64,000 nucleotides of DNA from Kiritimatiellia bacterium (GTDB lineage Bacteria; Verrucomicrobiota; Kiritimatiellia; RFP12; DVOR01). The first letter of the stretch is position 1. The number at the start of each line of letters is the position of its first letter. Made by a program: the position numbers and the translations under genes. Shown here piece by piece: positions 1 through 64,000 of this stretch. The notes under the pieces were generated by a model. The model saw nothing but the letters and a program-made list of their open reading frames with translations, was not told the origin of the DNA and did no database searches. The stretch is taken from positions 4,326 through 68,325 of the forward strand of contig CAAGNN010000031.1 of NCBI GenBank assembly GCA_900771325.1. Direction: 5' to 3'.

Positions 1-3000
1 CTCGCCGCCGGCAGGGAGGCCGCCGTCAGTAGCGCCACCGTCTCCGTCGGGGCCGCAGCCACGCGAACCGTGACCGAGCCTGCCGCCGTCACCGCACCGT
101 TGACCGTCATCGAAGCCGCCGGGTCAGCCGCAAAGATGGCACCATTCTCAAAGGTCAAGGCGCCCTTGACAGTGCCCGAGCCGCAGAGGACGGCATTCGG
201 CTTGATGGTCGTGGCACCTGTGCCCGTGGTGCCGGTCACGCGCAATGTGCCAGCATTGACGGTGGTATTGGCACAGGTGTTGACGGCCGAGGCAAGGACC
301 ATCTCGCCAGCGCCGGCCTTGATGAGGGTGCGATTGCCGTTATTGTCCGCCCCTAGCGAGGCCTCGATGTCAAAACGCGCGTTCTCTGCCACGGTGACCG
401 TCCAGTCACCATCGCGAACATAAGCAATGCGGTCGGAGTCGGAAGCACCGTCAGCGAAGGTGAGTTTAGAGACGGTGGGGTTCTCAGCTGTCGCGCCATC
501 GGCTGCGAGAACGGAGGTCTTGGGGCTTTGATAGAAGTCAAGACCACGATTGGACTCAGTAGCACCAGCCATCAGGCGAACAATGCCACCACAGAGCTCA
601 AGGGAAGTCTTATAGGTGTCGCGCTTATAAATCTCAAACGTACCGCCCTCTTCAAGGATGAGTTTCTGGTTGGTCCCGACATTCCAGCCCGTGGCATCGG
701 TATTAATTCCGGTTGCGAGTTTGGCCTGTTCGCCACGCACGGTAATCGTGCGCGTATAACCAGGGCCAGCCGCCGCACTCCACCAATTGGCAGCCACTGC
801 CGAATTGGGGAACTTCATTGTTCCGGAAGTGACCAGGATGTCTCCGGCAAAACGCACCTTGGGCGTGGCAGTAGAAGACTTTACCTGCAAGGTTTCAGCC
901 TCCGGCAACGCCAGTTCCAACACACCATCACCCGTAATCGGAAGCGTTGCTACACCCAAATCGACCACGTCATCCGTTTGTGCGAAGGCGAGGGCGTTAA
1001 CTTGCGTGGCGCGGAGTGTCGACCCGGCGGCGAGGGCGAGCGTGCCGGTAAAGGCGCTATTGTCCGCCGAGAGGGTGAGCGTGGCACCAGTGGCGACCGA
1101 GAGGGTCCCCGAATCCAGGGCGCGCGAGAGGGCGAGGTTGCCCGCGAAGGTGCGCGAGCCGGCAGCCCAAGCCGTCTCACCCGCGAGGGTGACCGTCTGG
1201 CCAGCGCCCGTGAGGGTCGCCACGCTCTCGGCCAAGTCGCCATCCATCGTCACCGTGGCGTCGGCAGAAGTCCCCTTGAAGGTGACCGTGTTGACGAAGC
1301 GCCACACAGGCGAGGCAACCTCGACCCCATCGGGGGTCTTCCAGGTGAGCGCCGAGAGGGCGACCGTGCCGGAGACCTCGGCCGTCAGGCTATCGTAGGG
1401 CATCCACTCCAGATAGATGGTCTTGACACCATCTGCCGTCGCCTCGCTCATCACATAGCCCGTGGGCGGGGTGAAGGTCGGCGTGGAGGCCGAGTTGGTC
1501 TTGAGGACCGCCGTGGAGGTCTCCGGGAAGTCCTCGGGAATGACGATGTCAGCCGAGCCGGAAACCGTCGAGAGGGTCAAGGCATTGCCACTGGCGTTGG
1601 CCAGGATCTTGCTGCCGTTCAGCGTGACTGCCGAACTCGTTATCGACCCCGTGCCGCCAATCGTCGTCCCTTCCGCAACGCTCGTCGCCTGCGTATGGGT
1701 GTTCTCCCCATTGAAGAGGATCGTGCCCGCGCCAGAGAGCGAAAGCGCATCATCGGGGTCGTTCTGCGTAATGGCCGCGTCCACCTGCAAGGTGGCGCCT
1801 TCTGCGACCACAAAGGCCGTGTTTTCATTGCCAGAGCACGCATTGTCGCCCTTTAGGCCAATAGCGTTGCCACGGAAGATGACCGGCTCGACCGACGCTC
1901 CAGCGACAACGTTCATTGTCACACCGCGCGTCAAGTAGAAGGAAGAGCCCTGGTTGTCGAGCACAGAACCCGGATGCCATTCCATCTTGCGGCGGAAGTG
2001 CTGCTCGTTGGTGCCAATCGTCACCGTGCCGCCATCCACCACGAGGACGGTATGGTCCTTTTGGGCGGTCACATTATCCCAACCAAAGGCATTCTTTTGA
2101 TTGACGGCCAATGTGCCACCGGTACGGACCTCAATCTGGCCAGAATCGGCAACGCTGCTATTCCAGTTCAAGAGCCCCTTTCGGTTCTCCGTGGCGCTTT
2201 CCGCCAAGGTGAGCGTGGCCCCAGTCTCCACCACCCAACGGCCAGTGAAGTTGTTATAGGCGAACTCGCTGCCACCGTCATTTCCTCTCGTCGAAGAGAC
2301 CGCAGCATTCTTGAGCGTGAGCGTGCCCGTGCCGGAGAGGCTGGTGGGGATGGTGGTGATAACCGCGCCATCGAGCGTGAGGCTCCCCTCGAGCGAGAGA
2401 GCGGTCAGGGCCGGGAGAGCGCCGCCGGAGAGGGTCAGCGCGCCCGAGCCGCGGAGCGTCAAGGAGGTGATGCTCGAGAAGTTGCCGGGGAGGATGAGCG
2501 AGGCCTCAGCGGCAGTGACATCGAGCGTCAGCGCCGTCACCCACTCCCAGTGAGGCGAGGTGATGGAAACACCATCAGGCGTCTGCCACGGCAGTTCATC
2601 CCAGGCCTTCGTGCCGTCCACCGTCGCGGTCAAAGCCGTGTAGCGGATGAGGTCGAGCGTGTAGGTCTTGACGCCATCGGCATCCGCCGTGGTGACACGG
2701 CTGTCGGCCAGAGCCGGCGTGAGGGTGAGGTCTGCCGTTTCGGCCGTCTTGAGCACCGCAATCGGGAGCGCGCTCTCGGCAACCGCCGCCCCCAGGACCA
2801 CCTGCGCAGAGCCGGTGGCACCATTGAACGTCAGGACGCTACTGACGCCTTCGGCCAAGAGTTTGGAGCCCTCCGCAAAGGTGACCGCCGAACTCGTTAT
2901 CGACCCCGTGCCGCCAATCGTCGTTCCTGCCGCAACGCTCGTCGCCTGCGTGTAGGTGTTCGCCCCATTGAAGCGGATCGTGCCCGCGCCGGAGAGGGCC

Positions 3001-6000
3001 ACCGAGGCGTAGGTGGTGTTCTGGTTGGAGAGCGAAGCCTCAACCGTCAGGGTCGCACCCTCACGCACCTCAATTCGGCTCGGAGCACTTGTCGAACTGG
3101 AGCCCGAGGTGGCACCATCGCAGCCGAACTTCGGACCGCTCCCGCTATTGAGGATGGTTGCCGTGCCCTCGGAGATGAGCAGGCGGCTGGCACGCGCAAG
3201 CCAGAACTTCCCATTCGGGTCAGAGAGGGTGGCCCCGTTCTTCAACTCGATGGTGCGGCGCAGGTACTGGTCGGCGTTATTGACCAAGGCACCGCCATCA
3301 ATCACCAGAACCGTCCGGTCGCACTGCGCGTCGATGTCCTTCCAGCCAAAGACGTGGTTCGCCGCGAGTTTGACCGTGGCACCCGCCTTAACGACAATCT
3401 GCCCGGAGCCCTCAACGTCACTCTTGGCGAGTTGGCCCTTCTGGCCACCACCACCCGCGAGGTTGAGCGTGGTTCCGCTTTCGATAATCCAACGCCCAGT
3501 GAAGCTGTTATAAGCGAAGGTAGATGCCCCGCCCGCCGCAGACGAAGTGACCTCGCCAGCGCTCTTGAGCGTGAGCGTGCCCGTGCCGGAGAGGCTGGTG
3601 GGGATGGTGGTGATGACCGCGCCATCGAGCGTGAGGTTCCCCTCGAGCGAGAGGGCGGTCAGGGCCGGGAGCGCGCCGCCGGAGAGGGTCAGCGCGCCCG
3701 AGCCGGGGAGCGTCAAGGAGGTGATGCTCGAGAAGTTGCCGGGGAGGATGAGCGAGGCCTCAGCGGCAGTGACATCGAGCGTCAGCGCCGTCACCCACTC
3801 CCAGTGAGGCGAGGAGATGGAAACACCATCAGGCGTCTGCCACAGCAGGTCATTCCAGTCCTTCAAGCCATCCACCGTCGCGGTCAAAGCCGTGTAGCGG
3901 ATGAGGTCGAGCGTGTAGGTCTTGATACCATCGGCCACCGCCGTGGTGACAAGGCTGTCGGCCAGGGCCGGCGTGAGTGTGAGGTCTGCCGTTTCGGCCG
4001 TCTTGAGCACCGCAATCGGGAGCGAACTCTCGGCAACCGCCGCGCTCAGGACCACCTGCGCAGAGCCGGTGGCACCATTGAGCGTTAGGACATTGCTGCC
4101 GCCTTCGGCCAAGAGCTTGGAGCCCGCCGCAAAGGTGACCGCCGAGTTGGCAATCGCCCCCGTTCCGCCCACGGTGACCCCGGCACCCACATTCGTCGCC
4201 TCATAGTAGGTATTCGCCCCATTGAAGCGGAAGGTCCCAGAGCCCGTGAGGTTAAGATCATTGTAGGGCGCACGGCCTTGATGCTTGCTCGTCAGCACGG
4301 CATCGAAGTTCACCACGGCTCCTTCGGCCAGGTCGAAGGTCGTGTGGAGGCCATTGGCATCTTCTCCACTCTCTGCACCTTCGCTATTGACGCCGGCATT
4401 CCACAAGTTGTAGCCTGCCGTGCCGGTGAAGTTCACCGTGCCGGAGACCGTCACCTTGCAGCCGCGCGTGAAGCCCACACTGCTGTTCGTGTTGTTGACG
4501 AAGGTAGCACCATCGCGCAACTCGATGGGGCGACGGAAGAGTTGGTCGTCCGCTCCAGTAAAGGCCACCGTGCCGCCATCGACCACAAGGACAGTCCGCC
4601 CGTCACTCGTCGACATAGCCTTATCCGCCCCACCCCAACCAAAGGCATTTTTTCCGGTAAGCTCGAGGGTCGCACCACGGCGGACCTCAATCTGGCCAGA
4701 AGTGGGCTGAGCGCTATTCCACGCCAGCGTGCCGTAATAGGTCTCACCTCCAGAGAGGCTGAGCGTCGTACCATCCTCAATAATCCACCGGCCCGTGAAG
4801 TCCGCGTAAGCGTAGTTCTTACCTGTGTCCGGAGACTTGGTCGAAGTCATTGCGCCACCATTGACCAGAGTCAATTCGCCCGTGCCGGTGAGGGTGGCGG
4901 GGATGGTGGAGATGAGCTCGCCATCCAAGGTGAGCGGACCATTGAGGGTGAGGGTGGTCAAGCGCGGAAGCGTCGCCCCAGAGAGGGTAATCGCCTCGGA
5001 GGCGGAGCCGATAGTCATCGTGGTCAGCGCCGTCAGGTTGCCCGGCAGGGTGAGCGCGACCGGCGCGCCGGCGGTATTCGTCAAGGTGACCGTGGTGACT
5101 GCACCCCAGGCAATCGCTGTAGGCTGGGTGGTGCACTCGGCATTGGAGCACCAAGCGAGGCCCGTCCAGGTGCCATCGCCAGGCACCTCCGCGTAGAGAT
5201 TCGTCACCACCGGGGCCGTGAAGGACACCACCAAGGCACCCTCCTCGGTCTTCTGCAACGCATAGCCCGTCGGCAGGGTGTCGCACGCGGGCACACTGCC
5301 CGTATAGGCCGAAGCCAGCGTCAAGACCGTGCCCTGCTGGGTCGTCGCAGCTTCAATGGCAGCCACGAGTTCATTGGAGAAGACCAAGGTGGTGCAGGTG
5401 AAGGTCTCGCGCGGGTCCCCGGTCGGCAAGGTCGAACCGGTCAGCTTCAAGGTGCCGACGGAGAGGTCGCCCGTCGGGACCGAGAGCATAGAGGCATCAA
5501 TCTCCAAGGTGGCGCCAATGCCAGTGATGCCGGAGTAGGCCGCGAAGGAGTCCACCAAGGTCAAGGTCGCCCCATTCCCCAGCGTGACAGCTCCGCAGAG
5601 GCCACTGTTCTCGACCGTGGAGGAGAGCGTCAGCGAGGTGTTCGCGCCAATGGTGAAAGCGCCTGTCGGCCAGGTCAGGGGCGCGCTGTTATTGGTGAGC
5701 GTGTAGGTGCCGTTCTCCGGGAAGATCATCCCGTTGGTGGGGCGGAGCGAGAGGCCGCTCACACCATCCGCAGTCCAGGAAGCGTCGGCAAGGTCGCCCG
5801 TTTCGCTACCCGCCCAGGTGAGCGCAGTATCGACGAAGCGATAGGTGTAGGAGAGCTTCCAGGTGCTGTCCGCCATCTGCGTGGCGGTGGGCTTGTAGCG
5901 CCCGGCGGTCGCCACCATCGCCGTGGTGAGTTCATTCGGCGAGGTGAAGAGCGGGATGGTCTCGGGCTGCTCATCGAAGGCCGAGAGGTCGATGGCCAAG

Positions 6001-9000
6001 TTGGTGGCCGTGAGCGTGCCGCCCAGGGAGAGAGGCGTGTCGATGGCGCGCGGCTTGAGGGTGGCTCCCTCCTCGCAGGTCAACGCGCCGGCCAGGGAAG
6101 CGGCCGAGAAGGTCGCCCCATTCTGCACGGTGGTCAGCCCTGTGTAGGTTGTTAGGCCAGAGAGGGAGACCGACCCGGAGGCCACGGTCAGGGCCCCTTC
6201 ACCCGCGAGAGCGGCCTCGAGGTCCATCGTGCCCGCAAGGGTGAGGGTGGAGCCGGCAGAGAGGGTGCGCGTGCCTGTCAAGGTGAAGGTCGCCCCCTCG
6301 GCCACCTGCACCGAGACATTTCCGGAGAGCGTGCTGTCATCCGCGAACTTCAGCGTGCCAGCCTCAACCTTGAGAGAACCATCTCCCGTGATGGCGGCAT
6401 TCTTAAAGCCGAAGATGCCTGTGCCGCGCTTGGTAAGCGTGTAGCCATTCAAGGTCAGCGTTTGCGCGTTCCAATTACTAGCCACCGAGTTGAGCACGAT
6501 GGAGTTGTCAATGACCGAATCAGCGGTCAGGGTGATATTAAAGAGCTGACGCTGCGTGTCGTCGGTGTTCAGGCCATTGCCCTTCGCACGGCTCGTATTG
6601 TTTCTGAGGGTGCCGCCATTGAGCGTCGGCACGCAGGTGATAGCCCACCCATTCACATCGAAGGTTGCGCCGGCATCGACGCGAATCTTGGTGTTATCGT
6701 TCTGATTGCCAAAGTTGTCTTCGCGGCTAGCGATAAGGGTGCCCGAGCGAATGGCGAGACCACGACTGGGTGCCTTGAGATAACCCGCGATGGAAGATCC
6801 CGAGGCGGTGCAATAAAGCCCCAGCACAGCGTCACTGGCGAAGGTGTAGGTGTTCGTTCCCGAGGTCAAGCCAGAGAGCATCTCAGCGGTAACCCCAACA
6901 TAGGGGGCCGAAGTGGAGAGGGCCGAGAGGGTCAGCGTGCCATCGTTGCAGAGGACATCGCCGCCGTTGGTGCCGAGCACATAGAGGGCCGGGAGCGTCT
7001 GCGAGGTCGAGCCATTGAGCGTTAGGGTCTTCCCTTCCGTTGTCCCGAAGTCAATGGCGAGCGAATCGAGGGAGAGCGACGGCAGCGCGAGGGTGGCCGA
7101 ATCCGTGACCTTCAGCGTGACGGCACGGATATTCGACCACGTCGGCGTGAAGGCATTGCCGCGCGTATCGGTCCAGGTGAGGTTGTCCCACACGGCCGCG
7201 CCAGAGACCTCAGCCATCACTTCGCTGCCGACAACGGCCTTGAGGGTGCCGTTGTCCACCGCCAAGCCGTAGCCAGCCGGGAAGTTTACATCTAGGGCAA
7301 AGTTCACCACGGCGACCGTGGAGCCCACAGTGAGCAGGGAGACCTCGCCGGAGATTTCCGTTTTCGAGGCGAGCTTGACAGTCGCCTGGCCCGTGATGGC
7401 CGAGACGGTGTAGAGGTTGGCGGGGTCGACGGCGAGGATGCCGCCCGCCGTGCAGTCAAGGGCCGACAGGGTGATCCCGGACGGAGCTGAGAGGGTGGTC
7501 CCGGCGGCGAGGGAGAGGGAGCCCGCGTGGTCGGCCGCCCAGATGACGGTGCCATTACCCGAGAGGGAGACCGCCGTGGCGGCATCGAAGAGACCATTGA
7601 CCGTGGCCGTGGCACCGTCCGCCAGCGCCAATGTGCAGCTGTTGAGGCGCTTACCCTCGCTGCCAGTGAGGGTGAGCGAACCGGCAAGATTCAGGGTCTG
7701 AACATTGTAGAGCGGGAGGTCAAGGGCGACCGTGGAATCCGCCGCTTCCGCAGTCAGCGAGACGGTCTGGACCTGCCACCAGTCGATGCCATCAGCAGAG
7801 ACCGGCGTGGTGCCATCGGTGGTCCAGTTGAGCGCACTCCAGTTCGTGGTGCCACTGGGAACCGTGGCCTGCAGGCTCGTCGGGGCCTCCACCACTACAT
7901 CGCCCTGCTTGATCGTCTTCTTGGCGTAGAGGACATTATCCACCACCACGAGGCTGTAGTTGTTCGTGGGGAAGGTCTCGTCCGTCTTGAAGTAGTTCGG
8001 CAACAAGGTGAAGCCGTCGGCGGTGGCACGCAAAATGGGGAAGGTCTGCTGGGGCGTGCCGGTGAGGGTGATATTGGCCCACGAGGTGGTCTGAGCAAAG
8101 CGAGAGATGGTCAGCGGCTCGACAACCGCCGGGTCGACCGCCAGGAGGCCGCCCGAGGCGAAGGAGATGGTGCCCCGAACGGTGCCGGTGCCGCAAATCG
8201 TCGCCCCACCCTTGACGATTGTCGACCCCGTGCCGGTCATACCCGTCACGCGCAAGGTGCCGGCGTTAACCAAGGTGTTAAGGCAGTTATTCACGGTTGT
8301 GGCAAGCACCATCTCGCCCGCGCCCGCCTTAATGAGGGTACGATCGGAGTTGTCGGCTCCCAGCGAGGCCTCGATATCGAAACGCGCATTCGCAGCCACA
8401 TTGACCGTCCAGTTGCCGTCACGGATGTAGGCGATACGGTCAGAGGCCGAAGCGTTCTCAGCGAAGGTGAGTTTGGAGACGGTGGGGTTCTCGGCCGTAG
8501 CGCCATCGGCGGCGAGGACGGAGGTCGAGGGGCTCTGGAAGATGTCAATGCCGCGGTCAGAGTCGGTGGCACCGGACATCAAGCGGATGGTGGCACCGCT
8601 GAGTTCCATAGGTGCCTTGTAAGTGTCGCGCCGATAGACCTCGAAGGTGGCACCATCGCGGAAGATGAACTTACCGCTGCCGTAGTTCCAGCCGGTGGCA
8701 TCGTTCGTCGTGCCAGTGGCGAGCTTGGCGTTCTCGCCAGTGACGGTGATCGTGCGGTTGTAGACCGGGCCCGTGCCACTAGAACTGTTCGGGAACTTCA
8801 GCGTGCCGGAGGCGACCGTGATATTACCCGTGAAGAGCCCCTGATTGCCGACCATTGGCAGAACAGCCGAAGCGTTCTCAAAGTCGAGTAAGAGGGTGCC
8901 GGCTCCGCGGAGGCGAATGGAGGCGTTATTGAGATGCAGGTTACCCGCGCTGTTCTTGGCGAAGGCCAGGGCATCGGGCGACGTGACGCGCAAGGTCGCC

Positions 9001-12000
9001 GCCTGCGGCACCGTCAAGAGCACATTGGCGTTGCTCGTGAGGGCCGAGGTGTCGCTCAGGGTCAATGTGCCGCCCGCTTCCGCCAGGAGGACACTCGCCA
9101 AGTTCGGGAACTGCGAGAAGTCCATCGAGGAGAGGGTCGCCCCCTCGCCCTCGGGGTCAAGCACCACACGCTCGACGACGGAGTCGGACGCTTCAAGGTT
9201 CACCGTTCCGCCCATCGGGTCGGTCCATTGGAGGTCGCTCCAGGCCTTGGTGCCGAAGATCGTGGCCTTAATTTCGCGCTTGGAGCCGGAGAGGCGCAGG
9301 TGCAGGGTCTTATCTTTTTCCAACACCAGCTGCCAAGTGCCGCCATCGGTCGTCCTCTGGGACACATCCCCGGGCCAACTGAGGGTCGGCACCTCGGTGC
9401 AGTTCGTGAAGAGAACGAAGTCAACTCCACCGTCATTCGTGTAGGCCCGGGCCACCGCGCTATCGAGCGCCAAGGTAGTTACGGTGGTCGAGGTGGCGGT
9501 AATCGGCTGGGTGAGGATGGTCGAGCCAGTCAACCGCAAGGTGGCGATGTCGAGAGTATCGAGTGTCAGGTTGAGGGTAGACGGCACGAGGAGCGTGCCT
9601 TCGCCTGTGACGGAGGCGAGGGTCAGGGAGTCTTCGAGGATATGGGTGGTGCCGACGGCCGAAGTGAGGTCGAAGGTCGCCCCAGTAGCCACCTTCACCG
9701 GGCCGGTGAGACTGGACCAGTAGCCCGAGCCCTTGTTGGTGAAGGCGTAACCGCGCGTCGTCATCCAACTGTTGGCCTTGAGCAGAGAACTGCTGGCCGC
9801 GAGCGTGCGCTCGTCGATGGTCTGCCAAATCTCGCTCTCGTTCGCGGTGGGACCGGTGTCGGAGGCGGAGGGGTGCCAGGCCTGCAGGTCATTCGAGGCC
9901 GAAACATTCCACTTGTAGAAGAACTGGTTTGGGATGGTGGGCGTAGCGAAGTCGTAGCCACTGAAGACCACCTCGCGCCCGGCATCGACCACGAAGTAGG
10001 TGCGCGGATTCATCCCTTGACCGTAAGAGGCATACTGATAGTTGTCGAGCCAGCGGAACTGCGTGGCCGTGTTGCCATCAAGGAGATTAGTGATTCGGCC
10101 ATCGCAGAAGGAGGTGCGATTGCCCATCCCAAGGACAACGCTGTCGAGCACGCCGCCATCGAAGTAGATAATCGAGGAGCCTTCCGGCCAGGCAAGACGC
10201 TCGCCAGAGAGCGTGAGAGCCACCTCGCTCAGGCCCAGCCAAGTGCTGGATGCCCAGTTCCAGGAGACCCAGTTCCAGGCATTTTGGGTGTTAGCAGTGT
10301 CGTTGAAGCGCTCGTAGACCTCGAACTTGAAGTAGCGCGCCTTGAGGGCGATGGTGCCGGTGAGCGCCACCGAGCCCTCCCGGATGGTGAGCGGCTCGTT
10401 AAAGGCCGTCGGCTGGAGGTAGAGCGTGCCCGAGCCAGTCTTAACCAACTCACCGGCCTCTTCGGCAACAATGCCGCCGGAGAGCGCGCCGGAGGGATAG
10501 GTGTAATCCGCATCGCCGCCGGAGACCTCGAGCCTGCCACCGCCGCGCTTGAAGAGGTTGGTGGTAGCGGCCAACTGCTGGGCTGTCACCTTGATGGTGC
10601 CGCCAGTGCCAGCAATGAAGGTGCCGGTGCCGGAGAAGGTGGTCTTCGTGAGGTCAAGCGTGCCGGTGACGGTAACCGTGCCATCGTTGACGAAGGTGCT
10701 CGGGGTCATCCCCGCCGCAGCCAAGGTGACGCTCGCGCCGGGCTGGACCGTGACGGGCACATCACCAAAGGTCCCCGACAGCGTGAAGCGGGTGGTCTGT
10801 GCCGTGACAATGACCGAGGTCGGGGTCACGGGCAGCGAAACAGTCGCCTCCCCCACCCCGTCAACATCGTGGAACCAAACGACCTTGTTGGCCGTCTCGG
10901 ACATCTCAATCATAGAGGTGTTGATGACCCACTTGTCCGCCCCGGTGCCCGTGCCAGCCCAGGCAATCTGGGTGGAGTCGTAGACAGCGAGATAGACCTC
11001 GCGACCACGTTGGATCACGCCGGCGCGGTAGGTTGCGCTCCCGGAGACAGTCGAGAGGGTGAAGGGTGTCTCTGCCGCGCCCTCGGGTAGGGTCATCAGC
11101 AGCCAGGTGCCCTCTTCCTCAGGAATCGCATCGACCGCGATAGAGACCGTGCCGTCGACCGTGAAGGTGTCGGTGACGGTCAGCGGAGCCGAGAGCGGCA
11201 AATAGAAGGAGGAGGTCCCCGAGAGGATCAATGTGGAGACGGTGGCCGGAACCTTCGTCTCGAGGGTGCCGCCAACGAGCTTGACCCTGGCGGAAGCGGT
11301 AGCCGCCCCGAGTCGAAGGGCAAGTCGGCCCGGGTTGACCTCGAACTCGCCCCGGAAAGCAATCGAACTCGCCCCGAGTTCCAAAGTGCCTGTGGCGCGG
11401 ACCGTTCCCTCGCCGGTGAAGCGACCCTCATAGTAGCTGCTGGCGGAGGAGATGACAGCCGTCGCGCCGGAGGCAATGTCATAGGAGCCCGCCTTCGGGA
11501 AGAGACTCCAGGTGACAACCCCGGCGCTCTGCGCGATGGCCGGCTTGCTCGTGATGGAACCAGAGCCGGAGAAGATGTAGTCGCCCGCCACGCGAATGGC
11601 CGAAGGGGCAATCGCGGTATCAATCGTCACGGTCTTGTTGGCCACCGAATCCGGGAAGGAGACGGCATCCCCATCGGCAGGCACGGTGTTGCCGCTCCAG
11701 TTGCCGGCGGTCGACCAGTTACTGTCGCCACCCTCGCCAGTCCAAACATTCGGCGTGTTCAGCGTGAGCGTGTAGCCATAGACCCCCGCCGCCGTGAGAT
11801 AGGGCGTAAGAGTGACCACCTTGTCCGTCGGCGAATCTGCCAACGCCAAGGAGACCTCCGTGAGGGTGCTGATGGAGAGGCCGCCGGCTTGGGTGGACTT
11901 GAAAAGGTCAACCGTGGCGGAGCCAGTCGGCGTGCCGGTGAGGACCACACGGGTGCCCGGCGCAACGACCAGCGCACCCGTAGCCGAGAAGGAGGCCCCA

Positions 12001-15000
12001 ATCGGCAGATAGACCACCGAGTCATCGCGGAAGACCAGGTCGCCCGAGACCGCGAAGGCCTTATTCTCGGCAAAGACGACCGGGCCCCGGAAGGTGGCCG
12101 AACCGGCCATCGAGGAGCCAGAGGGCAGGGTGACGTGCCCGGCACCGGCCTTGACGGCCCCTGCGGGCATCGTCCAGGCAGAGGCGAGGGTCAGTTCGCC
12201 GCTCTTGAGGGTCAGCGAGGAGAGGCCAGAGGCTGCCGCAAGCGAGCCGGAGGTCGGCGGCGTTGCCAGGGTGACCGATCCCGTGAGAGTCAAGCCCTTT
12301 GTGTCGGTTCCATTGTCGTCGGTAATCTTCCAGTTCTGAGCGTTGACATTACCGCCGAGGTAGGCAGGGTTGTTCGTGCCAGTCGTTCCGGCCGCGAGGG
12401 TGATCTCTTGCTCGTTTGCGGCCGTGAAGTTGAGGCGGTTGGTGCAACCCTGTCCAATGACCACGGTCGCTCCGGCCTCCACCCACGCCTCGCCCCCGGC
12501 GAGGGAGGAGTTGCAGGTCAGTTTTGTCCCGGCAGCCACCTCAATGCCTCCCGCGAGGGTGAAGCCAGCACTGCTGCCCAGTGCGTAGTCCACCGCAAAG
12601 CGCAGGTGCTGATTCTTGATGGTGTCAGCAGCCAACACCTGGCTTGCGTTCGCGACAACCATCGTGCCAGAGAAGGCGGTTTGGTTCGTATAGGTGAGCA
12701 CTTCACCCGCGCCGAGATTGAGCGTACCCGCGCCGACCAGGCGCAACTCCGTGATGTCTGAGTAGTAGTTGGCAAGCGTTAAGGTCTTGCCTTCAGCCAC
12801 ATCAAAGGTGACCTGTTCCAAGGTGCTACTATAAGGCATCGTCAATGTGGCATCTGCCGTTACCCGCACAATAACCGGCGTTGCCGCACCGGGAACAGCA
12901 TTCGTCGACCACTTGGCAGCGGTGTCCCAGGTGGTCGTTTCGTCGACCGTCAAGACCGGAATCGCCGCAGAGTCAGGCAGGTTCGCAATCTGCGTGACAT
13001 AGACATTGACAGTTCCCTCCTCCTCGGTGGAGTTCTCTGTCTCAATGTTATAACACGCCCCATAGGCCGAGGATGTGGCCGTGACAGTCCCCTTTACCTT
13101 CAAGACGAGGGTCCTGGAGTAAAGCGTCAAGGGTTTAGCCACCGCGATCGGCGCGGCCGTGATGGTGCCGGTGAGGACGGGCACTTCGCCTTCGCCGGGA
13201 AGGGTCAGGCAATAGGGCGAGGCGAGGTTCAGGGCGCCACGATTAGCGAGTGCTTCGCCTTCAGCGGTCGAGAGGGTCAGGCGCGTCCCGGCCGAGAGCG
13301 TCAGGTTACGGCTGGAGATGGTGTTGTAGGCCACAAAGTCGCCTGCACCCAATGTCAAACCACCGGTGTTGTCAGTGCTGTTGGTGCTGTAGAAGGTGAG
13401 GGTCTTGCCATCGGCCACCTCCAAGCGCGACTCGGTGCCGTTCTCGTAGGAGACATAGTTGAGGGTCTGCGACTCCAGAGCGTGGAAGGTGCCGCCGGCA
13501 AAGACGATCGACCCGTTCGACCGGCCAACTGCGCGAATCTTCGCCACGCCGCCCTCCAGGCGCAAGGTGCCCGTGCCATCTTGGCCCAGACGCACTTCGC
13601 CATTGGGAACATAGAGGGTGCCGCCACGCAGCGAATAGGTGGAGGAACCGGGCCAGTGGGAGATGTGCAAGGGCGCATTCTTGCCCGAGCCTGAACCGGT
13701 CAGGGTGACGGTGCCGCCGGTCTGGATGATGTTGCCATAGCGCGCGCCAGATTCGTCGCCGGTTTCAATGCGCGTGAGGGTGACCTCTGCGCCGGCGAAG
13801 ACTATGGCCGCCTGGCCGTAACCCTTGGCCAGCGAGAGCTCGCCACCGGTGAAGGTGCCGCCTTCGAGCGAGAAGGAGGCCGTGTCGCGCACGTAGAAGA
13901 AGTTGCCGAAGGTGAAGTTGCCACCCGTCTGGCGGAAGGTGGTCGAGCCATTGAGGGTGATGTTGGCCGCCTGGATGTCGGCCCCCTCGGCAACGGTGAC
14001 CGTACCGGCAGAGAGGGTGGTGCCGCCCTGAACATTCAAGGAACCAGCCAGGACGAGAGAGGAGGCGGCAGACTTCATCAGCGCGCCCGTCACCGTCACG
14101 CGGCCAGCCTCGGAGCCCTGCAAGAGGGTGAAGAGGGTATTGACCGTCTTGATGGTCAAGGCCGAGAGGGTCAGCGGCGCATCGGCACGAACGGTGGCCT
14201 CGGGGTAGCCATTGCGGTCAGCCCAGACGGCGGCGACATTGTCCGGCAGCGCGTGGGGCGAGCCCAGGGTCATCTGCCGCCAACCGGCACCTGCGAGGTC
14301 GCCATCCATCGAGGAGGCGGAACCGAACCAAGTCCAGTCGGTCACCGTGGCCGTGCCCTGATACTCATAGGCACCGCAGTCGTAGCCCTGCAAGGTGTTG
14401 CGCGGCTCGCCGGCCAGGTCGGTCAGGGCGCGGTCGGCCTCGGTGAAGCCGGGCCACTGGGCAGAACCGGCGGCATCGATAAGTTCGGAGTGGGCGGAGA
14501 GGTGATAGTCCTCACCTTCCGGGGCGGGAGCCAGGAAGCCGGGCTCGATCCCCGCCCAGCAATCGACCATCTCGGCCCCTGTCTCGGCGAGGAAGCTGTA
14601 GCGCCACAGGGCGCAACCATAGGCCTTGGCCGTCGCGGCCAGAGCCGTGCCATCGGTGTCGGCCACCGTCGAGAGGTAGGCCGTCACATTCGCGCCCAAG
14701 CCGGCGGCATTGTTGTGGATGAGCGAGGACTTGACCACCACATTCTGCTTCACGGCCCCGGCTTCGTCCGTCACGCCGGTGACAATACTGTGGAGCAAGG
14801 TAGCTGAGCCCGTCGCCGGGCCCACCACAGGCGCACCGATGACCGTGACACCCTTCAAGGTCGCCCCATTGTACAGGGTTGCCCCCTGCAGAAGCGAGGA
14901 ACTGCCGGTGCCTTCGAGGGTCACGCCTTCTCCAACGGAGACGGCCACATTGTAGTCGCCATTCTGTAACTTGATCGTTTCGCCCGGCGTGGCATCGGTG

Positions 15001-18000
15001 AGGGCCTGCTCCAGGTCGCCCTCGGGAGTCACCGTCAAGCTCTCGGCCTGGAAGGTGAGATCGACATTGACGGTATTCTCGGAGGTCACCTGCCAAGTGA
15101 GGCCGGCATTCGCAGCGGCGGAAGAACCCGAGAGCGTGGCCCCATCAAGGAGGATGCCCGAGAGGGTGCGTTCGGTCTCGGAGCCAGTCGCCTTGGTCCA
15201 AGTGAGCTTAATCGAGGTGCGGGTGGTGCCGTCGGCCTTGAAACGCGGCACGGTGAAGGTGCGCGCGGTGGCCAAGGCTCCATCCCAAGCGCAGGAATAG
15301 GTCTTCTCGGTGCTGTCGCCTTCGTTGACGACCATTGTGGCCTGACTGCGGCTGTTGAAGCTTAGGGTGATGACATAATCGGGGGCGTTCCACTCAATCG
15401 CGCCCATATCGGTTCCCGTGCCGTAAGGCCGCGTGGTGCCAAAGACATCCTGCGCGCTTAGGCGCTCATCGGCAGCCGCAGCATTGAGGCAGGTAATCCC
15501 CTCGCGCAGACGGAAGTCGGCGCTCTCGGGGCGCACGAAGATCTTGTTTGCCTCGACGGTGATGCCGCCAGTCGTGGGAACGCAGCACGCCCCAGTGTCC
15601 GGCTCGATGGAGTCGCCCGCCCAGTCGGAAGCGGTGCCGGTGAGGTCGGTATTGAGAGCGATGACGCAGTTCTTGGCCGTGCAGTCATAGAGACCGCCAC
15701 CCTTTTCGGCTGCGTTGGCGGCCACGGTGCAGTTGAGCAACTCGCTGTTCGAGGCACCACCGCCGCTCGAACGCTGAGTGGCCGAGCCATTGTTGTAAAT
15801 CAAGCAACTCTCGGCAAAGGTGCCATAGACGCCGCCACCGAAGCCGTTGTAGGTGAGCGTGTTATCGTGGATGATACAACGGCGGACCGTACCGCCGCGC
15901 ACACCGGCACCCTCACTGGCCGCACCGTTGACGATGGTGAAGCCGATAATCTCGGAGTTGTCATTGAGCGCGACTGCGCGCCCCTCGTGATTGGCGTCGA
16001 TGATGGTCTTGGTGGCATCGGCCTCAGCGGCGACAATGCGCAGCTTCTTGGTCTTGACATCCACGCGCTCGAGGTAGGTCCCCGCCTGAACGGTGATGGT
16101 TTCGCCATCCTGCGCCTCGGCAATGGCCGCAGAGATGGTTTTATAGCGTTCACGCGCGCCAACAGCCAGCCCGGTGAAGGTGACGGTAATGACCGTATTG
16201 TCTGCCGTCGGCGTGTAGGTGTAGTGGCTGTCGGTCCCGGAGAGAGTCTCCGCGCCCACCGTGACAACCGGCGTGCCGCGCATGTGCTTGGGGTCTTCCT
16301 TAGCCGTAAAGGTCAAACTCTGACCGCGCACCACCTCCACTGCGCCACGCGGTTCGACCAAGCCGTGGCCAACCACCGCGATGGTGACGGTATAAGGGGC
16401 CCACACATACTCGGCGGCACCGAGGTCGATACGCACATTGTTGACGCGCGGATTGCCGTAGTAATCCAGGTCGCCCACCAGGGTCTTCTGGTAGTCATTG
16501 AGTTCAGAGCCGCTATCGACCACGGTCGTGTCGGTGACAGCCGGGGTGTAGTCCGCCTGAACAGCCGAGACCGTGCGCGTGTTGACCGCGCCGGAAGGCA
16601 GCGTAATGCCCGAGAGGACGGTGTTGTTGACGTAGGTACCGCCAGTGAGGGTCGCGGCCTCGATGACCGAGTTCGCCACCGTGCAGTTGGTCAGCGTGCC
16701 GCCCTTGACCAAGCAGCGATTGAGGGTAGCATTAGTGAGCGTGGCGTTGAGGGTGATGGCCTCGAAGCGGCCGCCCGTGATTGAGCCGGTAATCGTCACC
16801 TCGCTCTGGGTGCCGGTGCCGACAATCTTGGCCTCGGTGGAGACACCCTCCCAGTTATAGGAGCCCTCGCCCAGGGTGATAGTGTCCTTGGAGGTGGCCC
16901 CTTCGGGGAAGGCTGCGCCGCTACTCAGGGTGAAACCCTGGAAGGTGGCCGTAAGGACCTGGATGGACTCTTCGGGAATGACGAGGGAGTTCACTTCGGT
17001 GCCCAACGCTTCGCCATTGAGCGTCCAACCCAAGAAGGCGCGCGAGGAGGTGTAGGCCAAGGCCAGCGTGTCGCCAGCAAGATAGTCGTGCGCACCGGGC
17101 TCAGGCGTGAGGGTGGTATACTCGCCCGCGGCCGCGACGGTCATCGCCACATAGAAGCACTCGTGCGCGCCCAGGTCGATAGCGCGGCCCATCGAGCGCG
17201 GACGGCCGGCGATATCCAGGTTGTCGTAGGGCGTCAGCGAGAGACTCGTGCCGGCATCGATGGAGTCGCTCCCCTTCGGCAGGATGGCCTGCCCCACCCA
17301 GTCGAAGTTCTCCGCCGAGATGTCGGTATTCAGCACCAGGCAGTTGATGGCCGCGACCGTCCCCGGCAAATCGCCCGAACCGTAGACCGTGACATTCGCC
17401 AGCGTGGCGGTCAGGCTGGTAGGCATCGTCTTCAAGATCGAGGAGGTGACGGTGATATGCTCAGTGCCCGTGAGGCCACTCACCAAGCAGCGGTGGAGCA
17501 TGACATTGGAGAGCGTGGCCGTGCAATTGACCGTGGCGTTGACGAGGATGGCACCCTTGAGGTCCCCCGAGACCGAGAGGATGGTCCCGCCAAGGGTCGT
17601 GCCCTTGAAGGTAATCTGCTTGCTGTCGGGAACGGTGTTGGCATCCAGGGTGTAAGCGCCATCAGCCAGGAGAAGCTCTTCGCGCAGGGTGGGATGGAGT
17701 GCACCAATCTGCGTGGCAAAGTTCTCAGTCGTGGCCGAGAGACCCTGGAAGCGGGCCTCGATGACATCGCTGTTGGTAATGGCCAGAGAGAAGGTCATCT
17801 TGGTGGTGCGCAGTTCGCCATTGACGTAGAAACCCAGGAAGTCACGCTCATAGCCCGAAATCTTGCTAGCGGTGAAGGTGACCGTGTCGCCTTCCTGGAC
17901 GGTCTTGGCCGAAGCAGTGACCTCACCGGCTCCAATCACCGTGCAGGTGACCGTGACGGTGTCGGCGATTTCGTAGGGGCCGATATCGATGTCGGTGCCG

Positions 18001-18953
18001 AGGATACGAGGCCGACCGGCAAAGTCGGTGGCGTGCCAGAGTAAATCGTAGAAGCCGCCCAGCGCGCTATCACCCTTATCCTTGAGGGCGGTGTTGACCG
18101 TCGCGTGCTCCAGGTTGAGGGTGTAGTCCCCCGCTGCGGCATCCTTGAAGAGACCAGCCTCGGCAGTGACCACCTTGGCCTCCTCGACCCAGTTGCCGCA
18201 GACATCCTGCGCCATAGCCTCGGCCGTCATCGCGGTGCCCTTGGTGACCGTGTTCTTGTAGAGGAGCATATTCTGCACCGGGGAGGAGAGCGCGCCGGCG
18301 GTGTCGCAAGGCGTGGTGTTCTCGGCCAGCAAGCAGTTGGCGGCCGTGGTGCCGAAGAGGGCGGCCATACCGGCACCGTAGTCGGCGGCGTGGTTGCCCA
18401 CAATGCGGCAGGAGAAGGCCGAACCGCCATAGAGCGCGTTACCGAAGAACTCGGCCGAGCAGCCAATCACCTCCGAATTGACCACCTTAGCCTCGTAGGC
18501 ACCGCCGCCAAAGACGGCCGAGCAGTTGCTGATGGTGCCGTTCAGGAAGACGCCGCCGCGCAGACCGCCACCCTGACGGGCCTTGCCGTTCTGGAGGACG
18601 AAGCCATCGAGGGTGATGTTGTCCGGGAGGGTGGCGCAGCGCTCGGCGTTGCCGCCTTCGATGATGACCAGTCCGCGGTTAGCCGCACGCAAGGTAAGCG
18701 TGCGCGTTTCGGAGAGCAGGTTCAAGGGCGCATAGGTGTCATCGTCAATCACCACCACCGAGCCGTCAGCGGCCTTGGCGGGAATGGTGATGGTCGGGAG
18801 AGCGGTCTCCACCTCGGCGGGCGGATCTTCGGCGACCTCCTGGGCGCGCATCGGGGCGGCCAGGCAGGTGACGGCGAGCAGGAATGCCCCACCCCAGCGC
18901 AAGGCGCGGGTGATGGCGGGAGCAGCGAAGGAACGGGAAGCAATCGTCTTCAT
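1..18953 (-). CDS. Giant secreted beta-helix / autotransporter-associated beta-strand repeat (PATR-type) surface protein; 5' end complete, 3' end beyond window (>6,317 codons)
   Basis: Missing from the ORF track because this frame has no stop inside the window. ATG at 18953-18951 has GGAGG (revcomp of 18962-18966) 8 nt upstream. The N-terminus MKTIASRSFAAPAITRALRWGGAFLLAVTCLAAPMRAQE looks like a signal peptide. Hand translations at three sites in the same phase (codon tops 18953, 8447, 440, all = 2 mod 3) give sensible protein, and no listed minus ORF in 1-18953 uses that phase. The N-terminal part has Pmp-like FGGGAY/GNALYGG repeats and a beta-helix cap motif (EDYHLSAHSELIDAAG..GEPRNTLQGYDCGAYEY, ~14.3-14.6 kb). 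The distal part has PATR-type repeats (LIKAGAGEMVLASAVNTCANTTVNAGTLRVTG ~230-330; GAGTIRFNGANTYTQATSVAAGTTIGGTGSI ~2.9 kb). Confidence 0.85.
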   Translation of the reverse strand, partial: MKTIASRSFAAPAITRALRWGGAFLLAVTCLAAPMRAQEVAEDPPAEVETALPTITIPAKAADGSVVVIDDDTYAPLNLLSETRTLTLRAANRGLVIIEGGNAERCATLPDNITLDGFVLQNGKARQGGGLRGGVFLNGTISNCSAVFGGGAYEAKVVNSEVIGCSAEFFGNALYGGSAFSCRIVGNHAADYGAGMAALFGTTAANCLLAENTTPCDTAGALSSPVQNMLLYKNTVTKGTAMTAEAMAQDVCGNWVEEAKVVTAEAGLFKDAAAGDYTLNLEHATVNTALKDKGDSALGGFYDLLWHATDFAGRPRILGTDIDIGPYEIADTVTVTCTVIGAGEVTASAKTVQEGDTVTFTASKISGYERDFLGFYVNGELRTTKMTFSLAITNSDVIEARFQGLSATTENFATQIGALHPTLREELLLADGAYTLDANTVPDSKQITFKGTTLGGTILSVSGDLKGAILVNATVNCTATLSNVMLHRCLVSGLTGTEHITVTSSILKTMPTSLTATLANVTVYGSGDLPGTVAAINCLVLNTDISAENFDWVGQAILPKGSDSIDAGTSLSLTPYDNLDIAGRPRSMGRAIDLGAHECFYVAMTVAAAGEYTTLTPEPGAHDYLAGDTLALAYTSSRAFLGWTLNGEALGTEVNSLVIPEESIQVLTATFQGFTLSSGAAFPEGATSKDTITLGEGSYNWEGVSTEAKIVGTGTQSEVTITGSITGGRFEAITLNATLTNATLNRCLVKGGTLTNCTVANSVIEAATLTGGTYVNNTVLSGITLPSGAVNTRTVSAVQADYTPAVTDTTVVDSGSELNDYQKTLVGDLDYYGNPRVNNVRIDLGAAEYVWAPYTVTIAVVGHGLVEPRGAVEVVRGQSLTFTAKEDPKHMRGTPVVTVGAETLSGTDSHYTYTPTADNTVITVTFTGLAVGARERYKTISAAIAEAQDGETITVQAGTYLERVDVKTKKLRIVAAEADATKTIIDANHEGRAVALNDNSEIIGFTIVNGAASEGAGVRGGTVRRCIIHDNTLTYNGFGGGVYGTFAESCLIYNNGSATQRSSGGGASNSELLNCTVAANAAEKGGGLYDCTAKNCVIALNTDLTGTASDWAGDSIEPDTGACCVPTTGGITVEANKIFVRPESADFRLREGITCLNAAAADERLSAQDVFGTTRPYGTGTDMGAIEWNAPDYVITLSFNSRSQATMVVNEGDSTEKTYSCAWDGALATARTFTVPRFKADGTTRTSIKLTWTKATGSETERTLSGILLDGATLSGSSAAANAGLTWQVTSENTVNVDLTFQAESLTVTPEGDLEQALTDATPGETIKLQNGDYNVAVSVGEGVTLEGTGSSSLLQGATLYNGATLKGVTVIGAPVVGPATGSATLLHSIVTGVTDEAGAVKQNVVVKSSLIHNNAAGLGANVTAYLSTVADTDGTALAATAKAYGCALWRYSFLAETGAEMVDCWAGIEPGFLAPAPEGEDYHLSAHSELIDAAGSAQWPGFTEADRALTDLAGEPRNTLQGYDCGAYEYQGTATVTDWTWFGSASSMDGDLAGAGWRQMTLGSPHALPDNVAAVWADRNGYPEATVRADAPLTLSALTIKTVNTLFTLLQGSEAGRVTVTGALMKSAASSLVLAGSLNVQGGTTLSAGTVTVAEGADIQAANITLNGSTTFRQTGGNFTFGNFFYVRDTASFSLEGGTFTGGELSLAKGYGQAAIVFAGAEVTLTRIETGDESGARYGNIIQTGGTVTLTGSGSGKNAPLHISHWPGSSTYSLRGGTLYVPNGEVRLGQDGTGTLRLEGGVAKIRAVGRSNGSIVFAGGTFHALESQTLNYVSYENGTESRLEVADGKTLTFYSTNSTDNTGGLTLGAGDFVAYNTISSRNLTLSAGTRLTLSTAEGEALANRGALNLASPYCLTLPGEGEVPVLTGTITAAPIAVAKPLTLYSRTLVLKVKGTVTATSSAYGACYNIETENSTEEEGTVNVYVTQIANLPDSAAIPVLTVDETTTWDTAAKWSTNAVPGAATPVIVRVTADATLTMPYSSTLEQVTFDVAEGKTLTLANYYSDITELRLVGAGTLNLGAGEVLTYTNQTAFSGTMVVANASQVLAADTIKNQHLRFAVDYALGSSAGFTLAGGIEVAAGTKLTCNSSLAGGEAWVEAGATVVIGQGCTNRLNFTAANEQEITLAAGTTGTNNPAYLGGNVNAQNWKITDDNGTDTKGLTLTGSVTLATPPTSGSLAAASGLSSLTLKSGELTLASAWTMPAGAVKAGAGHVTLPSGSSMAGSATFRGPVVFAENKAFAVSGDLVFRDDSVVYLPIGASFSATGALVVAPGTRVVLTGTPTGSATVDLFKSTQAGGLSISTLTEVSLALADSPTDKVVTLTPYLTAAGVYGYTLTLNTPNVWTGEGGDSNWSTAGNWSGNTVPADGDAVSFPDSVANKTVTIDTAIAPSAIRVAGDYIFSGSGSITSKPAIAQSAGVVTWSLFPKAGSYDIASGATAVISSASSYYEGRFTGEGTVRATGTLELGASSIAFRGEFEVNPGRLALRLGAATASARVKLVGGTLETKVPATVSTLILSGTSSFYLPLSAPLTVTDTFTVDGTVSIAVDAIPEEEGTWLLMTLPEGAAETPFTLSTVSGSATYRAGVIQRGREVYLAVYDSTQIAWAGTGTGADKWVINTSMIEMSETANKVVWFHDVDGVGEATVSLPVTPTSVIVTAQTTRFTLSGTFGDVPVTVQPGASVTLAAAGMTPSTFVNDGTVTVTGTLDLTKTTFSGTGTFIAGTGGTIKVTAQQLAATTNLFKRGGGRLEVSGGDADYTYPSGALSGGIVAEEAGELVKTGSGTLYLQPTAFNEPLTIREGSVALTGTIALKARYFKFEVYERFNDTANTQNAWNWVSWNWASSTWLGLSEVALTLSGERLAWPEGSSIIYFDGGVLDSVVLGMGNRTSFCDGRITNLLDGNTATQFRWLDNYQYASYGQGMNPRTYFVVDAGREVVFSGYDFATPTIPNQFFYKWNVSASNDLQAWHPSASDTGPTANESEIWQTIDERTLAASSSLLKANSWMTTRGYAFTNKGSGYWSSLTGPVKVATGATFDLTSAVGTTHILEDSLTLASVTGEGTLLVPSTLNLTLDTLDIATLRLTGSTILTQPITATSTTVTTLALDSAVARAYTNDGGVDFVLFTNCTEVPTLSWPGDVSQRTTDGGTWQLVLEKDKTLHLRLSGSKREIKATIFGTKAWSDLQWTDPMGGTVNLEASDSVVERVVLDPEGEGATLSSMDFSQFPNLASVLLAEAGGTLTLSDTSALTSNANVLLTVPQAATLRVTSPDALAFAKNSAGNLHLNNASIRLRGAGTLLLDFENASAVLPMVGNQGLFTGNITVASGTLKFPNSSSGTGPVYNRTITVTGENAKLATGTTNDATGWNYGSGKFIFRDGATFEVYRRDTYKAPMELSGATIRLMSGATDSDRGIDIFQSPSTSVLAADGATAENPTVSKLTFAENASASDRIAYIRDGNWTVNVAANARFDIEASLGADNSDRTLIKAGAGEMVLATTVNNCLNTLVNAGTLRVTGMTGTGSTIVKGGATICGTGTVRGTISFASGGLLAVDPAVVEPLTISRFAQTTSWANITLTGTPQQTFPILRATADGFTLLPNYFKTDETFPTNNYSLVVVDNVLYAKKTIKQGDVVVEAPTSLQATVPSGTTNWSALNWTTDGTTPVSADGIDWWQVQTVSLTAEAADSTVALDLPLYNVQTLNLAGSLTLTGSEGKRLNSCTLALADGATATVNGLFDAATAVSLSGNGTVIWAADHAGSLSLAAGTTLSAPSGITLSALDCTAGGILAVDPANLYTVSAITGQATVKLASKTEISGEVSLLTVGSTVAVVNFALDVNFPAGYGLAVDNGTLKAVVGSEVMAEVSGAAVWDNLTWTDTRGNAFTPTWSNIRAVTLKVTDSATLALPSLSLDSLAIDFGTTEGKTLTLNGSTSQTLPALYVLGTNGGDVLCNDGTLTLSALSTSAPYVGVTAEMLSGLTSGTNTYTFASDAVLGLYCTASGSSIAGYLKAPSRGLAIRSGTLIASREDNFGNQNDNTKIRVDAGATFDVNGWAITCVPTLNGGTLRNNTSRAKGNGLNTDDTQRQLFNITLTADSVIDNSIVLNSVASNWNAQTLTLNGYTLTKRGTGIFGFKNAAITGDGSLKVEAGTLKFADDSTLSGNVSVQVAEGATFTLTGTRTLSAGSTLTLAGTMDLEAALAGEGALTVASGSVSLSGLTTYTGLTTVQNGATFSAASLAGALTCEEGATLKPRAIDTPLSLGGTLTATNLAIDLSAFDEQPETIPLFTSPNELTTAMVATAGRYKPTATQMADSTWKLSYTYRFVDTALTWAGSETGDLADASWTADGVSGLSLRPTNGMIFPENGTYTLTNNSAPLTWPTGAFTIGANTSLTLSSTVENSGLCGAVTLGNGATLTLVDSFAAYSGITGIGATLEIDASMLSVPTGDLSVGTLKLTGSTLPTGDPRETFTCTTLVFSNELVAAIEAATTQQGTVLTLASAYTGSVPACDTLPTGYALQKTEEGALVVSFTAPVVTNLYAEVPGDGTWTGLAWCSNAECTTQPTAIAWGAVTTVTLTNTAGAPVALTLPGNLTALTTMTIGSASEAITLSGATLPRLTTLTLNGPLTLDGELISTIPATLTGTGELTLVNGGAMTSTKSPDTGKNYAYADFTGRWIIEDGTTLSLSGGETYYGTLAWNSAQPTSGQIEVRRGATLELTGKNAFGWGGADKAMSTSDGRTVLVVDGGTVAFTGADDQLFRRPIELRDGATFVNNTNSSVGFTRGCKVTVSGTVNFTGTAGYNLWNAGVNSEGAESGEDANGLHTTFDLAEGAVVNFDAVLTSKHQGRAPYNDLNLTGSGTFRFNGANTYYEATNVGAGVTVGGTGAIANSAVTFAAGSKLLAEGGSNVLTLNGATGSAQVVLSAAVAESSLPIAVLKTAETADLTLTPALADSLVTTAVADGIKTYTLDLIRYTALTATVDGLKDWNDLLWQTPDGVSISSPHWEWVTALTLDVTAAEASLILPGNFSSITSLTLPGSGALTLSGGALPALTALSLEGNLTLDGAVITTIPTSLSGTGTLTLKSAGEVTSSAAGGASTFAYNSFTGRWIIESGTTLNLAGGGGQKGQLAKSDVEGSGQIVVKAGATVKLAANHVFGWKDIDAQCDRTVLVIDGGALVNNADQYLRRTIELKNGATLSDPNGKFWLARASRLLISEGTATILNSGSGPKFGCDGATSGSSSTSAPSRIEVREGATLTVEASLSNQNTTYASVALSGAGTIRFNGANTYTQATSVAAGTTIGGTGSITSSAVTFAEGSKLLAEGVSSVLTFNGATGSAQVVLGAAVAESALPIAVLKTAETADLTLTPALADSRVTTADADGVKTYTLDLIRYTALTATVDGTKAWDELPWQTPDGVSITSPHWEWVTALTLDVTAAEASLILPGNFSSITSLTLRGSGALTLSGGALPALTALSLEGSLTLDGAVITTIPTSLSGTGTLTLKNAAVSSTRGNDGGSEFAYNNFTGRWVVETGATLTLAESATENRKGLLNWNSSVADSGQIEVRTGGTLAVNQKNAFGWDNVTAQKDHTVLVVDGGTVTIGTNEQHFRRKMEWHPGSVLDNQGSSFYLTRGVTMNVVAGASVEPVIFRGNAIGLKGDNACSGNENTAFVVAEGATLQVDAAITQNDPDDALSLSGAGTILFNGENTHTQATSVAEGTTIGGTGSITSSAVTLNGSKILANASGNALTLSTVSGSADIVIPEDFPETSTAVLKTNSASTPTFTPPTGYVMSEATADGVKTIYLEWMPYDSLTAEVSGTVALSALTWKTPDGVEVASPVWRFVNTVTFKGTSADATVTMDGDLAESVATLTGAGQTVTLAGETAWAAGSRTFAGNLALSRALDSGTLSVATGATLTLSADNSAFTGTLALAAGSTLRATQVNALAFAQTDDVVDLGVATLPITGDGVLELALPEAETLQVKSSTATPKVRFAGDILVTSGTMKFPNSAVAANWWSAAAGPGYTRTITVRGEQAKLATGINTDATGWNVGTNQKLILEEGGTFEIYKRDTYKTSLELCGGIVRLMAGATESNRGLDFYQSPKTSVLAADGATAENPTVSKLTFADGASDSDRIAYVRDGDWTVTVAENARFDIEASLGADNNGNRTLIKAGAGEMVLASAVNTCANTTVNAGTLRVTGTTGTGATTIKPNAVLCGSGTVKGALTFENGAIFAADPAASMTVNGAVTAAGSVTVRVAAAPTETVALLTAASLPAA

Positions 18954-18975
18954 AGGTCTATCCTCCTCTCTTCGC

Positions 18976-21900
18976 TTAGTACCGGCGCTTGGCAAAGACC
19001 TGCACCTTATAGAGGTGCAAGCGCATACCATCACCATTGGGGTTGGGTCTACGGATGCGGACATAACGGCTCACGGTCGAACCGTCGTAAGGGACCTGCA
19101 GGATCTCCTTGGCCGCGAGCGAACGGTTGGCCAGGAGCGTGCTCCAGCTGTTGCCATCGGCCGAGTGCTCCACATAGATGGTGACGGGGGCATCGCCATT
19201 CTGCACCACCACGCCGAAGATTTCGGCATCGCCCGGGAGCTGGACCATCACCCAGGGTTCGTCGTACTGCTCCTGCGTCCAGACTGCGTAGGTGGCGAAG
19301 GCGGAGTCATCGATGACGCGCTGGCCATCGCAGAAGGCCAAGGCCGACTGGTGGAGGTCTTCCACCGTACCCGAGACGTTGAGCGTGGGGTAAGAGGAGA
19401 GGGTGATACAGCCGTTGGCCGAGAGCATCTCCTGCGAGTAGAGCGGCTCGTCCTCCGAGACAATGGGGTAATTCTCATCATCCTTGTGGAAGAGGGCGCG
19501 ATAGAGGTCGTTCATCTCGCGGAAGGTGGCCACGGCGCTATTCTGCGAGGCGGCCAAGAGCGTTTCCATACAGGTGCGCGAGAGGCCGAGCTTGTTGCCA
19601 TTGGCCTTGTAGACGGCATCGAGCATCGTCTGATAGGCAATGTCCGAGCCATAGTAGGAGTTACCCCAGTTCACCAACTCGGTGAAGCGCTGGGTGCCAT
19701 AGCGCGCGTCCAGGGTCGTGCCCAGGAGCGAGAGGAGCTCTTTGTCGGCGAAGTTGGCCAGAAGCGCATTGTTAAGCATATAGGAGAGATAGTCGTAGGA
19801 TTCGCGCGTCTTGCGGTCGGTATCGTGCATCCGCACCTGCAACTGCTTGAAGGTGGCCAAGAATCCCTCCTGACCGTAGGTGGCGCGAAGGGGCGTAGCC
19901 AAAGGTTTGGCCAGGAGCATCCAACCCACCATCGGATAACGCCAGAAGCCGTAGGTGACGTCTTCGGCCCAACGGAGCCAGAGGTCGCCGCGCAAGGGAT
20001 AGTTCGCGGTCAAGAAGTCGCGCGTTTCGGTAATGGCCTGATAGCAGAGCGGGGCGTGCTCAATGGCGCGGAAGTAGAGCTCCAGGGCCCCTGGGTCATC
20101 ATCGCCATAGCGCAGCGCACGCAATCGGGCGGCCCAGAGGATATAGTAGCCCTCGCGGGTGCGCGGGTCGTCGAAGACGTCATCGAAGCACTCAATGGAG
20201 GGATAGGCGGAGATGCCGTAGAGCTGATAATGGTTGCCGGTGTACTTGTTGACGTTGGAGTCAATCTCCCAGAAGGAGCCATCGAAGGTGCGGTGGGTAC
20301 CGGCGCAGTGACCGGGCTGGCCGGCGGTAATCGAGCGGCGGCCCGAGGAGTTCGCCGCCATCGCGCCATACTTCGAGATGCCGCCGCAGACCGCGCCAAT
20401 CTCGCGGCCAAGCGCCAGCCCCGTCAGAATGGAGTTGGACCAGGGCACGTAGTAGTCCGCGCCGAAGATGGAGTCGCCAAAGAAGTTCCAGGTGCGGTAG
20501 TTGGTCTGCCAGGCGGTGCCGTTGATGTAGTCAATGCGCGTAGGGGCGGTCTTGACCGAGTGCATCAGGTCGAGGGTGGAATAGGAGAGCGAGTTGTAGG
20601 ACATGCGCATCTGGAAGGGCGTCTGGCAATAGAAGTCGCCGTGGAGCAGGGCGCGGTCGGCAAAGTCGCGGTAGCAGAGCCAGGTGTGGAAGAAGAGGCC
20701 ATTGCCCTTGGGGGTGTTGTTGAGGGCGGCGGCCACGGCCATCCGGCGCAAGAAAGCATCGTAATCGGTGGTGCCGGGGGCGGCGGCGAGCTTGCCGCGG
20801 CGGTCGGAGAAGGTGCCCTCCTTCGTCTGCGTGTTCACATAGATCTTGTCGAAGTTCCAGACGGAGACGAAGCGGTCGATGAGGTCGGCGCGCATCTTCG
20901 CCTTGTTGTTGCTGAAGTCGGCCGAGCCGTTGTAGATGAGCGCCTCGACGGAACTGGGGCCGGAGGTGAGCAGGTCGGTCAACCAGGTCTTGTCGGCCAA
21001 GAGGGCGTTGATGGCCTCCTGCCCATTGAGGTCCTTCTGAAGCGCCTCGGCCACCTTACCCTCAAAGCCGCGCGCACTCTGGTGTTCGTAGAAGAAGTCG
21101 GCATAGGTGAGGGCGGCGAGATAGGTCTCGTTGGTGGTGACGGTGCCCTCGGAATCGGCCTTGAGGCCCAAGAGCTCCATCACGCGATCACCCACGCAGT
21201 CGGCCACCGTGCCCTTCGGCAGGTTCTCGATGTCGGCCACCTTTCCATCGAGCGTGCCGAAGGCCGAACCGATCTCCAGCGTGTCGCCATCGACCGTCAC
21301 CTGAGTGGCATTCGGGGCCGTGGCGGCTGCGGCAGTGCACAGGGGGGTCACCGCGAAGGAGCCGGCGGAGGTGCCGGTGGTCGTGCCGGTAATCTCGATA
21401 GCCATATCGTTATACTTCGGCTCGTCGCCCCAATCGCGCTCCCAACGCGGGAAGAGGCGGTCGGGATCCTGCGGCATATAGAAGGTGAAGGAGAAGGAGC
21501 CGCCGGGGGTGAGCGAAACGCCCGAGGCGAAGTCCTGCCCCTGGAACGAGCCCATCGTGTCGCCATTGGTCGGCGCGAACTTGGCGGCCGTGGTCGAGGT
21601 GCCATCGAAGAGGAGCGTGCCCTGGGTGTAGTCATCCAGGCGCCCGGTGCCACGGTAAATCTTAAAGCCGGTGACGGTCATCGCCGTGCCACCGTTGTTC
21701 ATCGCCATCTTGACGGTGTACCAGCCCTGCTTGGGGAACTTGAAGTCATTGCCGTAGCGCAGGACCCACTTGAAGGTGGTCGTACCGTCCGCCGTCTCAA
21801 TGGTCATCCCATCCTGCCGCGCCACCTCCTCGGCGGAAATCTCAAACTTACCCGCCTCCATCGTCGCTGGAATCGGCATATCCTCAATCGTGGTCGTGAC

Positions 21901-23280
21901 CGCCGTGGTGGCCTGCAGATTGCGCGCCTTCCAGCCAAAGCCGAGCATCACTGGGCCAAAGCCATTCATCTCCAGGCGACCGCGCCCGGCCTCACCCCAG
22001 AAACTCGCCGGGCTCTGGCGGACCGCTTCGCGCGCGTAGATATGGGCCGCATCAAGGTAGGTCTGCTTCATCGAAGCCCCCGCCGAGTTGCTCGTGGCCT
22101 TGTAGAGGTTGTAGCCCAGCAGCAGGGCCTGCTGATACTGGTTGTCCGACCACTTGATCAGGCGCGAGTTATCGATGTAGTTCGCCAGACTGCTGCGCAG
22201 CGCACTGGTCACCGACGCGCGGAAGGTGCCGGAGATGTCGTAGAACTCCAGGAGCGTGACGCGGCGATAAGCGCCGGAGATGTCATCGGGGTCCCACGCG
22301 GCAATCTGGTTGAAGTCATCCTTGCGGTTGCAGGCCGGCACGGAGTTGTTGTTCGTCACCGTGCGCAGGTAGGAGACCATATAGATCTGCTTCTCGAGCT
22401 TGAGCATCGCCTGGGCCAAGAGGGCGGCCTTGTAGACGTTGAGCGTAATCTCCCGACCGGCGGCATCGGTAAAGTGGTTGGTGGTCACCGTCGTCGACGT
22501 GCCGTCCTCGTTGGTCACCGTCTCGGTGGTCGTCGTGTACTTGAGCCCCATCGTGCTCGTAGCATTCCCCGCCTCGGCAATCATATCCGTCTCGGTAGCG
22601 GCGAAGGCCTTGGCACGTAGCGCGGCATATTCATCGGCTGCAGCGGCCCAAGTGGCGAGCTTTGCCTTGATCTCATCCTGCGTCAAGGCCTCCAAGCCGG
22701 CTTCCAGGGCGCAAATCTTCCCTTCGGCATCATAGAGCGCCATCGCCGGCCACACCTGCACGCGGCTACCCAAAGGCGCCCCCAGCGGGAAGATACTCGC
22801 AAGCCCATTGCGCGAGAGCGCCGAGAGATTCGTCGATACCGTCGTCTCGGTGCCGTCCTCGTTCGTCACCTTCTCGTTGACCACGTAATCGCGCTCCGGC
22901 CAATCATAAACCGCCGTGACGAACTGGGCTCCTACCCCCTTGCGCCACGCCTGCAACATCAAGCTCCCCGCTTCGCTCCAATCCCAACCCGTAAAGAGCA
23001 CCGCCATATATCTCCGCTTGGAGGCATTCTCCCCCAAGTTAGCATCTTCGGCAATAGCGGCCTTCATCTCATCGACCGTCTTAATGTCCGCGCGCGTAAT
23101 CGGCGTGGTGGTGTAGCGCGCATCGCCCGCGCCCCCCTCCTCCTTCGACGCATTCGCCGGCCACGGCCCGCGCGTAATCGCATAGCTATAGCGCGAACTC
23201 GTCACCTCGGCGCGCGAGGTCAGCGCCAAGAGCAATGCACTCAAACCCAGTGCCAAACGGCTACTCTGCTTCATACTCAT
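18976..23280 (-). CDS. Large secreted protein (1,434 aa) with putative transglutaminase-like Cys-His-Asp core and C-terminal F5/8 type C (discoidin)-like domain
   Basis: Track ORF is 18976..23457. I prefer ATG 23280 because MSMKQSSRLALGLSALLLALTSRAEV is signal-peptide-like. GAVCGGISKYGAMAANSSGRRSITAGQPGHCAGTHRTFDGSFWEID has C..H..D spacing like transglutaminase-like cores. The last ~130 aa (WVMVQLPGDAEIFGVVVQNG..YVRIRR..LYKVQVF) resemble a discoidin jelly-roll. Its stop is 22 nt from the giant gene start on the same strand. Confidence 0.8.
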   Translation of the reverse strand: MSMKQSSRLALGLSALLLALTSRAEVTSSRYSYAITRGPWPANASKEEGGAGDARYTTTPITRADIKTVDEMKAAIAEDANLGENASKRRYMAVLFTGWDWSEAGSLMLQAWRKGVGAQFVTAVYDWPERDYVVNEKVTNEDGTETTVSTNLSALSRNGLASIFPLGAPLGSRVQVWPAMALYDAEGKICALEAGLEALTQDEIKAKLATWAAAADEYAALRAKAFAATETDMIAEAGNATSTMGLKYTTTTETVTNEDGTSTTVTTNHFTDAAGREITLNVYKAALLAQAMLKLEKQIYMVSYLRTVTNNNSVPACNRKDDFNQIAAWDPDDISGAYRRVTLLEFYDISGTFRASVTSALRSSLANYIDNSRLIKWSDNQYQQALLLGYNLYKATSNSAGASMKQTYLDAAHIYAREAVRQSPASFWGEAGRGRLEMNGFGPVMLGFGWKARNLQATTAVTTTIEDMPIPATMEAGKFEISAEEVARQDGMTIETADGTTTFKWVLRYGNDFKFPKQGWYTVKMAMNNGGTAMTVTGFKIYRGTGRLDDYTQGTLLFDGTSTTAAKFAPTNGDTMGSFQGQDFASGVSLTPGGSFSFTFYMPQDPDRLFPRWERDWGDEPKYNDMAIEITGTTTGTSAGSFAVTPLCTAAAATAPNATQVTVDGDTLEIGSAFGTLDGKVADIENLPKGTVADCVGDRVMELLGLKADSEGTVTTNETYLAALTYADFFYEHQSARGFEGKVAEALQKDLNGQEAINALLADKTWLTDLLTSGPSSVEALIYNGSADFSNNKAKMRADLIDRFVSVWNFDKIYVNTQTKEGTFSDRRGKLAAAPGTTDYDAFLRRMAVAAALNNTPKGNGLFFHTWLCYRDFADRALLHGDFYCQTPFQMRMSYNSLSYSTLDLMHSVKTAPTRIDYINGTAWQTNYRTWNFFGDSIFGADYYVPWSNSILTGLALGREIGAVCGGISKYGAMAANSSGRRSITAGQPGHCAGTHRTFDGSFWEIDSNVNKYTGNHYQLYGISAYPSIECFDDVFDDPRTREGYYILWAARLRALRYGDDDPGALELYFRAIEHAPLCYQAITETRDFLTANYPLRGDLWLRWAEDVTYGFWRYPMVGWMLLAKPLATPLRATYGQEGFLATFKQLQVRMHDTDRKTRESYDYLSYMLNNALLANFADKELLSLLGTTLDARYGTQRFTELVNWGNSYYGSDIAYQTMLDAVYKANGNKLGLSRTCMETLLAASQNSAVATFREMNDLYRALFHKDDENYPIVSEDEPLYSQEMLSANGCITLSSYPTLNVSGTVEDLHQSALAFCDGQRVIDDSAFATYAVWTQEQYDEPWVMVQLPGDAEIFGVVVQNGDAPVTIYVEHSADGNSWSTLLANRSLAAKEILQVPYDGSTVSRYVRIRRPNPNGDGMRLHLYKVQVFAKRRY

Positions 23281-23348
23281 CCTTTTCTCATCTGGCCTAT
23301 TGGCCGCAACTATCAAAAGTCTTCTATGGCGAAAAATGCCATAATAGT

Positions 23349-23378
23349 ATTCTAGACCTTCACGCACACAAAAGTCAA
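23349..23378 (-). promoter_or_regulatory. Sigma70-type promoter for the 18976-23280 / giant gene operon
   Basis: On the minus strand: TTGACT (23378-23373), 18-nt spacer, TAGAAT (23354-23349). It lies ~70 nt upstream of ATG 23280. Confidence 0.55.
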
Positions 23379-23554
23379 ACACTTTCGCACGCAACTCGCC
23401 AAAAAGCCCACACACGCCACATAGCGCCAGAGGAGATGCCCTCTTCGGCTCCACCACAGCAGAGACTCCGCCCTTGCCTCATTATGAATATAGGTACGCG
23501 CGCACGCGCGCGAGAGGCTCCTGCTCCACCTCCCAGCCCCAGCCCCCAAACCCA

Positions 23555-23750
23555 CCCGCCCCGGGTCCGAGGGCAACCCGGGCCTACCTCGAAACGAACC
23601 CGGGGCGGATGTGAAGCGAACCCGGGGCGGATGTGAAGCGAACCCGGGGCGGATGTGAAGCGAACCCGGGGCGGATGCGAAGCGAACCCGGGGTGGATGT
23701 GAAGCGAACCCGGGGTGAGTGGCCTGACAGAGCCGGCCACTGCAAAACCC
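23555..23750. repeat. Tandem array of a 22-bp unit GAACCCGGGGCGGATGTGAAGC (about 6 units) with degenerate flanking units and a conserved 3' end module
   Basis: Direct reading of 23596-23716 shows gaacccggggcggatgtgaagc repeated head-to-tail with single substitutions. The array ends in cccggggtgagtggcctgacagagccggccactgcaaaaccc, and a near copy of that end module occurs at 35655-35694. Confidence 0.9.
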
Positions 23751-23823
23751 TTAAGAAACCCTTCGGCGCACCTTCCTGCGCAGCACTGTGTGCTTTTTGG
23801 CATGCCGAGAGCCAAAAAAGTGC

Positions 23824-23852
23824 TTGCATTTCGAAATGCGGTGTGCTATCTT
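23824..23852 (+). promoter_or_regulatory. Orphan promoter (TTGCAT, 17 nt, TGc-TATCTT)
   Basis: TTGCAT at 23824-23829, a 17-nt spacer ending in TGc, and TATCTT at 23847-23852. No credible ORF follows. Confidence 0.45.
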
Positions 23853-23858
23853 ACTCGC

Positions 23859-23944
23859 GTTTCAGACATCTCCTACACACAGACACAACCCCACCCAAGA
23901 AGATATAAAAATGCTGGCCAGGTATTCTGGCCAGTTCTTTTTTT
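23859..23944 (+). ncRNA. Candidate small RNA (~85 nt) bounded by a promoter and an intrinsic terminator
   Basis: The predicted TSS (~23859) is followed by a C/A-rich single-stranded stretch (ctcctacacacagacacaaccccacccaagaag). Then comes a CTGGCCAG/CTGGCCAG 8-bp hairpin (23914-23934) and a T-run (23935-23944). Confidence 0.4.
23914..23944 (+). terminator. Rho-independent terminator
   Basis: ctggccag-gtatt-ctggccag followed by ttcttttttt. Confidence 0.6.
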
Positions 23945-23990
23945 GTTGTGGCTGGGTGTTGCCCAAAACTGAAGCGGTTGCATTTTTCTC

Positions 23991-24021
23991 TCGACAGAGA
24001 TGGTGGGGATTGTGCTATACT
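23991..24021 (+). promoter_or_regulatory. Promoter of the rubrerythrin-Fur/PerR operon (extended -10)
   Basis: TGc-TATACT at 24013-24021 with a weak -35-like TCGACA at 23991-23996. RBS aaggagag precedes ATG 24074. Confidence 0.5.
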
Positions 24022-24031
24022 AACGGCGTTC

Positions 24032-24048
24032 TGCTCGAATGTCGAGCA
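24032..24048. promoter_or_regulatory. Perfect 7-3-7 palindrome TGCTCGA-ATG-TCGAGCA, candidate operator
   Basis: It lies between the -10 box and the RBS of the rubrerythrin gene, and a Fur/PerR-family regulator is the next gene. Confidence 0.45.
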
Positions 24049-24073
24049 ATAGTCCTAACAAGGAGAGAGAGAA

Positions 24074-24625
24074 ATGAAGAAGTTTGTTTGCCCGATCTGC
24101 GGCTATGTCCACGTTGGCGACACCGCGCCGGAGAAGTGCCCGCAGTGCGGCTGTGTGGGCTCCAAGTTCATCGAGAAGGCCGAGACCGGCAAGATGGAGT
24201 GGGCCGACGAGCACCGCGTGGGCGTGGCCAAGGGCGTTGACCCCGAGATCATCGAGGGGCTGCGGATGAACTTCACCGGCGAGTGCACCGAAGTGGGCAT
24301 GTACCTGGCGATGGCCCGCGTGGCGATCCGCGAGGGTTATCCCGAGATCGGCGCCTTCTATCAGCAGGCCGCCTGGGAAGAGGCCGAGCACGCCTGCAAG
24401 TTCGCTGAACTGCTGGGCGAAGTGATCACCGATTCCACCCAGAAGAACCTCGAACTGCGCGCCGCCGCCGAGCAGGGCGCCTGCCAGGGCAAGCTCGACC
24501 TCGCCAAGAAGGCCAAGCAGCTCGGGCTCGATGCCATCCACGACACCGTCCACGAAATGTGCAAGGACGAGGCGCGCCACGGGGCCGGCTTCGAGGGCCT
24601 CCTGAAGCGCTACTTCGCGAAGTAA
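24074..24625 (+). CDS. rbr: Reverse rubrerythrin (N-terminal rubredoxin-like CxxC..CxxC plus diiron ferritin-like domain)
   Basis: [18 protein letters not shown] supplies the N-terminal Cys pairs. ExxH motifs are present ([18 protein letters not shown]). Confidence 0.9.
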
Positions 24626-24628
24626 GCA

Positions 24629-25105
24629 ATGGCCGGGCTTGACCCCGCCACCATCAAAGCCACGCTCCGGGCGCACGGGCTCTCGCCCTCCGCCCCGCGT
24701 GTGGCTATTTATGCTTGGCTGCAGACCCACCACGTCCACCCCACGGTGGATGTCATCTACCGGGCTCTGCGGCCACAGCTCAAATCCCTCTCGCGAACCA
24801 CGGTCTACAACGTCCTGCACGCCTTTGTGGAGAAGGGCCTGGCCAATGTAATCCGCAGCGAGGATCTGGAACTGCGCTACGACGGGCTCCTCTCGCCGCA
24901 CGCGCACTTCAAATGCACACAGTGTGGCGCGGTGATCGACCTGGGGGCCATTCCCGCCACCTTGGGCGAGACGGTGGGTCTGCCCAAAGGCACCCAGCCC
25001 ACCGAGCTGGCCGTCCTCTTCCGGGGCCTCTGCGCCGCTTGCGCAATTAAGCGGACAGCCAACAGCGGACAGCGGACAGCCGCTGACGCGACGGATAAGC
25101 CGTAG
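24629..25105 (+). CDS. Fur-family transcriptional regulator (PerR-like by context)
   Basis: Winged-helix N-terminus (RVAIYAWLQTHHVHPTVDVIYRAL..TVYNVL), and CxxC pairs (KCTQCG, LCAACA). It starts 3 nt after rbr. The last ~18 codons lie inside repeat 25051-25190. Confidence 0.8.
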   Translation: MAGLDPATIKATLRAHGLSPSAPRVAIYAWLQTHHVHPTVDVIYRALRPQLKSLSRTTVYNVLHAFVEKGLANVIRSEDLELRYDGLLSPHAHFKCTQCGAVIDLGAIPATLGETVGLPKGTQPTELAVLFRGLCAACAIKRTANSGQRTAADATDKP

Positions 25106-25190
25106 CTCTAACGTATTATTCCCCACGGCTCAGACGGGCCTCACATATCAAGCGCCAGCGCTGTCGGCTGTCAGCTGTCGGCTGTCCGCT
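25051..25190. repeat. ~140-bp MITE-like element with heptamer-array inverted termini (copy A)
   Basis: gcggacagccaacagcggacagcggacagccgct....acggctcagacggg....agcgccagcgctgtcggctgtcagctgtcggctgtccgc. The termini are mutually reverse-complementary arrays of a 7-nt unit (CGGACAG / CTGTCNG). A second copy lies at 28819-28959. Confidence 0.75.
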
Positions 25191-25218
25191 TGTACTGCTC
25201 GCGCCGCGAGCGGAGATT

Positions 25219-25227
25219 TGCTATACT
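25219..25227 (+). promoter_or_regulatory. Extended -10 (TGc-TATACT) placed 7 nt before ATG 25235, suggesting a leaderless mRNA
   Basis: tttgcTATACTacgccctATG. Confidence 0.4.
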
Positions 25228-25234
25228 ACGCCCT

Positions 25235-25927
25235 ATGAGACGAAAGCCTACCGAGTTTGATTTTGTTTATGCCGTGCGGCACACGCAGATTCTCTGCGCA
25301 CCCGAGCGGCTCTTGGACCCCTTTGATCAGACGACGATAGACTACACGCTCCTGGCCCAGCCGATGGACGACCCGGGCAAGACGCGCGTGCGCGAGGGGA
25401 AGTTGCAGACCTTCCCGCCCCGCCTCATCCTGCCCGGAGAACTCTCGAATCAGGAACTGGAGGGCTTTGGCCCCCAGGCGCAGAACTACCTCGACTTCCT
25501 CAAGTCGCACGCTTCGCGCATCCGCATCTTGCGCTACTCCTACCGTCTCCGCCGCGAGGCCTACACCGAAACGCTCATCAGCGAGCCCCTGGAGGTGGTG
25601 CGCGACCGCGCCAAACGCGCCTTCGCCCAGCGCGCCAGCCAGTCGGCTGCCCTCGTTGAAGGGGTCGATGAGCCCTGGGATGTCTGCCTGCTGCACCTCT
25701 TTATGCGCCTGGTGCAAGCCTCGGCTCCGCGCGCCATTCAAGCCTTTGAACGGCAGGCCAAGCGGGACTTCCGCGACCATCTACCAGCGGATGACCGCGC
25801 CGAAATCGAGCAGGCCTTCGCGGCCGCCGCCAAGGATGCCTCGCTCGTCAAGCCCCTGGGGCGGCTCCTCAAGGCCAAGGGGCTCTTCGACGTCTACCAA
25901 GACCGCTTCTTCGCCCTGCTGCCGTGA
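25235..25927 (+). CDS. Hypothetical protein (230 aa)
   Basis: Long ORF with normal composition. ATG 25235 was chosen over TTG 25190 because the promoter lies within the extension. No family recognised. Confidence 0.6.
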   Translation: MRRKPTEFDFVYAVRHTQILCAPERLLDPFDQTTIDYTLLAQPMDDPGKTRVREGKLQTFPPRLILPGELSNQELEGFGPQAQNYLDFLKSHASRIRILRYSYRLRREAYTETLISEPLEVVRDRAKRAFAQRASQSAALVEGVDEPWDVCLLHLFMRLVQASAPRAIQAFERQAKRDFRDHLPADDRAEIEQAFAAAAKDASLVKPLGRLLKAKGLFDVYQDRFFALLP

Positions 25928-26886
25928 CCGCCCTTCGCACGCTCATTACTGGTGGCGCCGGCTTCATCGGCGCAAACCTCACACGCTTTCTCCTGGCGCG
26001 CGGCCATCGCGTGACGGTGCTCGATAACTTCCGAACCGGGCGGCGGGGGAACCTAGAGGGCCTGGCGGTCGAGCTATTGGAGCGCGATGTGCGCGAGCCG
26101 ATTCCGGGCGACTACGATTGGATCTTCCACCTCGCCTGCCCCGCCTCGCCCCCGCACTACCAGGCCGACGGCCTCTACACCCTCACTACGGCCTTCGACG
26201 GCACGCGCCAAGCGCTCGAGGTGGCCCGGCGGTGCGGTGCGCGGCTCCTCATCGCCTCGACCAGCGAAGTCTATGGCGACCCGCAGGTCCACCCGCAGCC
26301 GGAGGGCTACTGGGGCCACGTCAACCCGCTGGGCGTGCGCAGTTGCTACGATGAAGGCAAGCGCGCGGCCGAGACCTTGGCCCTGGAATACCGCCGCAAG
26401 TTCGGCGTGGACGTGCGGTTGGTGCGCATCTTCAACACCTATGGGCCGTGGATGGACCCGCAGGATGGGCGCGTTATCTCCAACTTCATCCTGCAAGCCC
26501 TGCGCAACGAGCCGCTGACGCTCTACGGGCAGGGCGAACAGACCCGCTCGTGCCAATTCGTCGAGGACCTCCTGCGGGCCTTCGAGCGTTATCTGCTGGC
26601 CGACCGCGCGCAACTCGAGACCTTCTTCGCGCCTCGGGGCCTTCTTGTGCCGGTGCTCAACCTGGGCAATCCCGAGGAGCACACCATCGCCGACATCGCC
26701 CGGGCCGTCCTGGCGCAGTTGCCCGAGAGCCGCTCGACCTGCGTCTACCGTCCGCTGCCCGCCGATGACCCCAAGCGCCGCAAGCCCGACATCGCCTGGG
26801 CCACCGAGCTCCTGGGCTGGCAGCCGCGCGTCCCCCTGGCCGAGGGGCTCGCCAAGACCATCGCCTACTTCCGGGAGGGCTTATGA
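25924..26886 (+). CDS. uxs: UDP-glucuronate decarboxylase (UDP-xylose synthase), SDR family
   Basis: TGGAGFIG Rossmann motif, YDEGKRAAE (YxxxK), and SEVYGDPQVHPQPEGYWGHVNPLGVRSCYDEGKR, which is typical of UXS. Confidence 0.85.
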   Translation: MTALRTLITGGAGFIGANLTRFLLARGHRVTVLDNFRTGRRGNLEGLAVELLERDVREPIPGDYDWIFHLACPASPPHYQADGLYTLTTAFDGTRQALEVARRCGARLLIASTSEVYGDPQVHPQPEGYWGHVNPLGVRSCYDEGKRAAETLALEYRRKFGVDVRLVRIFNTYGPWMDPQDGRVISNFILQALRNEPLTLYGQGEQTRSCQFVEDLLRAFERYLLADRAQLETFFAPRGLLVPVLNLGNPEEHTIADIARAVLAQLPESRSTCVYRPLPADDPKRRKPDIAWATELLGWQPRVPLAEGLAKTIAYFREGL

Positions 26887-28814
26887 CCGACTGGGCCTCG
26901 CTCCTCAACCCCGAGCAGTGCGCCGCCGTCACCGCGCCCGATGGCCCGCTCCTGGTCCTGGCCGCCGCCGGCACCGGCAAGACCCGCACTCTCACCTATC
27001 GCGTGGCCTATCTGATGGAGAATGGCGTCCGCCCGGAGAACATCCTCCTGCTCACCTTCACCAACCGCGCCGCCCGGGAGATGCTCGAGCGCGCCGAACA
27101 GTTGGTCGGGCCGGCCATCGCGACCCTCTGGTCGGGCACCTTCCACCACGTCTGTCACCGCATCCTGCGCGTCTACGCCGACCGTCTGGGCTATACGCGC
27201 TCCTTCGTCATTCTCGACCGCGAGGACTCCCTCTCGCTCATCAACAAGGCCATCAAGGCCCTGGTCAGCAATGTCAAGGAGTTTCCCAAGAAGGATGTGA
27301 TGGCCGCGCTCATCGGCAAGGTGGCCAACACCGAGGGCGACCTGGCCGCCGAGGCCGCCGCCCTCTCCTTGGAGACCGGTGCCGCCCCCGAGCAAATCGT
27401 GGCCGTGGCCGAGCGTTATCAGGCCGACAAGCGCGCGGCCAACGCGATGGACTTCGACGACCTCTTGACCAACACGCTCAAGCTCCTGCGCCAGGCCCCG
27501 GAGGTCCTCGCGCGCTACGCCGAGCGCTTCCGCTACATCTTGGTGGATGAATACCAGGACACAAACACCATCCAGTCGCAGATTGTCGACCTGCTTGCCT
27601 CGCACCACCGCAACTTGATGGCGGTGGGGGACGACTTCCAGTGCATCTACACCTGGCGAGGGGCCGACTTCCGCAACATTATGGACTTCCCGAAGCGTTG
27701 GGCCGGCTGCAAAATCATCAAGCTCGAGCGCAACTACCGCTCCGTCCCGGAGATTCTCTCGGTGGCCAACGAGGTCATCGCCGGCAACCCCGAGCAGTTC
27801 CAGAAAACCCTCCTGCCCACGCGCCCGGCCGCCGGCGTCAAGCCCCTCTTGGCCTTCCTGCGCGATGCCTCCGAGCAGTCCCAGATGGTCATCCGCCAGG
27901 TCCAACGCCTCTTGGCCGACGGCCTGGCGCCCACCGACATCGCCATCCTCTACCGCTCGCATTACCACGTGATGGAGTTGGAAACCGAACTGCGCCGCCT
28001 GCAAATCGACTACGTCCTCACCTCCGGCCAGGGCTTCTACGATAGCGCCCATGTCAAGGACACCGTCTCCTTCCTCCGCCTCTGCTCGGGCACGGCCGAC
28101 CTCTTTGCCTTCACCCGCGTGATGGGCCTGCTGCCGGGCGTTGGCCCCAAGACCGCCGAGAAACTCTGGACCAAACTCGGCGAGCGCTTCGATGCCGCCC
28201 AGCCACCCGACCGCCAGGCCCTCCTCGCGCTGATGCCCAAGAAGGCCCGCCCCGACTGGGAGCTCCTTGACGCTCTCCTCGCGCGCTATCAGGAGGAGAA
28301 CCTAGAGTTCAACGGCAGCAAGGCCGTCACCCTCTTCCAGGACGCTTGGTACGACCGCTACCTCCACCGCACCTACGAGAACGCTGAGGAGCGCATTGAA
28401 GACCTCGCGGCCCTGGCCTCGCAGTTCGGCAAGAACCAGAGCGTTGGCCAATTTCTCTACGATGTGGCGCTGATGACGAATGTCGACGCGGAGTCCGCCC
28501 AGGCCCTCGCCGACCGCCCCGGCCTGCACCTCTCCACCGTCCACCAGGCCAAGGGCCTCGAGTGGCCGGCGGTCATCGTGCTGTGGTGCAATGAGGAACT
28601 CTTCCCTTCGGCCCGCGCCGTGAAGGAGGGCAACGAGGCCGAGGAGCGGCGGCTCTTCTATGTGGCCGTCACGCGCGCCAAGCGCTCGCTCCTGCTCTGC
28701 ACTCCCTCCTACCGCTTCAACCCGCGCACCGGCGAGCGCCTCTACCTCAAACCCTCGCGCTTTGTCAAATCCCTCCCCGAAAGCCTCGTCTCCAAGCGCT
28801 ACGGGATGTACTGA
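26883..28814 (+). CDS. UvrD/PcrA/Rep-family ATP-dependent DNA helicase
   Basis: Walker A AAAGTGKT, motif II LVDEYQDTN, and C-terminal LSTVHQAKGLEW..LFYVAVTRAK. ATGA overlap with uxs. Confidence 0.9.
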   Translation: MTDWASLLNPEQCAAVTAPDGPLLVLAAAGTGKTRTLTYRVAYLMENGVRPENILLLTFTNRAAREMLERAEQLVGPAIATLWSGTFHHVCHRILRVYADRLGYTRSFVILDREDSLSLINKAIKALVSNVKEFPKKDVMAALIGKVANTEGDLAAEAAALSLETGAAPEQIVAVAERYQADKRAANAMDFDDLLTNTLKLLRQAPEVLARYAERFRYILVDEYQDTNTIQSQIVDLLASHHRNLMAVGDDFQCIYTWRGADFRNIMDFPKRWAGCKIIKLERNYRSVPEILSVANEVIAGNPEQFQKTLLPTRPAAGVKPLLAFLRDASEQSQMVIRQVQRLLADGLAPTDIAILYRSHYHVMELETELRRLQIDYVLTSGQGFYDSAHVKDTVSFLRLCSGTADLFAFTRVMGLLPGVGPKTAEKLWTKLGERFDAAQPPDRQALLALMPKKARPDWELLDALLARYQEENLEFNGSKAVTLFQDAWYDRYLHRTYENAEERIEDLAALASQFGKNQSVGQFLYDVALMTNVDAESAQALADRPGLHLSTVHQAKGLEWPAVIVLWCNEELFPSARAVKEGNEAEERRLFYVAVTRAKRSLLLCTPSYRFNPRTGERLYLKPSRFVKSLPESLVSKRYGMY

Positions 28815-28818
28815 GTTT

Positions 28819-28959
28819 AGCCGACAGCCGTCAGCGGACAGCGGACAGCCGCTTACGCGACGGGCCAACCTATAGCCGAACTAATGTGCTTTAACGGCTC
28901 AGACGGGAGAGGCATATCGAGCGCCAGCGCTGTCAGCTGTCGGCTGTCAGCTGTCGGCT
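28819..28959. repeat. ~140-bp MITE-like element with heptamer-array inverted termini (copy B)
   Basis: gccgacagccgtcagcggacagcggacagccgct....acggctcagacggg....agcgccagcgctgtcagctgtcggctgtcagctgtcggc. It fills the whole convergent intergenic gap between the helicase and ftsW/rodA. Confidence 0.75.
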
Positions 28960-30278
28960 TAGCGCGCACGGTCGTGCGCGCGGTTCGTGCACGCGCAGAC
29001 CAGGCCGCAGAGGAGAAGGGTCGTGAGGAGCGAGAAGCCGCCCTGCGAGAAGAAGGGCAAGGTGATGCCCGTCATCGGCAACGCCTTGGTGACGCCCCCG
29101 ACGTTGAGCACCAACTGCACGCCCAATAGGGCCGTCAACCCCAACCCCAACAGTCGACACGGCGGCGGCAGGGCCTCGTCCATCGCCCGCGAACTGCGCC
29201 AAATCCACAGCCAAAAGCCCCCCAACACCAGCGCGCAGCCCACGAGCCCCCACTCCTCGGCCAGGGCCGCGTAGACAAAGTCGCTCGTCACAATCGGCAC
29301 GGTCCCAGGCATCCCCTCGCCCAGACCGGTCCCCCATAGGCCGCCGGCAAACTGCGCGCAGAGGCTCTGGCCAATCTGCCAACCCTTGCCGGTGGGGTCC
29401 TGGAAGGGGTCGAGCCAGACGGCGAACCGGGCCGCGCTATGCGCCGAGAGGAAGCGGATCCCCCACCCCGCCGCTGCGGCCGCGCCCAGCCCCACCGCCA
29501 GCCACCCCACCTTCCGCGTGGCCGCGCAGAGCATTAACATCAGCGTTAGGCAGAGAATGAGGACAAGCCCCAGGTCGCGCACCGCCACCGCGCCCGCCAG
29601 CGGCACGCCCCACAACACCGCCAGAGCCAACGCCTCGCGTAACGGCGGCACGGGCACCCCGGCAACCGTCCGCGCCAGCGCCTCGCTCCGCGCCGGCAAC
29701 CACGCAGCTGTAAAGGCCACCAAGAGCACCTTGACCAATTCCGTGGGGTTGATCTGCCCCGGGAGGAACATCCCTCCGCGATAACTGCGCCCGAAGAGCC
29801 GCAAAGCCGCCAGGACCCCCAGCGCCCCCAACCAGCAGACCCACTGCACGCGCGGCAGGGCGGCGGCCACCGTCTCGGCACGCAAACAGCGTAGGCAGAA
29901 GAGCCACCCGAACACGCCCCCCAGGAGCGGCAGGTAGGCCCGCCAGGCGTGCCACGCCTCGGCCCAGGTCCCCAACCGCCACTGCTCCACAATGCCCAGC
30001 CCCAGCAAAAGCAGCGTCAGGGCCACGACAAGGCGGTCCCCGCCAAAGCGGCTCGGCCGCGTTACCCACCAACTCGCCAAGAGCGCCCCGAGCCAAAGCA
30101 GGAGGGGCGCGAAGAAGGCCCCGGGCGTGAGCGCATCGCTGCTCAGGCGCATCATCGCCACCGGGAAGGCCGCCGCCCCCACGCACGCCACCACCGCCAG
30201 GAAGACGCCCCCGCCGGCAACCGCTCCGGCCGCCGGTTTGACCGCTTTGGGAGCGCGCTTTTTTCGGGGTTTGGCCAT
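28959..30278 (-). CDS. FtsW/RodA/SpoVE (SEDS) family peptidoglycan polymerase
   Basis: Polytopic membrane protein with SDFVYAALAEEWGLVG and LPMTGITLPFFSQGGFSLL motifs. Confidence 0.85.
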   Translation of the reverse strand: MAKPRKKRAPKAVKPAAGAVAGGGVFLAVVACVGAAAFPVAMMRLSSDALTPGAFFAPLLLWLGALLASWWVTRPSRFGGDRLVVALTLLLLGLGIVEQWRLGTWAEAWHAWRAYLPLLGGVFGWLFCLRCLRAETVAAALPRVQWVCWLGALGVLAALRLFGRSYRGGMFLPGQINPTELVKVLLVAFTAAWLPARSEALARTVAGVPVPPLREALALAVLWGVPLAGAVAVRDLGLVLILCLTLMLMLCAATRKVGWLAVGLGAAAAAGWGIRFLSAHSAARFAVWLDPFQDPTGKGWQIGQSLCAQFAGGLWGTGLGEGMPGTVPIVTSDFVYAALAEEWGLVGCALVLGGFWLWIWRSSRAMDEALPPPCRLLGLGLTALLGVQLVLNVGGVTKALPMTGITLPFFSQGGFSLLTTLLLCGLVCACTNRAHDRAR

Positions 30279-30282
30279 TGCC

Positions 30283-30969
30283 TCAGGCCTGCAACTTGCC
30301 GTCGGTCAACGTCAGCACGCGGCTGCACCGCGCGGCCGTCTCGGGATTGTGCGTGACCATCACCAAGAGGGCGTTCTGCTCGCGCACCAACTCGAAGAGC
30401 AGGTCCAGAACCCGTTCGCCGGTCGCGGCATCCAAGTTGCCGGTCGGCTCGTCGGCCAGGATTAGTGGCGGCTCGTTCATCAACGCCCGGGCAATGGCCG
30501 CGCGCTGCTGTTCGCCGCCGGAGAGTTCTAGAGGCGTATGGCGCAGACGCCCGGCAAGCCCCACGCGCGCAAGGAGCGCCTCGGCCCGCGCACGCAAGCG
30601 CTTGGCCGAAAAGCGCCCCAGGGCCATCGCCGGGAGCATCACATTCTCGGTAATATCCATCTCCGGCAAGAGGTGATAGGCCTGGAAGACGAAGCCGATA
30701 CGCTCGGCGCGCAGCCGCGTCCGCCGCCGGGCCGAGAGCGCGTAGAGCGGCAGACCGTCGACCGTCACCTCGCCGGCCTCCGGGCGGTCCAAGCCGCCGA
30801 GCACATGCAGGAGGGTCGACTTGCCGGCACCGCTACGGCCGATGATGGCCACCGTCTCGCCGCGTTCGGCCGAGAAGTCCGCCTGCCGGAGAATCTCCAG
30901 GCGCTTGCCGTGGAGGGTGTAGGCTTTGCACAAACCAGTGGCCGCGAGGGCCGAAGAGGGGGTAGACAT
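30283..30969 (-). CDS. lolD: ABC transporter ATP-binding protein, LolD/MacB-type
   Basis: GRSGAGKST Walker A, LSGGEQQR signature, LILADEPTGNLD Walker B. ATG 30969 lies 4 nt after the permease stop, so I reject the 31041 start. Confidence 0.8.
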   Translation of the reverse strand: MSTPSSALAATGLCKAYTLHGKRLEILRQADFSAERGETVAIIGRSGAGKSTLLHVLGGLDRPEAGEVTVDGLPLYALSARRRTRLRAERIGFVFQAYHLLPEMDITENVMLPAMALGRFSAKRLRARAEALLARVGLAGRLRHTPLELSGGEQQRAAIARALMNEPPLILADEPTGNLDAATGERVLDLLFELVREQNALLVMVTHNPETAARCSRVLTLTDGKLQA

Positions 30970-30973
30970 TGGC

Positions 30974-32227
30974 TTACTCCTTGCGCAGGGCATCGACAGG
31001 ATCCATCGCGGCGGCCCGCCACGCCGGCAGGAGCGACGCAAGGGCGCAGAAGCCCACCACCATCACCGCCACCTGCACCACCTCCAGCGCCTCCACGCGC
31101 CAAGGAAGCGCATCCAGACCGTAAACCGCCTTCGGGAAGACCTCCACCCCGACATGCGCCAACGCCTCCACTAGGCTCTGCAAGTTGCACAGCACCAGGA
31201 AGGCCAGGGCAATCCCCAGCGCCGTCCCCACCACGCACTGGACCCAGCCATAACAGACAAAGGTCATCGCCAACTGCCGCGTCGAGAAGCCCAACGCCTT
31301 GAGCAGACCAATCTCGTGGGTCTTCTGCACCGTAATGACGATAATAGTGTTCACCACGCAGAAGATGGCCACCACGCTGATGAAGATCAGCAGCAGCGTC
31401 ATCATATTCTTCTCCGTGGCCACCGCGTTGAAGATGAGGCGGTCGAGCTGCTGCCAGGTGCTAATCGTCAGCGCCCGATAAGGCATCCGCGCCTGCGCCA
31501 CCTCGCGCACCTGCGCCAAGAGCGGGTCGGGCTCCAACCCAAAGGGCGAGAGCGCCTGCGGATCGGCCACGCGCAGCGAGACGCTGTTCGCGCCAATCTC
31601 CACCCCCGCCAAATCCCGCGCCACCGGCAGCGACACGAAGAGATACCCGCCATCAAACTCCGCCTGACCCGTCTGGTAAATCCCCCGCACCGTCAGCCGC
31701 TCGGGGAAGTAAATCTCGTCGCGCTTGACCAAATTCATCGGCGAATAGACCATCAACTCGTCGTTCACCCCCACCATCAACCGCGCGGCCATATCAATCC
31801 CGAGGACCACCCCCTCGCCACTCACGTCAAAGCGCCCATTCCACATCTCAAAGGGCAACATCTTCTGCACCCGCTCGCTATCCACCCCCAGGAGGATCGG
31901 CGCCAAAATCCGCCCGTTATACTCCGCCAGCACCCGCGTCTCGATACTCGGCGAAGCCGCCTCCACCCCCGCAATCCCATCCAGTGCCCGGCACAACCCC
32001 TCCTCCCCCACCAACGGCTGACGGTTCGCCGCCTGAATCACAATATGCGGCTTGAAGGCCAAAATCTTCTGCTGCCACGTATCGCCAAATCCCGTAAAGA
32101 CCGCCCGGACGATAATCACAATCGCCACCCCAATCGTCACCCCCAACACCGAGAGCACCGTCACGACCGAAGCCACCCCGCGCCGAGGGCGTAGATACTT
32201 AAGCGCCAAGAACATCGAAAACATCAT
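30974..32227 (-). CDS. LolC/LolE-family (FtsX-type) lipoprotein-release permease
   Basis: MMFSMFLALKYLRPRR N-terminus, a large periplasmic loop, and a C-terminal FtsX-like 3-TM bundle (IGLLKALGFS). Confidence 0.8.
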   Translation of the reverse strand: MMFSMFLALKYLRPRRGVASVVTVLSVLGVTIGVAIVIIVRAVFTGFGDTWQQKILAFKPHIVIQAANRQPLVGEEGLCRALDGIAGVEAASPSIETRVLAEYNGRILAPILLGVDSERVQKMLPFEMWNGRFDVSGEGVVLGIDMAARLMVGVNDELMVYSPMNLVKRDEIYFPERLTVRGIYQTGQAEFDGGYLFVSLPVARDLAGVEIGANSVSLRVADPQALSPFGLEPDPLLAQVREVAQARMPYRALTISTWQQLDRLIFNAVATEKNMMTLLLIFISVVAIFCVVNTIIVITVQKTHEIGLLKALGFSTRQLAMTFVCYGWVQCVVGTALGIALAFLVLCNLQSLVEALAHVGVEVFPKAVYGLDALPWRVEALEVVQVAVMVVGFCALASLLPAWRAAAMDPVDALRKE

Positions 32228-32303
32228 ACCGCCATTCTACCAAATCCCTCCCCGCCCCGCTCGCCTTACGCGGCAGAAAGAGCACTTTTGGCCACAGACA
32301 CAA

Positions 32304-32333
32304 CACCTGCTAGCCGCGAACGGCTAGCAGGTG
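32304..32333 (-). terminator. Perfect 13-bp hairpin (CACCTGCTAGCCG-cgaa-CGGCTAGCAGGTG) downstream of the LRR gene
   Basis: Read directly. It sits 17 nt past the stop at 32350 on the minus strand and is followed by a T/G-rich tract. Confidence 0.6.
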
Positions 32334-32349
32334 TGAGCGAAGCGAATCC

Positions 32350-35346
32350 TTACTTGCTAATACGGATGCGATAGAAGGCGGAGGGGCCGCGCTTGGTGGG
32401 GTTCGGGGTCCACGTCTCACCGTTGCCAACCGTGCTCGCGCCCTCGGTGAGACTATCGAGCGAGTCACCTTCCAGGAGGATATAGGTGAGGCCGGGCTTC
32501 GTCTTGGCGGTGGTGAGCGGTTGCTTGGCCGAGGGGTCAAAGACCGCCCCGCCCTCGGCAGAGGTGTCAAGAATCGCCTCGGCAATCGCGGCCTGGACAT
32601 CGACCTTCGAGAGGTCTATCGTCCCCTCCCCTGCCTTCGTGAAGTCAAGGAACTCGGTAATATCGTAGCGCTTCTCGCCGTCGACCTTGACCACCTTGAC
32701 GGTCGCGCCATTCGCCGTCACGCTCGTGGCTGTGCTCGGCACCTCAACGCTCACCTTGCCCGCCTCCACCCCCTCAGGAATGGACACCACAACCTCCCCC
32801 ACCCCCTCGCTCGGCTTAACCACCCACCCCGTCTCCGCAGAACCCTCAATGGTGGCCCCCTCATCGCCAGGCACAGATGGCTTCTCTACCGCTGCCGCGC
32901 GTTCCATCACGAGCCCGTGCCACATCCCGTCCACAATCTCTGCCTCCCACGCTGCCGCATACGCCGCCGAATAATAGCCCTGTGTTCCCGCAGGGAAACT
33001 CGAACTATAAGCCCAACACGGCTTTCCAGAGAAAGTCACCGAGGTCAGAGAAGTGCAATAGCGGAACGCAGAGTGGCCGATATAGGTCACGTTCGCAGGA
33101 ATCCTCACAGAGGTCATTCGCCAGCAACCATCAAACGCATAGTCGCCGATGGTGGTCACGCCTTCGGGAAGCGTGACAGAGGTCAAATCACAATCACGAA
33201 ATGCCCCTTCGCCAATGGAGGTCACACTCGAGGGAATCATCACCGAAGTCAGAGAAAAGCAAGAGTCAAACGCCCAGTCGCCAATAGAGGTTACGCCTTC
33301 GGGAAGCGTGACAGAGGTCAAATCACAATGGGCGAATGCTCCATCGCCAATGGAGGTCACCCCCTCGGGGACCCGATACTCGCCTTCTACACCTAAAGCA
33401 GCTATAAGCGTCGTCTTCTCTTTATTAAATAGAGATCCTCCTAGCAAGGAAAAACAGGTATTATCGGCACTTAGCGAGATGGTAAGCGAAGGACAGCCGC
33501 TAAATGTAGCCGCTCCAATACTTGTCACACTCGAGGGAATCGTCACCGAGGTCAGAGAAAAGCAAGACTCAAACGCCCAGTCGCCAATAGAAGTTACTCC
33601 CTCGGGAAGCGTGACAGAGGTCAAATTACAATCGGCGAATGCATAGTCACCGATAGTAATCACTCCTTTTGGAATCATCACTGATGTCAAATTACAATAG
33701 GCAAATGCTCCATCGCCAATGGAGGTCACCCCCTCAGGAACCCGATACTCGCCTTCCACACCGGGAGCAGCTAGAAGCGTTGTCCTCGTTTTATCAAATA
33801 GAAGTCCCTCTTGCGCGGAGAAGTAGGCGTTGTCCTCACTGACCGAGAACTCCAGTGAATAACATTCGCTAAATGCAGTCGCTCCAATCCTTGTCACACT
33901 CGCAGGGATCGTTACTGCAGTCAGAGCAGTCCCCCGAAACGCCCCGTAGCCAATGGAAGTCACGCCCTCGGGAATCTCCACCGAACTCAGAGCGCATTTG
34001 TCAAACGCCCACTGACCAATGGAGGTCACACCTGCAGGGAGTTCCACCGAGCTCAGACCGCACCCAGCAAACACAGAGTCATCGATGAGGGTCAAGCCAG
34101 ACGGAATCGTCACCGAGGTCAAAGAATTGCACCAATAGAATGCGTGGTTATCGATAGTTGTTACGCTTTCAGGAATCGTCACCGAGAGCAAAGAAGAGCA
34201 ATAGGCAAACGCCCCCTCACCAATAGATGTCACCCCCTCAGGAATCTTTACCGAGACTAGAGCATCATCCCAACCGAACGCATCTTCGCCGATAGCGGTG
34301 ACGGGATAGCCGCCGAGGGTGGTGGGGATGACGAGGTCGCCAGCGTAGTCTGTGGAGAACCCGGTGATCGTGACTTCACCATTGGAGACTGTGTAAGTGA
34401 AAAGATCCTCCTCTGGCGAATCCACTTCCTCCGCCAGGGTCATACTCAACCCGTTCCACATCCCGTCCACGATCTCCGCCTCCCACGCCGCCGCATACGC
34501 CGCCGGATAAAACCCTGGCACATTCACCGGGAATGTCGATTCAACCACCGCACACGGCTTTCCCAAGAAAGTCACCGCTGTTAGAGAACTACATTCCTCG
34601 AACGCCCCATAACCGATAGAAGTCACGCTATCGGGAATCGTCACCGAGGGCAGAGAACTGCAACCGAAGAACGCACAGTCGCCGATGGAGGTCACGCCTG
34701 CAGGAATCACCATTGAGGCCAAAGAACTACAACTGGAAAACGAATACCTGCCGATGGTGGTCAAACTCTTAGGAATTGTCACCGAGGTTAGAGAAGTGCA
34801 ACCCCTGAACGCCGCGTCACCAATAGAGGTCACGCCCTCGGGAATCACATAATCTCCAGTTACACTAGGTGCAGCAAGAAGCGCCGTGTATCCCTTATTA
34901 AACAAACACCCCTCTTGTGACGCATACGAAGAATTACCGGAATCCACTGCAATAACTAGAGAACTGCACCCAGAGAACGCATCTTTGCCAATACTAGTCA
35001 CACCTGCAGGAATCATCACCGAAGTCAGAGAGCTGCACTCGTCGAACGCATAGCGACCGATAGTGGTCACACTTGAAGGAATCGTCACCGAAGTTAAAGC
35101 GCTACAAAAAGAGAATGCTGCTTCGCCGATGGCGGTGACGGGGTAGCCGCCGAGGGTGGAGGGAATGCCGAGGTCGCCGGAGTAGGACTCCGGAAAGTCG
35201 GTGATTGTGGCTTGGCCGTTGGTGACGGAATAGGTGAAGTCTCCCTCGGTTTCGGCGAGGAGAGGGACGGAGAGGAGGAGAATAAAGAGGAGGAGGATGT
35301 GGCGGCGGATGGCGGTCAGGGGGAAGAGGCGTAAAAGACGGTTCAT
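32350..35346 (-). CDS. BspA-type leucine-rich repeat (LRR_5) cell-surface protein, 998 aa
   Basis: Signal peptide MNRLLRLFPLTAIRRHILLLFILLLSVPLLA. Dozens of repeats of the form IPxGVTSIGxxAFxxCxSLTSVTIP. Confidence 0.9.
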   Translation of the reverse strand: MNRLLRLFPLTAIRRHILLLFILLLSVPLLAETEGDFTYSVTNGQATITDFPESYSGDLGIPSTLGGYPVTAIGEAAFSFCSALTSVTIPSSVTTIGRYAFDECSSLTSVMIPAGVTSIGKDAFSGCSSLVIAVDSGNSSYASQEGCLFNKGYTALLAAPSVTGDYVIPEGVTSIGDAAFRGCTSLTSVTIPKSLTTIGRYSFSSCSSLASMVIPAGVTSIGDCAFFGCSSLPSVTIPDSVTSIGYGAFEECSSLTAVTFLGKPCAVVESTFPVNVPGFYPAAYAAAWEAEIVDGMWNGLSMTLAEEVDSPEEDLFTYTVSNGEVTITGFSTDYAGDLVIPTTLGGYPVTAIGEDAFGWDDALVSVKIPEGVTSIGEGAFAYCSSLLSVTIPESVTTIDNHAFYWCNSLTSVTIPSGLTLIDDSVFAGCGLSSVELPAGVTSIGQWAFDKCALSSVEIPEGVTSIGYGAFRGTALTAVTIPASVTRIGATAFSECYSLEFSVSEDNAYFSAQEGLLFDKTRTTLLAAPGVEGEYRVPEGVTSIGDGAFAYCNLTSVMIPKGVITIGDYAFADCNLTSVTLPEGVTSIGDWAFESCFSLTSVTIPSSVTSIGAATFSGCPSLTISLSADNTCFSLLGGSLFNKEKTTLIAALGVEGEYRVPEGVTSIGDGAFAHCDLTSVTLPEGVTSIGDWAFDSCFSLTSVMIPSSVTSIGEGAFRDCDLTSVTLPEGVTTIGDYAFDGCWRMTSVRIPANVTYIGHSAFRYCTSLTSVTFSGKPCWAYSSSFPAGTQGYYSAAYAAAWEAEIVDGMWHGLVMERAAAVEKPSVPGDEGATIEGSAETGWVVKPSEGVGEVVVSIPEGVEAGKVSVEVPSTATSVTANGATVKVVKVDGEKRYDITEFLDFTKAGEGTIDLSKVDVQAAIAEAILDTSAEGGAVFDPSAKQPLTTAKTKPGLTYILLEGDSLDSLTEGASTVGNGETWTPNPTKRGPSAFYRIRISK

Positions 35347-35547
35347 TGTGGACTCCTTTACGAGGGCTAAGGCGAACGACGGCTACTATTCTACCCCCCG
35401 ATGGGCCTCTAGGTCAAGCGATTTTTTGCATTCGATGGGCGGCGCACCTGCGAGGAACTGCTCGCCCCACCCCCTTGGGAGCGTCGACCGCTCCACCTCG
35501 GCAAAGGCACTCGCTGGGCACACGCGCGCGAGAACCCATTGTTATTC

Positions 35548-35694
35548 GAGGTACGCGCGCGCACGCGCGAAGCTTGAATTGGTCTTCGGAGTAGGCTGTG
35601 CAAAACCGACTCGCCCCGGGTTCACCTTGCATCCGCCCCGGGTTCGCCTCCGACCCGGGGCGAGTGGCCTGGCGGAGCAGACCACTGCAAAACG
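35548..35694. repeat. Composite intergenic repeat (alternating GC tract, gtgcaaaac module, inverted CCCGGGG units, conserved end module)
   Basis: gaggtacgcgcgcgcacgcgcg (35548-35569), gtgcaaaaccgactcgccccggg, then units in the opposite orientation to 23596-23716. It ends in cccggggcgagtggcctggcggagcagaccactgcaaaacgc. Confidence 0.8.
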
Positions 35695-35845
35695 CTTCAT
35701 AGCACCTCCTCACCTCCCATTCGGGGCGGTTCATCGGAGGCCGAAGCCTACACCTCCCCTCCCCTGGACCCTCCTCCGCGGCACGCGCCCTGTCGACTGT
35801 CCACTGTCCACTGTTGACTAAGAGCGCAGCGAACGCACAAGAGGC

Positions 35846-35874
35846 TTGCTGTTTGCGCCGGAAAGGTCTATACT
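35846..35874 (+). promoter_or_regulatory. Sigma70-type promoter of nagA
   Basis: TTGCTG (35846-35851), 17-nt spacer, TATACT (35869-35874). RBS aaaggag at 35893-35899. Confidence 0.55.
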
Positions 35875-35906
35875 ATGGACAGTCATCACAGAAAAGGAGT
35901 GCCATT

Positions 35907-37070
35907 ATGGCTAAAGGTCTCATTAAGAATGCGTATATTGTCAGCCCCGGGTACGAGTTCGACGGCGGGGCCATCGTCATCGAGAACGGCAAGATTGCCA
36001 AGGTGTTGCAGCCGGGTACGCCGCTTCCGACGGATGCCGATTGGGTCTATGATGCTGAGGGCAACCTGGTGATGCCTGGCTTCATCGATGTGCATACCCA
36101 CGGCGCGGTGGGCGTGGATGTCTGCGATGCCGACGATCCGACCGCGATTGAGAAGATTGCGAAGGCGAAGTTGGAAGAGGGTTGCACCGCGTGGTGCCCG
36201 ACCACGCTCACCCTGCCGCCCGAGCAGCTGGAGGCTTCGCTCAAGCACGTGGCCGAGTATCGCAAGAGCGAGAAGTACTCGAAGGTCCTGGGCGTGCACC
36301 TGGAGGGGCCCTTCGTCAACCCGGCTTGCTGTGGCGCGCAGAATCCTGCCTATCTCCGCAAGCCCGACATTGAAGAGGTCAAGCGCTTGCACGCCATTAC
36401 TCCGGTCTGCCAGGTCTCCTACGCGCCTGAAGCGGAAGTGGGCGACGGTGCGAAGTTCGCGCGCGACTGCCTGGAGATGGGCATTGTCCCCTCCGCCGGC
36501 CACACCAAGTGCTCCTACAAGGAGTTTAAGGCTATCTACGCTGCCGGTCTGCGCCACCTGACGCACTTCTGCAACCAGATGACCCCGCTCCACCACCGCG
36601 ACATCGGCCTGGTCGGTGCCGGGCTGCTTCTCGACGACCTGCGCGCCGAGATGATTTGCGACAAGATCCACCTCTGCCCCGAGATGATTGAGCTCGCTTT
36701 CCAAACCAAGGACCCCGAGACCATCCTCTTGATTACCGACTCGATGCGCGCCAGCCACATGCCCGACGGCCCCTCCAGCCTCGGCGGGTTGGACGTGATT
36801 GTGAAGGACGGCGCGGCGCGTCTGGCCTCCAATGGCGCTCTGGCCGGCTCCATCCTGAAGATGAATGTGGCCCTCAAGAATGTCTGGGAGATCACCGGTA
36901 TGCCCCTGAGCGTCCTGGTGAAGACCACCTCCTACAACCAGGCCCTCGAGCACGGCTTGGAGGACACCCTCGGCTGCATCGAGCCCGGCTACACCGCCGA
37001 CATCACCGTTCTCGACGACGAATCTTTCGCCGTCAAGGCGGTCTTCATCGACGGCGAGAAGCGCCTGTAA
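35907..37070 (+). CDS. nagA: N-acetylglucosamine-6-phosphate deacetylase
   Basis: GFIDVHTHG metal motif and overall NagA-like sequence. ATG 35907 follows the RBS, so I reject the 35814 start. Confidence 0.85.
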   Translation: MAKGLIKNAYIVSPGYEFDGGAIVIENGKIAKVLQPGTPLPTDADWVYDAEGNLVMPGFIDVHTHGAVGVDVCDADDPTAIEKIAKAKLEEGCTAWCPTTLTLPPEQLEASLKHVAEYRKSEKYSKVLGVHLEGPFVNPACCGAQNPAYLRKPDIEEVKRLHAITPVCQVSYAPEAEVGDGAKFARDCLEMGIVPSAGHTKCSYKEFKAIYAAGLRHLTHFCNQMTPLHHRDIGLVGAGLLLDDLRAEMICDKIHLCPEMIELAFQTKDPETILLITDSMRASHMPDGPSSLGGLDVIVKDGAARLASNGALAGSILKMNVALKNVWEITGMPLSVLVKTTSYNQALEHGLEDTLGCIEPGYTADITVLDDESFAVKAVFIDGEKRL

Positions 37071-37098
37071 GCTCCTTGCTTGGCGCAATACACACGAG

Positions 37099-37132
37099 GC
37101 GCGCGGTCCCACGGCCGCGCGTCACGTTTTTT
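37099..37132 (+). terminator. Rho-independent terminator of nagA
   Basis: CGCGCGG..CCGCGCG stem followed by tcacgtttttt. Confidence 0.6.
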
Positions 37133-37184
37133 ACACCTGCCCCGCCAATGTGACCTCCTCATTGTCCGCGGCGCGCGAAAGCGA

Positions 37185-37213
37185 TTGACTTTCGCGCGCC
37201 GCAGGGGTATACT
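37185..37213 (+). promoter_or_regulatory. Near-consensus sigma70 promoter (TTGACT, 17 nt, TATACT)
   Basis: 37185-37190 TTGACT, 37208-37213 TATACT. The predicted TSS at A37220 is exactly where conservation with the 56945 copy begins. Confidence 0.7.
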
Positions 37214-37219
37214 GTAGGT

Positions 37220-37475
37220 ACATAGTTTGATTCTGGCGATGTCCTAGACCTCTCGCCGTCTCAGACGCAGAAAGTTGCGTCACGCAACCTTTCGTCCAAA
37301 GGAAACGACCAATTTCACTGCACGGACGAAATGGCTGCGGAGACGCGCTGGGGTTATCCCCTGGCGTGTTTCCCCGTGCTGTTTTCGTGCAAGGCTTTGG
37401 TCGGCCTCCTTTGGAAACATCCGGCAGGAGACACGCCTTTTTGTCTCTCCTGCCCAACCCGCAGCCGCAAGGCTG
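37220..37475 (+). ncRNA. Structured 5' leader RNA, copy 1 (unassigned family)
   Basis: Nearly identical to 56945-57167 over the first ~76 nt, the apical region and the 3' box. Three helices carry compensatory substitutions between the copies (see findings). It ends with hairpins before the RBS gaaggag at 37483-37489. Confidence 0.6.
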
Positions 37476-37496
37476 CAACCGAGAAGGAGAACGACA

Positions 37497-38006
37497 ATGC
37501 AATATGTCCTTATATTAGACGGAGAGCCTAATACAGGAAAGACTAGCACGCTTTCCCTGTTAATTGACGAGATCGCAAGAATTACTAGCCACTCCCCTGA
37601 CCAAGAGTATGTCTGGGGCGGATCTGGGACGAACACGACTCTGCAACCTACTACTAATAATCCAACATCCACCAATACGGATAAATGCGTCTACTTCGAT
37701 CTTGGTCAGCAAAACACTATTCTCATCGCGACCTCTGGTGATACGCGAGAAAGAATAGAAGTCGTATTGGAGAAGGTCTTAGGGACACCTCCTGACCTAT
37801 CTCCAAGATTCTTGATTTTGGCCAGTTCGCACTCAGATCGTCAAAAGCATTATCGCTATATCCTAGATCGCCTCGAGAAAGAGGGTAAGATCCTGGGCGA
37901 AATTGAAGAGATAACGATGCTTGAGACAAAACGAAATCAAGGGAGTGCCACTGCCAATGTATCACGGATTATTGACTATTTAAGAAACCGTAATGTATCC
38001 ATCTAA
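37497..38006 (+). CDS. Small P-loop NTPase-like hypothetical protein (169 aa), AT-rich gene
   Basis: Walker A-like GEPNTGKTS near the N-terminus and ILIATSGD as a possible Walker B. 25 G+C in the 60 nt at 37501-37560. RBS gaaggag. Confidence 0.6.
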   Translation: MQYVLILDGEPNTGKTSTLSLLIDEIARITSHSPDQEYVWGGSGTNTTLQPTTNNPTSTNTDKCVYFDLGQQNTILIATSGDTRERIEVVLEKVLGTPPDLSPRFLILASSHSDRQKHYRYILDRLEKEGKILGEIEEITMLETKRNQGSATANVSRIIDYLRNRNVSI

Positions 38007-38155
38007 GAGTTTGTAATTCCAGACTCAAGGCACATCGTTTTAGAATGTAAGGTTATTCGTATAAGAATCTACGATGTTAATTATTTCGTTTCTTGAGTAA
38101 TCTTACGCTGAGACGATGTGCTCGTATTGTGAACGCCTAGATGCAGGAGATTGTT

Positions 38156-39394
38156 ATGAAGTTGTACAGATTACTCATTCTAGTAGGATTGGTTACGCCT
38201 GTAATACACGCAGACACTTGGACGGATCCTCAGACGGGTATTAACTGGCGGTACACTCTTTCCAATGGAACCGTTGCAATTGGCGAAGGATTGGATCCTT
38301 TATGTACAGCTATAGCCCCCTCCTATGCAGGGTCTCTCTCCATTCCCACCTCCATCAATGGAACCACTGTGGGTAAATTAAGCGATTACGCATTCCTCGG
38401 CTGCACATCGGTAACCGCTGTGACTATTCCAGAGGGAGTTACCTCCATTGGATTGGCAACCTTTCACAGTTGTAGATCGCTAGCCTCTGTGACTATTCCA
38501 GAGGGCGTAACCTCCATTGGAGAGGTAGCCTTCTCCGGCTGCTCGTCTCTGATCTCTGTGGTTATCCCCGAGAGCGTTACCACTATTGGCTCCGGAGCCT
38601 TTGACAATACATACTGCAAACTTATTTTTACTGGGCGACCACCGAGCGAGGGCTTAAGTGAGATTACAATCGAAAGGATAGAGTATCCGGAGGAATACAC
38701 AACAATTTGGGAGCGGGCGCTATTCTTAGCGTGTCAACCAAGTACTGTGTCGGTGCGTGCAGAAATGACGACCCCCAAGACAATGAAGGTAACCTACAAG
38801 GTCAATAGTCTGTTCTCGCGTGCAAAGGTGCGGGCCGTTGCGTGGAAGGATGGCGTGCGTTCTTTTGCCAATATCGTTCCCGTCAAGACTGCGGCGGAGG
38901 GGTCTCAGGAAGCGGTGCCGAATGGTGAAGCGGTGACAACTGGCGTGGAACATACCTTCATTTGGCAAGTGTCTGATGATTGGAGTATTGACTTGGCGAA
39001 AGTTGCCGTAGAGGTGCTGGCCGAGGAGGCCGGGCTACTTCCGCAGGACCTTGTGACCATTCCGGCAACAGAGACGCACGCAAAGATGACTTTCACAGTC
39101 AATACACCTACCACCGCGCAACTCTTCAACGCACTCGTCTGGTACTATGCCGATGGCGACTCTGCGCTCACGGTCTCAAATGGCGTAGTGAGAATCAATG
39201 GCACGCAGGTGGTTAGCGGTTCATCGCTCAGCACATCAACGACCAATGCAACGGCCTTGCTGAATTATCTCTACGGTAAACTGGGTTACAAGGTGCTTTC
39301 GGGTAGCGATTTGTCCTACGCAAAAGCAATGACACGCCTGTCGTTGTCGAATAGCGGTCTCACCCAACTGTCAGTCAAGATTTCGGAGGAGTGA
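38156..39394 (+). CDS. BspA-type LRR surface protein with unknown C-terminal domain
   Basis: AGGAG lies 6 nt before ATG 38156 (MKLYRLLILVGLVTPVIHA is signal-like), so the track start 38141 is less likely. LRR_5-type repeats are present (VTIPEGVTSIGxxxFxxCxSL). Confidence 0.8.
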   Translation: MKLYRLLILVGLVTPVIHADTWTDPQTGINWRYTLSNGTVAIGEGLDPLCTAIAPSYAGSLSIPTSINGTTVGKLSDYAFLGCTSVTAVTIPEGVTSIGLATFHSCRSLASVTIPEGVTSIGEVAFSGCSSLISVVIPESVTTIGSGAFDNTYCKLIFTGRPPSEGLSEITIERIEYPEEYTTIWERALFLACQPSTVSVRAEMTTPKTMKVTYKVNSLFSRAKVRAVAWKDGVRSFANIVPVKTAAEGSQEAVPNGEAVTTGVEHTFIWQVSDDWSIDLAKVAVEVLAEEAGLLPQDLVTIPATETHAKMTFTVNTPTTAQLFNALVWYYADGDSALTVSNGVVRINGTQVVSGSSLSTSTTNATALLNYLYGKLGYKVLSGSDLSYAKAMTRLSLSNSGLTQLSVKISEE

Positions 39395-39396
39395 GG

Positions 39397-42300
39397 ATGA
39401 AGCGGGCGCGGATGAAAGCGCCGTGGCTTCTGCTCGCTGCTTTGGGATGGGCGCTTTTAGGGAGCGCAGCAACGGTCACGGTAAAACAGGTCGATTCGCT
39501 AGGGAATACCCTGGCGGCAGCCGAATACGCCTCGACGGATACGCTCTTTGCCTCCGTGACGGCACCGGCGAGGTCTGGCTATCGCTTTGTCTACTGGAAG
39601 ATTGACCCCGCCCTCTCGACCTTTGTCAATCGAGATCTCTGGGGGCGCGCGCTGGATGCAGTCTCCGTTATCCCCAAGGATAGCGTGACCACGCTAACGG
39701 CGGTCTATCTACCAGCCTCGACAGACGAGGATAGCGATGGCGTGGCCGATGGCGAGGAGCTCTATTGGTATGGCTCGCTGGAGAACAATGCGGAGAGCGA
39801 TACCGATGGCGATGGTCTCACCTTTGCCGAAGAGTTGCAGTTTGGCCTCAATCCGCACTTCTCCAATGCCCTCAACCTCGGTGGCGTGGTCTACGGCGAC
39901 AGTTCGACCTTGCTCTATAACCCCAACGAATATGATAACCCCAACGAATATGTCCCCTACACCCTGCGCTCCGAGCCGGAGGGAAAACTCTTTGCTACGC
40001 AAACAGCCTATGTCACGCCTGGCACTTCAGTGACTACAAAGCGTTATTCGCCCACTGGGTCCACCTTCGCCTACTGGACAGTTGAAGGTGTGCGGCAAGC
40101 GGATTGCTTTGGACGCGCCCTAGAGGCCGTCACCTTTACCGTAGGCACTGAGGCGATGGAGGTGGTGGCGCATTGCATTGAGGATGACAACGAGCGCCAA
40201 ATGTACTATTGGTATGGCAGGGTCCTCTCTCCTGACGAGGACACTGACGGCGACGGCTTCTCCTTCGCCGAGGAAATGCAGTTTGGTCTGAACCCCCACT
40301 TCCCCAACACCCTTAAGTTGGGTGGCGTGGTCTATGGCAATGGCCCCACGCTTCTCTATAATCCCAACGAATACTCGCCCTACACCATCCAGTCCGAGCC
40401 TGCGGGTGTCTTCACGACCCAGTCCGGTTACCTCCGCCCGGGCGAGACGAAGACAACCACCTCTTACGCTACTAACGGCTCGTTCGCCTACTGGGATCTC
40501 AATGGCGTACGCCGAGCGGATAGCCTTGGGCGCGCACTTGACAGCATCACCCTCGTGGGCAACGGCTCGGCTGAGACCTCGCTGGTGGCCACGGCACACT
40601 TTATTGCCGATAACGAGGAAGCCCGGGCGATTGCCTATTGGTATGGCGACCGGCCCGACCTCACACTCGAGAGCGACACCGATGGCGATGGCTACACCCT
40701 GGCCGAGGAGTTGCAGTTTGGCCTGAACCCGCTCTTCCCCAACGCCCTTAAGTTGGGCGGCGTGGTCTATGGCGACGGCCCCGCGCTGGAAACGAACCTT
40801 CAGCCCTTCGATATGGCCGCCAAGGCCTTGGTCGGCGGCTCGCTGACCAACCTTTTCGCTGTCTCCGACACACTCCATGGCGGCTTCACCGGCGGGCGCG
40901 ACTTTGGCGGAGCCGTCTCCCCGGCGGTTTTCGACACGGAGGGCAACGGCCTCTTCGACTGCCTGTTTTATGCCAACGGCACCCTCACGCTCTACCGCAA
41001 CATCGGCCAAGTCGGCGCGCCGGACTTCGCGGTCACGGAAAACGCCTATCCCCTCCTCGCCGATCGCCTCGCCACGATGGCGCGCCCGCTCCTCTGCGGC
41101 GGTACCAATGAGACCGGCCCCGAACTTCGCTTCTGCGACGATGGCGGCCCCATCTTCGCCTACGACTGCACCACCAATGTCATCACCGAGACCGGCCTCA
41201 CCGGCTGGCCCGTGTGGTCCGCCCTGGACGGCTGGGGCACCTTCGATGGCACCACGCTGCGCCTCAGCGCCGGCACCGCCGACTGCGATAGCGCTCCTAC
41301 CTCCGTGACCGCCGCCGCACTCTTGGAAGCCACCGGCGACAACACCGCCGACCTCCTTGTGGCCGACGCCGAGGGGCGCATCAGCCTCTACCAGCGCTCC
41401 GCCGCCGGCCTCACCCTCAAGCACCGCATCTGGGGCGGCACCTACGTGGGCTTCGCCCAAGGTCTCACCCTCGCACCGGTCGACTGGGAGGGCGATGGAG
41501 ACGGCGATATGCTCGCCGGCACCGCCGATGGTCACCTCCTGCTCCTCACCGACCCTGGCGTCGGCCGTCCCACCAACCTAACCGCCACCGCCGGCTACGA
41601 CAATGTCCTCCTCGCCTGGGACCCGAACGCCCAGTCGCGCGTCTGCGGCTACAATGTCTACCGTGCCCAAACGGCGGACTTTGCGCGCATTGCTGAGGCA
41701 CCCCTGCCCACCTATCGCGATTACCCGCCCGCAATCGCCACCTGGCTCTACCGTGTGACGACTCTCTCGCGCCTCTGGAAGGCCGGCAACTCCACCCCCG
41801 AGACCTTCGAGAGCGCCCCCTCGGAGATCGTCAGCGCGACCCTGGGTGGTGTCTGCCTCTCGGTGATGCCCGAGATCACCACCTACGATAATGCCGAGAT
41901 TGCCTGGGCCATCTCCATCGATAACACCCAGGGTCTCGCCGCCCAAGGCTTCGCGATGACCTTCACCTACCCCGAGGGACTCGTCGAGCCGCTGGACTTC
42001 ACCTGCACGGCCCTGACCGAGGGCCTTACCCTCACCTCCGAGGCCGCCTCAGGCACCTGGTGCCTCGCGGCCACAGACGGCACCTTCGCCCCCGGCGGCG
42101 GCCCCCTCTTCTCGCTACGCTTCAAGGTCCCGGCTGGGGCTATCGGCACCGGCACCCTCGCCGTCACCGAGGCCACCTTCACCGCCACCGATGGTCGCCC
42201 CGTGGCCACCAACACGCTGCCGATTACCACCGCGCTCACCATCCAGGCGCGGCCGGTGCCCGCGCAGGTCGCCCTCACAATGGCCGACCAGGAGGTCGAG

Positions 42301-45180
42301 ACCCTCGCAACCGTCGAGGTGCCCGTCGAGGTGACGACCTCGGGCGACATCGATTGGGAGAGCCTCACCCTCACGCCCACCTTCGATGCCGCCAAGCTCA
42401 CCCTACTCTCGGCCACTCCGCCCACCCAGGAGAGCCCGCAGGCCCTTTATACCTTCCAGGTCCTTGAGCAACACGGCAGCGACATCTTTGCCGATCTCAC
42501 CGTCTCTGGCTCGGCCACCAGCGCCAACGGCCTCCCGGCCATCGTCACCAGCGCCGCTTGCCGCCTCCTGATTACCGACAGCAACCCACCCCAGCCGGCC
42601 AATATCAGTTTGACCCTGCCCCAAATCCAGGAGACCACCGCCGGTGCCTCCTTCACGCTCGCGGTCGATGTCACCGCCGACGCGCCGCTCATCTGGGAGA
42701 GTCTGCAACTCACCCCGGACTTCGACAGCGCTTACTTCGCCCTGCTCGGCTCCACCGCCCCCACCGAAGCTTCGCCGCGTGCCACCTACACCTTCCAGGT
42801 CAACCGCCTGACCGGCGATGACTTCTCCACGGCCATCGCCATCTCCGGCAGCGCGGAGAGTGCCAATGGCTTGCCGGCGACGGTGACAGGGTGCAGTTGC
42901 CAGGTGCGGATTACGACCCTCAAACCCTCGTCGGTGGCGCTGAGTCTGCCCGCGTCGATGGCCGTCGCGGCCAACACCACCTTCACCGTGCGCGCCGATC
43001 TCGCCCCGAGCGGGGAGATTGACTGGGCAAGCGTCTCCCTGATGCCGGCCTTTGACAGCGGGAAACTCGCCTTCGTCTCGGCCACCACCCCCTCGGCGAG
43101 CGCCCCCTATGTGGACCTCACCTTCCGCGTGGCGGCCCTGACCGGGGCCGACCACACGACGACCCTCTCGCTCACCGGCACGGCCACGAGCGCCAACGGC
43201 CTCCCGGCGACAGTCAGCACAGCCTCCAGCACCCTAGCCATTACCACCCTCAAGCCCGCCACCGTGAAGCTGGCCACGAGCGCCTCCCTCTCGGCCGTTG
43301 CCGGAACGCGCATCTCGCTACCGGTCACCCTCACCGTCACCGATGAGATTGACTGGTCCAGCGTCCAGCTGACCCCGAGTTATGATGCCACGAAGATGAC
43401 CTTCGTCTCGGCCACGGCCCCTACGGCCGCCAACCCCAAGGCCACCTTGACCTTCGACATCGTGCGCCTGACCGGAGCCGACCTCACCTCCTCCATCGCC
43501 CTCTCCGGCAGCGCGACGAGTGCCAATGGCTTGCCGGCGACGGTGACGGGAAGCAGTTGCCAGGTGCGGATTACGACCCTCAAACCCTCGTCGGTGGCGC
43601 TGAGTCTACCCGCGTCGGTGGCCGTTGCGGCCAACACCACCTTCACGGTGCGCGCCGACCTCGCCCCGAGTGGAGAGATTGACTGGGCAAGCGTCTCCCT
43701 GACGCCGGCCTTCGACAGTGGGAAACTCTCCTTCGTCTCGGCCACAACGCCCTCGGCAAGCGCCCCCTATGTGGACCTCACCTTCCGCGTGGCCGCCCTG
43801 ACCGGGGCCGACCACACGACGACCCTCTCGCTCACCGGCACGGCCACGAGCGCTAATGGCCTCCCGGCAACGGTCAGCACAGCCTCCAGCACCCTGGCCA
43901 TTACCACCCTCAAGCCCGCCACCGTGAAACTGGCTACGAGCGCCTCCCTCTCGGCCGTTGCCGGAACGCGTATCTCGCTGCCGGTCACCCTCACCGTCAC
44001 CGGCGAGATCGACTGGTCCAGCGTCCAGCTGACCCCGAGCTATGACGCCACAAAGATGACCTTCGTCTCGGCCACGGCCCCCACGGCCGCCAACCCCAAG
44101 GCCACCTTGACCTTCGACATCAAGCGCCTGACCGGGGCCGACCTCACCTCCTCCATCGCCCTCTCCGGCAGCGCGGTGAGTGCCAATGGGCTTCCGGCGA
44201 CGGTGACGGGGAGTAGTTGCCAGGTGCGGATTACGACCCTCAAGCCCTCGTCGGTGAAGCTGAGTCTGCCCAGTAGCGTTGCGGTCACGGCGAGCACCAC
44301 CTTCACCGTGCGCGTGAGTCTGACCCAGAGCGGCGGCATCAATTGGTCGAGCGTGAGCCTCAAGCGCACCTTCGATGCCAGCAAGCTGACCTTCGTCTCG
44401 GCCACCACGCCCTCGGCGAGTGCCCCCTATGTGGATATGACCTTCCGCGTGGCGGCCCTGACCGGTGCCGACCATTCGACGAAGCTCTCGGTGACCGGCA
44501 CAGCCACCAGCACCAATGGTCTGGCGGCAACCGTTGGCACCGCTTCCACCAGCCTAAACATCACCACGCTTAAGCCCTCCAAGGTCTCGCTGACGATGCA
44601 GAACGCTTCGGCCAAGACATTGAGCTCGGTGAATGTGACCGTCCAGGTCAGCGTGTCGGGCGGGATTAACTGGTCGACCTTGGCGCTGACACCGAGCTAC
44701 GACAAGGCAAAGTTGACCCTGACGGGGACGAAGGCCGCAACGGCCGCCTCGCCGCAGGTGGTCTACACCTTCAAGGTCCTGGAACAGCACGGCGAGAACC
44801 TCTTTGCCGACATCTCGGTGACGGGGAAGGCCACCAGCAGCAACGGCCTGGCGGCGACGGTTGCCGGAGCCTCGTGCCGGCTGACGATTACCGACAGCAA
44901 TCCGCCGGTCGACCCAACCGTGGTGCCACCGTGGACGAATGGCGACTGCAATGGCGATGGGCGCCTGAGCTGGAATGACTATGACTTGGCCCATCAACGG
45001 GTGAGCCGTTGTCACCGCAAGACGCGGCCAGAGAACCATTCGGCAACAGACTTGAAAATCCACACCTCGGTCTGTCAGGCTTTGGGGATTGCGGAATCGG
45101 CGTTGAATACGAGCACCTATCCGGCCCAGTTGACGGCCTTGTATTATTACTTTGAGGCCAAGTGCGGACCCAAGCCCTAA
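39397..45180 (+). CDS. Giant scaffoldin-like surface protein: three DxDxDG/QFGLNP modules, FG-GAP-like region, FN3, about nine cohesin-like modules, dockerin-like C-terminal segment
   Basis: Signal peptide MKRARMKAPWLLLAALGWALLGSA, with an alternative GTG start at 39391. DTDGDGLTFAEELQFGLNPHF occurs three times. FN3-like PTNLTATAGYDNVLLAWDPN..YNVYR. A ~135-aa cohesin-like module (AWAISIDNTQGLAAQGFAMTFTYPEGL) is followed by eight ~110-aa modules (..IDWxSVxLTPxFDxxKLxFVSAT..SANGLPATV). The C-terminus has NGDCNGDGRLSWNDYDL (dockerin/EF-hand-like). Confidence 0.85.
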   Translation: MKRARMKAPWLLLAALGWALLGSAATVTVKQVDSLGNTLAAAEYASTDTLFASVTAPARSGYRFVYWKIDPALSTFVNRDLWGRALDAVSVIPKDSVTTLTAVYLPASTDEDSDGVADGEELYWYGSLENNAESDTDGDGLTFAEELQFGLNPHFSNALNLGGVVYGDSSTLLYNPNEYDNPNEYVPYTLRSEPEGKLFATQTAYVTPGTSVTTKRYSPTGSTFAYWTVEGVRQADCFGRALEAVTFTVGTEAMEVVAHCIEDDNERQMYYWYGRVLSPDEDTDGDGFSFAEEMQFGLNPHFPNTLKLGGVVYGNGPTLLYNPNEYSPYTIQSEPAGVFTTQSGYLRPGETKTTTSYATNGSFAYWDLNGVRRADSLGRALDSITLVGNGSAETSLVATAHFIADNEEARAIAYWYGDRPDLTLESDTDGDGYTLAEELQFGLNPLFPNALKLGGVVYGDGPALETNLQPFDMAAKALVGGSLTNLFAVSDTLHGGFTGGRDFGGAVSPAVFDTEGNGLFDCLFYANGTLTLYRNIGQVGAPDFAVTENAYPLLADRLATMARPLLCGGTNETGPELRFCDDGGPIFAYDCTTNVITETGLTGWPVWSALDGWGTFDGTTLRLSAGTADCDSAPTSVTAAALLEATGDNTADLLVADAEGRISLYQRSAAGLTLKHRIWGGTYVGFAQGLTLAPVDWEGDGDGDMLAGTADGHLLLLTDPGVGRPTNLTATAGYDNVLLAWDPNAQSRVCGYNVYRAQTADFARIAEAPLPTYRDYPPAIATWLYRVTTLSRLWKAGNSTPETFESAPSEIVSATLGGVCLSVMPEITTYDNAEIAWAISIDNTQGLAAQGFAMTFTYPEGLVEPLDFTCTALTEGLTLTSEAASGTWCLAATDGTFAPGGGPLFSLRFKVPAGAIGTGTLAVTEATFTATDGRPVATNTLPITTALTIQARPVPAQVALTMADQEVETLATVEVPVEVTTSGDIDWESLTLTPTFDAAKLTLLSATPPTQESPQALYTFQVLEQHGSDIFADLTVSGSATSANGLPAIVTSAACRLLITDSNPPQPANISLTLPQIQETTAGASFTLAVDVTADAPLIWESLQLTPDFDSAYFALLGSTAPTEASPRATYTFQVNRLTGDDFSTAIAISGSAESANGLPATVTGCSCQVRITTLKPSSVALSLPASMAVAANTTFTVRADLAPSGEIDWASVSLMPAFDSGKLAFVSATTPSASAPYVDLTFRVAALTGADHTTTLSLTGTATSANGLPATVSTASSTLAITTLKPATVKLATSASLSAVAGTRISLPVTLTVTDEIDWSSVQLTPSYDATKMTFVSATAPTAANPKATLTFDIVRLTGADLTSSIALSGSATSANGLPATVTGSSCQVRITTLKPSSVALSLPASVAVAANTTFTVRADLAPSGEIDWASVSLTPAFDSGKLSFVSATTPSASAPYVDLTFRVAALTGADHTTTLSLTGTATSANGLPATVSTASSTLAITTLKPATVKLATSASLSAVAGTRISLPVTLTVTGEIDWSSVQLTPSYDATKMTFVSATAPTAANPKATLTFDIKRLTGADLTSSIALSGSAVSANGLPATVTGSSCQVRITTLKPSSVKLSLPSSVAVTASTTFTVRVSLTQSGGINWSSVSLKRTFDASKLTFVSATTPSASAPYVDMTFRVAALTGADHSTKLSVTGTATSTNGLAATVGTASTSLNITTLKPSKVSLTMQNASAKTLSSVNVTVQVSVSGGINWSTLALTPSYDKAKLTLTGTKAATAASPQVVYTFKVLEQHGENLFADISVTGKATSSNGLAATVAGASCRLTITDSNPPVDPTVVPPWTNGDCNGDGRLSWNDYDLAHQRVSRCHRKTRPENHSATDLKIHTSVCQALGIAESALNTSTYPAQLTALYYYFEAKCGPKP
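42841..44160 (+). repeat. Two near-identical 660-bp tandem units (each encoding two cohesin-like modules) inside the scaffoldin gene, with a diverged third unit from 44161
   Basis: Landmark cagttgccaggtgcggattacgaccctcaa recurs at 42894, 43554 and, slightly diverged (tagttgccaggtgcggattacgaccctcaag), at 44214, an exact 660-nt period. Shadow ORFs 43107..43340 and 43767..44000 translate almost identically. Confidence 0.9.
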
Positions 45181-45192
45181 GAGGAGAGCCCA

Positions 45193-46500
45193 ATGAAACA
45201 GATAGCGATGACAGTTGCGGCGGGGCTGATGTGCGCCGCATTGTGGGGCCGCGAGGTGACGCTGGGGAATGTGCTCTGCAACCCCGGCGGCCACTTCACG
45301 GTGCCGATTCTGCTCGACGATGTGAGCGATGTGGCGGCAATCTCGCTCCACATCACCTACGAGCCGACGGTGCTCGTCCTGACGGCCGTGAAGCCGGGGA
45401 CGCTACGCGAGCACTTTGCCGCCGAGTTCTCGGTGGAGGAGGCGCCGGGGAGCGTGGAGATTATGACCTTTGGGCGCGGGCAATCGGCGCGGACGGTTGG
45501 CGGCTCGGTAGCCGAACTCTGCTTTACGGCGCGCCCGGGGAGCGAGGCGATGACCTCGGGCCTGACCATCGCCAATGCGCACGTCTGGGAGCGGACAGTG
45601 ACCGAGGACCTCTCGGTCAACAACCCGCTCGTGCCCAAGAGTGGCGTGCTTACCTCGGCCTCAACCGCGGCCGACTGCCGCGCGCGGCTGGGCGAGGGGT
45701 CGCTGACGGTGGCGGCCGAGACGGCGGTGCGGGCGTTGGCGTTGGAAGCGGGCGATGCGCTCTGCCTCTCGAGCGCGCAGCGGCCCATCGTCGTAAGCGA
45801 GGCGCTGACGGCCACGGGCGCGCTCCGTCTCCTTGCGCCGGAGGGTGGCTGGACTACCGCGCGCTACGAGGTGCTCCAAGCGCCGGTCGCGGGGCTGACC
45901 CTGACGCTCGAAGACCCGCCCGAAGACTACACCCTGAGCGAAGAGACGAGCGGGGGCGTGACCACCTACGTCCTCACCGCGAGCGTAGCGGACGAGGTGC
46001 CGATCCAATCCGAGGGCACCCTCTCGGCCGAGGACGCGCAGGGCATCCGCGCCTTGCTGGGCGACCAACTCTCCGGCGTCACGGAGATTATCGCGCAGGG
46101 CTCGCAGGAAGCCATCGAGTTGGGGGTCGACCTGGGCATTGCGCCGGAGACCACGCGCTCGGGCAGCACGCTAACGGCCACCTTCACCCTCCCCCAACTC
46201 GCCGTCGTGGGCTTTGACCCCCAGAGCGGCATCATCAGAGTCCGCGTCGAACCTGGCGAAGGGAGCCTCATCAAAGGGACCATTGTCACCGGCGTGCTGC
46301 ACGTACACGGAGCCGAGACGCTGGGCGGCACGTGGAGCGAGCTGCCTGAGATCACCGTCGATTTAAGTGCGTATCAATCTGCCGAGACGCTCGGAGAGTT
46401 TCAGGTGACGGCGCAATTGGGGTGCCACACCTTCATCAAAGTCATTGCCGGGCGTAGCTCGGCCCTCACCCCATCCACATCGGAAGGAACCCAAGAATGA
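45193..46500 (+). CDS. Cohesin-domain surface protein (435 aa)
   Basis: Signal peptide MKQIAMTVAAGLMCAALWG. The N-terminal VTLGNVLCNPGGHFTVPILLDDVSDVAAISLHITYEPTVLVLTAVKPG..VEIMTFG..LCFTARPG looks like a cohesin fold signature. Confidence 0.75.
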   Translation: MKQIAMTVAAGLMCAALWGREVTLGNVLCNPGGHFTVPILLDDVSDVAAISLHITYEPTVLVLTAVKPGTLREHFAAEFSVEEAPGSVEIMTFGRGQSARTVGGSVAELCFTARPGSEAMTSGLTIANAHVWERTVTEDLSVNNPLVPKSGVLTSASTAADCRARLGEGSLTVAAETAVRALALEAGDALCLSSAQRPIVVSEALTATGALRLLAPEGGWTTARYEVLQAPVAGLTLTLEDPPEDYTLSEETSGGVTTYVLTASVADEVPIQSEGTLSAEDAQGIRALLGDQLSGVTEIIAQGSQEAIELGVDLGIAPETTRSGSTLTATFTLPQLAVVGFDPQSGIIRVRVEPGEGSLIKGTIVTGVLHVHGAETLGGTWSELPEITVDLSAYQSAETLGEFQVTAQLGCHTFIKVIAGRSSALTPSTSEGTQE

Positions 46501-47240
46501 AGTCTCCCCTCCTCCTCGCCGCCCTGGCGGCAAGCACCCTGATGGCCGCCCCCGCCACGCTCCAGACCGCTGAGCGCGATAACGCCGGCAGCTTCTTCTC
46601 CTTCAAGGACGAAGACTGGAGCTCGCGCATTCGCCTGACGGCCGACGGCTACGGCAACTTCGGCTCCAAGATGGAACTCTCCGACCCCGCGGCAAGCACC
46701 CACGGAGACCTTTACGGCACGCGCTTGGATCTGCAGCTCAAGCTCTACACAAAGGAGCGCTTTAACCTCTGGGTTGGCCTCGGCGGCAGTTGGACCCCCG
46801 ATCAGGAGTTCGGCACCTACGCCGAAGACTACAGCGATCCGGGTGTCTACACCGAAACTCTCAGCGGCAAGATGGAAGTGCGCGACTACGCCTTGCGCGC
46901 AATGGTCGTGCCCGAATGGCAGCTGCTCGACCCTCTGGCCCTGGGTTTGCGTCTGGGCGTGGAACTCGGCCATACCAAGGCCAAGTTCTCCGAACACTGG
47001 AGCTACACCGACATTGGTGGCACTGAGAACGATAGCTGGGACTTCGAGAACAGTGAAACCCTCGTGCGCGGCATCGTTGGCCTCTAAGCCACTTGGATGT
47101 TTACCGAACACCTCGGCCTGACTGCCTACGGCGAAGGGCAATTTGGGCAGGATATGGACCTGGAAATCGATGGCGAAAAGTTCGGCACCTTGAAGGGGAC
47201 CGCCTTCGAAGCCGGCATTGGCCTCACCTGGCAGTTCTAA
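46497..47240 (+). pseudogene. Outer-membrane beta-barrel protein gene interrupted by an in-frame TAA (47085-47087)
   Basis: ORF 46497..47087 (signal peptide MKSPLLLAALAASTLMAAPA, alternating beta-strand pattern) stops at TAA. The same frame continues ATWMFTEHLGLTAYGEG...GTAFEAGIGLTWQF-stop (47238-47240), ending in the canonical OMP C-terminal aromatic signature. ATGA overlap with the upstream gene. Confidence 0.65.
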
Positions 47241-47260
47241 TTTCTTCTCCACACGCCTTT

Positions 47261-47297
47261 GCTCCGCCTGGCTTTCCCCAGGGCGGAGCACTTTTAT
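47261..47297 (+). terminator. Rho-independent terminator ending the surface island operon
   Basis: gctccgcctgg-ctttcc-ccagggcggagc followed by acttttat. Confidence 0.6.
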
Positions 47298-47339
47298 ATC
47301 GCAAAGCGTCTTGGAGCGTTTCACGCACGGAGCGAAGTG

Positions 47340-47348
47340 TGCTATGAT
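47340..47348 (+). promoter_or_regulatory. Extended -10 (TGc-TATGAT) upstream of the DUF362 gene
   Basis: gtgTGcTATGATtatgg, with RBS aaaggag at 47359-47365. Confidence 0.4.
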
Positions 47349-47372
47349 TATGGGTAGCAAAAGGAGTTTGCG

Positions 47373-48281
47373 ATGAATAGACGAGACTTTCTGAGTGCGA
47401 TGGCCGGGGCGGCGGTGGCGTTGCCGGCGTTGGCGGTGGAGGGCGAAGCGAAGGCGAAGTCCACCGTGGCGGTGGTGCGCAAGGGCTCGCCCGTGGAGAT
47501 GTTCCGGCGCGGGATTGCCGCGTTGGGCGGGATTACGGCCTTTGTGAAGCCCGGGCAGAAGGTGGTCATCAAGCCGAACATTGGCTGGGACCGCACGCCG
47601 GAGTATGCCGCGAACACGAACCCCGAACTGGTGGGCGAGATTGTGCGCGAGTGTCTGGCGGCCGGGGCGGCGGAGGTGAAGGTCTTTGACCACACCTGCA
47701 ACGCCTGGCGTAAGTGCTACGAGCACTCCGGGATTGCTGCGGCGGTCGAGGCGGCCGGCGGGCAGATGGTCGAGGCGCACGAGGAGCGCCACTACCGAGC
47801 GCAGGCGCGCGCGCAGGCCGGTAGTATGAAGAAGGCTAAGATCCACGCGGCCATTCTGGAGGCCGATGTCTTCATCAACGTGCCCATCCTCAAGAACCAC
47901 GGAGGGGCCAAGATGACCGCCGGGCTCAAGAACTTTATGGGACTGGTCTGGGACCGGCAGTTTATGCACCGCCACAACCTGGCCCAGTGCATCGCCGATG
48001 CCGCGCTCTACCGTAAGCCCGACCTGACGGTCATTGATGCCTACCGTACGATGCAGACCAACGGTCCGCTGGGGGTGGGTCTGGGCGATGTGCGCGAGCC
48101 GCACTACCAGATCCTCTCGCGCGACATCGTGGCCGCCGACACCCTGGCCACCAAGCTCCTGCGCTTCCCGCTGGAGTCGGTGCCCTACATTGCCCTGGCC
48201 GCCAAGCACGGTCTGGGCACAAACGATGAAAAGCAGATGGAAATCGTGCGCTTGGAGGCCACGGAGGAGGCTCAGGCGTGA
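47373..48281 (+). CDS. DUF362-family protein with twin-arginine (Tat) signal
   Basis: MNRRDFLSAMAGAAVALPALA (RRxFL), and a GQKVVIKPNIGW motif typical of DUF362. Confidence 0.75.
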   Translation: MNRRDFLSAMAGAAVALPALAVEGEAKAKSTVAVVRKGSPVEMFRRGIAALGGITAFVKPGQKVVIKPNIGWDRTPEYAANTNPELVGEIVRECLAAGAAEVKVFDHTCNAWRKCYEHSGIAAAVEAAGGQMVEAHEERHYRAQARAQAGSMKKAKIHAAILEADVFINVPILKNHGGAKMTAGLKNFMGLVWDRQFMHRHNLAQCIADAALYRKPDLTVIDAYRTMQTNGPLGVGLGDVREPHYQILSRDIVAADTLATKLLRFPLESVPYIALAAKHGLGTNDEKQMEIVRLEATEEAQA

Positions 48282-49672
48282 AGCTGCCGCGCGCGCTCTA
48301 TCCGCTGCGCCTAGCGCTGGCCGCCCTCTCGCTGGCCCTCACCACCCTCGCCTTCGGCTTTGCCGGGGACGCGCTGACCTTCCTGGTCAAGGCGCAGTTC
48401 GGCCCGGCGCTGATGTCGGTGGGTGCACACCTGGCCGTGACTGGAGGGCTCTGCGTGGCGCTGTGGCTCTTGGCGACGCTCTGCTTTGGGCGGCTCTTCT
48501 GCTCGATTGGCTGCCCGCTGGGGATTGCGCAGGATCTGCTCGGCGCGCTCTTCTTCTGGCGCAAAAACCGGCCGCAACCGCAGTGGGTGGCCTTGCGCAA
48601 GGGGCTGGGCGTGGCGGTATGGTCGGCCGCGCTCTTGGGCGGATGGACGCTCGGGCTGCGCTTTCTGGAACCGTGGACGCTCTTTGGGGCCATCCTCTCG
48701 GGGGCGTGGTTGCCGGCGGTGGTGATTGCCGCTGCGGTCTACTGGCGGCGGCGCAGCTTCTGCAACACGCTCTGCCCGGTGGGCGCGCTCTTGGCGTGCG
48801 GGGCCGCGATGGCACCGGCGGGGTTGCGCTTCGGGGAGAAGTGCATTTGCTGCGGCAAGTGCGTGAAGGTCTGCCCCACAGGCTGCCTCGATCCGCAACA
48901 GGGCGTGGTGGATAACGGGCGCTGCGTGCGCTGTATGGCGTGCGTGAAGGCCTGCCCGGTGGGTGCGATTGAGTTTGGACGCAACCCGGGCTTTCGGATG
49001 CCCGAGCGGCGGCGGTTGGTGCGCGCAGGGCTCTGCCTCCTGGGCGGCGGCGTGGTCGGGCTCCTGGCCCGCAAGGCCCTGCCGCTCTACAGCGCCTACG
49101 GGCCGCGGGCGCGCGTGGCGCAGGAGGGCATCTACCCGCCCGGCGCCGGGTCGCGTCAGCGTTTCCTGAGCAAGTGCACCGACTGCCGGCTCTGCATTCA
49201 GCACTGCGTGGGGCAGGTCATCCAGCCGGCGGGCACCTTCGGCGCCGTCCACCTCACCTTCGAGAACGGGATGTGCGAGTTCAACTGCAAGCGCTGTACG
49301 GAGGTCTGCCCCACCGGCGCGTTGGTGCCGATGGCGTTGGCCCAGAAGCAGCGCACGCGCTTGGGGCTGGCGGAGGTTAACCTCTCGCTCTGCGTGGCGG
49401 CCAAGCGCGGCTTCGAGTGCGGGGCGTGCGCCGAGCATTGCCCCACCGGCGCGTTGCGGATGAAGGAGGATGCCCGAGGCGTACGCATCCCGGTGCTCGA
49501 TTCGCGGCTGTGCATCGGCTGTGGGAGTTGCGAGCATCCGTGCCCGGTGCGGCCTATCAAGGCGGTGCGCGTGTGGCCGATTGAGGTGCAGGTGCAGGCC
49601 GCCGACCCGGCGGAGATCTTCCGCCCCGAGGCTGAACCCGACACCGCCGCCGGCGACGATTGGCTGATTTAA
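48278..49672 (+). CDS. Membrane-bound polyferredoxin (NapH/MauN-like, multiple 4Fe-4S motifs)
   Basis: N-terminal TM helices carry CxxxCP motifs (CSIGCPLG, CNTLCPVG). Six CxxCxxCxxxCP-type motifs follow (CICCGKCVKVCP, CVRCMACVKACP, CKRCTEVCP, CGACAEHCP, CIGCGSCEHPCP). 4-nt overlap with the DUF362 gene. Confidence 0.8.
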   Translation: MKLPRALYPLRLALAALSLALTTLAFGFAGDALTFLVKAQFGPALMSVGAHLAVTGGLCVALWLLATLCFGRLFCSIGCPLGIAQDLLGALFFWRKNRPQPQWVALRKGLGVAVWSAALLGGWTLGLRFLEPWTLFGAILSGAWLPAVVIAAAVYWRRRSFCNTLCPVGALLACGAAMAPAGLRFGEKCICCGKCVKVCPTGCLDPQQGVVDNGRCVRCMACVKACPVGAIEFGRNPGFRMPERRRLVRAGLCLLGGGVVGLLARKALPLYSAYGPRARVAQEGIYPPGAGSRQRFLSKCTDCRLCIQHCVGQVIQPAGTFGAVHLTFENGMCEFNCKRCTEVCPTGALVPMALAQKQRTRLGLAEVNLSLCVAAKRGFECGACAEHCPTGALRMKEDARGVRIPVLDSRLCIGCGSCEHPCPVRPIKAVRVWPIEVQVQAADPAEIFRPEAEPDTAAGDDWLI

Positions 49673-49691
49673 TGAACTTCTCCGCGTGGTG

Positions 49692-49700
49692 TGTTAGAAT
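49692..49700 (+). promoter_or_regulatory. Extended -10 (TGt-TAGAAT) 9 nt before ATG 49710
   Basis: gtgTGtTAGAATagacgcgctATG, which implies a leaderless or 2-3 nt leader. Confidence 0.4.
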
Positions 49701-49709
49701 AGACGCGCT

Positions 49710-50498
49710 ATGAGATTTTGCGTATTGGCTTCCGGGAGTGCTGGCAACGCCACCTATGTTGAGAGCGAGGGCGTGCGGCTGTTGATTGATGCAGGGATTT
49801 CCTGCCGGGCGATTGAGCGCCACTTGGCCGACTTGAAGATCGACCCCGACAGTCTCGACGGCATTCTCGTCACCCACGAACACAACGACCACGTAAGCGG
49901 ACTCTACCGCTTTGCCACCAAGCACGGGACGGCCGTCTATGCCAACGAGGGCACGGCGGAGGTCATCGAGCGGCAGGCGCGGAAGGCCAAGCAGCCGGTG
50001 CCGGAGTTCGCCCTCTTCCAATCGTGCGTGCCCTTCGCGCTAGGCGACTTGGTCGTCCAGCCGGTGCGCATTAGCCACGACACCGCCGAGCCGGTGGCCT
50101 ACACCCTCACCGCCGAAGCCGGTGCCAAGCTCGGCTATTTCACCGACCTCGGCTACGCCTCGCAGGAGGTCGTCACCGCATTGCAGGGGTGCGAGGCCTT
50201 GATTCTGGAATCGAACCACGACCTGCAAATGCTGCGTACCTCCGGCCGGCCTTACGACCTCGTTTCGCGCATCTCCGGGAAGTCCGGACACCTCTCCAAC
50301 GACCAGGCGTGCGACCTGATGCGCGCGGCCTGCCCCGAGACCCTGCGCCAACTCGTCCTGGCCCACCTCTCGCGCGACTGCAACGAGCCGGCCGTGGCCC
50401 GTTATCAGATGGCCCAGACCCTCAAGGAGCTTGGCCGCGAGGGTGTCGCGCTGGCCGTGGCGCAGCAGTCGGCCCCGTTGGAGGTGATGACATGGTAG
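49710..50498 (+). CDS. MBL-fold metallo-hydrolase (YycJ/PhnP-like)
   Basis: HEHNDH motif, and the N-terminus MRFCVLASGSAGNATYVE is typical of this subfamily. Confidence 0.8.
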   Translation: MRFCVLASGSAGNATYVESEGVRLLIDAGISCRAIERHLADLKIDPDSLDGILVTHEHNDHVSGLYRFATKHGTAVYANEGTAEVIERQARKAKQPVPEFALFQSCVPFALGDLVVQPVRISHDTAEPVAYTLTAEAGAKLGYFTDLGYASQEVVTALQGCEALILESNHDLQMLRTSGRPYDLVSRISGKSGHLSNDQACDLMRAACPETLRQLVLAHLSRDCNEPAVARYQMAQTLKELGREGVALAVAQQSAPLEVMTW

Positions 50499-52153
50499 AC
50501 GCAACGATGACGCCAGCGCAGTTGGCCCGGCAGATTGCCGTGGCCCTGGGGGAGGAGCCGGCCGATGTGGTCATTCGCGGGGGGCGGGTCTTCGACCTAG
50601 TCACCGGAGAGTTGCGTCGGGCCGATGTGGCCATTGCCGGGGAGATGATTGTCGGCCTGGGGGAGGGCTACGAGGCCCGCGAGGTTGTCGAGGCCGAGGG
50701 GCTGACCCTAGTGCCGGGCTTCGTTGATGCCCACTGCCATATCGAGTCCTCCCTCGTGGTGCCCTACGCTTGGGAGGAGGCTGTGCTGATGCGCGGGACC
50801 GTGGCGGCGGTCTGTGACCCGCACGAGCTCGCCAACGTCTGCGGCTCGGCGGCGATTGACTTCTTCCGCCGCGCCGCCGAGGGGATGGTGATGCACCTGC
50901 AGGTCCAGGCGAGCTCCTGCGTGCCTGCCCTGCCCAGCGAGGAGGCCGGGGCGCGTCTGGGTGCGGAGACCCTGGCACCCTACGCGGCGGCCGGCCTCTC
51001 CTTGGCCGAGATGATGAATGTGCCCGGCGTCTTGGGGCGCGACCCCGAGGTGCTTGCCAAACTCGCGGCCTTCTCGGGGCGGCCGATTGACGGTCACGCC
51101 CCCTGCCTCTCCGGGCGCGCACTCGATGGCTACCTGGCCGCCGGCATCTCAAACGACCACGAATGCTCGACTGTCGACGAGGCGCTCGAGAAGTTGCGCC
51201 GGGGCATGACCCTCTTCCTCCGGGCCGGCAGCGTGGGGCGGGACCTCGCGCGGTTGGCCCCCCTCCTCACCCTGACCCATTGCGACCACCTCTGCCTCTG
51301 CACCGACGACCGCGACCCGCTGGACATCCACGAGCATGGGCATCTGGACGCAGCCATCCGCCAGGCCATCGCCCTGGGGTGCGACCCGCTGGCCGTCTAC
51401 CGCGCGGCCTCCCTCTCGCCTGCCCGGCACTTCGGTTGGCGTCGGCGCGGCTTGGTGGCCCCGGGCTACGCGGCCGACATCGTCTTGGTCTCGGACCTGG
51501 CCGAGTGCCGCGTGGCCGGCGTGCTCTGCCGGGGGCGGATCGTCGATCCCGAACGCTTCGAGCAGCGTCCGCCCTGCCCCGTTCCCGAGGCCTTCCACGG
51601 CTCGGTCAAGATGCGCACCGTCTCGGCGGCCGACTTCGCTCCGCCCGAGCCGGGTCCGGCCATCGGCGTGCGCGAGGGTTCACTCCTGACGGACGCGGTG
51701 GCGTGGTCGGCGGCTCAGGCGAGCGGGGACCTGGCGGTGGCGGCCTTGATTGAGCGCCACGGCGGCTCCGGGCGCATTGGCCGCGCCTGGGTGACGGGCT
51801 TTGGGTTGAAGCGCGGCGCGCTGGCCTCGACCGTGGGGCACGACTCGCACAACCTCTGCGTGGTCGGCACCACCCCCGAGGAGATGGCCCTGGCCGCCAA
51901 TGCCGTGCGCGATTGCGGCGGCGGCTTTGCCGTGGTGATCGAGGGGCGCGTGGCGGCCTCGTTGCCCCTGCCGGTGGGTGGCCTAATGAGCGAGCGCCCG
52001 GCCGCCGAGGTGGCCGACGCCCTCGCCGAATTGCGTGCAGCCGCCCAAAAGACCGGCACGGTCCTAGAAAACCCCTTCCTCTCGCTGGCCTTCCTGCCCC
52101 TGCCGGTCATTCCGGCGGCGCGGTTGACGCTCGGCGGGTTTCAAGCCCTTTAA
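50492..52153 (+). CDS. ade: Adenine deaminase
   Basis: PGFVDAHCHIESS, DPHELANV and other Ade-like blocks. ATG 50492 overlaps the MBL stop (ATGGTAG). I reject the track start 50189 because that extension is an arginine/proline-rich out-of-frame read across the MBL gene. Confidence 0.85.
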   Translation: MVDATMTPAQLARQIAVALGEEPADVVIRGGRVFDLVTGELRRADVAIAGEMIVGLGEGYEAREVVEAEGLTLVPGFVDAHCHIESSLVVPYAWEEAVLMRGTVAAVCDPHELANVCGSAAIDFFRRAAEGMVMHLQVQASSCVPALPSEEAGARLGAETLAPYAAAGLSLAEMMNVPGVLGRDPEVLAKLAAFSGRPIDGHAPCLSGRALDGYLAAGISNDHECSTVDEALEKLRRGMTLFLRAGSVGRDLARLAPLLTLTHCDHLCLCTDDRDPLDIHEHGHLDAAIRQAIALGCDPLAVYRAASLSPARHFGWRRRGLVAPGYAADIVLVSDLAECRVAGVLCRGRIVDPERFEQRPPCPVPEAFHGSVKMRTVSAADFAPPEPGPAIGVREGSLLTDAVAWSAAQASGDLAVAALIERHGGSGRIGRAWVTGFGLKRGALASTVGHDSHNLCVVGTTPEEMALAANAVRDCGGGFAVVIEGRVAASLPLPVGGLMSERPAAEVADALAELRAAAQKTGTVLENPFLSLAFLPLPVIPAARLTLGGFQAL

Positions 52154-52164
52154 GGAGCACACCT

Positions 52165-53352
52165 ATGAAGCGACTGATTGCAAGCGACATCGCCCAAGCG
52201 ATGGCGAATGCCTCGTGGATTCGCCGGATGTTCGAGGCCGGGCTGGAGATGAAGCAACGCCTCGGCGCCGACCGCGTCTTCGACTTCTCCCTCGGCAACC
52301 CCGATGTGCCGCCGCCGGCGAAGGCGCGCGAAGTCCTCCACGCCCTGGCCGACGACGCGGTCCGCCCCTGCGGCCTGGGTTATATGCCCAACGCCGGCTT
52401 GCCGACCTTCCGCGCGGCCCTGGCCGAGAAGTTGACCCGCGAGCAGGGCGTGGCGCTCCAAGGGCAACACCTCATCGTCACCGTGGGCGCGGCCGGGGCG
52501 CTCGTCACCTTCTTCCGGACTGTCCTTGAGGCGGGCGACGAGGTGGTCGTGCCGGCCCCCTACTTCGTGGAATACGGCTTCTACTGCGGCCACTTCGGCG
52601 GGCAGCTCCGCCCGGTGCCGATGCAAGGGCCGGACTTCGCGCTGGATGTTGACGCGCTGCTTGCGGCCATAACCGAGCGCACGCGCGTCATCCTCCTCAA
52701 CTCGCCGAACAACCCCACTGGCGCCATCTACTCCGCCGACGCCCTCGCGCGTTTGGCCAAAGCGGTCGACGCACTCAACGCAACGCGCGAGCGTCCGATC
52801 TTCATCCTCTCCGACGAGCCTTACCGCCTCTTCGCCTTCGACGGTGCCACCGTGCCGCCCGTCCTCGCCCTCTCGCCCTACGCGGTGGTCCTGGGCTCCT
52901 TCTCCAAGAGCCTCTCGCTGGCGGGCGAGCGCATCGGCTACATCTCCGTCAACTCCGCATTGGACGGGGCCAACACCCTCCTCGCCGCCCTCACGATGAC
53001 CAACCGAACCCTCGGTTACGTCAACGCGCCCATCCTCGGCCAAAAGCTCGCCCTCGGCCTCCTGAATGAGCAGGTCGACCTCTCCATCTACGACGCGCGC
53101 CGCCTGGCGATGGCCCGCGTTCTGCGCGAGGCCGGCCTCACCTTCGCCCTCCCCCGCGGCGCCTTCTACTTCTTCCCGCAAGCCCCCGGCGGCGACGATG
53201 TGGCCTTCTGCAACCGCCTCCTCGAGCAGGGCATCATCGCCGTGCCCGGGCGCGGCTTTGGGATGAGCGGCTACATCCGCCTCTGCTGCGCGGTCGACCT
53301 CGCCATTATCGAGCGTTCGGCCGAGGCCTGGAAGCGCGCGATGCAGGGCTAA
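52165..53352 (+). CDS. Pyridoxal-phosphate-dependent aminotransferase, class I/II
   Basis: NSPNNPTG, SFSKSLSLAGERIGY (PLP lysine). RBS aaggag at 52152-52157. Confidence 0.85.
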   Translation: MKRLIASDIAQAMANASWIRRMFEAGLEMKQRLGADRVFDFSLGNPDVPPPAKAREVLHALADDAVRPCGLGYMPNAGLPTFRAALAEKLTREQGVALQGQHLIVTVGAAGALVTFFRTVLEAGDEVVVPAPYFVEYGFYCGHFGGQLRPVPMQGPDFALDVDALLAAITERTRVILLNSPNNPTGAIYSADALARLAKAVDALNATRERPIFILSDEPYRLFAFDGATVPPVLALSPYAVVLGSFSKSLSLAGERIGYISVNSALDGANTLLAALTMTNRTLGYVNAPILGQKLALGLLNEQVDLSIYDARRLAMARVLREAGLTFALPRGAFYFFPQAPGGDDVAFCNRLLEQGIIAVPGRGFGMSGYIRLCCAVDLAIIERSAEAWKRAMQG

Positions 53353-53355
53353 CCG

Positions 53356-54603
53356 ATGGCGCAGCTCGACCGCCCTGGCGTTGGGGCTCGCCGCGCCGCC
53401 ATCTTCGCCCTCGCTCTCTGGCGCGAGCAGGGCACCTTCCCCACCCGTGCCCTCGCCACCGCGCCCGACCACGCCTTTGCCCTGGAGCTGACCGGCAGCG
53501 TCCTGCGCCACAAGGCGAGCCTGGAGTGGCTCCTCAAGCGTTGCGCCGAGCGTCTACCCGGGGGCGAACTCTGGGCCGCCCTGATGGTGGGCGCAGCCCA
53601 GCTCTTCCACCTGCCAGCCATTGCCGACTACGCGGCCATCGCCGAGACCGTCGAGGCGGCCAAGCCCCTCGGCAAGGGCGCGGCTGGCTTTGTCAACGCT
53701 GTGCTACGCCGCCTCCAACGCGAGCGCGCCCCCCTCCTCGAAGCCCTCGCCGCCGCCCCCGAGCCCCTGCGCCGCGACATCCCCCCGCGCCTCTGGACGC
53801 GCTGGGTTGCGGCCTTTGGGCTGGAGCGCACCCGGCGCATTGCCGAAGCCATCGCCACCCCGCCGCGCGTCTACCTCCGCCCCCTGCCCCCCCACTCCGC
53901 GCCGGCCACCTGCGAGCCCTCGACCGAGGACCCGCAAGGCTCCTTTACTGTCCCGCGCGGCTGCCGCATCGACGCCCTGCCCGGCTTCGCCGAGGGCCAC
54001 TTTGTGGTCCAAGACCCCGCCACGCGCCACGCCATCGAGCTCTTGGACATCCGCCCCGGGCAAGCGGTTCTCGACCTCTGCGCCGCGCCCGGCGGCAAAA
54101 CCGCACAGATAGCCGCCCGCCTCTTCGCCGGCGGCGACACACGCGGCACCCTGGTGGCCAACGAGGTCAGCCCCGAGCGGCTGGAGCCCCTGCGCGACAC
54201 CTTGACCCGCTGCGGCTTTGCCGAGCAAATCCGCCTGACCTCCTGTGACGGCACCCAGGCCGCCTTCGCCCTGCCCGGCGAGACCTTCGACCGCATTCTC
54301 CTGGATGTCCCTTGCAGTAATACGGGCGTCTTCGGGCGGCGGGCCGATGCGCGTTGGGGGTGGACCCTGCGCAAGTTGGAGACGCTCTGCCAGACCCAGG
54401 CCGCCCTCCTTGAGGCCTGCGCGCCCCTCCTCCGTCCCGGCGGCCGACTCGTCTACTCCACCTGCTCCATTGAGCCGGAAGAAGATGCCCGGCAAGTCGA
54501 GCGCTTCCTGGCCACCCACCCCACCTGGCACTGCCCCGAACAGCGCCTCATCTTCCCCGAAGCCAACCACGATGGGGCCTTCGCCGCACTGCTAATACAC
54601 TAA
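53356..54603 (+). CDS. rsmB: 16S rRNA (cytosine-C5)-methyltransferase RsmB/Sun family
   Basis: DLCAAPGGKT SAM motif, DVPCSNTG and YSTCS catalytic Cys motifs, NusB-like N-terminus. Confidence 0.8.
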   Translation: MAQLDRPGVGARRAAIFALALWREQGTFPTRALATAPDHAFALELTGSVLRHKASLEWLLKRCAERLPGGELWAALMVGAAQLFHLPAIADYAAIAETVEAAKPLGKGAAGFVNAVLRRLQRERAPLLEALAAAPEPLRRDIPPRLWTRWVAAFGLERTRRIAEAIATPPRVYLRPLPPHSAPATCEPSTEDPQGSFTVPRGCRIDALPGFAEGHFVVQDPATRHAIELLDIRPGQAVLDLCAAPGGKTAQIAARLFAGGDTRGTLVANEVSPERLEPLRDTLTRCGFAEQIRLTSCDGTQAAFALPGETFDRILLDVPCSNTGVFGRRADARWGWTLRKLETLCQTQAALLEACAPLLRPGGRLVYSTCSIEPEEDARQVERFLATHPTWHCPEQRLIFPEANHDGAFAALLIH

Positions 54604-54623
54604 CGGCTTGCCACACAACACGC

Positions 54624-54664
54624 AAACAAACGGGCGCTCGCGAATTGCGAGCGCCCGTTTGTTT
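54624..54664. terminator. Bidirectional terminator hairpin (18-bp perfect stem) between convergent genes
   Basis: aaacaaacgggcgctcgc-gaatt-gcgagcgcccgtttgttt. Confidence 0.7.
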
Positions 54665-54682
54665 AGGGAAAGGAGCCAAGCC

Positions 54683-55681
54683 TTACTTGGAAGCCTCTTC
54701 CACTGCCACGGCCACGGCCACGGTGGCACCAACCATCGGGTTGTTGCCCATACCGATGAGGCCCATCATCTCGACGTGCGCGGGCACCGAGGAGGAACCG
54801 GCGAACTGCGCGTCCGAGTGCATGCGGCCCATCGTGTCGGTCATGCCGTAGGAGGCGGGACCGGCGGCCATATTGTCGGGGTGGAGGGTGCGGCCGGTGC
54901 CGCCGCCCGAAGCGACCGAGAAGTACTTCTTACCAGCCAGGACGCACTCCTTCTTGTAGGTGCCGGCCACGGGGTGCTGGAAGCGGGTGGGGTTGGTGGA
55001 GTTGCCGGTGATGGAAACGTCCACACCCTCCTGCCACATAATCGCCACGCCCTCGCGGACGTCATCGGCGCCGTAGCAGCGGACCTTGGCGCGCGGGCCA
55101 TCAGAGAAGGGAATCTCCTTGGTGATGGCGAGCTTGCCGGTGAAGTAGTCGAACTCGGTCTCCACGAAGGTGAAGCCATTGATGCGGCTGATGATGTAGG
55201 CCGCGTCCTTACCCAGGCCGTTGAGGCACACGCGCAGGGGCTCCTTGCGGACCTTGTTGGCCTTCATCGCAATGCCGATGGCGCCTTCGGCGGCGGCGAA
55301 AGATTCGTGGCCGGCGAGGAAGCAGAAGCACTTGGTCTCTTCGCGCAGGAGCATCGCGCCCAGGTTGCCGTGGCCAATGCCGACCTTGCGGTCGTCAGCC
55401 ACAGAGCCGGGAATGCAGAAAGCCTGGAGGCCTTCGCCGATGGCTTCGGCCGCGTCGGCAGCCTTGGTGCAGCCCTTCTTGATGGCGATGGCCGCGCCGA
55501 CGGTGTAAGCCCACTTCGCGTTCTCGAAGCAGATCTTCTGGATGTTCTCGGTGATTTCGTAGGGGTCGAAGCCCTTAGCCTTGCAGATCTCGCGGCATTC
55601 CTCGATGGACTTGATGCCATACTTCTCGAGGACGGGCGTAATCTGGTTGATGCGGCGTTCGTAGGATTCAAAGAGTGCCAT
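54683..55681 (-). CDS. GGGtGRT-family protein (function unknown)
   Basis: Contains the eponymous SGGGTGRT motif (VASGGGTGRTLHPD). RBS aaggagg before ATG 55681. Confidence 0.8.
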   Translation of the reverse strand: MALFESYERRINQITPVLEKYGIKSIEECREICKAKGFDPYEITENIQKICFENAKWAYTVGAAIAIKKGCTKAADAAEAIGEGLQAFCIPGSVADDRKVGIGHGNLGAMLLREETKCFCFLAGHESFAAAEGAIGIAMKANKVRKEPLRVCLNGLGKDAAYIISRINGFTFVETEFDYFTGKLAITKEIPFSDGPRAKVRCYGADDVREGVAIMWQEGVDVSITGNSTNPTRFQHPVAGTYKKECVLAGKKYFSVASGGGTGRTLHPDNMAAGPASYGMTDTMGRMHSDAQFAGSSSVPAHVEMMGLIGMGNNPMVGATVAVAVAVEEASK

Positions 55682-55694
55682 GGTGGTGTCCTCC

Positions 55695-56408
55695 TTATTC
55701 GTGACGGGGGTCGATGGACTTCACGGCACCCTGCTCCTCGGTCACGCGGCCGTAGGTGCCGGTGCAAGCCTTGAGCGCCTCGTTGGCGTCCTGGCCCTTC
55801 TTGACCGCTTCCATAAACTTGCCCATGTGGACAAACTCATAGCCGCAGACCTCGCTGTTCTTGTCGAGGTAGATCTTCTTGACGTAGCCCTCGGCCATTT
55901 CAAGGTAGCGCACGCCCTTCTGCGCGGTGGAGTACATCGTGCCGACCTGCGAGCGCAGGCCCTTGCCGAGGTCCTCAAGGCCGGCGCCGATCGGCAGACC
56001 GCCCTCGGAGAAGGCGCTCTGGGTGCGCCCGTAGACAATCTGCAGATAGAGTTCGCGCATCGCGGTGTTGATCGCATCGCACACCAGGTCGGTGTTCAGC
56101 GCTTCCTGGATGGTCTTGCCGGGGAGCACTTCGGCCGCCATCGCCGCCGAGTGGGTCATACCCGAGCAGCCAATCGTCTCGACCAACGCTTCCTGGATCA
56201 CGCCTTCCTTGACATTGAGCGTGAGCTTGCAGGCGCCCTGCTGCGGCGCGCACCAACCCACACCGTGGGTGAGACCGGAAATATCCTTCGTCTCGTAAGC
56301 CTTCACCCACTTCCCCTCTTCGGGAATCGGGGCGGGGGCGTGCTTGGCGCCCTTGGCGACCATCGTCATATGCTCGACTTCGCTCGAGCAAGCGTAGGGA
56401 CAACTCAT
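55695..56408 (-). CDS. NifU/IscU-like iron-sulfur cluster scaffold domain protein
   Basis: GVGWCAPQQGACKLTLNVKEGVIQEALVETIGCSGMTHSAAMAAE resembles the IscU/NifU N-terminal domain Cys pattern. It lies 13 nt upstream of the GGGtGRT gene. Confidence 0.65.
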   Translation of the reverse strand: MSCPYACSSEVEHMTMVAKGAKHAPAPIPEEGKWVKAYETKDISGLTHGVGWCAPQQGACKLTLNVKEGVIQEALVETIGCSGMTHSAAMAAEVLPGKTIQEALNTDLVCDAINTAMRELYLQIVYGRTQSAFSEGGLPIGAGLEDLGKGLRSQVGTMYSTAQKGVRYLEMAEGYVKKIYLDKNSEVCGYEFVHMGKFMEAVKKGQDANEALKACTGTYGRVTEEQGAVKSIDPRHE

Positions 56409-56593
56409 GTTTCCTCCTTAAGGTTGAAAGTGGCCCCCATTATACCGCACTCACGCCCCGCGCGCAAGGGGGTGCGCCTCCGGCGCGTGAACGGTGAGCG
56501 GAGAACGGTGAACGGTGGGAGGCCCTGCACACCCTAATATTAAGGCGTACGCGCGCGCACGCGCGGGGCCCGGACCGGCCTGCGGCGCAGGCC

Positions 56594-56815
56594 GTGCAAA
56601 ACTAACTCGCCCCGGGGCCGGGGTCAACCCGGGGCGGGTCGGGGGTCAACCCGGGGCGGATAAAAATGTAAAGCGCCCCGGGGCCAAAACGAACCCGGGG
56701 CGGATGCGAGGCGAACCCGGGGCGGATGCGAGGCGAACCCGGGGCGGATGCAAGGTGAACCCGGGGCGGGTCGAGGGTGAACCCGGGGCGGATGCGCCTG
56801 AAGGTCGGCCCGGGT
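56594..56815. repeat. Composite 22-bp CCCGGGG-core tandem array (left flank of the RiPP cluster)
   Basis: gtgcaaaactaactcgccccgggg, then (g)gtcaacccggggcgggtcggg units, a central aaaaatgtaaagcgccccggggccaaaacgaacccgggg, then gcgaacccggggcggatgcgag units. It is preceded by gtacgcgcgcgcacgcgcg (56547-56565). Confidence 0.9.
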
Positions 56816-56908
56816 GCCGTTCCGCCCCCGGTCCGTCCATCGCGGTACGCGCGCAAGTTGCTAACCGCTATCCGCTAACCGCTGACGAGCGAAGTGCGCG
56901 TTTTTGCA

Positions 56909-56937
56909 TTGACATCAGAGACGGGGTGAGGTATACT
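56909..56937 (+). promoter_or_regulatory. Consensus sigma70 promoter (TTGACA, 17 nt, TATACT) of the leader and RiPP operon
   Basis: 56909-56914 TTGACA, 56932-56937 TATACT. Predicted TSS at A56945. Confidence 0.7.
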
Positions 56938-56944
56938 GCGGGCC

Positions 56945-57270
56945 ACATAGTTTGATTCTGGCGATGTCCTAGACCTCTCGCCGTCTCAGACGCTAAAAGT
57001 TGCGTCACGCAACCTTTCGTTCGATGGAAACTACCACCCTCCACGCGAGAACGAACAGGCTGCGGAGACGCGCTAGGGTTATCCCTGGCGTGTTTCCCCG
57101 TACTGTTTTCTCGCAGGGCTGTGGTAGGCCTCCATCGGAAACAATCGGCAGGAGACACGCCTTTATTGTTTTCCTTCCCCTTGTCTGTTTGGTTGCGCGG
57201 TCGCCTCCCGATGGAGGCCTCGGCGGGTGCCGATGTGTCTGTAGCGGGAAGAGGTGTAACCCAGCCCAGG
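56945..57270 (+). ncRNA. Structured 5' leader RNA, copy 2 (conserved part 56945-57167)
   Basis: Paralog of 37220-37475 with the same TSS-proximal sequence ACATAGTTTGATTCTGGCGATGTCCTAGACCTCTCGCCGTCTCAGACGC. Compensatory changes are present in the helices. Confidence 0.6.
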
Positions 57271-57281
57271 CAGGAGGGCGT

Positions 57282-57569
57282 ATGCGTGTAGATTGGAAGG
57301 CGAAGGTCATCATTCCGGATGACAACGCGAGCGGGGCGGCCGATTCGCCGCTTGCGGGGTGGCGCATTGTCAAAGCCAAGCACGGCTGGATGAACCTGCC
57401 CGACCGCGAGAGTGTGAGTACGTGGGGGACGCACCTCACGCGCGCACTCTTGGCCGAGTATCTCGCGCAGGTGCAGGTGACCGAACAGGCCCTTGCGCCC
57501 GATGAACCTCGCTATCATATCGCCGTGCCACCGTGCCAAGTGCGCTTGGAGACGCACCTGACCCCCTAA
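57282..57569 (+). CDS. Hypothetical 95-aa protein, first ORF of the RiPP operon
   Basis: RBS caggaggg 4 nt before ATG 57282 (MRVDWKAKVIIPDDN...). The upstream part of track ORF 57000..57569 overlies the leader RNA and is rejected. Confidence 0.5.
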   Translation: MRVDWKAKVIIPDDNASGAADSPLAGWRIVKAKHGWMNLPDRESVSTWGTHLTRALLAEYLAQVQVTEQALAPDEPRYHIAVPPCQVRLETHLTP

Positions 57570-57652
57570 CTCTTTCCCGCGAGGCGACTTTGGCGTGTGC
57601 CGGAGGCTTCGCGGTGTCACAATGGGGCCAATGCCCCAGAAAGGAGCCTACT

Positions 57653-57790
57653 ATGGCTTATCAGAAACCCGAAGTCGTGGCGAAGTCTGCCGCGAAGGAA
57701 TCCTTCGTCGCCGGCTGCCCGGCGGAAAAGGTCCAATGCACCGATTGCTACTGGAACAACCAGCAGTGCATGTGCGGTCCTTTGAACTAA
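57653..57790 (+). CDS. RiPP precursor peptide, 45 aa with 5 Cys in the C-terminal 24 residues
   Basis: MAYQKPEVVAKSAAKESFVAGCPAEKVQCTDCYWNNQQCMCGPLN. RBS aaaggag at 57640-57646. It lies immediately upstream of two radical SAM/SPASM genes. Confidence 0.75.
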   Translation: MAYQKPEVVAKSAAKESFVAGCPAEKVQCTDCYWNNQQCMCGPLN

Positions 57791-57799
57791 GGGCCGTGT

Positions 57800-57836
57800 G
57801 GCACCTCCGCCTTCGGGCGGGGGTGCCTTATATATA
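57800..57836 (+). terminator. Strong hairpin (12-bp stem, TTCG loop) plus T/A tract right after the precursor gene; putative partial terminator/attenuator
   Basis: ggcacctccgcc-ttcg-ggcgggggtgcc followed by ttatatata. The RBS of the next gene follows directly. Confidence 0.5.
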
Positions 57837-57848
57837 AGGAGGAAGACG

Positions 57849-59204
57849 ATGAGGTTAAGGGCGGATGTCTTTGTGCGGCACGCGGAGGGGGAGTCGCTTG
57901 TGGCGGCGCCGCGGCGTGGGGGGAGTTTGGTGTTGCAGGGGGCGGAGGTCTTCTTGGAGGCGATTCCACGTGGGGCGGCACCCGGGGTGACGGTTGAGGA
58001 GATTGCCGATCGGGTGGCGGCGGCCTTTGAGTGCTCCGTGGCCGAGGTGGCGGCGGATGTGCGCGACTTCGTGGCACTGCTCGCGCGCGAAGGGTATCTG
58101 GAGGGAATGGAGAGCCCGGCGGCCGGGGTCAGCGCCGGAACACAGGCGGCAACGGTTGCGGCAGAGGCAGAACCTGAAGATGAAGAGACTGCGCTGGGGG
58201 ACTTCTACCGCCGGCACGGATTGCCCGCCGAGTTGCATCTGGATTTGACCGATGGCTGCAACGAACGTTGCGTCCACTGCTATCTGCCGAGCGGGCGGGC
58301 ACACTTCATTGAGCGGGAGCTGGCCTTCAAGGTGTTGAGGGAGTTCCGTGCGGCAGGGGGGCTGACGGTGATGATTTCGGGGGGAGAGTGCCTCTTACAC
58401 CCGGACTTTGAGGCAATTGTGCGGGAGGCACGACGGCTGGAGCTGAATATCATCCTCCTCTCGAACCTTACGCGGTGCACAGCGCAGACGGTGGCACTCC
58501 TCCGGGAGGTGCAGCCGCAGTTCGTGAACGTCTCGCTCTACGCGGCCCAGGCCGAAGTGCACGATGCCATCACGCGCCTGGCGGGCTCGTGGGAGAAGAC
58601 GGTCCGGGCGATTGACGCACTCTTGGCGGCCGGAGTGCCGGTGCGTCTGGCCACGCCGCTGATGCGCCCCAATCGCCACGCGGTAGCGGGGTTGCAAGCC
58701 TTTGCGCGCGAACGCGGTGTCCACGTGATTTTCGACTGCGACATCTTTGGGCGGATGGACCACGACTGCTCGAACCAGGCAGTCGCCCTCACCCTCGCGG
58801 AGTTGGAGGCGCTCCTGCGCGAGCACGGGGCGGCCTTGCTCCATCCGCCGGCGCCGGCAGCGCGCTGTGCGTGCGAGGCGAAGGTCTGCGACATTGGCGA
58901 TGCGCGGCTGAATGTCAACGCCCAGGGCGACTACTATCCGTGCGACGGTTTCCACGGAATGGTGCTGGGCAACGCGCACCGCGACACGCTTGAGGCCGTC
59001 TGGCACGGCGAGAAGCTGAATGCGCTACGCGCTTGGCGCAATCGCGACTTTGGCGCGTGTGGCACCTGCGCGAATCGGGCGTGGTGCAAGGTCTGCGCCA
59101 TGCGCAACTTTAATGAAACGGGCGATTGCTTTACCCACGCGCCGGTGCGGTGCGCGGTGGCGGCGCTCAAGCGGCAAGTGGCCCTCGGGGCGAAAGGAGT
59201 CTAA
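57849..59204 (+). CDS. Radical SAM/SPASM peptide maturase 1 with N-terminal PqqD-like RRE domain
   Basis: RBS aaggagg. N-terminal ~85 aa are PqqD-like (VTVEEIADRVAAAFECSVAEVAADVRDFVALLAREGYL). CNERCVHCY is the CX3CX2C motif. The C-terminus is Cys-rich and SPASM-like (GDYYPCDG..CGTCANRAWCKVCAMRN). Confidence 0.85.
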   Translation: MRLRADVFVRHAEGESLVAAPRRGGSLVLQGAEVFLEAIPRGAAPGVTVEEIADRVAAAFECSVAEVAADVRDFVALLAREGYLEGMESPAAGVSAGTQAATVAAEAEPEDEETALGDFYRRHGLPAELHLDLTDGCNERCVHCYLPSGRAHFIERELAFKVLREFRAAGGLTVMISGGECLLHPDFEAIVREARRLELNIILLSNLTRCTAQTVALLREVQPQFVNVSLYAAQAEVHDAITRLAGSWEKTVRAIDALLAAGVPVRLATPLMRPNRHAVAGLQAFARERGVHVIFDCDIFGRMDHDCSNQAVALTLAELEALLREHGAALLHPPAPAARCACEAKVCDIGDARLNVNAQGDYYPCDGFHGMVLGNAHRDTLEAVWHGEKLNALRAWRNRDFGACGTCANRAWCKVCAMRNFNETGDCFTHAPVRCAVAALKRQVALGAKGV

Positions 59205-59206
59205 GA

Positions 59207-60643
59207 ATGGTTTTGCGATTGGCACGGCAGACGTTTGTGCGCCATTACGGGGAGTTCTCGTATCTCTTTGGCAAGGTGACGGCCTTTGACCAGGTCTTCC
59301 GCCACGCCGAGCCCTTCCTGCGGCCGCTGACGCGCGAGGCGAAGGATTGGGAGGCGGTGGTCGATGAGGTGTGGCACGCCTTTGAGGGCGTTTCGCGTGC
59401 CGAGGTGGCGGCGGACTTCGAGGCCTTCATCCGCCCGCTGATTGAGGCGGGGGTTATCCTGTGCGGCGCATCACCCGAGGCCTTGGAGGCGCTTGAACCG
59501 CGCTTTACCTACGCGGTTGATGACCCCAAGACCCTTGCGAACGAGAAGGTCTACACCCAGGCAGAAGCCGAGGCCCTGCCGGCCACGCTCCTGGATCGCT
59601 ACTTTGCCGAGCACCCGACGCTCTTTTCTCTGCAGTTAGACATCACCCAGGCCTGCACCGAGCGTTGCCGCCACTGCTATGTGCCCGAGTATAATCCGCT
59701 CTTCCTGCCCTACGAGAAGATCTGCGAGGTGCTCGACGACTTCCGCGCGATGGGCGGACTGCACATCTCCCTCTCGGGCGGAGAGTGTATGCTCCACCCC
59801 GACTTCATCCGCATTGTCCGCGCCATTCGCGAGCGCGATTGCACGGTCGCCTGCCTGAGCAACCTCACCGTGATGAGCGATGAGATCCTCGCCGCACTCG
59901 TGGAGGCCGATGCCACCGTCCAAGTGTCGCTCTACTCGATGGAGCCGGAGATTCACGACGAGGTGACGCGCCGCAAGGGCTCCTGGCGCGAGACGATGGG
60001 CGCGATTGTGCGTCTGCGCGCGGCGGACATCCCCGTGCGCATCTCCTGCCCCTGTTTGCGCATCAACTACAAGGGCTACCCGGCCGTGCTCGCCTTTGCC
60101 AAAAGCCTCAAGATGAGCGCGCAGACCGACTTCATCATTATGGGCAAGTCCGACTGCGACACCTCAAACCTCTGTAATCGCCTCACCCTCCCCGAGACCC
60201 GCGAGCTGCTGGAGGATGTCATCCTCCGCTCCGTGCCGATGAATAGCGAATACTTCAACCCCGCCAAGAAGGAGCATCTGCTCGACGATGCCACCTGGGC
60301 GCGCCAGAAGGCCTGCGGCGCGTGCGTCAACTCCCTCTGCCTCAACGCCTCGGGCGAGTATTATCCGTGCCCGGGCTTTGCCGGCTTCCCGCTGGGGAGT
60401 TGCTACAACATGAGCCTGAAGGAGGTGTGGCTCAACTCGCCCGTCACCCAGCGTTTGCGCGCCGTCACCAAGGGCGACTTCCAGCATTGCGTTGGGTGCC
60501 CGGACCGCGACTACTGCTCTCAGTGCATGTGCCGCAACTACAACGAGACGGGCGAACTCTTCACCCCCGCCAAACACTTCTGTCAGGTTGCCGCCCTCAA
60601 CCACGAGATCGTCGACCAGAAGCAAGCAACCTACCGCTCCTGA
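59207..60643 (+). CDS. Radical SAM/SPASM peptide maturase 2 with N-terminal PqqD-like RRE domain
   Basis: RBS aaaggag. RRE-like N-terminus (DWEAVVDEVWHAFEGVSRAEVAADFEAFIRPLIEAGVI), CTERCRHCY, SPASM-like C-terminus (GEYYPCPG..CVGCPDRDYCSQCMCRN). It is a paralog of the preceding gene. Confidence 0.85.
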   Translation: MVLRLARQTFVRHYGEFSYLFGKVTAFDQVFRHAEPFLRPLTREAKDWEAVVDEVWHAFEGVSRAEVAADFEAFIRPLIEAGVILCGASPEALEALEPRFTYAVDDPKTLANEKVYTQAEAEALPATLLDRYFAEHPTLFSLQLDITQACTERCRHCYVPEYNPLFLPYEKICEVLDDFRAMGGLHISLSGGECMLHPDFIRIVRAIRERDCTVACLSNLTVMSDEILAALVEADATVQVSLYSMEPEIHDEVTRRKGSWRETMGAIVRLRAADIPVRISCPCLRINYKGYPAVLAFAKSLKMSAQTDFIIMGKSDCDTSNLCNRLTLPETRELLEDVILRSVPMNSEYFNPAKKEHLLDDATWARQKACGACVNSLCLNASGEYYPCPGFAGFPLGSCYNMSLKEVWLNSPVTQRLRAVTKGDFQHCVGCPDRDYCSQCMCRNYNETGELFTPAKHFCQVAALNHEIVDQKQATYRS

Positions 60644-61410
60644 TGATCTGCGACGCGCATATCCACGTCGGCCCCTTCCACCACTTGCGCCGGGGCGAAT
60701 GGCGGCTCTGCCGCTACACCCCGCGCGAGGTGTGCCACGCGCTGAAAGGTGCCGGTGTGGCGCACTTCATCTTCTCCTCCCTCGCCGCCCAACGCGGGGT
60801 GCCCTATCACGCCATTGCGCGCGCGGCGCGGTCCGTCCGCCGCCGCTTTGGGCCCGGCGCACACCCCTTCTATTGGCTCACGGCCGCGTACTATCGGGAA
60901 GACCCCACCCTGACGCGTCTGGCGGAGGGACCCTGGGAGGGGATTAAGCTCCACGGCTTGGAGACCCCGTGGGCCACCGCCTATCCCGAGGAACTCGAGC
61001 ACATCCTGACCGTGGCCGAGGCACGCAACCTGCCGGTGCAGATTCACTGCGGTGAAGATCCCACCGTGCGGCCGGCCGTCTGGCTTCCCTTTGTCCTGCG
61101 CCATCCGGGCGTACGCTGCGACTTTGCCCACCTGCGTCCGCTGGAGGAGACCCTGGAGGCGCTGCGCCGTTGCCCTAACCTCTTCGTTGATAGCGCCTTT
61201 GCCTCCGTCGACACCGCCTTGCAAGTCTGCGCCGCCGGCTTTGCCAATCGGCTCCTCTTCGGCACCGACTTCCCCATCCAAGCCAGCTTCCGCCCCCAAG
61301 CCCTGCGCAAACTCTACGCTTCGCAACTGCGGCCAGAGGCCAAGCGCCTCGCCGCGCACTGCCCCTGCCAAGAGACCTTCTGCCGCTTCCTGCGCGGTCC
61401 AACCCCCTGA
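60643..61410 (+). CDS. Amidohydrolase-2-like metal-dependent hydrolase (TIM barrel)
   Basis: MICDAHIHVG (HxH at the N-terminus), an internal QIHCGED, and LLFGTDFP near the C-terminus. TGATG overlap with maturase 2. Confidence 0.65.
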   Translation: MICDAHIHVGPFHHLRRGEWRLCRYTPREVCHALKGAGVAHFIFSSLAAQRGVPYHAIARAARSVRRRFGPGAHPFYWLTAAYYREDPTLTRLAEGPWEGIKLHGLETPWATAYPEELEHILTVAEARNLPVQIHCGEDPTVRPAVWLPFVLRHPGVRCDFAHLRPLEETLEALRRCPNLFVDSAFASVDTALQVCAAGFANRLLFGTDFPIQASFRPQALRKLYASQLRPEAKRLAAHCPCQETFCRFLRGPTP

Positions 61411-61411
61411 T

Positions 61412-63079
61412 ATGCACGCCGAAACGCGCACCCTTTGGCACCTCTGCGCCCTCCTCCGATTGCTCAAAGGCAAGTGGGTGATGGCAGCGTGCACCCTAGC
61501 CAGCGAGGGCGCGCGCCTGGCAATCCCGGTACTAACCTGCCTCTTGGTTGACCGCCTGGGGCGCGGCGAAGCCATCGGTTGGCTTCTCGCCGGTCTGATT
61601 GCGGCGGAAGGGGGTTCGCTCCTGGTCAGTTATTGCCGCTCCCAGCTGGAGACGCTTTACTTTACACGCTTCGATGCCGCCGTGGTCCTGGCCTATTGGC
61701 GGGACATCTGTAGCCTAGACCTCAACGACTTCTCCCGGCACTCGGTGGGAATGTGGCTGGGGAAGGTCTGTTGCGATGCCAAGTTGGTGACCACTGCGTT
61801 GCGGCAGGTCTTTGATGTGGCCCTGGGGTTCGCCCTCTTCTGCCTGGGCAGTTTAACCATCATCCTTTGGCGTGCGCCGCTGCTCGGTGTGCTCTTTCTC
61901 CTTGCGCTCGGCGGCGGGTGGTGCGTCTGCCACGCCTTTCGCCGCCACTTAAACCACGCCACCAAACAGATGCGGCGCGCCACCTATCGCTTCCAGCGTT
62001 TCCTTTATGGCATCATCCGAATGCACAGCCTCCTGAAGGTCTTCGGGGTGACGCCCCCTTACAACCTGCGTCTGCAAGCCATGTCCGCCTACTCCGTGGC
62101 GCGCGACACTCAGTTGGCCCTCCTGGAAGCGAACAACCGCCTCTGCCTCGAGCTCGCGCTTTGGCTGGCGCGGATGGGTGTCTTTGGCGGCTATGTCTAT
62201 TGCGTTGCCGCCGGGCGGTGCACCTTGGGCGAGATGATCGCCGCCACACTCCTCACAACCCAAATGCTCCAAGGCATCCAGAGCCTCATGTCCGCCTTTC
62301 CCTCCTTCACCAAAGGCCGTGAAGCATTGGCGGAAATCCGAACCACCCTCGCCCCCCAACCCACCCTCGCGCCCTTACCGCCAGCCGCGCCCCAGCCTTG
62401 TCCACGCGAAGCGCTTATCGACTGCTCGGCGCTCTCGTTCGCCTACACCCCCGGGCGCGATGTCATCTGCAACTTCTCGGCCTCCTTCAAGCGCGGAGAC
62501 TTCTGCGTCTTCCTTGGGCACAACGGCAGTGGCAAAAGCACCCTCGCCAAACTCCTGCTCCAACTTCTGCGCCCAACTGCCGGGACCATCGCCTACGCCC
62601 CGGCATTGCAAGTGGGTTGGATTCCACAGCAAGCCGATATTCAAGACGATTCCATCCTGGAGAATATCCGCCTCCGATCGCCCGCCATCTCCGAGGCCGA
62701 AGTGGCCAAGGCCGTCGACTTCTGCGGGCTTTCCCGATGGGTTGAGCAACTCCCCGGCGGTTTGCACGCGCGCCTGGCCGAAGGGAAACTCTCCGGCGGC
62801 CAACTCCAGCTCATCTCCATTGCCCGCGCACTGGTCCGCAAGCCCAACTGCCTCATCATCGATGAAGTCACCAACAACCTCGACATCGTGATGAAGCAAA
62901 CCATCTACCGCGTCCTACGCCACTGCGCCGCCAACCGCCTGGTCATCCTCATCTCCCACGACCTCGAGAGCATCCAGCTCGCCAACCGTCTCTTCCTCTT
63001 CGAACAAGCGCACATTCGCGAAATGCCCCCTGCCGCATTCACCCCCGAGCAACTCCTCAACGCCACCCTCGCTCGATAG
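61412..63079 (+). CDS. ABC exporter, fused permease-ATPase (555 aa), without an N-terminal peptidase domain
   Basis: TM region from residue ~20. GHNGSGKST Walker A, LSGGQLQLISIARAL signature, LIIDEVTNNLD Walker B. Confidence 0.85.
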   Translation: MHAETRTLWHLCALLRLLKGKWVMAACTLASEGARLAIPVLTCLLVDRLGRGEAIGWLLAGLIAAEGGSLLVSYCRSQLETLYFTRFDAAVVLAYWRDICSLDLNDFSRHSVGMWLGKVCCDAKLVTTALRQVFDVALGFALFCLGSLTIILWRAPLLGVLFLLALGGGWCVCHAFRRHLNHATKQMRRATYRFQRFLYGIIRMHSLLKVFGVTPPYNLRLQAMSAYSVARDTQLALLEANNRLCLELALWLARMGVFGGYVYCVAAGRCTLGEMIAATLLTTQMLQGIQSLMSAFPSFTKGREALAEIRTTLAPQPTLAPLPPAAPQPCPREALIDCSALSFAYTPGRDVICNFSASFKRGDFCVFLGHNGSGKSTLAKLLLQLLRPTAGTIAYAPALQVGWIPQQADIQDDSILENIRLRSPAISEAEVAKAVDFCGLSRWVEQLPGGLHARLAEGKLSGGQLQLISIARALVRKPNCLIIDEVTNNLDIVMKQTIYRVLRHCAANRLVILISHDLESIQLANRLFLFEQAHIREMPPAAFTPEQLLNATLAR

Positions 63080-63090
63080 TGCGCCCCCCG

Positions 63091-63292
63091 CAACCCGGGG
63101 CGGGTCGGAGGTCAACCCGGGGCGAGTCGGAGGTCAACCCGGGGCGGGTCGGGGGTCAACCCGGGGCGGACAAAAATGTAAAGCGCTCCGGGCCCAAAAT
63201 AAACCCGGGCCTACCTCGAGGCGAACCCGGGGCGGGTCGGGGGGCAACCCGGGGCGGGTCGGAGGTCAACCCGGGGCGGGTCGGAGGGGCGG
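63091..63292. repeat. Composite 22-bp CCCGGGG-core tandem array (right flank of the RiPP cluster)
   Basis: caacccggggcgggtcggaggt units, a central aaaaatgtaaagcgctccgggcccaaaataaacccggg, then gcgaacccggggcgggtcgggg units. Same orientation and architecture as 56594-56815. Confidence 0.9.
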
Positions 63293-63468
63293 GCCGGTGC
63301 ACAACGCTTACCGACCGTGGCCGCTGAGGGCGGCAACCGCCACGTCCCCCACCTCAGCCCGCCCGTCGCGGAACGCGCGCTAAGAGCTAACCGCTAACAG
63401 CCAACCGCTGCGAGCGAAACGAGCGAGTTCTGCACGCGTTTTTCGCCCGTGCACGCAGAGAAGGAATG

Positions 63469-63477
63469 TGGTAGACT
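63469..63477 (+). promoter_or_regulatory. Extended -10 (TGg-TAGACT) 8 nt before ATG 63486
   Basis: aaTGgTAGACTatgggcatATGgcg. Confidence 0.35.
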
Positions 63478-63485
63478 ATGGGCAT

Positions 63486-64000
63486 ATGGCGAGCTTTGGA
63501 TACCTTGCATTAAATCGGCAGAAAGGGAAGGTCTCGGGGACGATCGAGGCTGCGGACCGGCGTGGCGCGATGGCGGCGTTGGCGGCGCAGGGGTTGCAGG
63601 CGCTGTCGATTCGGGAAGTCGCAGGAGGGAAGGCGCCGGCAGCGAAGGCGAGCGTTGCACCCAAGGCGGTCAAGCCCGGGAAGGCTACGGCCAAGGCGCC
63701 CAAGCCGGCGAAGGCGGGGAGCGGGAGTTCCTTCTGGACGCTCTCGGCCGCTCCGGCGAAGCGGATGAAGCCGGCGGAGGTGTTGCTCTTTACCTCGGAG
63801 TTGGCAGACTTGATTGACGCGGGGATGACCTTGGGCGCGGCGCTGAACTCGCTGGCGAACCAAGGTGAGCCCACGAGCGGGATTTGCGCGGTCTCGGCCG
63901 ACTTGCGGGACCGGATTATGCGCGGCGAGGCCTTTTCGGACGCGGTGGACGCGCATCCGCGGACCTTCCCGGCGATCTATGGGAATATGGTGCGCGCGGG
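63486..64000 (+). CDS. Type II secretion / type IV pilus platform protein GspF/PilC family, N-terminal part (continues past window)
   Basis: Hand translation gives MASFGYLALNRQKGKVSGTIEAADRRGAMAALAAQGLQALSIREV...KPAEVLLFTSELADLIDAGMTLGAALNSLA...AFSDAVDAHPRTFPAIYGNMVRAG. This matches the typical GspF N-terminus and first GspF domain. It is not in the track because there is no stop in the window. Confidence 0.75.
   Translation, partial: MASFGYLALNRQKGKVSGTIEAADRRGAMAALAAQGLQALSIREVAGGKAPAAKASVAPKAVKPGKATAKAPKPAKAGSGSSFWTLSAAPAKRMKPAEVLLFTSELADLIDAGMTLGAALNSLANQGEPTSGICAVSADLRDRIMRGEAFSDAVDAHPRTFPAIYGNMVRA

Follow-up and report, generated by a model that had tools for sequence, protein, structure and literature searches.

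The 64-kb window (the whole stretch of 64,000 nucleotides analysed here) carries two copies of an RNA element, both on the forward strand: copy A at 37220 to ~37460 and copy B at 56945 to ~57185. The element is a structured RNA of ~225 nt directly downstream of a strong promoter. Comparison of these copies with their homologues shows an RNA that is predicted to adopt two mutually exclusive folds, both of which bear sequence signs of selection. The reading that we favour, and consider probable, is that the element is a cis-acting 5′ leader, a bistable transcription attenuator that would decide transcription of the accessory operons behind it.

Two copies of the element behind sigma70-like promoters

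No third copy was found in the window by blastn, and 17-22-mers from the conserved boxes each occurred exactly twice in it, compared with 0-0.8 occurrences expected by chance. A preliminary description of this DNA had reported near-identical 5′ sequences of ~76 nt starting at A37220 and A56945. Copies A and B indeed agree in 76 of their first 78 aligned columns and differ only at nucleotides 50-51. The near-consensus sigma70 promoters reported ahead of each copy were also recovered:

37185..37213, + strand: copy A promoter, -35 TTGACT, 17-nt spacer, -10 TATACT (10/12 matches), inferred start A37220
56909..56937, + strand: copy B promoter, -35 TTGACA, 17-nt spacer, -10 TATACT (11/12 matches), inferred start A56945

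In both copies the RNA starts ~7 nt past this promoter and ~5 nt upstream of the first hairpin, P1. It is the sole sigma70-like promoter in each intergenic region; in neither window copy did the stretch from the preceding gene to the first ORF contain a second one.

Homologues of the element

One exact-word scan of the GTDB species genomes yielded four homologues: L031 and L032 from one Ca. Spyradenecus MAG, L034 from another Spyradenecus MAG, and L033 from a Lentisphaeraceae MAG. Judged by these relatives, the window comes from a gut bacterium of the Lentisphaerota, within the PVC group. Their promoters lie at the same distance as in the window copies. Three helices of the RNA (A, B and C, see below) differ among them; P1 and P2 are invariant, as are the apical hairpin and the 3′ box, the two parts already noted as conserved, which do not vary in these four Spyradenecus/Lentisphaeraceae relatives. 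These invariant RNA blocks are 100% identical between loci, while the downstream proteins are barely alignable.

Two diverged copies were reached via homologues of the GTPase encoded at L031. A covariance-model search had been suggested in the preliminary description, and a model built from the six close copies (A, B and L031-L034) confirmed both: L042, on a 92-kb metagenome contig and identical to L043, scored 115.6 bits, and L048, an AT-richer copy in NCBI assembly GCA_965321935.1, scored 41.6 bits. The homologue set thus comprises eight sequences, seven of them distinct, from a narrow clade.

Twelve further loci with homologues of the GTPase (L044-L047 and L049-L056) are without the RNA, which is therefore not obligatorily tied to this protein family. 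Gut-metagenome contigs with the first gene of copy A carry an identical leader, and homologues of this 169-aa protein were limited to two near-identical proteins on short contigs, giving no new RNA variation. A search of phage and plasmid collections (blastn, distant mode) did not find the element. Several candidates were rejected as chance matches: one locus from the same GTDB scan (L030), all 22 matches to a 17-mer in viral contigs, as judged by their flanks (L008-L029; three pattern scans gave either these or nothing), and all seven matches to the 19-nt 3′ box in JGI metagenome contigs (L035-L041).

The first fold: hairpins P1, P2 and P4 and a long rod

The minimum free energy (MFE) of the RNA is -111.8 kcal/mol for copy A and -104.8 kcal/mol for copy B (z -7.6 and -7.9), and none of 200 dinucleotide shuffles was as good. 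The opposite strand of the element folds less stably (-99.3 kcal/mol, z -4.3), as expected of a transcript from the + strand with many G-U pairs; five such pairs are invariant in the apical stem alone. Covariance-model scores show the same asymmetry, with 263-272 bits on the + strand versus 32-43 bits on the - strand.

A consensus structure, fold 1, was obtained with RNAalifold from the six close copies. Its elements in the window are as follows:

37220..37266, + strand: copy A, 5′ end and hairpin P1 (nt 6-47), present in both folds; invariant in the six close copies
37274..37288, + strand: copy A, hairpin P2 (nt 55-69), GUUGCG-UCA-CGCAAC; forms in fold 1, opened in fold 2
37295..37415, + strand: copy A, rod P3 (nt 76-196), proposed antiterminator; from RNAalifold and covariation
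37423..37454, + strand: copy A, hairpin P4 (nt 204-235), in which the 3′ box pairs with the downstream sequence CUCUCCUGCC; 85.7% paired
56945..57013, + strand: copy B, 5′ end, P1 (56950-56991) and P2 (56999-57013); from MFE and consensus fold
57020..57139, + strand: copy B, rod P3, proposed antiterminator; from MFE, consensus fold and covariation

Across the six close copies 96.8% of the cells of this fold are paired and 11 pairs are changed on both sides, a result equalled by none of 500 column shuffles. The rod consists of the variable helices A, B and C and an invariant, G-U rich apical hairpin of 15 bp. The preliminary description had noticed that helices A-C differ between the two window copies with pairing kept, and this is so. 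The covariation stands; its extent was slightly overstated, since instead of at least seven pairs changed on both sides there are six such pairs and nine changed on one side. The selected RNA fold proposed on these grounds is strengthened by the six further sequences: with L042 and L048 added, giving eight sequences, 20 of the 44 rod pairs are changed on both sides. Fold 1 is real. Hairpin P1 is also kept in L042 with a different sequence (GUUUGAG/CUCAAAC, GGCGG/CCGCC, GAUGC/GCAUC); in L048 it has a different shape.

A second, mutually exclusive fold ending in a terminator-like hairpin

The RNA had been described as a rod-like hairpin flanked by conserved domains, with the 3′ box and the apical hairpin as plain conserved parts. 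The rod and the conservation hold, but that description missed that the 3′ box is also the 3′ arm of a terminator-like hairpin, and hence a second fold that excludes the first. Block d, which is the 3′ box GGAGACACGCC, nearly repeats block b, the 5′ arm GGAGACGCGCU of the apical hairpin, and both are complementary to block c, the 3′ arm GGCGUGUUUCC of that hairpin. Forcing c to pair with d gave a complete alternative structure, fold 2, lying 2-13 kcal/mol above the MFE. P1 is unchanged in it. The other parts are a helix termed H-alt, formed by P2 plus the linker UUCGUCC on one side and the rod 5′ arm (GGACGAA..UGCG..GACGC) on the other, a small GGGG/CCCC hairpin, and a long terminator-like hairpin composed of c:d, CCG:CGG, the pair 159:202, UGUUUUC:GGAAACA and a cap AGGCU:GGCCU. 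The long hairpin has 22-26 bp and a stability of -30 to -40 kcal/mol, and a U tract (UUUUUGU, UUUAUUGU or UUUUUU) begins 0 nt after block d in all eight sequences. Hairpin and U tract together look like an intrinsic terminator. The window coordinates are:

37274..37348, + strand: copy A, H-alt (nt 55-129), proposed anti-antiterminator; from the MFE of nascent prefixes and half-molecule folding
37363..37437, + strand: copy A, terminator-like hairpin (nt 144-218), GGCGUGUUUCC pairing with GGAGACACGCC; 3′ half z -4.3
37438..37444, + strand: copy A, U tract UUUUUGU, abutting the terminator stem
56999..57073, + strand: copy B, H-alt, proposed anti-antiterminator; 5′ half z -3.6
57087..57169, + strand: copy B, terminator-like hairpin (57087-57161) and U tract UUUAUUGU (57162-57169); 3′ half z -3.7

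In the alignment of the six close copies the 45 pairs of fold 2 are 99.6% paired, compared with 43-53% when the partners are slid, and two of them, 77:106 (C-G/U-A) and 159:202 (G-C, A-U, C-G), are changed on both sides. When the molecule was folded in halves, the 3′ half alone (from c to the U tract) formed the hairpin followed by the U tract in all seven distinct sequences (z -3.7 to -6.0; 0/200 shuffles), and the 5′ half alone formed H-alt (z -1.9 to -4.0). The halves of a simple rod would have no reason to fold on themselves.

The diverged copies L042 and L048 differ from the others in the sequences of b, c and d, and both pairings, b:c and c:d, are retained in them. This amounts to a three-way covariation, in which positions c6, c7 and c9 change along with their partners in b (the rod) and in d (the terminator), and it indicates that selection acts on both of the exclusive folds. 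Plain MAFFT alignment of the 3′ halves followed by RNAalifold returned the terminator hairpin, with 26 pairs, eight of them changed on both sides. Its cells are 96.2% paired versus 44-58% with the partners slid, a level reached by 0-1 of 500 shuffles.

H-alt shows little column-wise covariation, as it is mostly invariant in the close copies and shifted in register in L042 and L048. Nascent prefixes 132-145 nt long nevertheless have it as their MFE structure in all lineages, the AT-rich and quite different L048 among them, and the rod replaces it as MFE only from ~160-190 nt of transcript. The GC-rich repeats GGAGAC and GGCG allow alternative pairings, and in some MFE predictions d pairs with the P1 5′ arm.

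The pattern of sequence conservation

Each block that has a partner in both folds is free of variation in the six Spyradenecus-group copies; the set comprises P2 with its linker, GAACGAA, GGCUGCGGAGACGCGC, GGCGUGUUUCCCCG, CUGUUUUC, AAGGCU, GGCC, GGAAACA and the 3′ box. Helices A, B and C, which are paired in the rod alone, vary without this restraint. Pairing in both folds thus explains the invariance of blocks in the Spyradenecus group, with the exception of P1 and the J12 linker between P1 and P2, which are invariant there and not dual-paired. Paralogues within one genome (A and B, L031 and L032) always differ in helices A-C. The L032 copy (2874-3152) is a mosaic, with helices A-C and apical loop of the copy B type and P4, ribosome-binding region and P-loop/LRR genes of the copy A type, which implies recombination between leader copies.

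Genes downstream of the element

The preliminary description had placed accessory operons behind both copies, a surface/cohesin island and a RiPP cluster, and the gene annotations agree:

37497..38006, + strand: copy A, first gene, 169-aa P-loop protein
following it: BspA-type LRR protein, 1929-aa and 435-aa cohesin-domain proteins, more co-directional genes
57282..57569, + strand: copy B, first ORF, 95 aa, no family match
following it: 45-aa Cys-rich peptide, two radical-SAM/SPASM enzymes, amidohydrolase, ABC transporter
L032: P-loop protein, BspA LRR protein
L034: 28-aa peptide, radical-SAM enzyme, ABC transporter, Clp-like protease
L031, L042 and L048: GTPase of a family with faint DO-GTPase Pfam matches
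L033: 29-aa ORF first; htpG, dnaX and recR further downstream

The neighbours of L042 include PDDEXK_4 and SMC_N/AAA_23 genes. What the loci downstream share is an accessory and possibly conflict-related character, not membership of a single metabolic pathway. PADLOC gave only weak matches at the level of the P-loop (mad8, AriA), so that no known defence system could be assigned.

Several smaller observations concern these genes. The faint Pfam matches of the GTPase family are to DO-GTPase1/2, and about half of the family members examined are without such a leader. The neighbourhoods of the GTPase genes (L042 1-8717, L049 and L048) contain PDDEXK_4, SMC_N/AAA_23, PrsW-protease, AEP-TOTE/DEAD and PLD-like genes and resemble defence islands. 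The 45-aa ORF behind copy B (57653-57790, MAYQKPEVVAKSAAKESFVAGCPAEKVQCTDCYWNNQQCMCGPLN) has a Cys-rich C-terminus and lies just before the two radical-SAM/SPASM genes; it is likely to be a RiPP precursor. The 28-aa peptide of L034 (2770-2856), ending in CLLITC, matches it in position. The GC content is 0.48-0.51 over the P-loop and LRR genes (window 37000-39000) compared with 0.60-0.68 in the flanks, a drop which suggests that the first genes after copy A were horizontally acquired.

Comparison with known RNA families and leaders

The preliminary description could assign the RNA to no known class. In agreement with this, a scan of the whole window with Rfam 15 (4227 models, including riboswitches, T-box, EAR, 6S, SRP, tmRNA, RNase P and Acido-Lenti-1) gave no match at the gathering level, and neither did scans of L031, L033, L034, L042 and L048. 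A permissive scan of 37100-37600 returned nothing meaningful, the best match scoring 18.6 bits against a threshold of 60 and lying on the wrong strand, and no T-box match appeared in this interval even at E up to 10. Nothing specific on an RNA motif of Lentisphaerae/Kiritimatiellae, or on a comparable attenuator, was found in the literature. The element constitutes a new family within a kind of regulatory RNA that is already known.

That kind is probably the transcription attenuator based on an intrinsic terminator. The 5′ leader contains a predicted stable hairpin with an immediate U tract upstream of the first gene, and a mutually exclusive antiterminator (b:c) that uses the 5′ arm of the terminator, c. 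In trp and his leaders the pairings are 1:2, 2:3 and 3:4, and the PyrR-controlled pyr leaders of Bacillus contain a terminator, an antiterminator and an anti-antiterminator. The element shares with both an overlapping chain (a:b, b:c, c:d) in which the middle pairing prevents the last, a hairpin with U tract, so that the decision would fall during transcription of the leader. Unlike the trp and his leaders, it has no conserved leader peptide. The preliminary description had found reading frames unpreserved in the variable part, and indels of 1-3 nt in the apical loop and in the J23 linker between P2 and the rod do break all frames between the copies; a leader peptide was rejected for this reason. 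The only AUG ORFs have 2-3 codons, lie in P1 and are without a Shine-Dalgarno sequence, which does not fit a ribosome-mediated attenuator of the trp/his/leu type. Unlike the pyr leaders, the element has no recognisable PyrR-type binding loop. It also departs from classical attenuators in its antiterminator, an unusually long rod of ~120 nt, and in being conserved with its promoter as a unit before unrelated accessory operons.

A proposed model for attenuation

The proposed mechanism, which is modelled from predicted pairings, involves four blocks in a chain: a (P2 and the UUCGU linker), b (the rod 5′ arm), c (the rod 3′ arm) and d (the 3′ box). The a:b pairing, H-alt, would act as anti-antiterminator; b:c, the rod, as antiterminator; and c:d, the long hairpin abutting the U tract, as intrinsic terminator. 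If the rod forms, d would be left without a partner or pair in P4, and polymerase would read into the operon; the ribosome-binding site would then be left free in some members. If H-alt persists, c would stay single-stranded until d emerges, the terminator would form and an RNA of ~225 nt would be released. Termination at the U tract, as well as the biasing of the fold choice by a signal, is inferred. Termination would need H-alt to be held until d appears, by a bound factor or by fast elongation, and the choice might be biased by a protein or small molecule at P1, P2 or H-alt, or by the speed of elongation.

The energetics bear on when the choice would be made. As soon as d has been synthesised, the energies of the rod and fold 2 lie 1.2-9 kcal/mol apart, and the barrier to refolding by the direct path is estimated at 37-53 kcal/mol, an upper bound. 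The small gap and the large barrier imply that the fold would be chosen co-transcriptionally. For the full-length RNA at equilibrium the rod is the more stable fold of every copy, by 2-13 kcal/mol, and a kinetic trap or some factor would be needed for the terminator fold. The first ORFs begin 50-130 nt past d and, having no sigma70-like promoter of their own, would rely on read-through. In three loci (copy A, L032 and L034) the strand of P4 opposite d can cover the Shine-Dalgarno sequence instead if d is occupied; this may constitute a second, translational layer, which not all members possess.

Should the model hold, a gut phylum that has received little study has an RNA family not described before, with a regulatory logic that can be read from sequence alone, and one leader design joins RiPP biosynthesis, surface-adhesin islands and conflict-type NTPase operons, pointing to a shared regulatory signal. 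A wider version of this reading, which we put forward tentatively as possible and rather less than probable, makes the element a signal-responsive attenuator class (a riboswitch, or a leader sensing a protein or the elongation rate) specific to PVC bacteria (Lentisphaerota and relatives), which would place unrelated conflict and accessory loci under one common signal; helices A-C would then keep the leaders of one cell from mispairing. The loci concerned are DO-GTPase-like/P-loop NTPase operons in neighbourhoods resembling defence islands, radical-SAM RiPP clusters and islands of giant surface proteins. No sensor domain was found to be conserved across all three lineages, and P1 differs in L048.

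Alternative explanations

The first alternative is a special case of the attenuator model, with the RNA itself as the sensor: the element might belong to a new class of small-molecule riboswitch, whose 5′ part (P1, J12, and P2 or H-alt) would be the aptamer and whose ligand would bias the choice between H-alt and the rod. The likeness to riboswitch and T-box leaders is considerable. Promoter, conserved structured 5′ domain and a platform of exclusive terminator and antiterminator follow the usual layout, some members have a layer that hides the ribosome-binding site, and P1 contains asymmetric internal loops conserved in the Spyradenecus group and L042. The want of a match to any Rfam class would suit a new class, and sets the element apart from known leaders of this type. 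We nevertheless regard a riboswitch as unlikely. The genes controlled (P-loop NTPases, GTPases, LRR/cohesin proteins, RiPP enzymes) have no metabolic theme in common, most invariant nucleotides are already accounted for by dual pairing, and the different shape of P1 in L048 means that no aptamer-like core is conserved across the three lineages.

The element could also be a stand-alone, trans-acting small RNA of ~225 nt with its own promoter and terminator, read-through being incidental. The unit includes a conserved promoter and start site, its conserved part ends in a terminator-like hairpin with U tract, and a genome has several copies of it, all of which agree with such an RNA. A small RNA of this sort would have no need of an antiterminator and an anti-antiterminator kept by three-way covariation, however, and its terminator would be hidden in the equilibrium fold. 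The element moreover always faces a co-directional first ORF, 50-130 nt away and lacking its own sigma70-like promoter. We consider this explanation improbable.

Processive antitermination, in which the rod would bind RNA polymerase and modify it to pass terminators in long operons, is known from HK022 put and Bacillus EAR, which are likewise structured RNAs near the start of long accessory operons. The promoter-proximal position, the co-directional array of ~19 kb after copy A and the very high sequence conservation agree with it. The put and EAR RNAs bind polymerase and are without a terminator of their own, whereas the element contains a conserved terminator-like hairpin and U tract, which, together with H-alt, this explanation leaves unaccounted for. 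Some members are followed by short gene sets, and neither EAR nor any other Rfam model matches. This makes a put- or EAR-like function very improbable.

A repeat acting at the level of DNA, such as a mobile promoter cassette, a palindromic repeat or a recombination site, would account for a unit that is repeated in the genome beside unrelated gene cassettes and that undergoes mosaic exchange, as in L032 with its copy B helices and copy A 3′ tail. It would not account for the five G-U pairs of the invariant apical stem, which are mismatches in DNA, for the strand asymmetry in folding and covariance-model score, or for compensatory changes in two alternative RNA folds, and neither phage and plasmid collections nor viral contigs held a match. 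A DNA repeat without RNA function is thus scarcely credible. An invertible promoter was rejected on the G-U pairs and strand asymmetry, which favour RNA; a retron, bridge RNA or omega RNA, there being no reverse transcriptase, recombinase or TnpB nearby and the variable parts pairing with one another instead of being exposed as guides; and a CsrA sponge, on its few and mostly paired GGA motifs.

Other sequence features around the copies

Directly upstream of the copy B promoter (56613-56796) lies a tandem array of the 22-nt GC-rich unit CGAACCCGGGGCGGATGCGAGG, with 4.9 copies, together with a related array of 2.1 copies; copy A has no equivalent of these arrays. In copy A (37463-37478) and in L032 a small GC hairpin, GCAGCC-GCAA-GGCUGC, is situated between P4 and the ribosome-binding site. 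The 5′ end of the element, AUAGUUUGAUUCUGGC (37223-37237 and 56948-56962), resembles the universal 5′ end of 16S rRNA, AGAGUUUGAUCCUGGCUCAG, and GAACGAAC recurs in the rod; this is probably due to chance. The Logan short-read contigs L004 and L005 (position 1) break at ACATAG, the RNA start, or inside the 3′ box, which is what conserved blocks present as multi-copy repeats in those genomes would lead one to expect.
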